A stretch of 64,000 bases of DNA from Mytilus edulis (lineage: Eukaryota). Location of the stretch: assembly GCF_963676685.1 (NCBI RefSeq), contig NC_092351.1, positions 85,064,001-85,128,000 on the forward strand, read 5' to 3'. Under the pieces are notes generated by a model, which had not been told where the DNA came from, made no database searches, and saw nothing but the letters and a program-made list of their open reading frames with translations. The number at the start of each line of letters is the position of its first letter. Position 1 is the stretch's first letter. Shown piece by piece: positions 1 through 64,000 of this stretch. Both the position numbers and the translations under genes were made by a program.

Positions 1-298
1 ACTGTATGTTATGTTTGTTAAAAAAAAATAAAACGAAAACAAGACATCGTCATCCCTGGTAGCAAAATTAGTCAAATAGGAAAGGAAAGTAAATAAACCA
101 TGGCAGTTTACTGCTTAGTTTTACAAGAAACTTTTACTATACTTGTTTGATCATACACATGCATACATATAAACAACACTAAATATTTTGTCAATCATAA
201 ACAACAACACGACTGCTTTTGCTTTTATTTGGAGTTTGTCAATAACGTGAATGAATCAGTGACATGAACTCAAACTTCATGTCCCTTCTCTTTGGTAG

Positions 299-3200
299 GT
301 GATCAACTGCCATGTCCTGATGGTCTGACTTCGTCAACTGGGTTTACACCAGGATGTGTAAATAGTAGTTGTAAGTGAAAATTTAAAATAAATTGTTTTC
401 ATCATTTAATTACTTCTTATTCATTAAATATGATATCTAATTGATGGTAAGTAATAAAATTGAATTAAATTAAGTAATACATTTTTAGTTGCTTGTATAT
501 TTTAAAAATATGAAATAATGGTTCTATAAGGATTTAGATACATCATTGAATTTATAATGCGATAAAAAGGACAGAAACTATACACGTTCTCGCATGTTTA
601 CAGACGACCTAACAGACATATAACATTGATTTGTATATCTATATGAATGTACTATTATTATGCTTCTCAATGCTTATCCTAATTGATTTGATTTTCTAAT
701 AAGGCTATATTAACCTGTTTGGTTTTATTAATGTTTTTTTGTATTTGATTATAAATGTTGATGCTTCTAACCAAATTTTAATTCTGTTTGTACTTGATTA
801 TAAATGCTGATATCTAAAATTATTCATTAGCATGTTGTAGTAGATAACCTTACTTTTATGAATGTTTGTATTATAAACTAGTTTATGTAATTTCTATATA
901 AAAGCAAATTTTAAAAAGTTTTTTCTGAAAAATTCCTTTTGACAACAGCTGGATAATGATAACCATTTAAATAGATTTACATTTGTTTTGGTATTTTCAT
1001 CAATATCAATGTTAATTCAACTGTTGTGTTTTGTTTAATCTCTTTATAAGATTAATTGAAAAATAATGATTCCAAATTAGACAACAACAATCATCATACT
1101 TTTTGTATCGGCACATAATTTGTATAACAATGATAGCACGATGACCTTACACGTTGTTTAAGTTTCTCTGAATTACCTGCCTTATTTGAAAGTTCTTAAG
1201 TAACATTAAGAGGAAACGTCAATTTACCGATGTTCCTAACTCGTATATGCAATCTAAATATAAAAAAAGAGGAAAAAGTCAAAGAAGGCCCATAAATAGG
1301 CCAATTAATTTATTAATTTATAATCGTCTCATCTAAGGATGTTTTTTTAGTGATATCGTCATCGTTGTTATTGGAATAAATGGATTCTTAATATTCATGC
1401 CCTTGAACAAATAATTAGTATTTTTCTCCAGTTACTATATTTTTAAGACAAAACGTCAATACAAGGAAAATGAATAGATGAATATAAAACAGTTAACGAT
1501 AAAGTCAGGTCAAATTAGTCTGGTATTATAGAAATATTATACAAATGACGGAAAAAAGCTGACGCACTTTAATCTCATATTTAGGAATTGCATCATTTGG
1601 GTCTCAAATTGTAAGAAAAAAAATGTAGAATCTGCTAAAATTTAGCTTAATGACTGTTTATGAGCTATTTAAAACTTAAATGAAAAAGTGGGTGATATGG
1701 GGCAAAATATTTTATACTGTTTTGTAGTAAAAAAAAGTCTTTAACATGATATGACTTCATCCTTAATTGATGTGTTAATTACATGTATCTTTTCTCAAGC
1801 TATATTGATAAATGATTGTATCATACACGTAAGTACTTGTACCTGTAAGACTAAGACTATGAATGTATTTTATCGTAGTTTTCATACATACATTAGGTTA
1901 GGGGAGGTTTGGGATCCCGCTAACATGTTTGACCGCGCCACTTTCTATATATTTGCCTGTCCTAAGCCAGGAGCCTGTAATTCAGTAGTTGTCGTTTGTT
2001 GATGTTTAAATATTTGTTTTTCGTTCAATTTCTGTACAGAAATTAGGCCATTAGTTTTCTCGCTTGATATTAAACTAAAATGGCAAAGTTATTTATGTGT
2101 TCGTGTCTTTCATTGTGTAGTTAAAAATTATTTGTTCAAATAATGTATAATGACACATTGTCAATTAATAAAAGAAAACATGTAGATAACATGTAACTAA
2201 GACAGCAAATCATCGACCTTTTCGAAAACATATCGCAGATCGGTTTTGAACACAAAACCATTGTGAACTAATAAAAATAAATCATCCAAAAACTATAATA
2301 CGATTAAGATAGAGATAAAGACAATTACTCACAAGGTTATCGACTTTAAAAATGCCCATGTTGTAAGGTTAAACTATGTCCTGAAATCTCAACAAGTTGC
2401 ATTGTTAACATAATGAAAAAAATGATCAGGACGGTTATTTTTTTTTATTTAAAATAAATTTAGTGATAAATGACAAATCGGACTGTTTACTTTTAAAACA
2501 GTAATTGTATAAATTAACCTGTGTAATATAAATTATCTCTCCGTTCTTCAGGTTCAGGAATTGGAAAACTCAAGGAAGCTAGACCAATAAGATGTAAGTA
2601 TTTTGATATCTGATATCATGTTTTATTACCGACCTTGCCAGACCTTCATGGATAGTCTAAATCATGTAAAACTCGACTGGTCGTCATGTGTTGACTAGTT
2701 TGTTGAGAGATTGCATATTGGTATGTTACATTATATACCCCTATCAAACCCGAATTATTCTTCTATTTCGAATAAAAAACCACTGTCTGAATATATGTTT
2801 GAGTACTCACTACTAGGTATTTGCCAGTTGCACATATATACTCAATACACTATGCATATTAAAACCATGTTTTGATATACATGTAATTCATGAATTTTAC
2901 TTCATTTTGACGATAAAATTTTCATCTTAGAAACATTCTTTCAAATAGTTTTAACCATGTATATCCACCAGAAATATCAGTTCACTCCCATCATAAATTC
3001 CACAGATTTTGTAATGTCCTATGAGAATAATTATATACGCTAATGTGTTATAATAGATTCAACCACTAATTAGGTTTTTGGTCCATTTTAAATGAAAAAC
3101 GTAAAAAAAAGGATTCTCAACATTTTGTTCACTCTTGGTAAGCTTCTGGCATTTTGTGTTCTTCTGTTAAGTAAATTATGTCATATAATAACATTATGAT

Positions 3201-6200
3201 TGACATTATTTAAATAAGGGCTATAAAACCCAACTCATATACACTGGCAATTTTTGGAATATGTTCTGACATATCTAAGTTGTTATCCAATCACTTAACT
3301 CGACACATTTTCTATCCTTAATATATCTTACTAATCACATTTTATCATGTTGTTTTCATTTTCATGTTGCTGTCGCTTAAAACTGTTTTCTCAAAAAGAA
3401 TTTCATTTTTTTGATTTATAGTTTTGGAATGGACCAGAGGAAATATAGTTCTACGGAAAAACAGGTTTCAATATAAGAACGAATAGAACACGTTTTGACT
3501 CGTTTTGTGAGTTTTGATTAAATCAACTACTCTTTCAATTGATTTAGTTTCACATAAGACATGTAAGAAAAAGATTCCGAAAGCATTTAAAAAATCTAAC
3601 TATTCCTTTGCCATTTTTTCTGATCAATTATTATATGTGCACTTGTCACGAACTACGCGACTATAGGAACAGAGACTAACGACCCTTCTGGGTATCGCTC
3701 CAGTTTTCGAAGGTGTAGCTCTATCTTTCTTGCTTAGTGGTATACTCGAAATCTGCTGGTTCTTTCGTTATTTTTTACGGAAATTTGTATTTTCTGTATA
3801 TCTTAAAACAGATAGTTTATTATTGTTCTTAGTGTTTTCGTCATAAGAGTTTTTTTTAGATATAAACGAAGAACGAACCTCATAATTAACATGATGGATA
3901 AATAAACTCATCATAGATACCAGGACTAAATGTTGTATATACGCCAGACGGATATGGTAACTGAAAGATTATGGAGAAACTATGATAAATTTAAAGTGTG
4001 AATAATTAACTTACAGACAAATTGCAAATCAGTAGTTGCTTCTGAATTATAATGATGGTCAAACTCTTAATTGGTTGCAAAACAGATTGCACGACCGCAA
4101 TTATTCGATATCCCGAAAGCTCATAAAACACATTTGTATTATCCCGGTAGTTCAAAACATTTGTTATTTCGATTCATAGGTATAATTATATTTTGTTTCT
4201 GATTAATTATGTTCACACATAAGCCAATTATATAAAATTAACTGAATGAATTAGGTTATCATATGATCACAGCCCATTTAACTTTCACATACGGTTCTGT
4301 TTAAAATATCGTTATGATACTTTGTAACATATAGCGTAATCATTAAAATATGAAATGATGTTCTGCTTTAAAGACAAAACAATTACACATTCGAAAATGT
4401 AGATTCATTCTTTTTTATTACTTTTTTAACACAAACCACTAACAAAGTTGTTCTCCATCATAATTCTGAAATAAAAACCAAAAAATATTAACTTGGTGGA
4501 TTTATTGATCAACTTAGTAAGCAGTTCCAACATACAAAATAAGTAAGAAATGTGTTATTAATTGATACAGTTTTTTTTCCATTCGTTTGATGTGTTTGGG
4601 CTTTTGATTTTGCCATTTGAATAGGGACTTTCCGTTTTAAATTTTTCTCTGACTTAAGTATATTTATGATTTTACTCTTTTCTTAGTATAGTGTGTTAAT
4701 TATACACTTTTGTATTATTGAGAGAAAAAAAACATAGGCCGTAAAAATATAACAGAAAGAGAAAAATGAGAGCTGCAATACATCTGAATGTGTGTAGCTA
4801 AATATTTTCAGTAGTAATATGTATTAAACCGAAAAATTGGGTTCACTGATTAAGATGCAACAATTCGGAAAAATGTATTAACATATTCATAGTAAATTTC
4901 AAAATGATATCATTTAAATCAAATATAGATAAATTAATCGGTTAAATATTCACTTAACATTTATCTTCAGTATAGGTATCATGTCCTGCGTCACATCTAG
5001 ATTGTTTTTCCCTAACAAGGAAGCTGCGGAAGGAGCCACGGTTTGTTAAGATAAAAACAAGTTAACATGCGTAGATGGAGAATGAAACTATATTTAAAAA
5101 AAGCTGCTGACAGATGTATTGCCAGTCATAGTCCAGGCATTGAAACAAGTACCTTGTGTATAAGTGGTATTTATTGGTATCTCTTATAGGGTATGTAATG
5201 AATAATATTATACTAAAATAGTGTCTTTGCGTATAAAAAAATAAATGTCTGAAAAAAAAAATGGCTCTTAAAATGGTCAATGATATTTATAATAATCAAT
5301 TTCGGTCAAAAAAAAAAGAATTAATCTAAACGCTAATTAAATAGTTTTAATGTGGTACCCAACACTTTAACTAAAATTAATTTGGCTCGTTTTATTTTCC
5401 TAAAATGTTGTCAAAGAATTTACTTTGACCCTTTAACAAAAATATAAAAATTTCAAAAACTTTGAACCAACCGTTTTGTCAGAAAAATTACACTTATTAT
5501 AGCAGTTTGACAAACACCAATTTTTATCATTGAGAAGCTTGATATTCCTTTTACAACACAATGTAATTAAAACGTTTAGCCGACTTTACAGAGTTATCTC
5601 CTTGTAGTGTTAGGTAAAACCTTAATGTGTAAAAAATGAAAGAAAATTGAAATATATCAAGACGAAGAAAATTAAGTAAACCTTTTTATTTTGTTTGTAG
5701 ACAACAATTGAATTAAATACAGTAAATAACGATATTTTTTGGATTTTGTACAAACAAGGACAAAAATATTAAAAAAATAATATAAAAACGGAAACAGCAA
5801 ATTAAAAATAATAGTAACGATTTGATTTTATGTTTAAGACAAATGAAGATAAAAAATTAGAAAGAAACAGTAACAATATTTATTTCGGTTTAAGACAAAC
5901 GGAGCAACAACAACAAAATTAACACTAACGAATGTTTTTGGTTTAAGAAAAGCGGAGACAACAATTAAAAAAATAAATAGCAGTAAAGAGTTTTTGTTTA
6001 TTGTAGATAAACGGAGACAACAATAAGAGAAATGACCAGACTATTCCTAAGCTTAGTTGTTGTATGCGTAGTGGTGCAAACTGTCAGCTCGAACGAAAGT
6101 AATAACATTCAATAATCATGACAAAGATATTATATGTACGGTAAAATTCTCATTAACTTTCAATCCTTTTTTGAATTTGATAACTATCAAAATAGTGAAT

Positions 6201-9200
6201 GGAAATGGGGAATGTGTTAAAGAGACAACAACCCCACCATTGAGCAGACAACAATCGAAGGCCACCAAAATGTCTTCAATGCAGCGAGAAACTCCCGTAC
6301 ATGGAGGCGTGCTTCAGTTTGGTCCCTATACAAAAATGTATACTAGTTAAGGGATAATGGTCATCATACTTAACTCAAATTATACACAAAAAACAAGTTG
6401 CATGGTTAACATAAGGGAAAAAAATGATCAGGACGGTTAGTTTTTTTAGCTCACCTGGCCGAAAGGCCAAGTGAATTTTTCTCATCATTTGGCGTCCGGC
6501 GTCCGGCGTCCGTCGTCGTCTTCCGTCGTCGTACTGCGTTAACTTTTACAAAAATCTTCTCCTCTAAAACTACTGGGCCAAATTTAACCAAACTTGGCCA
6601 CAATCATCATTGGGGTATCCAGTTTAAAAAATGTGTCCGATGACCCGGCCAACCAACCAAGATGGCCGCCATGGCTAAAAATAGAACATAGGGGTAAAAT
6701 GCAGTTTTTGGCTTATAACTCAAAAAACCAAAGCATTTAGAGCATATCTGACATGGGTGTAAAATTGTTCATCAGGTCAACATCTATTTGACCTGAAATT
6801 TTCAGATGAATCGGACATTCCGTTGTTAGGTTGCTTCCCCTGAAATTGTAATTTTAAGGAAATTTTGCTGTTTTTGGTTATTATCTTGAATATTATTATA
6901 GATAGAGATAAACTGTTGACAGCAATAATGTTCAGCAAAGTAAGCTCTACAAATAAGTCAACATGACCAAAATGGTCAGTTGGGACAATACCCCTAATGC
7001 GCCTTGAAATGAGGAACACAAAAGTCACGTGTAAACAAAAAATCTCTGTGTAGTGATATTTGACACATTTCTATGATAAACAAATGACTGAGCTGAACCA
7101 TTAGTGTTAATTTAGAAAATAAGGGAACACAGAATAAATGTGTAAAAACCATGGAGCTATGAAATGTGTTCAAAGTATTAAAATTTCAAAGAACTTATTG
7201 TGTTAAAATTGGGATTTTTTACCATGAGGAGCGACATCGCAAAAGGATACTCGGGGTTTGCTAAATTACGGAAAAATGAATCACACTTCGTACCCCGAAA
7301 ATTTAACCACATATGTAAAAATGTCTCAGCTTCGAAACAAGCCATCATACATATACAAGTTTACGATATGGGCTGAGCAACAGAAGAAAACGTTACCATT
7401 ACGGCCTATGGAGAAACAATTGCGCATATTGCCCCAGTTGATTACTTTAGGAGTTATTGCCCTTTATAGTCAATTTTTAACCATTTTTCGTAAATCTTAG
7501 TAATCTTTTAGAAATATCTTCTCCTCTGAAACTACTGGGCCAAATTTAACCAAACTTAGCCATAATTATTATTGGGGTATCTAGTTAAAAAAATGTGTCC
7601 GGTAACTCGGCCAACAAACCAAGATGGCCGCCATGGCTAAAAATAGAACATGGGGGTAAAATACAGTTTTTTGCTTATAACTCAAAAACCAAAGCATTAA
7701 GAGCAAATCTGACAGGAAGTAAAATTTTTGATCAGGTCACGATCTATCTGCCCTGGAATTTTCAGATGAATCGGATAATCGGTTGTTAGAATGCTGCCCC
7801 TGAATTGGTAATTTTGAGGAAATTTGGCTGTTTTTTTGTTATTATCTTGAATATTATTATAGATAGAGATAAACTGTTAACAGCAATAATGTACAGCAAA
7901 GTAAGAACTAAAAATAAGTCAGTGTGACCAAAATAGTCAATTGACCCCCTAAGGGGTAATTGCCCTTCATAGTCAATTTTTAACAATTTTCTTAAAATTT
8001 GAAGATTTTCAATAACATTTTCCACAGAAAGTACTGTTATAGATAGAGATAATTGTAAGCAGCAAGAATGTTTAGTAAAGTAAGATCTACAAACACATCA
8101 CCATCACCAAAACACAATTTTGTCATGAATCCATCTGTGTCCATTGTTTAATATTCACATAGACCAAGGTGAGCGACACAGGCTCTTTAGAGCCTCTAGT
8201 TTAATTTAAAATAAATTAAGTGACTAATATAAATCGGACTGTTTACTTTTAAAACAGTAATTGTATAAATTAACCTGTGTAATATAAATTATCTCTCCGT
8301 TCTTCAGCTGCAGGAAAGGGAAAACGCAAGAAAGCTAGACGAAGTAAGTATGTTTGTCTAATGCTTAGTTAGTTTCTGTGTGTGTTATATTTTATTGTTG
8401 TGTCGTTGTTCTCCTCTTATATTTAATGCATTTCCCTCGGTTTTATTTTGTTACCCGGATTTGTTTTTTTTATCGATTTATGAGTTTCGAACAGTGGTAT
8501 ACTACTGTTGCCTTTATTGATATCGAATATCATGTTTCATTACTGACTGTGCAAAACCTTCATCAAGGTCGTCATGTGTTAACTAGTTTGTAGAGACTCA
8601 GAGAGTGCATATTGGAATGCTACATTATATACCCTTATCAAACCTGAATTACTCTTCTATTACTAAATACAACTGTCTGAGTGTATGTTTAAGTACTCAC
8701 TACTAAGTATTTGCCAGTTCCACATATATACTCAATACAATATGCATATTAATACCACGCTTTTGTATAAATGTATTTCACAAATTTTACATCGTCTTGG
8801 CGATAATATTTTTACCTTAGAAATATTTTTACAATAAAGTGTTTACCATGTCTATCCACGGTTTGTGGTACCGGAATATCAGTTCACTTCCATATCAATT
8901 TCAACATACTGTAAACCAACTTATTTTTGCCAGCGATTTTTTTTTCATCATACTAAACTCAAAATATACACAAGAAATTAAAATTAAAACTCATACAAGA
9001 CAAGATAAACAAAGGCCAGAGGCTCCTGACCTGAGACAGTTGCCGAAGTGCGGCGGGGTTAAACGTGTTTTTTGAGATCTTAACCCCCCCCCTTATATCT
9101 CTATCTTATATAGAAAAAACAAGCACACAACAATACGCATATTCAAACTCAGTTAAAAAGAAACCCGAGTCCGATGCCAAGTAGGTAACAAAGGAAATAA

Positions 9201-12200
9201 ACAAAATGATAATGATACATAAATTAACAATGGACTATAAGAAGTTACTCACATGATTGAAAAATTATGAATTCATCATATAAATATCATCTATAATTAC
9301 ATGTATTTATTTGCTTCCTTTGTCATATTATTGCATGTTTATATTATCATTTTTTCGTATAATGAATCTATCAAATGCCTCATTTTATGTATTGAATTCC
9401 AGATTACACTATCAAAAAGTCACCCATAAAAAAACACACTTACAAAGAGTACTTTTCTTTTATAAATATTTAAAAAATGTATGACACAACTGTGATGATT
9501 GTTTACAGTTTGGTTTCCTGTATTCGTTGCGTTCGAAGGAAATGGTAAGTCTGTGTATGACGCATGGCGAAGTCAGTCAGAATGCAACCCTCTTCCCACG
9601 TCTTTTAGAACAGTCGGTTCTCAGCGTCATCTCAGAAACAGTGTTGTGGATGACTGGAATAATGCAAATATACGAATGGTATGTCGCAACTTATAATGGT
9701 TTATGTCAGAACTATAACAATTCGTTCCGAACTAAATTTATTAAGACATCATTTTATTTTATTCATTATTTCAATATATTAACATTCATACGTTCATTTT
9801 AAGTTCACAGCAAAACAAGAGAAGTCAACACATTTCGTTTTCATGTATATTTTCAGAGAAATATCATTATATACTTTAGAGCCTGCCAACACTGATTTTG
9901 AATCTGAAGGCCTCGTCTTGTTCAAAGACATATTAAAAATTAAGTGTGCATGTTTAATATGTTAAAGAAATATGATTTCTATAATTTACAGGTGAAGGTT
10001 GAATTTTTCAAAAACAACCAAGTTGTTGCATGGATGACTTTTAATGGTAGAAATACAGATAAGATGAACTGGTTTAGCAAATCAAACCTTGCGCAGAGTA
10101 ATTTTAATGATTTAGGATCACGCAGTACATTTAACTACTTTTCGATTGCTGGGTAAATGTTTGCTAAGTATATAATTATTTTGTTTTTTTTAATGGAGGC
10201 ACACAACTTTGTCCAATTGCTTTCAGTGTTGAGTACATCGTCAAGCATTCACAGCTCTTTTGTCTTCAGTTCAAATTAAGTAACAGTCATTCCATGTTAA
10301 AGCAATAGATTAGGTTGCATTGTACTTCAAAAAATCTTCATACTTTTAATTTCATATAAGGGCTTATAATCCTTTCTTTCGCCTATATCGTCTGACAAAT
10401 GCGCTCTGTAATCCTTGTTTGACGACGACACAAAGTAAGAAGAGACATTATTAGGTGTAAAATTGTCTAAAAGAGGAATAAAAAAGAATGTGTCCATAGT
10501 ATACGGATGCCCCACTCGCACTATCATTTTCTATGTTCAGTGGACCGTGAAAATTGGGGTTAAACCTTTAATTTGGAATTAAAATTAGAAAAATCATATC
10601 ATAGGGAACATGTGTACTAAGTTTCAAGTTGATTAGTTTGTTTTTTATAAATTTTTTATTAATGAGCCAGGATTTTTACAAAGAACGTGTCGTCGTTTAT
10701 CTCACAAATTCCTTGGAAATTACCACGGCCTTATAAATGAATTGCTAGGGTCTGCTACTCACATAATACAATATGGTATTTAGTTATAGATTCTAGGTGC
10801 TGAAGTTGTGTATATTTTTAATTTAATTAAGTTTTGCAGTTAACTGTATTCGTGCTATTATGTTTCTTTTCTATTGGTCGTAGGCATTTTGTCCGTGATG
10901 TATATATGTTTACACAGTTTTGATTGTTGTCACATTAACTTAGTCTGTTTGTTTTGCGCACACAATTTTGTCGATATAACAGATTTATAAACAACTTCCA
11001 CAAAAGTGGTAGGTTTATCTAGTTATAAAACAGGGTTATACCCACTATTTTCGTCGTAAAAATGGTAAAATGTCTGTACCAAGTCGGGGATATTATAGTT
11101 GTTTTTCTTTTCTTCCATCTGTTGATAACGTTCGATTTTGTCCGCTTACATGGACTTATCTGTTTGAATTTACCTTGGAATTCGGTATTTTTGTTATAAG
11201 TTTTTATAATTACATGGAAAATGGATATCCTTATGTCACAGAATGGTTTCCAATACCGTGTGAATGAACGTCATTGTATATTTTGTTTTTATAATCCATC
11301 ACATTGTTAGTTTCGAAAGTCAAACTGTGCGTAAACAACCTATTTCAAGGAACTGTTTTCTGCCTGAAACCACATTATAAAATTGAATAGAATAAACTAC
11401 ACAAACAAACGAAGTTACAAATGAAATAAACATGTATAAGAAAAGGTCAAATGATAAAAATCTTTTTGAAGAACACTGTCACGATACAGCATTTCATTTG
11501 ATTGTTGTCTTATATAAATTCATCAAATCCGTTTAAATGTTTGTCCAACAAATACATTTTTTCAGAGATCATCAACGAAAATTCTATGTAAATCAGAACT
11601 ACGGAGGATGTGCTAAAGATCAAGGGTGGATGTATGTCCTTGATCAAGATAGACGCTGTCCATATGAACGCATTGGCTTTATTCCGATGTTCCTTTATAC
11701 AAAGAACTTCACAGATAGAAACTGGACCCGTAGTAAGTTCTAATTGAGTCATTTATAATTTTCACATAAAACACTGTTTGAAAACATTGTTCACTTAGTA
11801 TAAATTAATATTTATGATTGGGGATTTAAACATTATTTGCTTGATCTCTTCGCTAATGATAAGGGTGGTTTACTATTAAAAATATCAAAGGTCTCGAAAA
11901 ATAAACATGTTTTAAGTGATAATGCATACTTTTTTGAAGGAAGAAGTCATATATTAATCTTTACTAAAGTGCACATTCATTGAACTAATTTGGTGGTTGA
12001 ACGTTTCTTCCAATATAACTGACTACTGTTGGGACAAAATATATCAAAGTTATGAAAACTTCATCGGCTCTAACTCAAAATATGGCCAATTGTATATTCA
12101 GAGGGTGTTAGAATCTTTTACAGCTTCGGATAAAGCTTATTTTTAACCTTTTTAACCTGGACCAAATCACTACTTTACTTTAAAATTCATGAATCGATTT

Positions 12201-15013
12201 TTTTCAGTGTAATTTTATCTCCCTTCTTGCTATTTGAGGCATAAAACGTGAAAAAAATATTTGATAGGGGCATAAAAAAAATGGCAAGTAGCACACTATC
12301 TACACTAGGGACTATATTTGTGGACAACGAAAATCAAGGGGACGATAACTGTGTACTCGGATATAAAATTTTAATCCTGATATAACCAATGTTTTTTCAA
12401 CTGATCGGGCGGAGCTTACGTTTTAATTTGCATAAGGACAGTCTATTTGAAGATGTGTGTGATTAGGATGATTGCCGTTATAATTAATATTGATTTTTAA
12501 TCACCTATCAGTGTCATCAAAGGAATTTACAAAAAAATGACTGGACACTTCATTGATGAGTTTATCCTAAAACACCTATCTATAGATGGACTGGTGTATT
12601 ATAAGCGAAACAGTTAAACCCCGCCCAGTCAAGTGAAATAAATAGAGTTATATCTATGATGAGTTTTATCTGAACTTGCATTTGTATGTGGATACTATCT
12701 TGTGTGTAGATATTGAAGAGTTACCATGCATGGTTCGATTTGAACAAATTTGCACTGAGATAAATGTATATTGACAAGTACTTTTAAACACAACACGGAT
12801 GCAATATTCAAATAAGACATCAACTTGTATCGTAAAACTGCATGCATTTGGAGAGGTAAATACATCAACATGTAGACAGTATAATAGAACAGTCAATTTT
12901 CTATCTTATCATTAATCTGAAGAGGGAATATGATAGGACATAATGATAAAGTAAGTTATCTAGCATTGATTTTGGTGATGGCTGAATACACCATTTAATA
13001 AAAATGGAAAGGTATATTTTCTATAAAAAATAATGTCTTGAACGATGGTTAAAAAGAATGGTATACCCTTTGGACAATGTTTAACACAAATTGTAAGATT
13101 AAAACTTTTCATTCGAGTTCGAAGAGCTTAACGTTTTTGCAAGATCTAATTAATAAGTGTTCGAAATCTACAAAACAAAGTCTTCATATTTTTATATTGA
13201 TACCAGAATTCTTTATAGAAATATCTCGATTTTTATGACGTGATTGCATTTTTAACAAATATCTAAATGAGAGAAACATGAGTATAAACTGCTATATATA
13301 AATAAAAACGGTTATATATACAAATAGATTAACAGTGATTGTACGCTTCTAAAAATGAACAAATTTTACATATTTTAATATCAGCCTAACATTATTACAT
13401 TGCTTATGCTTCCCTAACTGGAATTTGAATTCATGCTTATGATATTTCATGGCACATACTAGCCTTGCACTATGCAAGACGCACTGGACCACTCGACCAA
13501 CTAGGCTCTACTGATAAGTCTTATGTAGACGACACGTCCATCAGGCGTATTAAATAATTAGCCTGGTTCCTTTGATAACTATTATCTTATATAATAAATA
13601 TTTAATTTTGGGCGATTTGCCTCTTTTTAAAATCTAATAATAGGTTTTTAAGATTTTTGTTGGATATAATAATGCACGTTTAAATGCAAAATTCCCATTT
13701 CTAAAACTGCATTTGCAAAAGCATTTTTTTTTAATTAATGAATTCATAAAATAAAATTATAAAAAGTTCTTGTGTTGTACCAATCGATCTGCCATGGACA
13801 ATATATGAGGGGGAGGACAGGGGTAAGGGAGACAGGGTGAAAGGTGGTAGGAGAAAGAACTAAGGGGGTGGGAGAAAGGAGAAAGGGGGTAGGAGAAAGG
13901 AGAGGAAGGCTGGGAGAAAGGAGAAAAAGTTGGAGAAAGGAGAAAAAATAAAATATCTCTCTTTTTTCGGTAAATTAAAAAAAAAAAATAAGGAGAAGAG
14001 GGGTAGGAGAAAGGAGAATAGGGATGGGAGAAGGGAGAAGGGTACCCCCTGTCCTCCCCCTCATAACTAAGGAAAACGTAAACTAGCAACAACAAAACAA
14101 CGATGATAAAGTTGCTGAATTTCCCGTTTATTGTCAAGTTATAGAGATTGTAAAGGTTGCTGTAACCTTCCTCCGGATAGTTACGAAGGCGAACTGATAT
14201 AAGAACAGGAAGATATGGGACCAACAAGGATATTGATTGATTGATACTTGGCTGCTCTACGTCCAGCAGGACCAAATAATAGGACAGGCTTACAAATAAA
14301 CGCCTTTCTTTTTCATTTGTTTTTTTAAGAACTAATTAGAAATGTCTTAATTTACAAAGTATTCGTTAAATGATGTTTGCTATTAATGTTTTTTAATCAG
14401 TGTAAAAACTCAACAGGGATAAATGGCATACATATTTTACTCAAGACGCACCGTTCGTCTACACAGTAATCTACTAGTGCAACAGAATGAATATAATTGG
14501 ATTGCAAAGTCAAAAGCATAGTTGAATTGCATTTAAACCAAAACAACGAAAACTGTTTCCAAATACAACAAAAGCAATCGATCCCTAAGGATTGAAAACC
14601 TTAGTACATTGCTTTTATTAGAATTATGTTATACTTTATAAACAGTTAATTTACAGAAAATGAAAGTTTCAAAGATAAGTTGTCAACTCCAACGTCCTGG
14701 CTTCTGGCATGGCGATTTCATAGTCGACAAAACTTCCACCATCAGTATCAACCAAGGGGTTGTAAAAAAACTTACCAAAGCAATCGGCGTATACGTACAC
14801 TTGCTCTTTGTAGGCACATTCTATTCGTTTTATCAATTAATCTAAAATGGTAATATTATCGGATACTAGGGTAAAGAAATTGGCGAGATTTTAGAACAAA
14901 CAAAAACATTTTCTAAAGATTCATGCTGCAGTTATTTTAATTTAATTTAATGTTTTCTTGTAGACATGGCAGAGCCAGCGGATATGATGGTTATTTCTGT
15001 CCTAGCAGAATAA
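299..15013 (+). CDS. Multi-exon gene, copy 1 (5' end outside window): Cys-containing exon, basic linker and uncharacterised ~180-aa invertebrate domain; probably secreted
   Basis: GT-AG exons with compatible phases: 299-370 (GDQLPCPDGLTSSTGFTPGCVNSS), 2552-2593 (CSGIGKLKEARPIR), 8308-8343 (SAGKGKRKKARR), 9509-9678 (IWFPVFVAFEGNGKSVYDAW...NANIRM), 9992-10152 (VKVEFFKNNQ...NYFSIAG), 11566-11732 (DHQRKFYVNQNYGGCAKDQGW...RNWTR), 14964-15013 (NMAEPADMMVISVLAE*). The joined 698 nt plus 1 upstream nt give 233 codons with no internal stop. Confidence 0.85.
3900..3950 (-). mobile_element. Retrozyme end fragment, truncated within the hammerhead
   Basis: AATAAACTCATCATAGATACCAGGACTAAATGTTGTATATACGCCAGACG matches the start of the 18525 and 62366 fragments. 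Confidence 0.55.
5351..5621. mobile_element. Kolobok-like MITE with TTAA TSD (copies 22190-22446, 36802-37074, 51958-52214)
   Basis: TTAA|GGTGGTACCCAACACT...AGTGTTAGGTACAACC|TTAA in unit 2; RR..YY termini with a TTAA TSD. Confidence 0.7.
5690..6030. repeat. Degenerate ~55-60-bp tandem repeat (all units)
   Basis: Recurrent TTT..GTTTAAGACAAACGGAGACAACAA-like motif at ~5830, 5887, 5940 and 6000. Confidence 0.55.
6446..8200 (+). mobile_element. Non-autonomous Helentron-associated (HINE/DINE-1-like) element, unit 1 only
   Basis: Inserted in a T-run (empty site GGTTAGTTTTTTTAATTTAG in units 2-4). Subterminal inverted repeats GCTCACCT (6449) and AGGTGAGC (8167), 5' hairpin TGGCCGAAAGGCCA, CGTC/CGT microsatellite ~6492-6532, two ~500-bp internal repeats (6553, 7513), 3' hairpin AGGCTCTTTAGAGCCT, no TSD. 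Confidence 0.8.
6982..7435. mobile_element. MITE nested in the HINE, 4-bp TSD (Sola2-like termini)
   Basis: AGTT duplicated at 6978-6981 and 7436-7439; imperfect TIR GGGACAATA/TATTGCCCC. The second HINE repeat lacks this segment. Confidence 0.65.
8353..8518 (+). mobile_element. Interspersed repeat 3' fragment just after the micro-exon B donor (all units)
   Basis: Ends GAACAGTGGTATACTACTGTTGCCTTTATT; absent at the matching position after micro-exon A (2600). Confidence 0.55.
10478..10635. mobile_element. Interspersed repeat fragment replacing intron sequence in units 1 and 3 (also ~40165-40320)
   Basis: AAGAATGTGTCCATAGTA.ACGGATGCCCCACTCGCAC...GTACTAAGTTTCAAGTTGATT is present only in units 1 and 3, where ~600 bp seen in unit 4 is missing. 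Confidence 0.55.
13410..13510 (-). mobile_element. tRNA-derived SINE head (decayed)
   Basis: Minus strand TTGGTCGAGTGG (A-box-like) and GAATTCAAATTCC (B-box-like) about 55 nt apart. Confidence 0.4.
13505..13585 (+). mobile_element. Short decayed retrozyme fragment (also ~43298-43378)
   Basis: CTGATAAGTCTTATGTAGACGACACG...CCTGGTTCCTTTGATAACTA resembles the reverse complement of 25531-25605. Confidence 0.6.
13807..14062. mobile_element. Purine-rich MITE with perfect 17-bp TIRs (copies 28628-28880, 43600-43816; absent in unit 4)
   Basis: GAGGGGGAGGACAGGGG ... CCCCTGTCCTCCCCCTC with GGAGAAAG-type internal repeats; ATAACT flanks both sides in unit 2. Confidence 0.8.
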
Positions 15014-15798
15014 TAAAGAGTTGGTTAATAAGATCAACGTTTTGCTTTGAAAGAGTTTGGCAACTGATCTGACATCACACCATATATGGAACGTTATGCT
15101 TTTCTTCTATTAGATACCACTAATTCAATTAGTTTTTATTGTAAACATATTTTTATATACCGGTTAAAGTACAGATCTGGATTCTCTTAAGATAAATCTG
15201 ATTTTACCTGAATTATGATAGTGTAATCAATTTTCCAATTAAAAACTTTCTATACACTATGTGAAATTAGTTTCAATGTATTTAAATGGAACGTATGTGA
15301 TCAAGCCCATGCAACTTCATTTTGTCTGGTTCCAAAAAATACAAAAAGCATGAAGTCCGAATGAATAATACAAAATCTTAACCAATGAAAAACAGAACAA
15401 ATCATTGCCATCTGAACAAAAACGATAGCTCACATAAAAAAAACCAGAAAATATAAAAAAAAAGTGTTATAGATTTCATATTGGGTAAATATGTGAAATG
15501 AACTAAATATCAGGTTGTCTGCATACTGATATTATAAAAGATCAGCTGCAAAATAAACTGTTATCCTTTTCGCGAGTGAGTGCAGCGAATGCTTTCAAAA
15601 AGTCTTCATATGTGCTCAGCTGCAATTTTTACAATATCAATATGTAGTCAATCAGATTACTGAATTATTGATTCGTATTAGTAAATTTTGCATGATAAAA
15701 TATGTGTTTTCATTGTTTCAACTGCAAACCGGACGATAACAGGACAAGTTTTGGTCAATCTTTTTAACGACTGTACATTCCTTATAACGTCGATTGCA

Positions 15799-16258
15799 TG
15801 TTCGGGTCAAATGTATGTAGGCCGGCTCAACGTACTACACACAGCAAAGCTGTGATAGCCATTTTATTCATAGCTTAGTACATTGGACGATCGACCAAGC
15901 TTGATATCAGCCTGAGTTATTAAAATTCAATTCTATAATAATAAAGCTGTTCGGGTCAAATTTAATTAGGCCGGGTCAACGTACTACACGCCACAAAGCT
16001 GTATCAGCTATTTTATACATAGCTTAGTAGTGTGATACAGACATTTGACGATCGACCAAGCTTGATATCAGCCTGAGTTATTAAAATTCAATTTAATAAT
16101 AATAAAGCTGTTCGGATCAACTTTATTTAGGCCGGGTAAACGTACTTCACGCCACAAAGTCGTAATAGCAGTTTTATTCATAGCAGAGTGTGATACGGAC
16201 ATTGGACGATCCATTAAGCTTGATATCAGCCGGAGTCATTAAAAGTCAATTCAATAAT
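15799..16258. repeat. ~150-160-bp tandem repeat, 3 units (also ~30626-31085, ~45543-46001; 4 units at ~59346-59958)
   Basis: TGTTCGGGTCAA...AGGCCGG.TCAACGTACT.CAC...AAGCTTGATATCAGCC.GAGTTATTAAAATTCAATT starts at 15799, 15948 and 16109. Confidence 0.9.
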
Positions 16259-16959
16259 ACACGAGCCTTAAGAAGATTTATTGCTGTTATTTAAAGTTGA
16301 AAAGAAATATTAATTATTTGTTGGAGGAGAATTATATTAAAATGAAGAGATGTGTTAGGACAACTACAAATCAAAGCCCAAATGATGTGTGTATAAGCAT
16401 CAATAAGTCGACAGTAAGACTTAAACAATGATAAAAAATAACCCTATGTAAGATGAAATACAACTCGACATAAGCTTATATTATAGAAATCAAACGAAAA
16501 CACTAGGGGCATGTTTTATGACCAAACAATAAAACAGAATATAACAGACAGCTATTAACGAGAAACCCTGAATTACAGGCTCACGAATTAAAGACTGATG
16601 TTGAATGTAGCGAGGTAAAATATACTGCGAGAGCTCAGTCTTCCTTCTTACTTGAGACCATGGTGTTATAGTAAAACAGTTGAATGTTAAGGGTTAACAG
16701 TCAGACATAATACACGTAAGTACTTCATGGTTACTCAGGTCACTGAGAGGCACTTATAATTATTGATAAATCATGTCCTAACATGTTAAAGAATCAATCA
16801 GTACACAAACGAATTATTGAAAAGTATAACCATGTCTTTGATATTTGAAAATCATCATTGACCTAACGAATAGTCAATGGAAATTTTGAAATGTCGTATC
16901 ATATTGCGAGAAGAGCTATTGAATCAATATATTCATCGTATTTCTTATATAGAGATGAC

Positions 16960-17135
16960 TTAGCTGTATTTGGCAAAACTGTTAGGAAATTGGTTCTCAA
17001 TGCTCTTCAACTTCGTATTTTATTTGGCATTTTTAACATATTTTGATTCGAGCATGACTGATGAGTCTTTGTAGACGAAACGTGCGTGTGGCGTATATGT
17101 GAAATTTCAATCCTGGTATCTATCGTGAGTTTATT
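16960..17135 (+). mobile_element. Decayed retrozyme fragment with degenerate hammerhead (also ~31785-31960, ~46703-46878, ~60668-60843)
   Basis: CTGATGAGTCTTTGTAGACGAAACGTGCGTG at 17058: the cleavage triplet has mutated to GUG and stem I is broken; GAAA>GACA in the unit 4 copy. Confidence 0.7.
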
Positions 17136-18244
17136 CGAAAAGAAAAGTATCAACCCAGTGATTTATATTCAAATTGACTAATGACATCTAGCTTTATTGA
17201 TAATTCCGGAGAACATTGTCAGCCCAGTAAATGTAGTGTGGTCAGTGTTTCGGTACCTTTCTTTTTTTGTACTTCATATACAAACATATACATGAATGCT
17301 TAAGATGGGAAAAATATGTAAAATGCAATTTTAGTGAATTGTTTTATCAAAATGTTAATTTTGTGGCCTTCTTGGAATTGTGTTTTTTTTTAAAACTTCG
17401 CAACTTTATATTTAAAAGTTTGCAAACAAATTAACAACAGCTATAGTAGTGGACAACTTTACATGAAAAATGTGCATAACTGCACAAAAATTAGAAAGCG
17501 TAACCTTCGGCAAAACACCAAAAACAACGATCTATTTTTTAAAAATCTACAACAGGAAAAGATGGAGATTGTGATTTACACGTAAAAACACAAATACAGT
17601 TTTGGCGTCGATAATTGAATTTTGACAAAAATATAAGTGGTATTCTACCAAAAGAAAAGAAGTATTTTACGTCACAGTACTGTGGCAAATGGAGAACGAA
17701 AATGCTCGAAGACATTGCTTTATTGAGGGACCAACAACTACTAATAACGGACTAATGAGGAAAGAAACTTACAAAAATACTATTTTTGTTTTATGAGATT
17801 TAATGTAATTCTATCGCACTGTATTTATAATTTATGAACAAGACGCAAATATTAATAATGAAACAGATGATGTCCGGCAATGGTAAAATTATTAAACTGA
17901 AATCAACCTTGAGATTAACCCTTGGAAAAATACCAAAACCACATCTACGATTTGTTTTTACAATATATTACAGGAAAATATATATATATTGTGAATTACA
18001 CTTTCAAACAAATACAGTTTAAGCGTCGTTGCCATACTGTTCTAGTGATAAAGTGATAAAAAACGAATTAATAAAAAGTATTACCCTGTCTTTGATATTT
18101 AAGATTTATCATTGACCTAACGAATAGCCAATGGAAATTTGGAAATTTGTATTAATTTTCGGAGAAGAGGTATTGAATTAACATATTTATCGTATTATGT
18201 ATTCATACCACACTGTGTTCAATTGTACACAAGGTATAACTAAT

Positions 18245-18420
18245 CTCGTTTGGATTGTTTTACATTGTCTTATCGGGGCCTTTTATAGCTGATTATACGG
18301 TATGGGGTTTGCTCATTGGTCAAGGCCGTATGGTGACCTATGGCTGTTAATGTCTGTGTCATTTTGGTCTCTTGCGGACATTTTTCTCATTGGCAATCAT
18401 ACCACATCTCCTTTTTATAT
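18245..18420 (+). mobile_element. Interspersed repeat 3' end (all units; inverted 43-bp piece at ~58808-58850)
   Basis: GGGGCCTTTTATAGCTG...TCTCATTGGCAATCATACCACATCT.CTTTTTATAT; absent from the paralogous sub-repeat A. Confidence 0.55.
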
Positions 18421-18524
18421 AATAATGTGGAAAATAGATAATTGCCACATCCATAAGAAAAACTATGATATAGAGATGACTTAAAGTCTTATAAAAGGGA
18501 AAGTTATTCCTGCTCATTGTAGTA

Positions 18525-18678
18525 TAAATGAACTTATCATAGATACCAGGATTGAAATTTCATATTAACGCCAGACGCACGTTTCATTTACAAAATACTC
18601 ATCAGTGACGCTCGAATTAAAAAATGTTAAAAAGGCCACATAAAGTACGATGTTGAAGAGCATAGAGGAACAAAATTT
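18525..18678 (-). mobile_element. Retrozyme fragment with weakened hammerhead (also ~33368-33520, ~48275-48428, ~62366-62520)
   Basis: Minus strand GAGCGTCA CTGATGA GTATTTTGTAAAT GAAA CGTGCG TC TGGCGT; core boxes intact, stem II mismatched. Confidence 0.7.
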
Positions 18679-21020
18679 CATAAATAAACTCAGTGATTTA
18701 TATTCACATTGACAAATAATATCTAACTTCATTACTTATTCCGGAAAACATGGTAAGCCATGTAAATGTAGTGTAGTCAGTGTTTTGGTACTTTTTTTAT
18801 CAGTTCATATACAAATATATATGTATAAATGAATGCTTAAGATGGGAGAAATAAGTGCAATTCTAGTAAATTGTTTTATCGAAATGTTAATTTTGTTTGT
18901 GTGACCTTCTCGGAATTGTGATTTTTTTTAACAGTTCGCAACTTCATTTTTAGAAGTAAGCCAAAATATTAACAACAGCTACATTTATCTGGACAACTTT
19001 ACATGAAATATGTTCATAACTGCACGAAAATTAGTAAGCTTAACCTTCGGAAAAACACCCAAAAACCACAACTGCGATCATTTTTTTATTAATCCACAAC
19101 AGGAAAAGATGGATATTGTGAATTACACGAAAAACACAAATACAGTTTTGTCGTCGATAATTTTTAAACCAAAAGAAGAGAAATATAAATTATTTCACCG
19201 TACTGTGACAAATGGAGAACAAAAACACTTGAAGACAGTGCTTTATTGAGGGACCAACAACTACTAATAACGGACTAATGGGGATAAAAACTTATAAAAA
19301 TACTATTTCTATTAAATGGGATTTAATGTAATTTTATCGCATTATATGAATGTTTGTATTATTAACTAGTTTATGTAATTTCTATATAAAAGCAAATTTT
19401 AAAAAGTTTTTTCTGAAAAATTCCTTTTGACAACAGCTGGATGATTATAACTATTTAAATAGATTTACATTTGTTTTGATATTTTCATCAATATCAATGT
19501 TAATTCAATTGTTGTATTTTGTTTAATCTCTTTATAATATTAATTGAAAAATAATGATTCTAAATTAGACAAAAACAATCATCATACTTTTTGTATCGGC
19601 ACATAATTTGTATAACAATGATAGTACGATGACCTTACACGTTGTTTAAGTTTCTCTGAATTACCTGCCTTATTTGAAAGTTCTTTAGTAACAGAAAGAG
19701 GAAACGGCAATTTACCGATGTTCCTAACTCGTAAATACAATCTAAATATAGAAAAAGAGGAAAAAGTCAAAGAAGGCCCATAAATAGGCCAATTAATTTA
19801 TTAATTTATAATCGTCTCATCTAAGGATGTTTTTTTAGTGATATCGTCATCGTTGTTATTGGAATAAATGGCTTCCTAATATTCATGACCTTGAACAAAT
19901 AATTAGTATTGTTCTCCAGTTACTATATTTTTAAGACAAAACGTTAATACAAGGATTTCTCGAAAAAGTCAGGTCAAATTAGTTTGGAATTATAGAAAAA
20001 TTATACAAATGACGGGAAAAAGCTGACGCACTTTAATCTCATATTTAGCAATTGCATCATTTGGGTCTCAAATTGTAAGAAAATAAGTGTAGAATCTGCT
20101 CAAATTTAGCTTAATGATTGTTTATGAGCTATTTAAAACTAAAATGAAAAAGTGGGTGATATGGGGCAAAATATTTTATTCTGTTATGTAGTAAAAAAAG
20201 AGTCTTTAACAGGATATGACTTCATCCTTAATTGATGTGTTAATTACGTGTATCTTTTCTCAAGCTATATTGATAAATGATTGTATCATACACGTAAGTA
20301 CTTGTACCTGTAAGACTAAGACTATGAATGTATTTTATCGTAATTTGCATACATACATTAGATTAGGGGAGGTTTGGGATCCCGCTAACATGTTTGAGTG
20401 CGCCACTTTCTGTATATATGTGCCTGTCCTAAGTCAGGAGCCTGTAATTCAGTAGTTGTCGTTTGTTGATGTTTAAATATTTGTTTTTCGTTCAATTTCT
20501 GTACAGAAATTAGGCCATTAGATTTCTCGCTTGATATTAAACTAAAATGGCAAAGTTATTTATGTGTTCGTGTCTTTCATTGTGTAGTTAAAAATTAGTT
20601 GTTCAAATAATGTATAATTACACATTGTCAATTAATAAAAGAAAACATGTAGATAACATGTAACCAAGACAGCAAATCATCGACCTTTTCGAAAACATAT
20701 CACAGATCGGTTTTGAACACAAAACCATTGAGAACTAATAAAAATAAATCATCCAAAAACTATAATACGATTAAGAATTAGATAAAGACAATTACTCACA
20801 AGGTTCTCGACTTTAAAAATGCCCATGTTGTAAGGTTAAACTATGTCCTGAAATCTCAACAAGTTGCATTGTTAGCATAATGAAAAAAATGATCAGGACG
20901 GTTATTTTTTTTTTAATTTAGAATAAATTAAGTGATAAATGATAAATCGGACTGTTTACTTTTAAAACAGTAATTGTATAAATTAACCTGTGTAATATAA
21001 ATTATTTCTCCGTTCTTCAG

Positions 21021-24000
21021 GTTCAGGAATTGGAAAACTCAAGGAAGCTAGACCAATAAGATGTAAGTATGTTGATATCTGATATCATGTTTTATTTCCG
21101 ACCTTGCAAGACCTTCATGGATAGTCAAAATCATGTAAAACTCGACTGGTCGTCATGTGTTAACTAGCTATATATATATATATAGTTTGTAGAGAGAGTG
21201 CATATTGGTATGTTACATTATATACCATTATCAAACCCGAATTACTCTTCTATTACGAAAAAACCACTGTCTGAATGTATGTTTGAGTACTCGTTACTAG
21301 GTATTTGCCAGTTGCACATATATACTCAATACAATATGCATATTAAAACCATGTTTTTGTATACATGTAATTCATGAATTTTATTTCATTTATACAAAGT
21401 AAAATTTTCACCTTAGAAACATTCTTTCAAATAGTTTTAACATAGAGTAAGGAGAGTTTCGCACTATCTATACGTTAAGATACCATCTAAATAAATGGTT
21501 GAAGGGATATACGAACTTCGAATAAAATCTCTAAACAACAACAAAGGTCACATGAATCTTCAAATTAGTCGCATAGCTAATTTTAACACATATGTTGCGC
21601 CTTTTGCAGTTAAAGATGAAAAGAAAACTGAATGTGTGTAGCTAAATGTTTTCAATAGCAATATGTATTTAACTGAAAAATTGGGTTCACTGATTAGGAT
21701 GCAACAATTCGGAAAAATGTATTAACATATTCATAGTAAATTTCAAAATGATATCATTAAATCAAATATAGATAAATTAATCGGTTAAATATTCACTTAA
21801 CATTTCACTTCAGTATAGGTATCATGTCCTGCGTCACATCTAGATTGTTTTTCCCTAACAAGGAAGCTGCGGAAGGAGCCGCGGTTTGTTAAGATAAAAA
21901 CAAGTTAACATGCGTAGATGGAGAAATGAAACTATATTTAAAAAAAGCTGCTGACAGATGTATTGTCAGTCATAGTCCAGGCATTGAAACCAGTACCTTG
22001 TGTATAAGTGATATTTATTGGTATCTCTTATAGGGTATGTAATGAATAATATTATACTAAAATAGTGTCTTTGCGTATAAAAAAATAAATGTCTGAAAAA
22101 AAATGGCTCTTAAAATGGTCAATTATATTTATGAGAATCGATTTAGGAAAAAAAAAGAATTAAACTAAACGCTGATTAAATAGTTTTAAGGTGGTACCCA
22201 ACACTTTAACTAAAAATAATTTGGCTCGTTTAATTTTCTTAAATTTTGTCAAAGTATTTACTTTGACCCTTTAACAAAAATATAAAAATTTCAAAAACTT
22301 TGAATCAACCGTTTTGTCAGAAAAATTACACTGGTTATATAGCAGTTTGACACCAATTTTTATCATTGGGAAGCTTAATATTCCTTTTACATTGTAACGT
22401 TTAGCCGACTTTACAGAGTTATCTCCTTGTAGTGTTAGGTACAACCTTAATGTGTAAAAAATGAAAGAAAATTGAAATATATCAAGACGAAGAAAATTAA
22501 GTAAACATTTTTATTTGTTTGTAGACAACAATTGAATTAAATACAGTAAATAACGATATTTTTGGGATTTTGTACGAACAAGGACAAAAATAATAAAAAA
22601 AAAATAATATAGAAACGGAAACAGCAAATTAGAAATAATAGTAACGATTTGATTTTATGTTTAAGACAAATGAAGATAAAAAATTAGAAAGAAACAGTGA
22701 CAATATTTATTTCGGTTTAAGACAAACGGAACAACAACAACAAAATTTACACTAACGACTGTTTTTGGTTTAAGAAAAGCGGAGACAACAATTAAAAAAA
22801 TAATTAGCAGTAAAGATTTTTTGTTTATTGTAGATAAACGGAGACAACAATAAGTGAAATGACCAGACTGTTCCTAATCATAGTTGTTGTATGCGTAGTG
22901 GTGCAAACTGTCAGCTCAAACAAAAGTAATAACATTTAATAATCATGACAAAGAAATATATGTACGGTAAAATTCTCATTAACTTTCAATCCTTTTTGAA
23001 TTTGATAACTATCAAAATAGTGAATGGAAATGGGGAATGTGTTAAAGAGACAACATTGAGCAGAAAACAATCTCGAAGGCCACCAAAATGTCTTCAATGC
23101 AGCGAGAAACTCCCGTACATGGAGGCGTGCTTTAGTTTGGTCCCTATACAAAAATGTATACTAGTTAAGGGATAATGGTCATCATACTAAACTCAAAATA
23201 TACACAAGCAACAAGTTGCATGGTTAACATAAGGGAAAAAAATGATCAGGACGGTTAGTTTTTTTAATTTAGTATAAATTAAGTGATTAATGATAAATCG
23301 GACTGTTTACTTTTAAAACAGTAATTGTATAAATTAACCTGTGTAATATAAATTATCTTTCCGTTATTCAGCTAATGGAATGGGAAAACGCAAGAAAGCT
23401 AGACGAAGTAAGTATGTTTGTCTAATGCTTAGTTAGTTTCTGTGTGTGTTATATTTTATTGTTGTGTCGTTGTTCTCCTCTTATATTTAATGCATTTCCC
23501 TCGGTTTTAGTTTGTAACCCGGATTTGTTTTTTTCTATCGATTTATGAGTTTCGAACAGTGGTATACTACTGTTGTCTTTATTGATATCTAATATCATGT
23601 TTCATTACTGACTGTGCAAAACCTTCATGGTTAATCAAGGTCGTCATGTGTTAACTAGTTTGTAGAGACTCAGAGAGTGCATATTGGAATGTTACATTAT
23701 ATACCCTTATCAAACCTGAATTACTCTTCTATTACTAAATACAACTGTCTGAGTATGTTTTAGCTACTAGGTATTTGCCAGTTCCACATATATACTCAAT
23801 ACAATATGCATATTAATACCACGCTTTTGTATAAATCTATTTCATAAATTTTACATCGTCTTGGCGATAATATTTTTACCTTAGAAATATTCTTACAATA
23901 AAGTGTTTACCATGTCTATCCACGGTTTGTGGTACCGGAATATCAGTTCACTTCCATGTAAATTTCAACATACTGTAAACCAACTTATTTTTGCCAGCAA

Positions 24001-27000
24001 TTTTTTTCATCATACTAAACTCAAAATATACACAAGAAACTAAAATTAAAAATCATACAAGACAAGACAAACAAAGGCCAGAGGCTCCTGACCTGAGACA
24101 GTCGCCAAAATGCGGCGGGGTTAAACGTGTTTTTTTTTTAGATCTTAACTCCCTATACCTTTATCTAATGTAGAAAAAACAAACACACAACAATACGCAT
24201 ATTCAAACTCAGTTTAAAAGAAGCCCGAGTCCGATGCCAAGTAGGTAACAAAGGAAATAAACAAAATGATAATGATACATAAATTAACAATGGACTATAA
24301 GAAGTTACTCACATGATTGAAAGATTATGAATTCATCATATAAATATCATCTATAATTACATGTGTTTATTTGCTTCCTTTGTCATATTATTGCATGTTT
24401 ATATTATCATTTTTTCGTATAATGAATCTATCAAATGCCTCATTTTATGTATTGAATTCCAGATTACACTATCAAAAAGCCACCCATAAAAAAACACACT
24501 TACAAAGAGTACTTTTCTTTTATAAATATTTAAAAAATGTATGACACAACTGTGATGATTGTTTACAGTTTGGTTTCCTGTATTCGTTGCGTTTGAAGGA
24601 AATGGTAAGTCTGTGTATGACGCATGGCGAAGTCAGTCAGAATGCAACCCTCTTCCCACGTCTTTTGGAACAGTCGGTTCTCAGCGTCATCTCCGAAATA
24701 GTGTTGTGGATGACTGGAATAATGCAAATATACGAATGGTATGTCGCAACTTATAATAGTTTATGTCAGAACTATAAAAATTCGTTCCCAACTAAATTTA
24801 TTAAGACATCATTTTATTTAATTCATTATATCAATATATTAACTTTTATACGTTCATTTTAAGTTCACAGCAAAACAAGAGAAGTCAACACATTTCGTTT
24901 TCATGCATATTTTCAGAGAAATATCATTATATACTTTAGAGCCTGCCAACACTGATTTTGAACCTGAAGGCCTCGTCTTGTTCAAAGACATATTAAAAAC
25001 TAAGTGTGCATGTTTAATATGTTAAAGAAATATGATTTCTATAATTCACAGGTGAAGGTTGAATTTTTCAAAAACAACCAAGTTGTTGCATGGATGACTT
25101 TTAATGGTAGGAATACAGATAAGATGAACTGGTTTAGCAAATCAAACCTTGCGCAGAGTGGTTTTAATGATTTAGGATCACGCAGTACATTTAACTACTT
25201 TTCGATTGCTGGGTAAATGTTTGCTAAATATATAATTATTTTGTTTTATTTAACGGAGGCACACAATTTGTCCAATTGATTTCAGTGTTGAGTTCATCGT
25301 CAAGCATTGACAGCTCTTTTGTCTTCAGTTCAAATTAAGTAACAGTCATTCCATGTTAAAGCAATAGATTAGGTTGCATTGTACTTAAACAAATCTTCAT
25401 ACTTTTAATTTCATTTAAGGGCTTATCATCCTTTCTTTCGCCTATATCGCCTGACGAATGCGCTCCGTAATCCTTGTTTGACGACGACACAAAGTAAAAA
25501 GAGACATTATTAAGTGTAAAATTGTCTAATTAGTTATCAAAAGTACCAGGATTATAATTTTATACGCCAGACGCGCGTTTCGTCTACATAAGACTCATCA
25601 GTGACGCTCAGATCAAAATAGTTAAAAAGCCAAACAAATACAAAGTTGAAGAGCATTGAGGACCCAAAATTCCAAAAAGTTGTGCCAAATACGGCTAAGG
25701 TAATCTACTCCTGGGGTAAGAAAATCCTTAGTTTTTCGAATAATTCAAAGTTTTGTAAACAGAAAATTTATAAAAATGACCATATAATTGATATTCATGT
25801 CAACACCGAAGTGCTGACTACTGGGCTGGTGATACCCTCGGGGACGAAACGTCCACCAGCAGTGGCATCGACCCAGTGGTGTAAATAGTTATCAAAAGTA
25901 CCAGGAGGAATAAAAAAACAGAAAAAAACGATAAACAGTTTATCGGATTTCCTATAAATATCGTAAATTATCAGCCGATTAACACATTGTGGACCTTGTT
26001 TGCTCGTTCGATGTGCTCATTGCCCCACAAAGTTTCACATTGTACATGATGTCGGTAGAACATCCCATTATTTTTCCGTACTGGTTCCCTGGAACCTATG
26101 AAGTACAATACATTTACTTGAGATATGTGAAATATGCAATAATGTACCCTTCTTGTTTTAAATTCATGCATTTTTATTTAATTTCAATCGCGAAAAAAAG
26201 TAAACAACAATGACAACACGTCATTAGGTTTCATTTAATACACACTTTACCAACATATGCATACATGTGTATTTTGAAACTAACACGCATGCGTAGTAAT
26301 AAGTTTGTTTTTTATATGATGTACTACTTTCTTGTATGTTCTTTATGACCGGGAAAAATTGGTTGTGGTACACAAAATACAGAAGCTATGATCAATTGTC
26401 CCGATTCCAATTTCAAAATGATAATATTTCTATACCTTAGCAGCAATACACTGACTATCCCTCGTATGGAATATACATTTGTCAATAGCAGCAATACACT
26501 AACTACCCCTCGTATAGAATATACATTTGTCAATAGCAGCAATACACTAACTACCCCTCGTATAGAATATACATTTGTCAATAGCAGCAATACACTGACT
26601 ACCCCTCGTATGGAATATACATTTGTCAATAGCAGCAATACACTGACTACCCCTCGTATGGAATATACATTTGTCAATAGCAGCAATACATTGACTACCC
26701 CTCGTATGGAATATACATTTGTCAATAGCAGCAATACACCGACTACCCCTCGTATGGAATATACATTTGTCAATAGCAGCAATACACTGACTACCCCTCG
26801 TATGGAATATACATTTGTCAATAGCAGCAATACACTGACTACCCCTCGTATGGAATATACATTTGTCAATAGCAGCAATACACTGACTACCCCTCGTATG
26901 GAATATACATTTGTCAATAGCAGCAATACACTGACTACCCCTCGTATGGAATATACATTTGTCAATAGCAGCAATACACTGACTACCCCTCGTATGGAAT

Positions 27001-29838
27001 ATACATTTGTCAATAGCAGCAATACACTGACTACCCCTCGTATGGAATATACATTTGTCAATAGCAGCAATACACTGACTACCCCTCGTATGGAATATAC
27101 ATTTGTCAATAGCAGCAATACATTGACTACCCCTCGTATGGAATATACATTTGTCAATAGCAGCAATACACTGACTACCCCTCGTATGGAATATACATTT
27201 GTCAATAGCAGCAATACACTGACTACCCCTCGTCATTTGTCAACTCACACGATATTCAAGAGCTTGGAGCTGCTACTTTCAAAATTAATAAGCCAGGATC
27301 GTCGTTTATCTCACATATTCCTTGGAAATTACCACGGCCTTATAAATGAATTGTTAGTGTCTGCTACTCAAATAATACAATATGGTATTTAGTTATAGAT
27401 TCTAGGTGATGAAGTTGTGTATATTTTTATTTTTATTTAGTTTTGCAGTTAACTGTATTCGTGCTATTATGTTTCTTTTCTATTGGTCGTAAGCATTTTG
27501 TCCGTGATGTATATATGTTTACACAGTTTTGACTGTTGTCACATTAACTTATTATGTTTGTTTTGCGCACACAATTTTGTCGATATAACAGATTTATAAA
27601 CAACTTCCACAAAAGTGGTAGGTTTATCTAGTTATAAAACAGGGTTATACCCACTATTTTCGTCGTAAAAAGGTAAAATGTCTGTACCAAGTCGGGGATA
27701 TTATAGTTGTTTTTTTTTCCTTCCATCAGTTGATAACGTTCGATTTTGTCCGTTAAAATGGACTTATCTGTTTGAATTTACCTTGGAGCTCGGTATTTTT
27801 GTTATAAGTTTTTATAATTACATGGAAAATGGATATCCTTATGTCACAGAATGATTTCCAATACCGTGTGAATGAATGTCATATTATATTTTGTTTTTAT
27901 AATCCATCACATTGTTAGTTTCGAAAGTCAAACTGTGCGTAAACAACCTATTTCAAGGAACTGTTTTCTGCCTAAATTCACATTCTAAAATTGAATAGAA
28001 TAAACTACACAAACAAACGAAGTTACAAATAAAATAAACATGTATAAGAAAAGGTCAAATGATAAAAATCTTTTTGAAGAACACTGTCAAGATACAGCAT
28101 TTCATTTGATTGTTGTCTTAAATAAATTCATCAAATCCGTTTAAATGAATGTCCAACAAATACATTTTTTCAGAGATCATCAACGAAAATTCTATGTAAA
28201 TCAGAACTACGGAGGATGTGCTAAAGATCAAGGGTGGATGTACGTCCTTGATCAAGATAGACGATGTCCATATGAACGCATTGGCTTGATTCCGATGTTC
28301 CTTTATACAAAGAACTTCACAGATAGAAACTGGACCCGTAGTAAGTTCTAATTGAGTCATTTATAATCTTCACATTAAAACAGTTTGAAAACATTGTTCA
28401 CTTAGTATAAATTAATATTTATGATTGGAGATTTAAACATTATTTGCTTGATCTCTTCGCTAATGATAAGGGTGGTTTACTATTAAAAATATCAAAGGTC
28501 TCGAAAAATAAACATGTTTTAAGTGATAATGCATACTTTTTTGAAGGAAGAAGTCATATATTAATCTTTACCAAAGTGCACATTCATTGAACTAATTTGG
28601 TGGTTGAACGTTTCTTCCAATATAACTGAGGGGGAGGACAGGGGCAAGGGAGACAGGGAGAAAGGGGGTAGAAGAAAGGAGAAAGGGGGTGGGAGAAAGG
28701 GGAAAGGGGTAGGAGAAAGGAGAGGAAGGCTAGGAGAAAGGAGAAAAAGTTGGAGAAAGGAGAAAAAATAAAATATCTCTCTTTTTTCGGTAAATTAAAA
28801 AAAAAATAAGGAGAAGAGGGGTAGGAGGAAGGAGAAGAGGGATGGGAGAAGGGAGAAGGGTACCCCCTGTCCTCCCCCTCATAACTAAGGAAAACGTAAA
28901 CTAGCAACAACAAAACAACGATGATAAAGTTGCTGAATTTCCCGTTTATTGTCAAGTTATAGAGATTGTAAAGGTTGCAGTAACCTTCCTCCGGATAGTT
29001 ACGAAGGCGAACTGATATAACAACAGGAAGAAATGGACCAACAAGGATATTGATTGATTGATACTTGGCTGCTCTACGTCCAGCAGGACCAAATAATAAG
29101 ACAGGCGTACAAATAAACGCCTTTCTTTTTCATTTGTTTTTTTAAGAACTAATTAGAAATGTCTTAATTTACAAAGTATTCGTTAAATGATGTTTGCTAT
29201 TAATGTTTTTTAATCAGTGTAAAAACTCAACAGGGATAAATGGCATACATATTTTACTCAAGACGCACCGCACCGTTCGTCTATACAGTAATCTACTAGT
29301 GCAACAGAATGAATATAATTGGATTGCAAAGTCAAAAGCATAGTTGAATTGCATTTAAACCAAAACAACGAAAACTGTTTCCAAATACAACAAAAGCAAT
29401 CGATCCCTGAGGATTGAAAACCTTAGTACATTGCTATTATTAGAATTATGTTAAACTTTATAAACAGTTAATTTACAGAAAATGAACGTTTCAAAGATAA
29501 GTTGTCAACTCCAACGTCCTGGCTTCTGGCATGGCGATTTCATAGTCGACAAAACTTCCACCATCAGTATCAACCAAGGGGTTGTAAAAAAACTCACCAA
29601 AGCTATCGGCGTATACGTACACTTGCTTATTGTAGGCACATTCTATTCGTTTTATCAATTAATTTAAAATGGTAATATTATCGGATACTAGGGTAAAGAA
29701 ATTGGCGAGATTTTAGAACAAACAAAAACATTTTCTAAAGATTCATGCTGCAGTTATTTTAATTTAATTTAATGTTTTCTTGTAGACATGGCAGAGCCAG
29801 CGGATATGATGGTTATTTCTGTCCTAGCAGAATTATAG
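21021..29838 (+). CDS. Copy 2 of the same gene, 5'-truncated (six 3' exons, ORF intact)
   Basis: Exons 21021-21062, 23372-23407, 24569-24738, 25052-25212, 28174-28340, 29786-29838. Splice sites canonical; ends VLAEL*. No homolog of exon 299-370 in the unit. Confidence 0.75.
25531..25906 (-). mobile_element. Non-LTR retrozyme (355-nt monomer plus 21-nt terminal redundancy)
   Basis: TAGTTATCAAAAGTACCAGGA occurs at 25531 and 25886 (period 355). Absent from the matching site in unit 4 (AATTGTCTAAAAGAGGAAG, ~55170). Contains a complete hammerhead motif on the minus strand. Confidence 0.85.
25563..25609 (-). ncRNA. Type I hammerhead ribozyme (minimal, palindromic stem III)
   Basis: Minus strand reads GAGCGUCA CUGAUGA GUCU-UAUGU-AGAC GAAA CGCGCG UC^UGGCGUA: intact CUGAUGA and GAAA boxes, 4-bp stem II, GUC cleavage triplet, stem I GCGUCA/UGGCGU. 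Confidence 0.85.
26438..27233. repeat. 48-bp minisatellite, ~16.6 near-identical units, unit 2 only
   Basis: Unit TAGCAGCAATACACTGACTACCCCTCGTATGGAATATACATTTGTCAA; unit starts run from 26438 to 27206 (16 x 48). Confidence 0.97.
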
Positions 29839-32800
29839 AGAGTTGGTTAATAAGATCAACGTTTTGCTTTGAAAGAGTTTGGCAACTGATCTGACATCAC
29901 ACCATATATGGAACGTTATGCTTTTCTTCTATTAGATACCACTAATTCAATTAGTTTTTATTGTAAACATATTTTTATATACCGGTTAAAGTACAGATCT
30001 GGATTCTCTTAAGATAAATCTGATTTTACCTGAATTATGATAGTGTAATCAATTTTCCAATTAAAAACTTTCTATACACTATGTGAAATTAGTTTCAATG
30101 TATTTAAATGGAACGTATGTGATCAAGCCCATGCAACTTCATTTTGTCTGGTTCCAAGAAATACAAAAAGCATGAAGTCCGAATGGATAATACAAAATCT
30201 TAACCAATGAAAAACATAACAAATCATTGCCATTTGAACAAAAACGATAGCTCACATAAAAAAAAAACCCCAGAAAATATAAAAAAAAAAGTGTTATAGA
30301 TTTCATATTGGGTAAATATGTGAAATGAACTAAATATCAGGTTGTCTGCATACTGATATTATAAAAGATCAGCTGGAAAATAAACTGTTATCCTTTTCAC
30401 GAGTGAGTGCAGCGAATGCTTTCAAAAAGTCTTCATATGTGCTCAGCTGCAATTTTTACAATATCAATATGTAGTCAATCAGATTACTGAATTATTGATT
30501 CGTATTAGTAAATTTTGCATGATAAAATATGTGTTTTCATTGTTTCAACTGCAAACCGGACGATAACAGGACAAGTTTTAGTCAATCTTTTTAACGACTG
30601 TACATTCCTTATAACGTCGATGGCGTGTTCGGGTCAAATGTATGTAGGCCGGCTCAACGTACTACACACAGCAAAGCTGTGATAGCCACTTTATTCATAG
30701 CTTAGTACATTGGCCGATCGACCAAGCTTGATATCAGCCTGAGTTATTAAAATTCAATTCTATAATAATAAAGCTGTTCGGGTCAAATTTAATTAGGCCG
30801 GGTCAACGTACTACACGCCACAACGCTGTATCAGCTATTTTATACATAGCTTAGTAGTGTGATACGGACATTTGACGATCGACCAAGCTTGATATCAGCC
30901 TGAGTTATTAAAATTCAATTTAATAATAATAAAGCTGTTGGGATCAACTTTATTTAGGCCGGGTAAACGTACTTCACGCCACAAAGTCGTAATAGCAGTT
31001 TTATTCATAGCAGAGTGTGATACGGACATTGGACGATCCATTAAGCTTGATATCAGCCGGAGTCATTAAAAGTCAATTCAATAATACAGGAGCCTTAAGA
31101 AGGTTTATTGCTGTTATTTAAAGTTGAAAAGAAATATTATTTATTTAATGGAGGAGAATTATATTAAAATGAAGAGATGTGTTACGACAACTACAAATCA
31201 AAGCCCAAATGATGTGTGTATAAGCATCAAGAAGTCGACAGTAAGACTTAAACAATGATAAAAAATAACCATATGTAAGATAAAATACAACTCGACATAA
31301 GCTTATATTATAGAAATCAAACGAAAACACTAGCGGCATGTTTTATGACCAAACAATAAAACAGAATATAACAGACAGTTATTAACGAGAAACCCTGAAT
31401 TACAGGCTCACGAATTAAAGACTGATGTTGAATGTAGCGAGGTAAAATATACTGCGAGAGCTCAGTCTTCCTTCTTACTTGAGACCATGGTGTTATAGCA
31501 AAACAGTTGAATGTTAAGGGTTTTAACATTAACAGTCAGACAAAATACACGTAACTACTTCATGGTTACTCAGGTCACTGAGAGGCACTTATAATTATTG
31601 ATAAATCATGTCCTAACATGTTAAAGAATTAATCAGTACACAAACGAATTATTGAAAAGTATAACCATGTCTTTGATATTTGAAAATCATCATTGACCTA
31701 ACGAATAGTCAATGGAAATTTTGAAATTTCGTATCATATTGCGAGAAGAGCTATTGATCATCGTATTTCTTATATAGAGATGACTTAGCTGTATTTGGCA
31801 AAACTGTTAGGAAATTGGTCCTCAATGCTCTTCAACTTCGTATTTTATTTGGCATTTTTAACATATTTTGATTCGAGCATGACTGATGAGTCTTTGTAGA
31901 CGAAACGTGCGTGTGGCGTATATGTGAAATTTCAATCCTGGTATCTATCGTGAGTTTATTCGAAAAGAAAAGTATAAACCCAGTGATTTATATTCAAATT
32001 GACTAATGACATCTAGCTTTATTGATAATTCCGGAGAACATTGTCAGCCCAGTAAATGTAGTGTGGTCAGTGTTTCGGTACCTTTCTTTTTTTGTACTTC
32101 ATATACAAACATATACATGAATGCTTAAGATGGGAAAAATAAGTAAAATGCAATTTTAGTGAATTGTTTTATCAAAATGTTAATTTTGTGGCCTTCTTGG
32201 AATTGTGTTTTTTTTTAAAACTTCGCAACTTTATATTTAAAAGTTTGCAAACAAATTAACAACAGCTATAGTAGTGGACAACTTTACATGAAATATGTGC
32301 ATAACTGCACAAAAATTAGAAAGCGTAACCTTCGGCAAAACACCAAAAACCACAACAACGATATATTTAAAAAAAATCTACAACAGGAAAAGATGGAGAT
32401 TGTGAATTACACGTAAAAACACAAATACAGTTTTGGCGTCGATAATTGAATTTTGACAAAAATATAAGTGGTATTATACCAAAAGAAAAGAAGTATTTTA
32501 CGTCACAGTACTGTGACAAATGGAGAACGAAAACGCTCGAAGACATTGCTTTATTGAGGGACCAACAACTACTAATAACGGACTAATGAGGATAGAAACT
32601 TACAAAAATACTATTTTTGTTTTATGAGATTTAATGTAATTTTATCGCACTGTATTTATAATTTATGAACAAGACGCAAACATTAATAATGAAACAGATG
32701 ATGTCCGGCAATGGTAAAATTATTTAACTGAAATCAACCTTAAGATTAACCCTTGGAAAAATACCAAAACCACATCTACGATTTGTTTTTACAATATATT

Positions 32801-35056
32801 ACAGGAAAATATATATATATATTGTGAATTACACTTTCAAACAAATACAGTTTAAGCGTCGTTGCCATACTGTTCTAGTGATAAAGTGATAAAGTGATAA
32901 AAAACGAATTAATAAAAAAGTATTACCCTGTCTTTGATATTTAAGATTTATCATTGACCTAACGAATAGCCAATGGAAATTTGGAAATTTGTATTAATTT
33001 TCGGAGAAGAGGTATTGAGTTAACATATTTATCGTATTATGTATTCATACCACACTGTGTTCAATTGTACACAAGGTATAACTAATCTCGTTTGGATTGT
33101 TTTACATTGTCTTATCGGGGCCTTTTATAGCTGATTATACGGTATGGGGTTTGCTCATTGGTCAAGGCCGTATGGTGACCTATGGTTGTTAATGTCTGTG
33201 TCATTTTGGTCTCTTGCGGACATTTTTCTCATTGGCAATCATACCACATCTTCTTTTTTATATAATAATGTGGAAAATAGATAATTTCCACATCCATAAG
33301 AAAAACTATAATATAGAGATGTTTTAAAGTCTTATAAAAGGGAAAGTTATTCCTCCTCATTGTAGTATAAATGAACTTATCATAGATACCAGGATTGAAA
33401 TTTCATATTAACGCCAGACGCACGTTTCATTTACAAAATACTCATCAGTGACGCTCGAATTAAAAAATGTTAAAAAGGCCAAATAAAGTACGATGTTGAA
33501 GAGCATAGAGGAACAAAATTTCATAAATAAACTCAGTGATTTATAATCACATTGACAAATAATATCTTACTTCATTACTTATTCCGGAAAACATGGTAAG
33601 CCATGTAAATGTAGTGTAGTCAGTGTTTTGGTACTTTTTTTTATCAGTTCATATACAAATATATATGTATAAATGAATGCTTAAGATGGGGAAAAATAAG
33701 TGCAATTCTAGTAAATTGTTTTATCGAAATGTTAATTTTGTTTGTGTGACCTTCTCGGAATTGTGATTTTTTTAACAGTTCGCAACTTCATATTTAGAAG
33801 TTAGCCAAAATATTAACAACATCTACATTTATCTGGACAACTTTACATGAAATATGTTTATAACTGCACGAAAATTAGTAAGCTTAACCTTCGGAAAAAC
33901 ACCAAAAAACCACAACTGCGATCATTTTTTTATTAATCTACAACAGGAAAAGATGGATATTGTGAATTACACGAAAAACACAAAATTAAAACAGTTTTGT
34001 CGTCGATAATTTTTAAACCAAAAGAAGAGAAATATAAATTATTTCACCGTACTGTGACAAATGGAGAACAAAAACATTTGAAGACAGTGCTTTATTGAGG
34101 GACCAACAACTACTAATAACGGACTAATGGGGATAAAAACTTATAAAAATACTATTTTTATTAAATGGGATTTAATGTAATTTTATCGCATTATATGAAT
34201 GTTTGTATTATTAACTAGTTTATGTAATTTCCATATAAAAGCAAATTTTAAAAAGTTTTTTTCTGAAAAATTCCTTTTGACAACAGCTGGATGATTATAA
34301 CTATTTAAATAGATTTACATTTATTTTGATATTTTCATCAATATCAATGTTAATTCAATTGTTGTATTTTGTTTAATCTCTTTATAATATTAATTGAAAA
34401 ATAATGATTCTAAATTAGACAAAAACAATCATCATACTTTTTGTATCAGCACATAATTTGTATAACAATGATAATACGATGACCTTACACGTTTTTTAAG
34501 TTTCTCTGAATTACCTGCCTTATTTGAAAGTTCTTTAGTAACAGAAAGAGGAAACGTCAATTTACCGATGTTCCTAACTCGTATATGCAATCTAAATATA
34601 AAAAAAGAGGAAAAAGTCAAAGAAGGCCCATAAATAGGCCAATTAATTTATTAATTTATAATCGTCTCATCTAAGGATGTTTTTTTTAGTGATATCGTCA
34701 TCGTTGTTATATTGGAATCAATGGCTTCTTAATATTCATGCCCTTGAACAAATAATTAGTATTTTTCTCCAGTTACTATATTTTTAAGACAAAACGTTAA
34801 TACAAGGATTTCTCGAAAATGAATAGATGAATGTAAAACAGTTAACGATAAAGTCAGGTCAAATTAGTCTGGAATTATAGAAATATTATACAAATGACGG
34901 GAAAAAGCTGACGCACTTTAACTCATATTTAGCAATTGCATCATTTGGGTCTCAAATTGTAAGAAAATAAGTGTAGAATCTGCCCAAATTTAGCTTAATG
35001 ACTGTTTATGAGCTATTTAAAACTTAAATGAAAAAGTGGTTGATATGGGGCAAAAT

Positions 35057-35120
35057 GCCGACCGTGCAAGGGCTTTATAGCCAGTCAAGGTCGTTAAAAA
35101 CTTCCATTTAATTGTTGTTA
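35057..35120. mobile_element. 64-bp insertion with 14-bp TSD (truncated retroposon-like), unit 3 only
   Basis: ATATGGGGCAAAAT at 35043-35056 and 35121-35134; single copy in the other units. Confidence 0.7.
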
Positions 35121-35655
35121 ATATGGGGCAAAATATTTTATACTGTTATGTAGTAAAAAAAAGTCTTTAACAGGATATGACTTCATCCTTAATTGATGTG
35201 TTAATTACGTGTATCTTTTCTCAAGCTATATTGATAAATGATTGTATCATACACGTAAGTACTTGTACCTGTAAGACTAAGACTATGAATGTATTTTATC
35301 GTAAATTTTCATACATACATTAGGTTAGGGGAGGTTTTGGATCCCGCTAACATGTTTGACCGCGCCACTTTCTGTATATATGTGCCTGTCCTAAGTCTTA
35401 ATACGATTAAGATAGAGATAAAGAGAATTACTCACAAGGTTCTCGACTTTAAAAATGCCCATGTTGTAAGGTTAAACTATGTTCTGAAATCTCAACAAGT
35501 TGCATTGTTAACATAATGAAAAAAATGATCAGGACGGCTATTTTTTTTTAATATAGAATAAATTAAGTGATAAATGATAAATCGGACTGTTTACTTTTAA
35601 AACAGTAATTGTATAAATTAACTTGTGTAATATAAATTATCTCTCCGTTCTTCAG

Positions 35656-38600
35656 GTTCAGGAATTGGAAAACTCAAGGAAGCTAGACCAATAAGATGTA
35701 AGTATGTTGATATCTGATATCATGTTTTATTTCCGACCTTGCAAGACCTTAATGGATAGTCAAAATCATGTAAAACTCGACTGGTCGTCATGTGTTAACT
35801 AGTTTGTAGAGAGAGTGCATATTGGTATGTTACATTATATACCCCTATCAAACCCGAATTACTCTTCTATTACGAAAAAACACTCTCTGAATGTATGTTT
35901 GAGTACTCGCTACTAGGTATTTGCCAGTTGCACATTTATACTCAATACAATATGCATATTAAAACCATGTTTTTGTATACATGTAATTCATGAATTTTAC
36001 TTCATTTATACAAAATAAAATTTTCAACTTAGAAACATTCTTTCAAATAGTTTTAACACAGAGAAAGGAGAGTTTCGCAGTATCTATACGTTAACATACC
36101 ATCTAAATAAATGGTTGAAGGGATATACGAACTTCGAATAAAATCTCTAAACAACAACAAAGGTCACATGAATCTTCAAATAAGTTGCATGGCTAATTTT
36201 AACACATATGTTGCGCCTTTTGCAAGTGAAGATGAACAAAGCTGAATGTGTGTAGCTAAATGTTTTCAATAGCAATATGTATTAAACTGAAAAATTGGGT
36301 TTACTGATTAAGATGCAGCAATCGGAAAAATGTATTAACATATATATAGTAAATTTCAAAATGATATCATTTAAATCAAATATAGATAAATTAATCGGTT
36401 AAATATTCACTTAACATCTATCTTTAGTATAGGTATTATGTCCTGCGTCACATCTAGATTGTTTTTCCCTAACAAGGAAGCTGCGGAAGGAGCCACGGTT
36501 TGTTAAGATAAAAACAAGTTAACATGCGTAGATGGAGAAATGAAACTATATTAAAAAAAGCTGCTGACAGATGTATTGTCAGTCATAGTCCAGGCATTGA
36601 AACAAGTACCTTGTGTATAAGTGGTATTTATTGGTATCTCTTATAGGGTATGTAATGAATAATATTATACTAAAATAGTGTCTTTGCGTATAAAAAAATA
36701 AATGTCTGAAAAAAATGGCTCTTAAAATGGTCAATGATATTTATGAAAATCGATTTCGGCTAAAAAAAGAATTAAACTAAACGCTAATTAAATAGTTTTA
36801 AGGTGGTATCCAACACTTTAACTTAAAATAATTTGGCTCGTTTAATTTTTCTTAAATTTTGTCAAAGTATTTTCTCTGACCCTTTAACAAAAATATAAAA
36901 ATTTCAAAAACTTTGAACCAACCGTTTTGTCAGAAAAATGACACTGGTTATATAACAGTTTGACAAACACTAATTTTTATCATTGAGAAGCTTAATATTC
37001 CTTTTACAACACAATGTAATTAAAACGTATAGCCGAATTTACAGAGTTATCTCACTGTAGTGTTAGGTACAACCTTAATGTGTAAAAAATGAAAGAAAAT
37101 TGAAATATATCAAGACAAAGAAAATTAAGTAAACCTTTTTATTTTGTTTGTAGACAACAATTGAATTAAATACTGTAAATAACAATATTTTTGGGATTTT
37201 GTACAAATAATATAGAAACGGAGACAGCAAATTAAAAATAATGGTAACGATTTGATTTTATGTTTAAGACAAATGAAGATAAAAAGTTAGAAAGAAACAG
37301 TAACAATATTTATTTTGGTTTAAGACAAACGGAACAACAACAACAAAATTAACACTAACGACTGTTTTTGGTTTAAGAGAAGCGGAGACAACAATTAAAA
37401 ACATAAATAGAGATAAAGATTTTTTGTTTATTGTAGATAAACGGAGACAACAATAAGTGAAATGACCAGACTGTTCCTAATCTTAGTTGTTGTATGCGTA
37501 GTGGTGCAAACTGTCAGCTCAAACAAAAGTAATAACATTTAATAATCATGACAAAGAAATATATGTACGGTAAAATTCTCATTAACTTTCAATTCTTTTT
37601 TTGAATTTGATAACTATCAAAATAGTGAATGGAAATGGGGAATGTGTTAAAGAGACAATAACCCCACCATTGAGCAGACAACAATCTCGAAGGCCACCAA
37701 AATGTCTTCAATGCAGCGAGAAACTCCCGTACATGGAGGCGTGCTTCAGTTTGGTCCCTATACAAAAATGTATACTAGTTTAGGGAAAATGGTCATCATA
37801 CTAAACTCAAAATATACACAAGAAACAAGTTGCATGGTTAACATAAGAGAAAAAAAATGATCAGGACGGTTAGTTTTTTTTAATTTAGAATAAATTAAGT
37901 GATTAATTATAAATCGGACTGTTTACTTTTAAAACAGTAATTGTATAAATTAACCTGTGTAATATAAATTATCTCTCCGTTATTCAGCTGATGGAATGGG
38001 AAAACGCAAGAAAGCTAGACGAAGTAAGTATGTTTGTCTAATGCTTAGTTAGTTTCTGTGTGTGTTATATTTTATTGTTGTGTCGTTGTTCTCCTCTTAC
38101 ATTTAATGCATTTCCATCGGTTTTAGTTTGTAACCCGGATTTGTTTTTTTTATCGATTTATGAGTTTCGAACAGTGGTACATGTATACTACTGTTGCGTT
38201 TATTGATATCTAATATCATGTTTCATTACTGACTGTGCAAAACCTTCATGGTTAATCAAGGTCGTCATGTGTTTACTAGTTTGTAGAGACTCAGAGAGTG
38301 CATATTGGAATGTTACATTAAATACCCTTATCAAACCTGAATTACTCTTCTATTACTAAATACAACTGTCTGAGTGTATGTTTTAGCTACTAGGTATTTG
38401 CCAGTTCCACATATATACTCAATACAATATGCATATTAATACCACGCTTTTGTATAAATGTATTTCATAAATTTTATATCGTCTTGGTGATAATATTTTT
38501 ACCTTAGAAATATTCTTACAATAAAGTGTTTACCATGTCTATCCACGGTTTGTGGTACCGGATTATCAGTTCACTTCCATATAAATTTCAACATACTGTA

Positions 38601-41600
38601 AACCAACTTATTTTTGCCAGCAATTTTTTTCATCATACTATACTCAAAATATACACAAGAAACTAAAATTAAAAATCATACAAGACAAGACAAACAAAGG
38701 CCAGAGGCTCCTGACCTGAGACAGTCGCCAAAATGCGGCGGGGTTAAACGTGTTTTTTTTTTAGATCTTAACCCCCCCTATACCTCTATCTAATTTAAAA
38801 AAAACAAACACACAACAATACGCATATTCAAACTCAGTTTAAAAGAAGCCCGAGTCTGATGCCAAGTAGGTAACAAAGGAAATAAACAAAATGATAATGA
38901 TACATAAATTAACAATGGACTATAAGAAGTTACTCACATGATTGAAAGATTATGAATTCATCATATAAATATAAACTACAATTACATGTATTTATTTGCT
39001 TCCTTTGTCATATTATTGCATGTTTATATTATCATTTTTTCGTATAATGAATCTATCAAATGCCTCATTTTATGTATTGAATTCCAGATTACTTTATCAA
39101 AAAGCCACCCATAAAAAACACACTTACAAAGAGGACTTTTCTTTTATAAATATTTAAAAAATGTATGACACAACTGTGATGAATGTTTACAGTTTGGTTT
39201 CCTGTATTCGTTGCGTTTGAAGGAAATGGTAAGTCTGTGTATGACGCATGGCGAAGTCAGTCAGAATGCAACCCTCTTCCCACGTCTTTTGCAACAGTCG
39301 GTTCTCAGCGTCATCTCAGAAATAGTGTTGTGGATAACTGGAATAATGCAAATATACGAATGGTATGTCGCAACTTATAATGGTTTATGTCAGAACTATA
39401 ACAATTCGTTCCGAACTAAATTTATTAAGACATCATTTTATTTTATTCATTATTTCAATATATTAACATTCATACGTTCATTTTAAGTTCACAGCAAAAC
39501 AAGAGAAGTCAACACATTTCGTTTTCATGCATATTTTCAGAGAAATATCATTATATACTTTAGAGCCTGCCAACACTGATTTTGAATCTGAAGGCCTCGT
39601 CTTGTTCAAAGACATATTAAAAATTAAGTGTGCATGTTTAATATGTTAAAGAAATATGATTTCTATAATTTACAGGTGAAGGTTGAATTTTTCAAAAACA
39701 ACCAAGTTGTTGCATGGATGACTTTTAATGGTAGAAATACAGATAAGATGAACTGGTTTAGCAAATCAAACCTTGCGCAGAGTGGTTTTAATGATTTAGG
39801 ATCACGCAGTACATTTAACTACTTTTCGATTGCTGGGTAAATGTTTGCTAAGTATAGAATTATTTTGTTTTATTTAATGGAGGCACACAACTTTGTCCAA
39901 TTGCTTTCAGTGTTGAGTACATCGTCAAGCATTCACAGCTCTTTTGTCTTCAGTTTAAATTAAGTAACAGTCATTCCATGTTAAAGCAATAGATTAGGTT
40001 GCATTGTACTTCAAAAAATCTTCATACTTTTAATTTCATATAAGGGCTTATAATCCTTTCTTTCGCCTATATCGTCTGACAAATGCGCTCCGTAATCCTT
40101 GTTTGACGACGACACAAAGTAAGAAGAGACATTATTAAGTGTAAAATTGCCTAAAAGAGGAATAAAAAAGAATGTGTCCATAGTACACGGATGCCCCACT
40201 CGCACTATCATTTTCTATTTTCAGTGGACCGTGAAAATTGGGGTTAAACCTTTAATTTGGAATTAAAATTAGAAAAATCATATCATAGGGAACATGTGTA
40301 CTAAGTTTCAAGTTGATTAGTTTGTTTTTTATAAATTTTTTATTAATGAGCCAGGATTTTTACAAAGAACGTGTCGTCGTTTATCTCACAAATTCCTTGG
40401 AAATTACCACGGCCTTATAAATGAATTGCTAGGGTCTGCTACTCACATAATACAATATGGTATTTAGTTATAGATTCTAGGTGCTGAAGTTGTGTATATT
40501 TTTAATTTAATTAAGTTTTGCAGTTAACTGTATTCGTGCTATTATGTTTCTTTTCTATTGGTCGTAGGCATTTTGTCCGTGATGTATATATGTTTACACA
40601 GTTTTGATTGTTGTCACATTAACTTAGTATGTTTGTTTTGCGCACACAATTTTGTCGATATTTATAAACAACTTCCACAAAAGTGGTAGGTTTATCTAGT
40701 TATAAAACAGGGTTATACCCACTATTTTCGTCGTAAAAATGGTAAAATGTCTGTACCAAGTCGGGGATATTATAGTTGTTTTTCTTTCCTTCCATCAGTT
40801 GATAACTTTCGATTTTGTCCGTTTATATGGACTTATCTGTTTGAATTTACCTTGGAGCTCGGTATTTTTGTTTTAAGTTTTTGTAATTACATGGAAAATG
40901 GATATCCTTATGTCATAGAATGGTTTCAAATACCGTGTGAATGAACGTCATTGTATATTTTGTTTTTATAATCCATCACATTGTAAGTTTCGAAAGTCAA
41001 ACTGTGCGTGAACAACCTATTTCAAGGAACTGTTTTCTGCCTAAAACCACACTATAAAATTGAATAGAATAAACTACACAATCAAACAAAGTTACAAAAA
41101 AATAAACATGAATTAGAAAAGGTCAAATGATAAAGATCTTTTTGAAAGACATTGTCACGATACAGCATTTCATTTGATTGTTGTCTTATATAAATTCATC
41201 AAATCCGTTTAAATGTTTGTCCAACAAATACATTTTTTCAGAGATCATCAACGAAAATTCTATGTAAATCAGAACTACGGAGGATGTGCTAAAGATCAAG
41301 GGTGGATGTATGTCCTTGATCAAGATAGACGCTGTCCATATGAACGCATTGGCTTGATTCCGATGTTCCTTTATACAAAGAACTTCACAGATAGAAACTG
41401 GACCCGTAGTAAGTTCTAATTGAGTCATTTATAATCTTCACATTAAAACACTGTTTGAAAACATTGTTCACTTAGTATAAATTAATATTTATGATTGGGG
41501 ATTTAAACATTATTTGCTTGATCTCTTCGCTAATGATAAGGGTGGTTTACTATTAAAAATATCAAAGGTCTCGAAAAATAAACATGTTTTAAGTGATAAT

Positions 41601-44600
41601 GCATACTTTTTTGAAGGAAGAAGTCATATATTAATCTTTACCAAAGTGCACATTCATTGAACTAATTTGGTGGTTGAACGTTTCTTCCAATATAACTGAC
41701 TACTGTTGGGACAAAATATATCAAAGTTATAGAAAACTTCATCGGCTCTAACTCAAAATATGGCCAATTTTATATTCAGAGGGTGTTAGAATCTTTTACA
41801 GCTTCGGATAAAGCTTATTTTTAACCTTTTTAACCTGGACCAAATCACTACTTTACTTTAAAATTCATGAATCGATTTTTTTCAGTGTAATTTTATCTCC
41901 CTTCTTGCTATTTGAGGCATAAAACGTGAAAAAATTATTTGATAGGGACATAAAAAAAAATGGCAAGTAGCACACTATCTACACTAGGGACTATATTTGT
42001 GGACAACGAAAATCAAGGGGACGATAACTGTGTACTCGGATATAAAATTTTAATCCTGATATTACCAATGTTTTTTCAACTGATCGGGCGGAGCTTACGT
42101 TTTAATTTGCATAAGGACAGTCTATTTGAAGATGTGTGTGATAAGGATGATTGCCGTTATAATTATTATTGATTTTTAATCACCTATCAGTGTCATCAAA
42201 GGAATTTACAAAAAAATGACTGGACACTTCATTGATGAGTTTATCCTAAAACACCTATCTATAGATGGACGTTATAATTATTATTGATTTTTAATCACCT
42301 ATCCGTGTCATCAAAGGAATTTACAAAAAAAATGACTGGACACTTCATTGATGAGTTTATCCTAAAACACCTATCTAGATGGACTGGTGTATTATAAGCG
42401 AAACAGTTAAACCCCGCCCAGTCAAGTGAAATAAATAGAGTTATATCTATGATGAGTTTTATCTGAACTTGCATTTGTATGTGGATACTATCTTGTGTGT
42501 AGATATTGAAGACTTACCATGCATGGTTTGATTTGAACAAATTTGCACTGAGATAAATGTATATTGACAAGTACTTTTAAACACAACACGGATGCAATAT
42601 TCAAATAAGACATCAACTTGTACCGTAAAACTGCATGCATTTGGAGAGGTTAATACATCAACATGCAGACAGTATAATAGAACAGTCAATTTTCTATCTT
42701 ATCATTAATCTGAAGAGGGAATATGATAGGACATAATGATAAAGTAAGTTATCTAGCATTGATTTTGGTGATGGCTGAATACACCATTTAATAAAAATGG
42801 AAAGGTATATTTTCTATAAAAAATAATGTCTTGAACGATGGTTAAAACGAATGGTATACCCTTTGGACAATGTTTAACGCAAATTGTAAGATTAAAACTT
42901 TTCAATCGAGTTCGACGAGCTTAACGTTTTTGTAAGATCTAATTAATAAGTGTTCGAAATCTACCAAACAAAGTATTCATATTTTTATATTGATACCAGT
43001 GTTCTTTATAGAAATATCTCGATTTTTATGACGTGATTGCATTTTTAACAAATATCTAAATGAGAGAAACATGAGTATAAACTGCTATATATAAATAAAA
43101 ACGGTTATATATACAAATAAATTAACAGTGATTGTACGCTTCTAAAAATGAACAAATTTTACATATTTTAATATCAGCCTAACATTATTACATTGCTTAT
43201 GCTTCCCTAACTGGAATTTGAATTCATGCTTATGATATTTCATGGCACATACTAGCCTTGCACTATGCAAGACGCGCTGGACCACTCGACCAACTAGGCT
43301 CTACTGATAAGTCTTATGTAGACGACACGTCCATCAGGCATATTAAATAATTAGCCTGGTTCCTTTGATAACTATTATCTTATATAATAAATATTTAATT
43401 TTGGGCGATTTGCCCCTTCTTAAAATCTAATAATAGGTTTTTAAGATTTTTGTTGGATATAATAATGCACGTTTAAATGCAAAATTCCCATTTCTAAAAC
43501 TGCATTTGCAAAAGCATTTTTTTTAAATAAATGAATTCATAAAATAAAATTATAAAAAGTTCTTGTGTTGTACCAATCGATCTGCCATGGACAATATATG
43601 AGGGGGAGGACAGGGGTAAGGGAGACAGGGAGAAAGGGGGTAGGAGAAAGGACTAAGGAGAGGAAGGCTGGGAGAAAGGAGAAAAAGTTGGAGAAAGGAG
43701 AAAAAATAAAATATCTCTCTTTTTTCGGTAAATTAAAAAAAATAAGGAGAAGAGGGGTAGGAGAAAGGGGAAGAGGGATGGGAGAAGGGAGAAGGGTACC
43801 CCCTGTCCTCCCCCTCATAACTAAGGAAAACGTAAACTAGCAACAACAAAACAACGATGATAAAGTTGCTGAATTTCCCGTTTATTTTCAAGTTATAGAG
43901 ATTGTAAAGGTTGCTGTAACCTTCCTCCGGATAGTTACGAGGGCGAACTGATATAAGAACAGGAAGATATGGGACCAACAAGGATATTGATTGATTGATA
44001 CTTGGCTGCTCTACGTCCAGCAGGACCAAATAATAGGACAGGCTTACAAATAAACGCCTTTCTTTTTCATTTGTTTTTTAAAGAACTAATTAGAAATGTC
44101 TTAATTTACAAAGTATTCGTTAAATGATGTTTGCTATTAATGTTTTTTAATCAGCGTAAAACCTCAACAGGGATAAATGGCATACATATTTTACTCAAGA
44201 CGCACCGTTCGTCTACATAGTAATCTACTAGTGCAACAGAATGAATATAATTGGATTGCAAAGTCAAAAGCATAGTTGAATTGCATTTAAACCAAAACAA
44301 CGAAAACTGTTTCCAAATACAACAAAAGCAATCGATCCCTAAGGATTGAAAACCTTAGTACATTGCTTTTATTAGAATTATGTTATACTTTATAAACAGT
44401 TAATTTACAGAAAATGAAAGTTTCAAAGATAAGTTGTCAACTCCAACGTCCTGGCTTCTGGCATGGCGATTTCATAGTCGACAAAACTTCCACCATCAGT
44501 ATCAACCAAGGGGTTGTAAAAAAACTTACCAAAGCAATCGGCGTATACGTACACTTGCTCTTTGTAGGCACATTCTATTCGTTTTATCAATTAATCTAAA

Positions 44601-44770
44601 ATGGTAATATTATCGGATACTAGGGTAAAGAAATTGGCGAGATTTTAGAACAAACAAAAACATTTTCTAAAGATTCATGCTGCAGTTATTTTAATTTAAT
44701 TTAATGTTTTCTTGTAGACATGGCAGAGCCAGCGGATATGATGGTTATTTCTGTCCTAGCAGAATTATAG
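35656..44770 (+). CDS. Copy 3 of the same gene, 5'-truncated (ORF intact)
   Basis: Exons 35656-35697, 37988-38023, 39193-39362, 39676-39836, 41242-41408, 44718-44770; canonical GT-AG; ends VLAEL*. Confidence 0.75.
42157..42385. repeat. ~114-bp local tandem duplication, unit 3 only
   Basis: GTTATAATTATTATTGATTTTTAATCACCTATC...CCTATCTATAGATGGAC occurs twice; single copy at ~12477-12591 in unit 1. Confidence 0.85.
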
Positions 44771-47700
44771 AGAGTTGGTTAATAAGATCAACGTTTTGCT
44801 TTGAAAGAGTTTGGCAACTGATCTGACATCACACCATATATGGAACGTTATGCTTTTCTTCTATTAGATACCACTAATTCAATTAGTTTTTATTGTAAAC
44901 ATATTTTTATATACCGGTTAAAGTACAGATCTGGATTCTCTTAAGATAAATCTGAATTATGATAGTGTAATCAATTTTCCAATTAAAAACTTTCTATACA
45001 CTATGTGAAATTAGTTTCAATGTATTTAAATGGAACGTATGTGATCAAGCCCATGCAACTTCATTTTGTCTGGTTCCAAAAAATACAAAAACCATGAAGT
45101 CCGAATGAATAATACAAAATCTTAACCAATGAAAAACAGAACAAATCATTGCCATCTGAACAAAAACGATAGCTCACATAAAAAAACCCAGAAAATATGA
45201 AAAAAAAGTGTTATAGATTTCATATTGGGTAAATATGTGAAATGAACTAATTATCAGGTTGTCTGCATACTGATATTATAAAAGATCAGCTGCAAAATAA
45301 ACTGTTATCCTTTTCGCGAGTGAGTGCAGCGAATGCTTTCAAAAAGTCTTCATATGTGCTCAACTGCAATTTTTACAATATCAATATGTAGTCAATCAGA
45401 TTACTGAATTATTGATTCGTATTAGTAAATTTTGCATGATAAAATATGTGTTTTCATTGTTTCAACTGCAAACCGGACGATAACAGGACAAGTTTTGGTC
45501 AATCTTTTTAACGACTGTACATTCCTTATAACGTCGATTGCATGTTCGGGTCAAATGTATGTAGGCCGGCTCAACGTACTACACACAGCAAAGCTGTGAT
45601 AGCCATTTTATTCATAGCTTAGTACATTGGACGATCGACCAAGCTTGATATCAGCCTGAGTTATTAAAATTCAATTCTATAATTATAAAGCTGTTTGGGT
45701 CAAATTTAATTAGGCCGGGTCAACGTACTACACGCCACAAAGCTGTATCAGCTATCTTATACATAGCTTAGTAGTGTGATACAGACATTTGACGATCGAC
45801 CAAGCTTGATATCAGCCTGAGTTATTAAAATTCAATTTAATATAATAAAGCTGTTCGGATCAACTTTATTTAGGCCGGGTAAACGTACTTCACGCCACAA
45901 AGTCGTAATAGCAGTTTCATTCATAGCAGAGTGTGATACGGACATTGGACGATCCATTAAGCTTGATATCAGCCGGAGTCATTAAAAGTCAATTCAATAA
46001 TACACGAGCCTTAAGAAGATTTATTGCTGTTATTTAAAGTTGAAAAGAAATATTATTTATTTGTTGGAGGAGAATTATATTAAAATGAAGAGATGTGTTA
46101 GGACAACTACAAATCAAAGCCCAAATGATGTGTGTATAAGCATCAATAAGTCGACAGTAAGACTTAAACAATGATAAAAAATAACCCTATGTAAGATGAA
46201 ATACAACTTGACATAAGCTTATATTATAGAAATCAAACGAAAACACTAGCGGCAATTTTTATGACCAAACAATACAACAGAATATAACAGACAGCTATTA
46301 ACGAGAAACCCTGAATTACAGGCTCACGAATTAAAGACTGATGTTGAATGTAGCGAGGTAAAATATACTGCGAGAGCTCAGTCTTCCTTCTTACTTGAGA
46401 CCATGGTGTTATAGCAAAACAGTTGAATGTTAAGGGTTAACAGTCAGACATAATACACGTAACTACTTCATGGTTACTCAGGTCACTGAGAGGCACTTAT
46501 AATTATTGATAAATCATGTCCTAACATGTTAAAGAATCAATCAGTACACAAACGAATTATTGAAAAGTATAACCATGTCTTTGATATTTGAAAATCATCA
46601 TTGACCTAACGAATAGTCAATGGAAATTTTGAAATTTCGTATCATATTGCGAGAAGAGCTATTGAATCAATATATTCATCGTATTTCTTATATAGAGATG
46701 ACTTAGCTGTATTTGGCAAAACTGTTAAGAAATTGGTCCTCAATGCTCTTCAACTTCGTATTTTATTTGGCATTTTTAACATATTTTGATTCGAGCATGA
46801 CTGATGAGTCTTTGTAGACGAAACGTGCGTGTGGCGTATATGTGAAGTTTCAATCCTGGTATCTATCGTGAGTTTATTCGAAAAGAAAAGTATAAACCCA
46901 GTGATTTATATTCAAATTGACTAATGACATCTAGCTTTATTGATAATTCCGGAGAACATTGTCAGCCCAGTAAATGTAGTGAGGTCAGTGTTTCGGTACC
47001 TTTCTTTTTTTGTACTTCATATACAATCATATACATGAATGCTTAAGATGGGAAAAATATGTAAAATGCAATTTTAGTGAATTGTTTTATCAAAATGTTA
47101 ATTTTGTGGCCTTCTTGGAATTGTTTTTTTTTTAAAACTTCGCAACTTTATATTTAAAAGTTTGCAAACAAATTAACAACAGCTATAGTAGTGGACAACT
47201 TTACATGAAAAATGTGCATAACTGCACAAAAATTAGAAAGCGTAACCTTCGGCAAAACACCAAAAACCACAACAACGATCTATTTTTTAAAAATCTACAA
47301 CAGGAAAAGATGGAGATTATGATTTACACGTAAAAACACAAATACAGTTTTGGCGTCGATAATTGAATTTTGACAAAAATATAAGTGGTATTCTACCAAA
47401 AGAAAAGAAGTATTTTACGTCACAGTACTGTGACAAATGGAGAACGAAAATGCTCGAAGACAATGCTTTATTGAGGAACCAACAACTACTAATAACGGAC
47501 TAATGAGGAAAGAAACTTACAAAAATACTATTTTTGTTTTATGAGATTTAATGTAATTCTATCGCACTGTATTTATAATTTATGAACAAGACGCAAATAT
47601 TAATAATGAAACAGATGATGTCCGGCAATGGTAAAATTATTAAACTGAAATCAACCTTGAGATAAACCCTTGGAAAAATACCAAAACCACATCTACGATT

Positions 47701-50700
47701 TGTTTTTACAATATATTACAGAAAAATATATATATATTGTGAATTACACTTTCAAACAAATACAGTTTAAGCGTCGTTGCCATACTGTTCTAGTGATAAA
47801 GTGATAAAAAACGAATTAATAAAAAAGTATTACCCTGTCTTTGATATTTAAGATTTATCATTGACCTAACGAATAGCCAATGGAAATTTGGAAATTTGTA
47901 TTAATTTTCGGAGAAGAGGTATTGAATTAACATATTTATCGTATTATGTATTCATACCACACTGTGTTCAATTGTACACAAGGTATAACTAATCTCGTTT
48001 GGATTGTTTTACATTGTCTTATCGGGGCCTTTTATAGCTGATTATACGGTATGGGGTTTGCTCATTGGTCAAGGCCGTATGGTGACCTATGGCTGTTAAT
48101 GTCTGTGTCATTTTGGTCTCTTGCGGACATTTTTCTCATTGGCAATCATACCACATCTCCTTTTTATATAATAATGTGGAAAATAGATAATTGCCACATC
48201 CATAAGAAAAACTATGATATAGAGATGACTTAAAGTCTTATAAAAGGGAAAGTTATTCCTGCTCATTGTAGTATAAATGAACTTATCATAGATACCAGAA
48301 TTGAAATTTCATATTAAAGCCAGACGCACGTTTCATTTACAAAATACTCATCAGTGACGCTCGAATTAAAAAATGTTAAAAAAGCCACATAAAGTACGAT
48401 GTTGAAGAGCATAGAGGAACAAAATTTCATAAATAAACTCAGTGATTTATATTCACATTGACAAATAATATCTAACTTCATTACTTATTCCGGAAAACAT
48501 GGTAAGCCATGTAAATGTAGTGTAGTCAGTGTTTTGGTACTTTTTTTATCAGTTCATATACAAATATATATGTATAAATGAATGCTTAAGATGGGAAAAA
48601 TAAGTGCAATTCTAGTAAATTGTTTTATCGAAATGTTAATTTTGTTTGTGTGACCTTCTCGGAATTGTGATTTTTTTTAACAATTCGCAACTTCATATTT
48701 AGAAGTTAGCCAAAATATTAACAACAGCTACATTTATCTGGACAACTTTACATGAAATATGTTCATAACTGCACGAAAATTAGTAAGCTTAACCTTCGAA
48801 AAAACAGCAAAAAACCACAACTGCGATCATTTTTTTTATTAATCTACAACAGGAAAAGATGGATATTGTGAATTACACGAAAAACACAAATACAGTTTTG
48901 TCGTCGATTATTTTTAAACCAAAAGAAGAGAAATATAAATTATTTCACCGTACTGTGACAAATGGAGAACAAAAACATTTGAAGACAGTGCTTTATTGAG
49001 GGACCAACAACTACTAATAACGGAATAATGGGGATACAAATTTATAAAAATACTATTTTTATTAAATGGAATTTAATGTAATTTTATCGCATTATATGAA
49101 TGTTTGAATTATTAACTAGTTTATGTAATTTCTATATAAAAGCAAATTTTAAAAAGTTTTTTTCTGAAAAATTCCTTTTGACAACAGCTGGATGATTATA
49201 ACTATTTAAATAGATTTACATTTGTTTTGATATTTTCATCAATATCAATGTTAATTCAATTGTTGTATTTTGTTTAATCTCTTTATAATATTAATTGAAA
49301 AATAATGATTCTAAATTACACAAAAACAATCATCATACTTTTTGTATCGGCACATAATTTGTATAACAATGATAGTACGATGACCTTACACGTTGTTTAA
49401 GTTTCTCTGAATTACCTGCCTTATTTGAAAGATCTTAAGTAACATAAAGAGGAAAGGTCAATTTACCGATGTTCCTAACTCGTAAATACAATCTAAATAT
49501 AGAAAAAGAGGAAAAAGTCAAAGAAGGCCCATAAATAGGCCAATTAATTTATTAATTTATAATCGTCTCATCTAAGGATGCTTTTTTTTAGTGATATCGT
49601 CATCGTTGTTATTCGAATCAATGGCTTCTTAATATTCATGCCCTTGAACAAATAATTAGTATTTTTCTCCAGTTAATATATTTTTAAGACAAAACGTCAA
49701 TACAAGGATTTCTCGAAAATGAATAGATGAATATAAAACAGTTAACGATAAAGTCAGGTCAAATTAGTCTGGAATTATAGAAATATTATACAAATGACGG
49801 GAAAAAGCTGACGCACTTTAATCTCATATTTAGCAATTGCATTATTTGGGTCTCAAATTGTAAGAAAATAAATGTAGAATCTGCTAAAATTTAGCTTAAT
49901 GATTGTTTATGAGCTATTTAAAACTTAAATGAAAAAGTGGGTGATATGGGGCAAAATATTTTATTCTGTTATGTAGTAAAAAAAAGAGTCTTTAACAGGA
50001 TATGACTTCATCCTTAATTGATGTGTTAATTACGTGTATCTTTTCTCAAGCTATATTGATAAATGATTGTATCATACACGTAAGTACTTGTACCTGTAAG
50101 ACTAAGACTATGAATGTATTTTATCGTAATTGTCATACATACATTAGATTAGGGGAGGTTTGGGATCCCGCTTACATGTTTGAGTGCGCAACTTTCTGTA
50201 TATATGTGCCTGTCCTAAGTCAGGAGCCTGTATTTCAGTAGTTGTCGTTTGTTGATGTTTAAATATTTGTTTTTCGTTCAATTTCTGTACAGAAATTAGG
50301 CCATTAGTTTTCTCGCTTGATATTAAACTAAAATGGCAAAGTTATTTATGTGTTCGTGTCTTTCATTGTGTAGTTAACAATTAGTTGTTCAAATAATGTA
50401 TAATTACACATTGTCAATTAATAAAAGAAAACATGTAGATAACATGTAACCAAGACAGCAAATCATCGACCTTTTCGAAAACATATCACAGATCGGTTTT
50501 GAACACAAAACCATTGAGAACTAATAAAAATAAATCATCCAAAAACTATAATACGATTAAGATAGAGATAAAGACAATTACTCACAAGGTTCTCGACTTT
50601 AAAAATGCCCATGTTGTAAGGTTAAACTATGTCCTGAAATCTCAACAAGTTGCATTGTTAACATAATGAAAAAAATGATCAGGACGGTTATTTTTTTTTT

Positions 50701-50807
50701 TAATTTAGAATAAATTAAGTGATAAATGATAAATCGGACTGTTTACTTTTAAAACAGTAATTGTATAAATTAACCTGTGTAATATAAATTATTTCTCCGT
50801 TCTTCAG

Positions 50808-53800
50808 GTTCAGGAATTGGAAAACTCAAGGAAGCTAGACCAATAAGATGTAAGTATGTTGATATCTGATATCATGTTTTATTTCCGACCTTGCAAGACC
50901 TTCATGGATAGTCAAAATCATGTAAAACTCGACTGGTCGTCATGTGTTAACTAGTTTGTAGAGAGAGTGCATATTGGTATGTTACATTATATACCATTAT
51001 CAAACCCGAATTACTCTTCTATTACGAAAAAACCACTGTCTGAATGTATGTTTGAGTACTCGTTACTAGGTATTTGCCAGTTGCACATATATACTCAATA
51101 CAATATGCATATTAAAACCATGTTTTTGTATACATGTAATTCATGAATTTTATTTCATTTATACAAAGTAAAATTTTCACCTTAGAAACATTCTTTCAAA
51201 TAGTTTTAACATAGAGTAAGGAGAGTTTCGCACTATCTATACGTTAAGATACCATCTAAATAAATGGTTGAAGGGATATACGAACTTCGAATAAAATCTC
51301 TAAACAACAACAAAGGTCACATGAATCTTCAAATAAGTCGCATAGCTAATTTTAACACATATGTTGCGCCTTTTGCAGTTAAAGATGAAAAGAAAACTGA
51401 ATGTGTGTAGCTAAATGTTTTCAATAGCAATATGTATTTAACTGAAAAATTGGGTTCACTGATTAGGATGCAACAATTCGGAAAAATGTATTAACATATT
51501 CATAGTAAATTTCAAAATGATATCATTTAAATCAAATATAGATAAATTAATCGGTTAAATATTCACTTAACATTTCACTTCAGTATAGGTATCATGTCCT
51601 GCGTCACATCTAGATTGTTTTTCCCTAACAAGGAAGCCGCGGAAGGAGGCACGGTTTGTTAAGATAAAAACAAGTTAACATGCGTAGATGGAGAATGAAA
51701 CTATATTAAAAAAAAGCTGCTGACAGATGTATTGTCAGTCATAGTCCAGGCATTGAAACAAGTACCTTGTGTATAAGTGGTATTTATTGGTATCTCTTAT
51801 AGGGTATGTAATGAATAATATTATACTAAAATAGTGTCTTTGCGTATACAAAAATAAATGTCTGAAAAAAAATGGCTCTTAAAATGGTCAATTATATTTA
51901 TGAGAATCGATTTAGGAAAAAAAAGAATTAAACTAAACGCTAATTAAATAGTTTTAAGGTGGTACCCAACACTTTAACTAAAAATAATTTGGCTCGTTTA
52001 ATTTTCTTAAATTTTGTCAAAGTATTTACTTTGACCCTTTAACAAAAATATAAAAATTTCAAAAACTTTGAATCAACCGTTTTGTCAGAAAAATTACACT
52101 GGCTATATAGCAGTTTGACACCAATTTTTATCATTGAGAAGCTTAATATTCCTTTTACATTGTAACGTTCAGCCGATTTTACAGAGTTATCTCCCTGTAG
52201 TGTTAGGTACAACCTTAATGTGTAAAAAATGAAAGAAAATTGAAATATATCAAGACGAAGAAAATTAAGTAAACCTTTTTATTTTTTTGTAGACAACAAT
52301 TGAATTAAATACAGTAAATAACGATATTTTTGGGATTTTGTACGAACAAGGACAATAATAATAAAAAAAAAATAATATAGAAACGGAGACAGCAAATTAA
52401 ATATAATAGTAACGATTTGATTTTATGTTTAAGACAAATGAAGATAAAAAATTAGAAAGAAACAGTGACAATATTTATTTTGGTTTAAGACAAACGGAAC
52501 AACAACAACAAAATTTACACTAACGACTGTTTTTGGTTTAAGAAAAGCGGAGACAACAATTAAAAAAATAAACAGCAGTAAAGATTTTTTGTTTATTGTA
52601 GATAAACGGAGACAACAATAAGTGAAATGACCAGACTGTTCCTAATCTTAGTTGTTGTAAGCGTAGTGGTGCAAACTGTCAGCTCAAACAAAAGTAATAA
52701 CTTTTAATAATCATGACAAAGAAATATATGTACGGTAAAATTCTCATTAACTTTCAATCCTGCTTTGAATTTGATAACTATCAAAATAGTGAATGGAAAT
52801 GGGGAATGTGTTAAAGAGACAACAACCCCATCATTGAGCAGACAACAATCTCGAAGGCCACCAAAATGTCTTCAATGCAGCGAGAAACTCCCGTACATGG
52901 AGGCGTGCTTCAGTTTGGTCCCTATACAAAAATGTATACTAGTTAAGGGATAATGGTCATCATACTAAACTCAAAATATACACAAGAAACAAGTTGCATG
53001 GTTAACATAAGAGAAAAAAAAAATGATCAGGACGGTTAGTTTTTTTTAATTTAGAATAAATTAAGTGATTAATTATAAATCGGACTGTTTACTTTTAAAA
53101 CAGTAATTGTATAAATTAACCTGTGTAATATAAATTATCTCTCCGTTATTCAGCTAATGGAATGGGAAAACGCAAGAAAGCTAGACGAAGTAAGTATGTT
53201 TGTCTAATGCTAAGTTAGTTTCTGTGTGTGTTATATTTTATTGTTGTGTCGTTGTTCTCCTCTTACATTTAATGCATTTCCCTCGGTTTTAGTTTGTAAC
53301 CCGGATTTGTTTTTTTTCTATCGATTTATGAGTTTCGAACAGTGGTACATGTATACTACTGTTGCGTTTATTGATATCTAATATCATGTTTCATTACTGA
53401 CTGTGCAAAACCTTCATGGTTAATCAAGGTCGTCATGTGTTTACTAGTTTGTAGAGACTCAGAGAGTGCATATTGGAATGTTACATTAAATACCCTTATC
53501 AAACCTGAATTACTCTTCTATTACTAAATACAACTGTCTGAGTGTATGTTTTTGCTACTAGGTATTTGCCAGTTCCACATATATACTCAATACAATATGC
53601 ATATTAATACCACGCTTTTGTATAAATGTATTTCATAAATTTTATATCGTCTTGGTGATAATATTTTTACCTTAGAAATATTCTTACAATAAAGTGTTTA
53701 CCATGTCTATCCACGGTTTGTGGTACCGGAATATCAGTTCACTTCCATATAAATTTCAACATACTGTAAACCAACTTATTTTTGCCAGCAATTTTTTTCA

Positions 53801-56800
53801 TCATACTATACTCAAAATATACACAAGAAACTAAAATTAAAAATCATACAAGACAAGACAAACAAAGGCCAGAGGCTCCTGACCTGAGACAGTCGCCAAA
53901 ATGCGGCGGGGTTAAACGTGTTTTTTTTTTAGATCTTAACCCCCCCTATACCTCTATCTAATTTAGAAAAAACAAACACACAACAATACGCATATTCAAA
54001 CTCAGTTTAAAAGAAGCCCGAGTCTGATGCCAAGTAGGTAACAAAGGAAATAAACAAAATGATAATGATACATAAATTAACAATGGACTATAAGAAGTTA
54101 CTCACATGATTGAAAGATTTTGAATATCAACTATAATTACATGTATTTATTTGCTTCCTTTGTCATATTATTGCATGTTTATATTATCATTTTTTCGTAT
54201 AATGAATCTATCAAATGCCTCATTTTATGTATTGAATTCCAGATTACACTATCAAAAAGCCACCCATAAAAAAACACACTTACAAAGAGAACTTTTCTTT
54301 TATAAATATTTAAAAAATGTATGACACAACAGTGATGAATGTTTACAGTTTGGTTTCCTGTATTCGTTGCGTTCGAAGGAAATGGTAAGTCTGTGTATGA
54401 CGCATGGCGAAGTCAGTCAGAATGCAACCCTCTTCCCACGTCTTTTGCAACAGTCGGTTCTCAGCGTCATCTCAGAAATAGTGTTGTGGATGACTGGAAT
54501 AATGCAAATATACGAATGGTATGTCGCAAATTATAATGGTTTATGTCAGAACTATAACAATTCGTTCCGAACTAAATTTATTAAGACATCATTTTATTTT
54601 ATTCATTATATCAATATATTAACATGCATACGTTCATTTTAAGTTCACAGCAAAACAAGAGAAGTCAACACATTTCGTTTTCATTCAAATATGATTTCTA
54701 TAATTCACAGGTGAAGGTTGAATTTTTCAAAAACAACCAAGTTGTTGCATGGATGACTTTTAATGGTACGAATACAGATAAGATGAACTGGTTTAGCAAA
54801 TCAAACCTTGCGCAGAGTAGTTTTAATGATTTAGGATCACGCAGTACATTTAACTACTTTTCGATTGCTGGGTAAATGTTTGCTAAATATATAATTATTA
54901 TGTTTTATTTAATGGAGGCACAAAACTTATTCTTTGTCCAATTGCTTTCAGTGTTGATTTCATCGTCAATCATTCATAGCTCTTTAAGTTCAAATTAAGT
55001 AACAGTCATTCCATGTTAAAGCACTAGATTAGATTGCATTGTACTGAAAAAAATCTTCATACGTTTAATTTCATATCAGGGCTTATCGTCCGTTCTTTCG
55101 CCTATATCATCTGACAAATGCGCTCCGTAACTCTTGACACAAAGTAAGAAGAAACATTATCAAGTGTAAAATTGTCTAAAAGAGGAAGAAAAAAACAAAA
55201 AAGAACAATAAACAGATTTTCGGTTTTCCTATAAATATCGTAAATTATCAGCTGATTAACACATTGTGAACATTGTTTGCTCGTTCGATGTAGTCATTGG
55301 CCCACAAAGTTTCACATTGTACATGATGTTAATTGCAACTGATATTTCAATCGGTAGAACACCCCATTATTTCTCCGTACTTGTTTTTTGGAACCTATGA
55401 AGTACAATTCATTTACTTGAGATATGTGAAATAGGCAATAATTTACCCTTCTTTTTTTAAATTCATGCATTTTTGTGTCATTTCAATCATGAAAAAAAGT
55501 TCCCAACAATGACAACACTTCATTATGTTTCATTTAATACACACTTTACCAATATATGCATACATGTGTATTTTGAAACTAACACGCATGCGTAGTAAGA
55601 AGTTTGTTTTTTATATGATGTACTACTTTCTTGTATGTTCTTTACGATCGGGAAAAATTAGTTGTGGTACACATAATACAGAAGCTATGACCAAATTTCC
55701 CGATTCCAATTTCAAAATGATAATCTTTCTTTACCTTAGCAGCAATACACGAACTACTCCTCGTATTGAATAAACCATTTGTCAACCCATATGATATTCA
55801 AGAGATTGGAGCTGCTACTTTCAAAGTTAATGAGCCAGGGTTTTGACAAAGAACGTCTCGTCATTAATCTCAAAAAGTTCCTCGAAAAGCACCACGATCT
55901 TATAAATGAATTGCTAGTGTCTGCTACTCAAATATTTCACAATGGTATTGAGTTATAGATTATAGGTGCTGAAGTGATTTAACTTTTTGATTTACTTTAG
56001 TTTTCTAGTTAATTGCCTCCGTGCTATTATGCTTCTTTTTTATTGGTTATATGATTTTTGTCTGTGATGTATATATGTTTACACAGTTTTGACTATTGTC
56101 ACATTTACTTAATTTGTCTGTTTGGGTTGCGCACCCAACTATGTCAATATAACGGATTTATACTGCAACTAGTTGTGTTTATTTCCCAAATATAGTAACA
56201 TAGCTATATTTTGAATAATGTCAATTTCAACATGGAACACTTTTTCCACAAGCAGGGGTCCATTAAGGGATGAAATTCAGTTTGATATTTGTGTAACGAT
56301 TTAAAAAGCTACAAATGTCTTAATTTATAATGATTATAGAGGTTGTTTATAGATATACAATATCAGGTCAATGTCAGGAAAATATAAAACTGTGGAAAGG
56401 CTCCGAGTCGATAGAGCCTCGCCCTTCCCAAATTTCTTAGCCTCTTACAATTTTTTTTTATATTTTACTGACATTGACCTAATATTGTATATCTATAAAC
56501 AACCTCTATAAAAATGGAAGGGTTATCTAGCTATAAAGCAAGGTTATACCCACTATTTTCTTCGTAAACATGGTAACATGTCTGTACAAAGTCGGGGATA
56601 TGATAGTTGTTTTTCATTCCTTCCATTAGTCGATAACGTTTGATTTTGTCCGTTTTTACGGACTTATCTGTTTAATTTAACTTGGAGTTCGGCATTTTTG
56701 TTATAAGTTTTTATAATTACATGGAAAATGGATATCCTTATGTCATAGAATGGTTTCCAATACCGTGTGAATGAACGTCATTGTATATTTTGTTTTTATA

Positions 56801-58423
56801 ATCCATCACATTGTTAGTTTCGAAAGTCAAACTGTGCGTAAACAACCTATTTCAAGGAACTGTTTTCTGCCTAAAACCACATTATAAAATTGAATAGAAT
56901 AAACTACACAATCAAACAAAGTTACAAAAAAATAAACATGTATTAGAAAAGGTCAAATTATAAAAATCTTTTTGAAAAACATTGTCACGATACAGTATTA
57001 CATTTGATTGTTGTCTTATGTTAATTCATCAAATACGTTTCAATTTTTACATCAAATACATTTTTCCAGATATCATCAACGAAAATTCTATGTAAATCAA
57101 AACTTCGGAGGATGTGCTAAAGATAAAGGGTGGATGTACGTCCTTGATCAAAATAGACGCTGTCCATATGCACGAATTGGCTCGATTCCGTTGTTCCTTT
57201 ATACAAAGAACTTCACAGATAGAAATTGGACACGTAGTAAGTACAAATGGAGTTTTAAACAATCTATTCCTTGTTTGAAAACGTTGTGCAATTAGTGTTT
57301 GTTAATAATTATGATTTGAGATATAAGGTTTAGATGCTTGTTCTCTTCGCTTAAGTTAAGGGTGGTTTATTATTCAAAAGATCAAAGGTCTAGAAAAATA
57401 AACAAATTTTTAGTGAAAATGCAATCTGTTTTGAAGGAATAAGTCATATATTAACCATTCCCAAAATGCCCTTTTATCGAATTATTTTGGTGTTCCTATC
57501 TTACTTAAGGTAACGTAAACTAGCAAAAAAAATCAATGATAAAGTTGCTGAATTTCACGTTTATTGTCATGTTATAAAGATTGTAAAGGTTGCAGTAACC
57601 TTCCTCCGGATAGTTACGGAAGCGAACTTTTATAAGAACAGGAAGAAAATTATATTGATTGATTTATACTTGGCTGCTTTACGTCCAGCAGAAACAAATT
57701 TGTGGAAAGGCTTACATATAAGCACTTTTTTTCATTTGTTTATTTTAAGCAATTAATAAAAGTATTCGGGAAGTAATGTTTGCTATTAATGTTTTTAAAT
57801 CAGTGTAAAAACTCAGCAACGATATATGGCGTACATATTTTACTCAAGATGTTCGGTTCGTCTACACAGTAATATACAGGCGCCAACAGAAAGATTATAA
57901 TCGGAAGACAAAGGCAAACACTAATTGAATTGCATTTAAACCAAAAAACAAAGAAAAGTGTTTCCAAATACGACAACGGCAATCAATCCCTGGGGACTGA
58001 AAACCTTAGTACATTGCTATAATTTGAATTATGTTAAACTTTATAAACAGTTATTTTACAGAAAATTAACATTTCAATGATAAGTTGATAACTCCAACGT
58101 CCTGGCTTCTGGCATGGCGATTTCAAAGTGGACAAAACTTCCACCATCAGAATCAACCAAGGAGTTGTAAAAAAACTCACCAAAGCTATCGGCGTATACG
58201 TACACTTGCTTTTTTGTAGGCACATTCTTTTCTTTTTTATTTAAATTAATCTAAAATGGTAATATTATTGGATACTCGGGTAAAGAAATAAGCGAGATTT
58301 TAGAACAAATAAAAACATTTTTTAAAGATTCATGCTGCAGTTTTTTAATTTAATTTTATGTTTTTTGTAGACATTGCAGAACCAGCGGATATGATGGTTA
58401 TTTCTGTCCTAGCAGAATTATAG
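50808..58423 (+). CDS. Copy 4 of the same gene, 5'-truncated, most divergent 3' half (ORF intact)
   Basis: Exons 50808-50849, 53154-53189, 54349-54518, 54711-54871, 57070-57236 (YHQRKFYVNQNFGGCAKDKGW...), 58371-58423 (NIAEPADMMVISVLAEL*). Confidence 0.75.
55670..55957 (+). pseudogene. Penelope-like retroelement RT C-terminal relic (also ~26370-27392; partial at ~10655-10783 and ~40340-40467)
   Basis: Frameshifted peptides DSNFKMIIFLYLSSN, PSYGIYICQLTRYSRA (unit 2) and KLMSQGFDKERLVINLKKFLEKHHDLINELLVSATQIFHNG resemble, from memory, the DDFNF..NFP.LSSNIP..PAYGVYISQL.RY.RAC...KL..QG region of invertebrate PLE RTs. Confidence 0.65.
56335..56510. mobile_element. Fold-back MITE-like palindrome, unit 4 only
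   Basis: ~55-bp near-perfect inverted arms TATAGAGGTTGTTTATAGATATACAATATCAGGTCAATGTCAG / CTGACATTGACCTAATATTGTATATCTATAAACAACCTCTATA. Confidence 0.75.
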
Positions 58424-61400
58424 AGAGTTGGTAAATAAGATCAACGTTTTGCTTTGAAAGAGTTTGGCAACTGATCTGACATCCAACATATATGGAACGT
58501 TATGTTTTTCTTCTATTAGATACCAGTAATTCAATGAGTTTTTTTTTTTTTTATAGTAAACATATTTTTATATACCGGTTAAAGTACAGATCTGAATTCT
58601 CTTAAGATAAATCTGATTTTACCTGAATTATGATAGTGTTAAATAAGATATCAGTAATTCAATTGTTTTTTTTTTTGTAAACATATTTTATATACCAGTT
58701 AATAATTTTACCTGAATTATGATAATGTAATCAATTTTCCAATTAAAAACTTTCTATACACTATGTGAGTTTAGTTTCAATGTATTTAAATGGAACTTAT
58801 GTGATCAATATAAAAAAGAAGATGTGGTATGATTGCCAATGAGACAACTGTAGCCCATGCAACTTCATTTTGTTTGGTTCCAAAAAATACAAAAAGCATG
58901 AAATCCGAGTGGATAATTCAAAATCTTAACCAATGAAAAAAAGAACAAATCATTGCCATTTAAACAAAAACGATAGCTCACATAAAAAACCAGAAAATAA
59001 AAAAAAAAAAGTGTAAAAGATTTCATATTGGGTAAAAATGTGAAATGAACTAAATATCAGGTTGTCTGCATACTGATATTATAAAAGATCAGCTGCAAGA
59101 TAAACTGTTATTCTTTTCGCGAGTGAGTGCAGCGAATGCTTTCAAAAAGTCTTCATATGTGCCCAGCTGCAATTTTTACAATATCAATATGTAGTCAATC
59201 AGATAACTGAATAATTGATTCGTATTAGTAAATTTTGCATGATAAAATAAGTGTTTTCATTGTTTCAACTGCAAACCGGACGATAACAGGATAAGTTTTG
59301 GTCAATCTTATTAACGCCTGTACATTCCTTATAACGTCGATGGCATGTTCGGGTCAAATGTATGTAGGCCGGCTCAACGTACTACACGCAACAAAGCTGT
59401 GATAGCCATTTTATTCATAGCTTAGTACATTGGACGATCGACCAAGCTTGATATCAGCCTGAGTTATCAAAATTCAATTCTATAATAATAAATCTGTTCG
59501 GGCCAAATTTATTTGGACCGGGTTAACGTACTACACGCCACAAAGCTGTAACAGCTATTTTATGCATAGCTTAGTAGTGTGATACAGACATTGGACGATC
59601 GACCAAGCTTGATATCAGCCGGAGTTATTAAAATTCAATTTAATAATAATAAAGCTGTTCGGATCAACTTTATTTAGGTCGGGTCAACGTCCTTCACGCC
59701 ACAAAGTCGTAATAGCAGTTGTATTCATAGCAGAGTGTGATACGGACATCGGACGATCCATTAAGCTTGATATCAGCCCGAGTTATTAAAATTCAATTTA
59801 ATGATTATAAAGCTGTTCGGGTCGAATTTATTTAGGCCGGGTCAACGTAGTTCACGCCACAAAGTCGTAATAGCAGTTTTATTGATAGCCGAGTGTGATA
59901 CGGACATTGGATTAAACTTGATATCAGCCTGAGTTATTACAAGTCAATTCAATAATATACGAGCCTTAAGAAGGTTTATGGCTGTTATTTAAAGTTAAAA
60001 AGAAATATTATTTATTTGTTGGAGGAGAATTATATTAAAATTAAGAGATGTGTTAGGACAACTACAAATGAAAGCCCAAATGATGTGTGTATAAGCATCA
60101 ATAAGTCGACAGTGAGACTTGAACAATGATCAAATATAACCCTATGTAAGATAAAATACAACTCGACATAAGCTTATGTTATAGAAATCAAACGAAAACA
60201 CTAGCGGCATGTTTTATGACCAAACAATAAAACAAAATATAACAGACAGCTATTAACGAGAAACCCTGAATTACAGGCTCACGAGTTAAAGACTGATGTA
60301 GAATGTAGCGAGGTAAAATATACTTCGAGAGCTCAGTCTTCCTTCTTATTTGAGACCATGGTGTTATAGCAAAACAGTTGAATGTTAAGGGTTTTAACAT
60401 TAACAGTCAGACAAAATACACGTTACTACTTCATGGTTACTCAGGTCACTGAGAGGCACTTATAATTATTGAATAAATCATGTCCTAACATGTTAAAGAA
60501 TCAATCAGTACACACACGAAATATTGAAAAATATAACCATGTCTTTGATATTTGAAAATCATCATTGAATTAACGAATAGTCAATGGAAATTTGGAAATT
60601 TCGTATCATATTTCGGAGAAGAGCTATTGAATCAGTATATTCATCGTATTTCTTATATAGAGATGACTTAGCTGTATTTGGCAAAACTGTTAGGAAGTTG
60701 GTCCTCAATGCTCTTCAACTTCGTATTTTATTTGGCATTTTTAACATATTTTGATTCGAGTATGACTGATGAGTCTTTGTAGACGACACGTGCTTGTGGC
60801 GTATATGTGAAATTTCAATCCTGGTATATATCATGAGTTTATTCGAAAAAAAAAGTATAAACCCAGTGATTTATATTCAAATTGACTAATGACATCTAGC
60901 TTTATTGCTAATTCCGGAGAACATTGTCAGCCCAGTAAATGTAGTGTGGTCAGTGTTTCGGTACCTTTCTTTTTTTGTACTTCATATACAAATATATAAA
61001 TGAATGCTTAAGATGGGAAAAATAAGTAAAATGCAATTTTAGTAAATTGTTTTATCGAAATGTTAATTTTGTGGCCTTCTTGGAATTGTATTTTTTTTAA
61101 CACTTCGCAACTTTATATTTAAAAGTTTGCAAACAAATTAACAACAGCTATAGTAGTGGACAACTTTACATGAAATATGTGCATAACTGCACAAAAAGTA
61201 GAAAGCGTAACCTTCGGAAAAAAACAAAAACCACAACAACGATCTATTTTTTTTTAAATCTACAACAGGAAAAGATGGAGATTGTGAATTACACGTAAAA
61301 ACACAAATACAGTTTTGGCGTCGATATTTGAATTTTGACAAAAATATAAGTGGTATTATACCAAAAGAAAAGAAGTATTTTACGTCACAGTACTGTGACA

Positions 61401-61469
61401 AACGGAGAACGAAAACGCTCGAAGACAGTGCTTTATTGAGGGACCAACAACTACTAATAACGGACTAAT

Positions 61470-61602
61470 TTCAAGATTTAAAGATTTTATTGTACACTCT
61501 GACAGTTTACACTGTTACAAGAGGCAGATATACATAATATACAGCTTGACAGAAGTGGTATAATAACAGAACAAAACTGAAATAAACATATATACAGGTC
61601 AA
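61470..61602 (-). mobile_element. Probable 3' end of a non-LTR retrotransposon, unit 4 only
   Basis: Insertion within CGGACTAAT|GAGG, with TAAT at both ends; reverse complement ends AATAAAATCTTTAAATCTTGAA (poly(A) signal plus short-repeat tail). Confidence 0.5.
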
Positions 61603-63811
61603 TAATGAGGATAGAAACTTACAAAAATTATGAGATTTAATATAATTTTATCGCACTTTATTTATAATTGATGAACAAGACGCAAATGTTAATAATGAAA
61701 CAGATGATGTCCGGCAATGGTAAAATTATTAAACTAAAATCAACCTTAAGATTGACCTTTGGAAAAATACCAAAACCACATCTGCGATTTGTTTTTACAA
61801 TATATTACAGGAAAATATATATATTGTGAATTACACTTTCAAACGAATACAGTTTAAGCGTCGTTGCCATACTGTTCTAGTGATCAAGTGATAAAGTTAT
61901 AAAAAACGAATTAATAAAAAAATACCCTATCTTTGATATTTAAGATTTATCATTGACCTAACGAATAGCCAATGGAAATTTGGAAATTAGTATCAATTTT
62001 TTGAGAAGAGCTATTGAATTAACATATTCATCGTATTATGTATGCATACCACACTGTGTTCAATTGTACACAAGGTATAACTAATCTCGTTTGGATTGTT
62101 TTACATTGTCTTATCGGGGCCTTTTATAGCTGATTATGCGGTATGGGCTTTGCTCATTGGTCAAGGGCGGATGGTGACCTATAGTTGTTAATGTCTGTGT
62201 CATTTTGGTCTCCTGTGGACAGTTTTCTCATTGGCAATCATACCACATCTTCTTTTTATATAATAATGTGAAAAATAGATGATTGCCACATCCATAAGAA
62301 AAACTATGATATAGAGATGACTAAAGTCTTATAAAAGGGAAAGTTATTCCTGCTCATTGTAGTATAAATGAACTCATCATAGATACCAGGATTGAAATTT
62401 TATATTAACGCCAGACGTACGTTTCGTTTACAAAATACTCATCAGTGACGCTCGAATTAAAAAATGTTAAAAAGGCCAAATAAAGTACGATGTTGAAGAG
62501 CATAGAGGAACAAAATTTCATAAATAAACTCAGTGATTTATATTCACATTGACAAATAATATCGTACTTCATTACTTATTCCGGAAAACATGGTAAGCCA
62601 TGTAAATGTAGTGTAGTCAATGCTTTGGTACTTTTTTTTTATTAGTTCATTTACAAATTTATATGTATAAATGAATGCTTAAGATGGAAAAAAAGTAAAT
62701 TGCAATTCTAGTAAATTGTTTTATCGAAATGTTGATTTTGTTTGTGTGACCTTCTTGCATTGTGATTTTTTTAACAGTTCGCAACTTCATATTTGGAAGT
62801 TAGCAAAAATATTAATAACAGCTACATGTATCTGGACAACTAAAAACACCAAAAACCACAACTGCGATAATTTTTTATTAATCTATAACAGGAAAAGATG
62901 GCTATTGTGAATTACACGAAAAATACAAATACAGTTTTGGCGTCGATAATTTGAATTTCGACAAAAATATAAGTGTTTTTAAACCAAAAGAAAAGAAGTA
63001 TTTTACGTTAAAGCAGTGTGACAAATGGAGAATGAAAACACTTGAAGACAGTGCTTCATTGAGAGATCAAAAACTACTAACAACGGACTAATGAGGATGG
63101 AAACTTATAAAAATACTATTTTTGTTTAATGGGATTGAATGTAATTTTATCGCATTGTATTCATATTTTATGAAAAAGTCGCAAATGTTAAAAATGAAAC
63201 ATGAAATCCGACAATAGTAAAATTATTAAACTGAAAATCAAATCAACCTTGAGATTAATTACCGTTTGGAAAAACACCAAAACCACATCTACGATTTGTT
63301 TTTACAATGTATAACAGGAAAATATATATATTGTGAATTACACGTTCAAACAAATACAGTTTAGCGTCGTTGTCATACTGTTCTAGTAATAAACTGGAAG
63401 TTTGTTTAATGTAAGTGAAATTTTAACAATTTTTAAATGATAAATCCGATATAAATCTTTGAATTATTGCTGATTTCAACACAAAAGCCCGTTAACAAAT
63501 CATATATGCAATACAAACGGTGACTTATTAATTTTATGGACGTTAAATACGGTGAAAAATATTGTCCTTTTGATTGATAACTTAATATAACTGATAACAT
63601 AAGAGAAAACCCAAACAAATCACAATTATTTTCTTTTAAATAAAATAAAAAGAAAAATGTCGGCAAAAAGCTCTACAGAGCGTATGTTTGTTATTTTTCA
63701 TGTAAACCAACCTAAAATAAAATGTTCTATTCTATTTTATTCTAAAAACAATATTTTAACTTTTCGTTTATTGATAAGGTAATTTATTTTGTATGCACTT
63801 TTATGATCTAG

Positions 63812-63898
63812 TATAAAACTGAACGCTGAAATGACCATGTGTATCTATCTTAGCTCTTATTTTGCTTGTTGTTAAAGAAAGTGTCAGCACAACAGAAG
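63812..63898 (+). pseudogene. Putative signal-peptide exon of a downstream gene, out of frame with its ATGs
   Basis: Acceptor TTTTATGATCTAG, ATGs at 63831 and 63837, then VSILALILLVVKESVSTTE-g and donor GTAAGA (63899). The hydrophobic frame is shifted 1 nt from both ATGs. Confidence 0.5.
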
Positions 63899-64000
63899 GT
63901 AAGAACTATATACATGTTAGTGCTAGTCATTTTATGCAGTATTTAAATGCGCCCGTAGAAAATTCAACAAAATATGCCTATTCTGTATAGAATCAAATGA

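Follow-up and report, generated by a model that had tools for sequence, protein, structure and literature searches.

One insertion in the stretch of Mytilus edulis DNA analysed here is a young copy of a mussel retrozyme, and the way in which its relatives end points to the enzyme that spreads them. In the model that we favour, to which we assign a probability of about 0.6, a Naiad, which is a Penelope-like element, supplies the reverse transcriptase and endonuclease that insert the retrozyme into the genome by way of a borrowed 63-nt hairpin, probably off a 355-nt RNA circle. The retrozyme is a known element. Its helper and start signal are unpublished as far as searched: no publication linking mussel retrozymes to Naiads was found in the literature covered, outside which most subscription journals lie. 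Two papers came up for retrozymes and Naiads together, PMC8557442 and preprint 10.64898/2026.07.22.740005.

The window, by which the whole 64,000-nucleotide stretch is meant, contains four tandem gene units of ~15 kb each. When these paralogous units are compared, the retrozyme is found in unit 2 only, and units 1, 3 and 4 provide empty sites. The features discussed below are as follows.

25213..28173, plus strand: putative host intron of an uncharacterised gene, GT..AG, phase 2.
25530, no strand: extra base (T) at the priming junction, absent from all three empty sites.
25531..25906, minus strand: retrozyme insertion, 376 nt, 1.06 units.
25531..25569, minus strand: 39-nt tail from the cut site to the family's fixed 3' end, the likely start of reverse transcription.
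25564..25607, minus strand: type I hammerhead (Rfam RF00163), predicted cut 25570/25569.
25571-25578, minus strand: self-complementary 8-mer over stem III, read from the sequence.
25818..25880, minus strand: 63-nt hairpin at unit positions 45-107, directly after the fixed 3' end within the unit.
25886..25906, minus strand: 21-nt terminal overlap repeating tail positions 19-39; its twin is 25531-25551.

The first 21 nt of 25531-25906 are the same as its last 21 nt, with a period of 355, and the repeat is no longer than that. Numbered from the cut site, the copy starts at +19, makes one lap of the 355-nt unit and ends at +39. Period and unit comparison reproduce the structure proposed in the first-pass annotation, a private 376-nt insertion in which a single 355-nt unit is followed by 21 nt of overlap. 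The lack of a target site duplication (TSD) and the loss of 2 nt, also claimed there, are borne out against the three empty sites. That annotation overlooked the extra T at 25530, which is likely to be non-templated or misincorporated. At the right junction, a GA can be assigned to element or target (2-nt microhomology). The same extra base stands directly after +39 in 8/64 loci, a recurrence suggesting that the first nucleotide is non-templated or misincorporated, with an empty site available for the focal copy alone. The focal copy is 100% identical to array units on several other contigs and represents a young 355-nt subfamily of the published Mytilus retrozyme. A different repeat is inserted ~13 nt from the unit-2 retrozyme site at ~10485 (unit 1) and ~40170 (unit 3); it and the retrozyme are two independent insertions into one short A-rich stretch.

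An intronic position antisense to the host gene had also been proposed. Exons at 25052-25212 and 28174-28340 flank the intron with GT-AG signals and consistent phase, which fit that placement. The intron is nonetheless called putative, on splice signals and phase, because the upstream exon (25052-25212) has no reads in three RNA runs. The downstream exon yields only a sub-threshold DUF7098 match. The same putative intron holds a 48-bp tandem repeat of ~17 copies (26438-27230). Older retrozyme remnants are scattered through the gene units and represent few independent events. Those on the plus strand (13510-13581, 43303-43374, 16959-17118 and twins) are damaged in the core or in the triplet at the cut, short minus-strand remnants (18534-18684 and twins) keep the core motif, and others lie at 14511-14766 and twins.

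The minus-strand type I hammerhead, with a cut predicted between 25570 and 25569, was correctly recognised at first reading. Its core is complete: a 6-bp stem I, the CUGAUGA core, a 4-bp stem II, GAAA, a 2-bp stem III with a GCGC loop, and a GUC triplet. The Rfam model Hammerhead_1 (RF00163) covers 25564-25607 of the minus strand over its whole length with 33.0 bits (E 2e-6). Because gathering is set at 34, a scan at that threshold returns no match in the focal element. A 34-nt core word has 7826 exact matches in the genome and its reversed control has 0, so this recurrence is not chance. The stem III of two pairs is of the invertebrate type, and its palindrome would allow a dimer to form. A single-pair stem III and poor cleavage as a monomer mark the dimer-dependent amphibian type. 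A cloned mussel repeat is reported to self-cleave at ~0.1 per min, and dependence on dimers is an amphibian report in the accessible part of the same account (PMC7229834). By analogy, dimeric cleavage would not be needed for the mussel hammerhead.

Folding predictions do not make the hammerhead the minimum-energy state, which it misses by 8 kcal/mol in the circle (z 0.77 alone), and shuffled sequences fold about as well as the whole 355-nt circle (z -0.9). Two further candidates were rejected. Nine nucleotides that are the complement of part of the core pair with it in the predicted circle with P ~0. A second hammerhead on the opposite strand at 25818-25880 has its core motif in 1/233 copies, and the stretch mirrors the hairpin. 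The focal copy carries a single hammerhead and therefore cannot excise a unit or release a circle itself; it is most likely an inert dead end.

At least 176 close matches to the focal unit exist in the genome, many of them identical and in arrays with a period of 353-356. The unit is short and low in GC, and arrays reach 16 units. A 54-nt word joining core and tail has 1629 exact genome matches. Compared by eye, a published 375-nt M. galloprovincialis retrozyme (PMC4918200 Additional file 11) agrees in the core, the tail, the hairpin and words of the body with the focal unit, which almost certainly belongs to this Mytilus family. In M. galloprovincialis, repeats of 350-390 bp are reported to carry ~5000 such hammerheads, together with self-cleavage and abundant circles that are the dominant form in tissue (PMC7229834).

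The assignment to metazoan non-LTR retrozymes made at first reading agrees with the type I hammerhead, the short low-GC tandem units at many loci and RNA of the ribozyme strand. An LTR-like organisation had been named as the contrary outcome. The copies have scattered 5' ends with no fixed 5' end, and a search over 39 loci found no consistent TSD and no 4-bp TSD. The LTR retrozymes of plants, with type III hammerheads in LTRs and a 4-bp TSD, were considered and set aside for an element whose hammerhead is type I, whose units are in tandem and which has no TSD.

The ends of copies, numbered from the hammerhead cut site, reveal how copying begins. Among the consecutive loci behind the first 100 of the 1629 exact matches, 72 of 73 end at +39..+45; the exception, L257, ends at 278. 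The same fixed 3' end occurs at 38 of 39 loci in a set biased toward long copies, which has three loci in common with the first set; two loci duplicate each other. A control on the first 30 of the 7826 core matches used a query without the tail. None of these 30 copies ends at the cut site and all enter the tail, two breaking off near +24 and +30. The 5' ends, on the other hand, are scattered round the unit, giving copies of 0.16 to 16 units (49 of the 73 loci hold less than one unit and 24 hold more). In the long-copy set 5' ends seem to cluster at +10..+20, which the unbiased set does not bear out (2/67). Among the first 100 tail-only matches, 15 are without the exact upstream word and 2 of those begin at the cut site. 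With one array, these make up the three loci that start there (L232, L256, L262).

Copying therefore begins inside the unit, at a set position, and in nearly every case passes over the cut site. Circular permutation of the copies, a check named in the first-pass annotation, does not extend to both ends: the 3' end is fixed at +39..+45 and only the 5' end varies. Its reading of the monomer-plus-overlap structure as the footprint of a circle holds for the read-through of the cut site. The 21-nt overlap is one random truncation out of the scattered 5' ends. As a single draw from that distribution, a monomer plus 21 nt cannot by itself separate a circle from tandem linear RNA, and its length fits both equally. 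Two individual loci have further peculiarities: the 5' junction of L054 carries a tail in inverted orientation, a feature reminiscent of the Penelope-like elements (PLEs), and L054 shares a 2-nt deletion haplotype with L053 on a different contig.

Directly past the fixed end lies a sequence that the retrozyme has in common with Naiads. The hairpin at unit positions 45-107 is identical to the Naiad family N3 at 55 of 63 nt (87%, E 3e-18), the sole strong match between unit and N3. Three Naiad families, N1, N2 and N3, open with a homologue of it. Insertions of N3 stop 0-4 nt short of the hairpin in 11/11 ends from 9 loci, and those of N1 stop at the same point in 6/6, so that the 3' ends of retrozyme and Naiads share one register at the common hairpin. 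The predicted fold is identical in the retrozyme, N2 and N3, with z-scores of -2.4 to -3.5 (retrozyme -3.0); that of N1 has an extra side hairpin. Across 10 rows, which are related to each other and one of which supplied the predicted structure, two-sided changes occur in 8 of 23 pairs (13 cells). None of 500 shuffles reaches this cell count, and slid controls give 2-5. The stems thus covary across the three Naiad families.

The proteins of these Naiads are recognisable. The N1 protein has a GIY-YIG match above cut-off at aa 179-269 with a weak reverse transcriptase (RT) match behind it, and CxC and DKA motifs, read in N1 only, are visible. The N3 protein has the same domain order with both Pfam matches below cut-off, and its endonuclease (EN) region is 61% identical to that of N1. 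N3 is intact in the genome in many near-identical copies. No canonical hammerhead motif was found on either strand of the N3 unit, and Naiads are reported to lack canonical hammerheads (PMC8557442); N3 makes tandem copies all the same. Homology and position of the hairpin indicate that a Naiad-type helper very probably copies the mussel retrozyme into the genome. The account of the M. galloprovincialis element, in the part available, names PLEs only as a strong candidate helper (PMC7229834). The first reading had likewise invoked Penelope-type copying, and the fixed 3' end, random 5' truncation and Naiad-like hairpin in register agree with it; the Naiad link itself had been missed.

Reads from two stranded raw-read runs of one study cover the retrozyme body to a depth of ~570-1070 in one orientation and 70-140 in the other, a 5-11 fold excess. 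A minus-strand RPL36 control has the same read orientation as this excess and so identifies the retrozyme RNA as the hammerhead strand. The two runs contain 277 and 319 unit-junction reads with no pile-up of starts or ends, and such reads come equally from circles or tandem transcripts. The older allele at 25741 is present in 84-88% of reads, making the young subfamily the lesser part of the RNA sampled in the two runs, which carry the same species label as the best-matching datasets and may be from a sister species. Expression is that of the family and not of the focal copy. Judged by sequence, several internal T4-T6 runs would make Pol III transcription unlikely.

The favoured model orders these observations into a cycle. 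Transcription of the arrays yields RNA of the hammerhead strand, as observed at the family level. Hammerheads would then release unit-length RNAs that are ligated to circles, as the published work describes (PMC7229834). A Naiad protein, to judge from homology and position, would bind the hairpin at unit 45-107. AT-rich DNA would be nicked, presumably by the same enzyme, and internal reverse transcription would start at +39..+45, immediately before the hairpin on its 5' side. The RT would cross the resealed cut site, go round what is probably a circular template and stop anywhere, leaving 0.16 to 16 units, and repair would close the 5' end without a TSD. The focal copy would record a stop after 21 nt of lap two. 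Situated 3' of the start, the hairpin is regained only after a full lap, and survival of the element would therefore be tied to circular or tandem templates.

Arrays bear on which of these templates is used. The sample comprises 30 arrays with at least 2 full units and 147 units in all; units with at least 12 differences were dropped. Variants are fixed in every unit of 25 of the 30 arrays, and 11 have a fixed variant absent from every other sampled locus. Cut-site junctions are exact in 216/219. Some arrays are without any unit-private change (for example, 9/9 and 15/15 units), and overall 106 singleton variants compare with 22 shared by a subset of units, the latter mostly in older arrays. 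This pattern fits arrays born from a single monomer that was copied repeatedly, with later DNA-level duplication in the older ones. A variant in units 4-5 of array L034 is carried by every one of the five full units of L047, a candidate source-daughter pair connected via a monomer.

A rather unlikely alternative keeps the same Naiad helper and start and takes uncleaved linear array read-through as the template, with growth and homogenisation at the DNA level and circles as a by-product. DNA-level duplication also builds arrays and could homogenise them, and the 22 subset-shared variants, mostly in older arrays, are what such growth leaves. Tandem copies of the hammerhead-less N3 suggest that a circle may be unnecessary. 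Uncleaved RNA was used by the PLE of an anole in vitro (PMC11167929), and unequal crossover has been proposed for retrozyme amplification (preprint 10.64898/2026.07.22.740005). Read-through would, however, require up to 15 hammerheads to be left uncut. It also has to contend with variants fixed in all units of 25/30 arrays, several without unit-private change, and with the reported dominance of circles in mussel tissue (PMC7229834). The template is probably an RNA circle.

The genome also contains several PLE families with intact frames of RT and C-terminal GIY-YIG and with hammerheads of their own. Such elements (L134-L136, L142, L095, L141, L131, L132, L137-L139) end in (TA)n at a fixed distance past a hammerhead or hammerhead-like motif, and two of the families have two end points ~35 nt apart, like the published tail. 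Beside PLE copies (L132:1097 and 1537, L093:99 and 541, L140, L144, L097) lies a second element. Each of its units, of ~440 nt, has a hammerhead-like motif and, after it, a stretch resembling a tRNA in which words like an A box and a B box occur. An improbable reading makes one of the C-terminal-endonuclease families the helper and the hairpin an ancestral relic. These intact families, like the retrozyme, end a fixed distance past their hammerheads, and Xenopus retrozymes are said to resemble the pLTRs of PLEs (preprint 10.64898/2026.07.22.740005). Against this, no sequence or tail common to the hairpin or unit and these PLEs was found among 50 GIY-YIG loci, in a BLAST comparison that misses the diverged N1 hairpin. 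The survey scored 150 of 858 GIY-YIG candidates, and other families may exist. Furthermore, the four families with mapped ends run into (TA)n, which retrozyme ends mostly do not, and the register of the retrozyme end is that of the Naiads.

It is very improbable that the enzyme copies self-cleaved linear monomers by jumping off one at its 5' end and onto another at its 3' end. The three loci that start at the cut site are of the kind this would produce, but three is close to the expectation from even truncation (roughly estimated at 1-2), almost all junctions are exact (216/219), and arrays are not haplotype mosaics. It is scarcely credible that the host selected the insertion as a regulatory ribozyme for this gene copy: the intact core in a putative intron is explained by youth, and the insertion lies opposite to the host transcript, is identical to many dispersed copies and is private to one of four paralogues. 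Facing away from the host pre-mRNA, the focal hammerhead would not cut it, and the insertion bears no apparent sign of host function.

We give an even chance to a more specific form of the favoured model, in which the retrozyme is a chimera with a Naiad start hairpin grafted behind a hammerhead and is multiplied by target-primed rolling-circle copying of the 355-nt circle for up to 16 laps. If so, the helper of an animal retrozyme would be named, and a portable 63-nt signal would turn a circular RNA into a template for genomic insertion. For the enzyme that spreads animal retrozymes and its point of initiation, this genome offers a candidate in Naiad N3, along with a short signal that covaries and a precisely bounded window for the start. 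Naiads gain a candidate recognition RNA, and the circular-template model becomes directly testable in vitro.

Several known systems share parts of this design. Like the non-LTR retrozyme of Mytilus galloprovincialis (Cervera and de la Pena 2020, PMC7229834), the element has a type I hammerhead, tandem units of ~350-390 nt, low GC and no LTR features. It differs in belonging to a young 355-nt subfamily without a TSD at the focal site, and in the accessible text of the published account neither a fixed end nor a start site nor a Naiad hairpin is described. Vertebrate retrozymes are described as non-autonomous PLEs that resemble hammerhead-bearing pLTRs, with local amplification by unequal crossover (preprint 10.64898/2026.07.22.740005). 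Use of PLE machinery would be common to both cases. The mussel match, in contrast, is to a Naiad family without a canonical hammerhead and not to a pLTR; the available portion of that preprint names no mollusc and finds Naiad in coral only.

The Poseidon PLE of the anole (Frangieh et al. 2024, PMC11167929) initiates internally downstream of its hammerhead in vitro and nicks at ATT, with uncleaved RNA as substrate. As proposed for the mussel, the internal start lies past the hammerhead, nicks are AT-rich and genomic ends mark starts. In contrast to the retrozyme, the anole element is autonomous, belongs to a different clade, has two start sites in a stem-loop inside its ORF and uses a linear uncleaved template in vitro. 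With Naiads (Craig et al. 2021, PMC8557442) the retrozyme shares the start hairpin, which does not figure in the consulted part of that account, as well as the 3'-end register, 5' truncation, partial tandems and an occasional inverted 5' piece (L054). The two differ in that Naiads, as described there, encode EN and RT and lack a canonical hammerhead, whereas the retrozyme encodes nothing and has one hammerhead.
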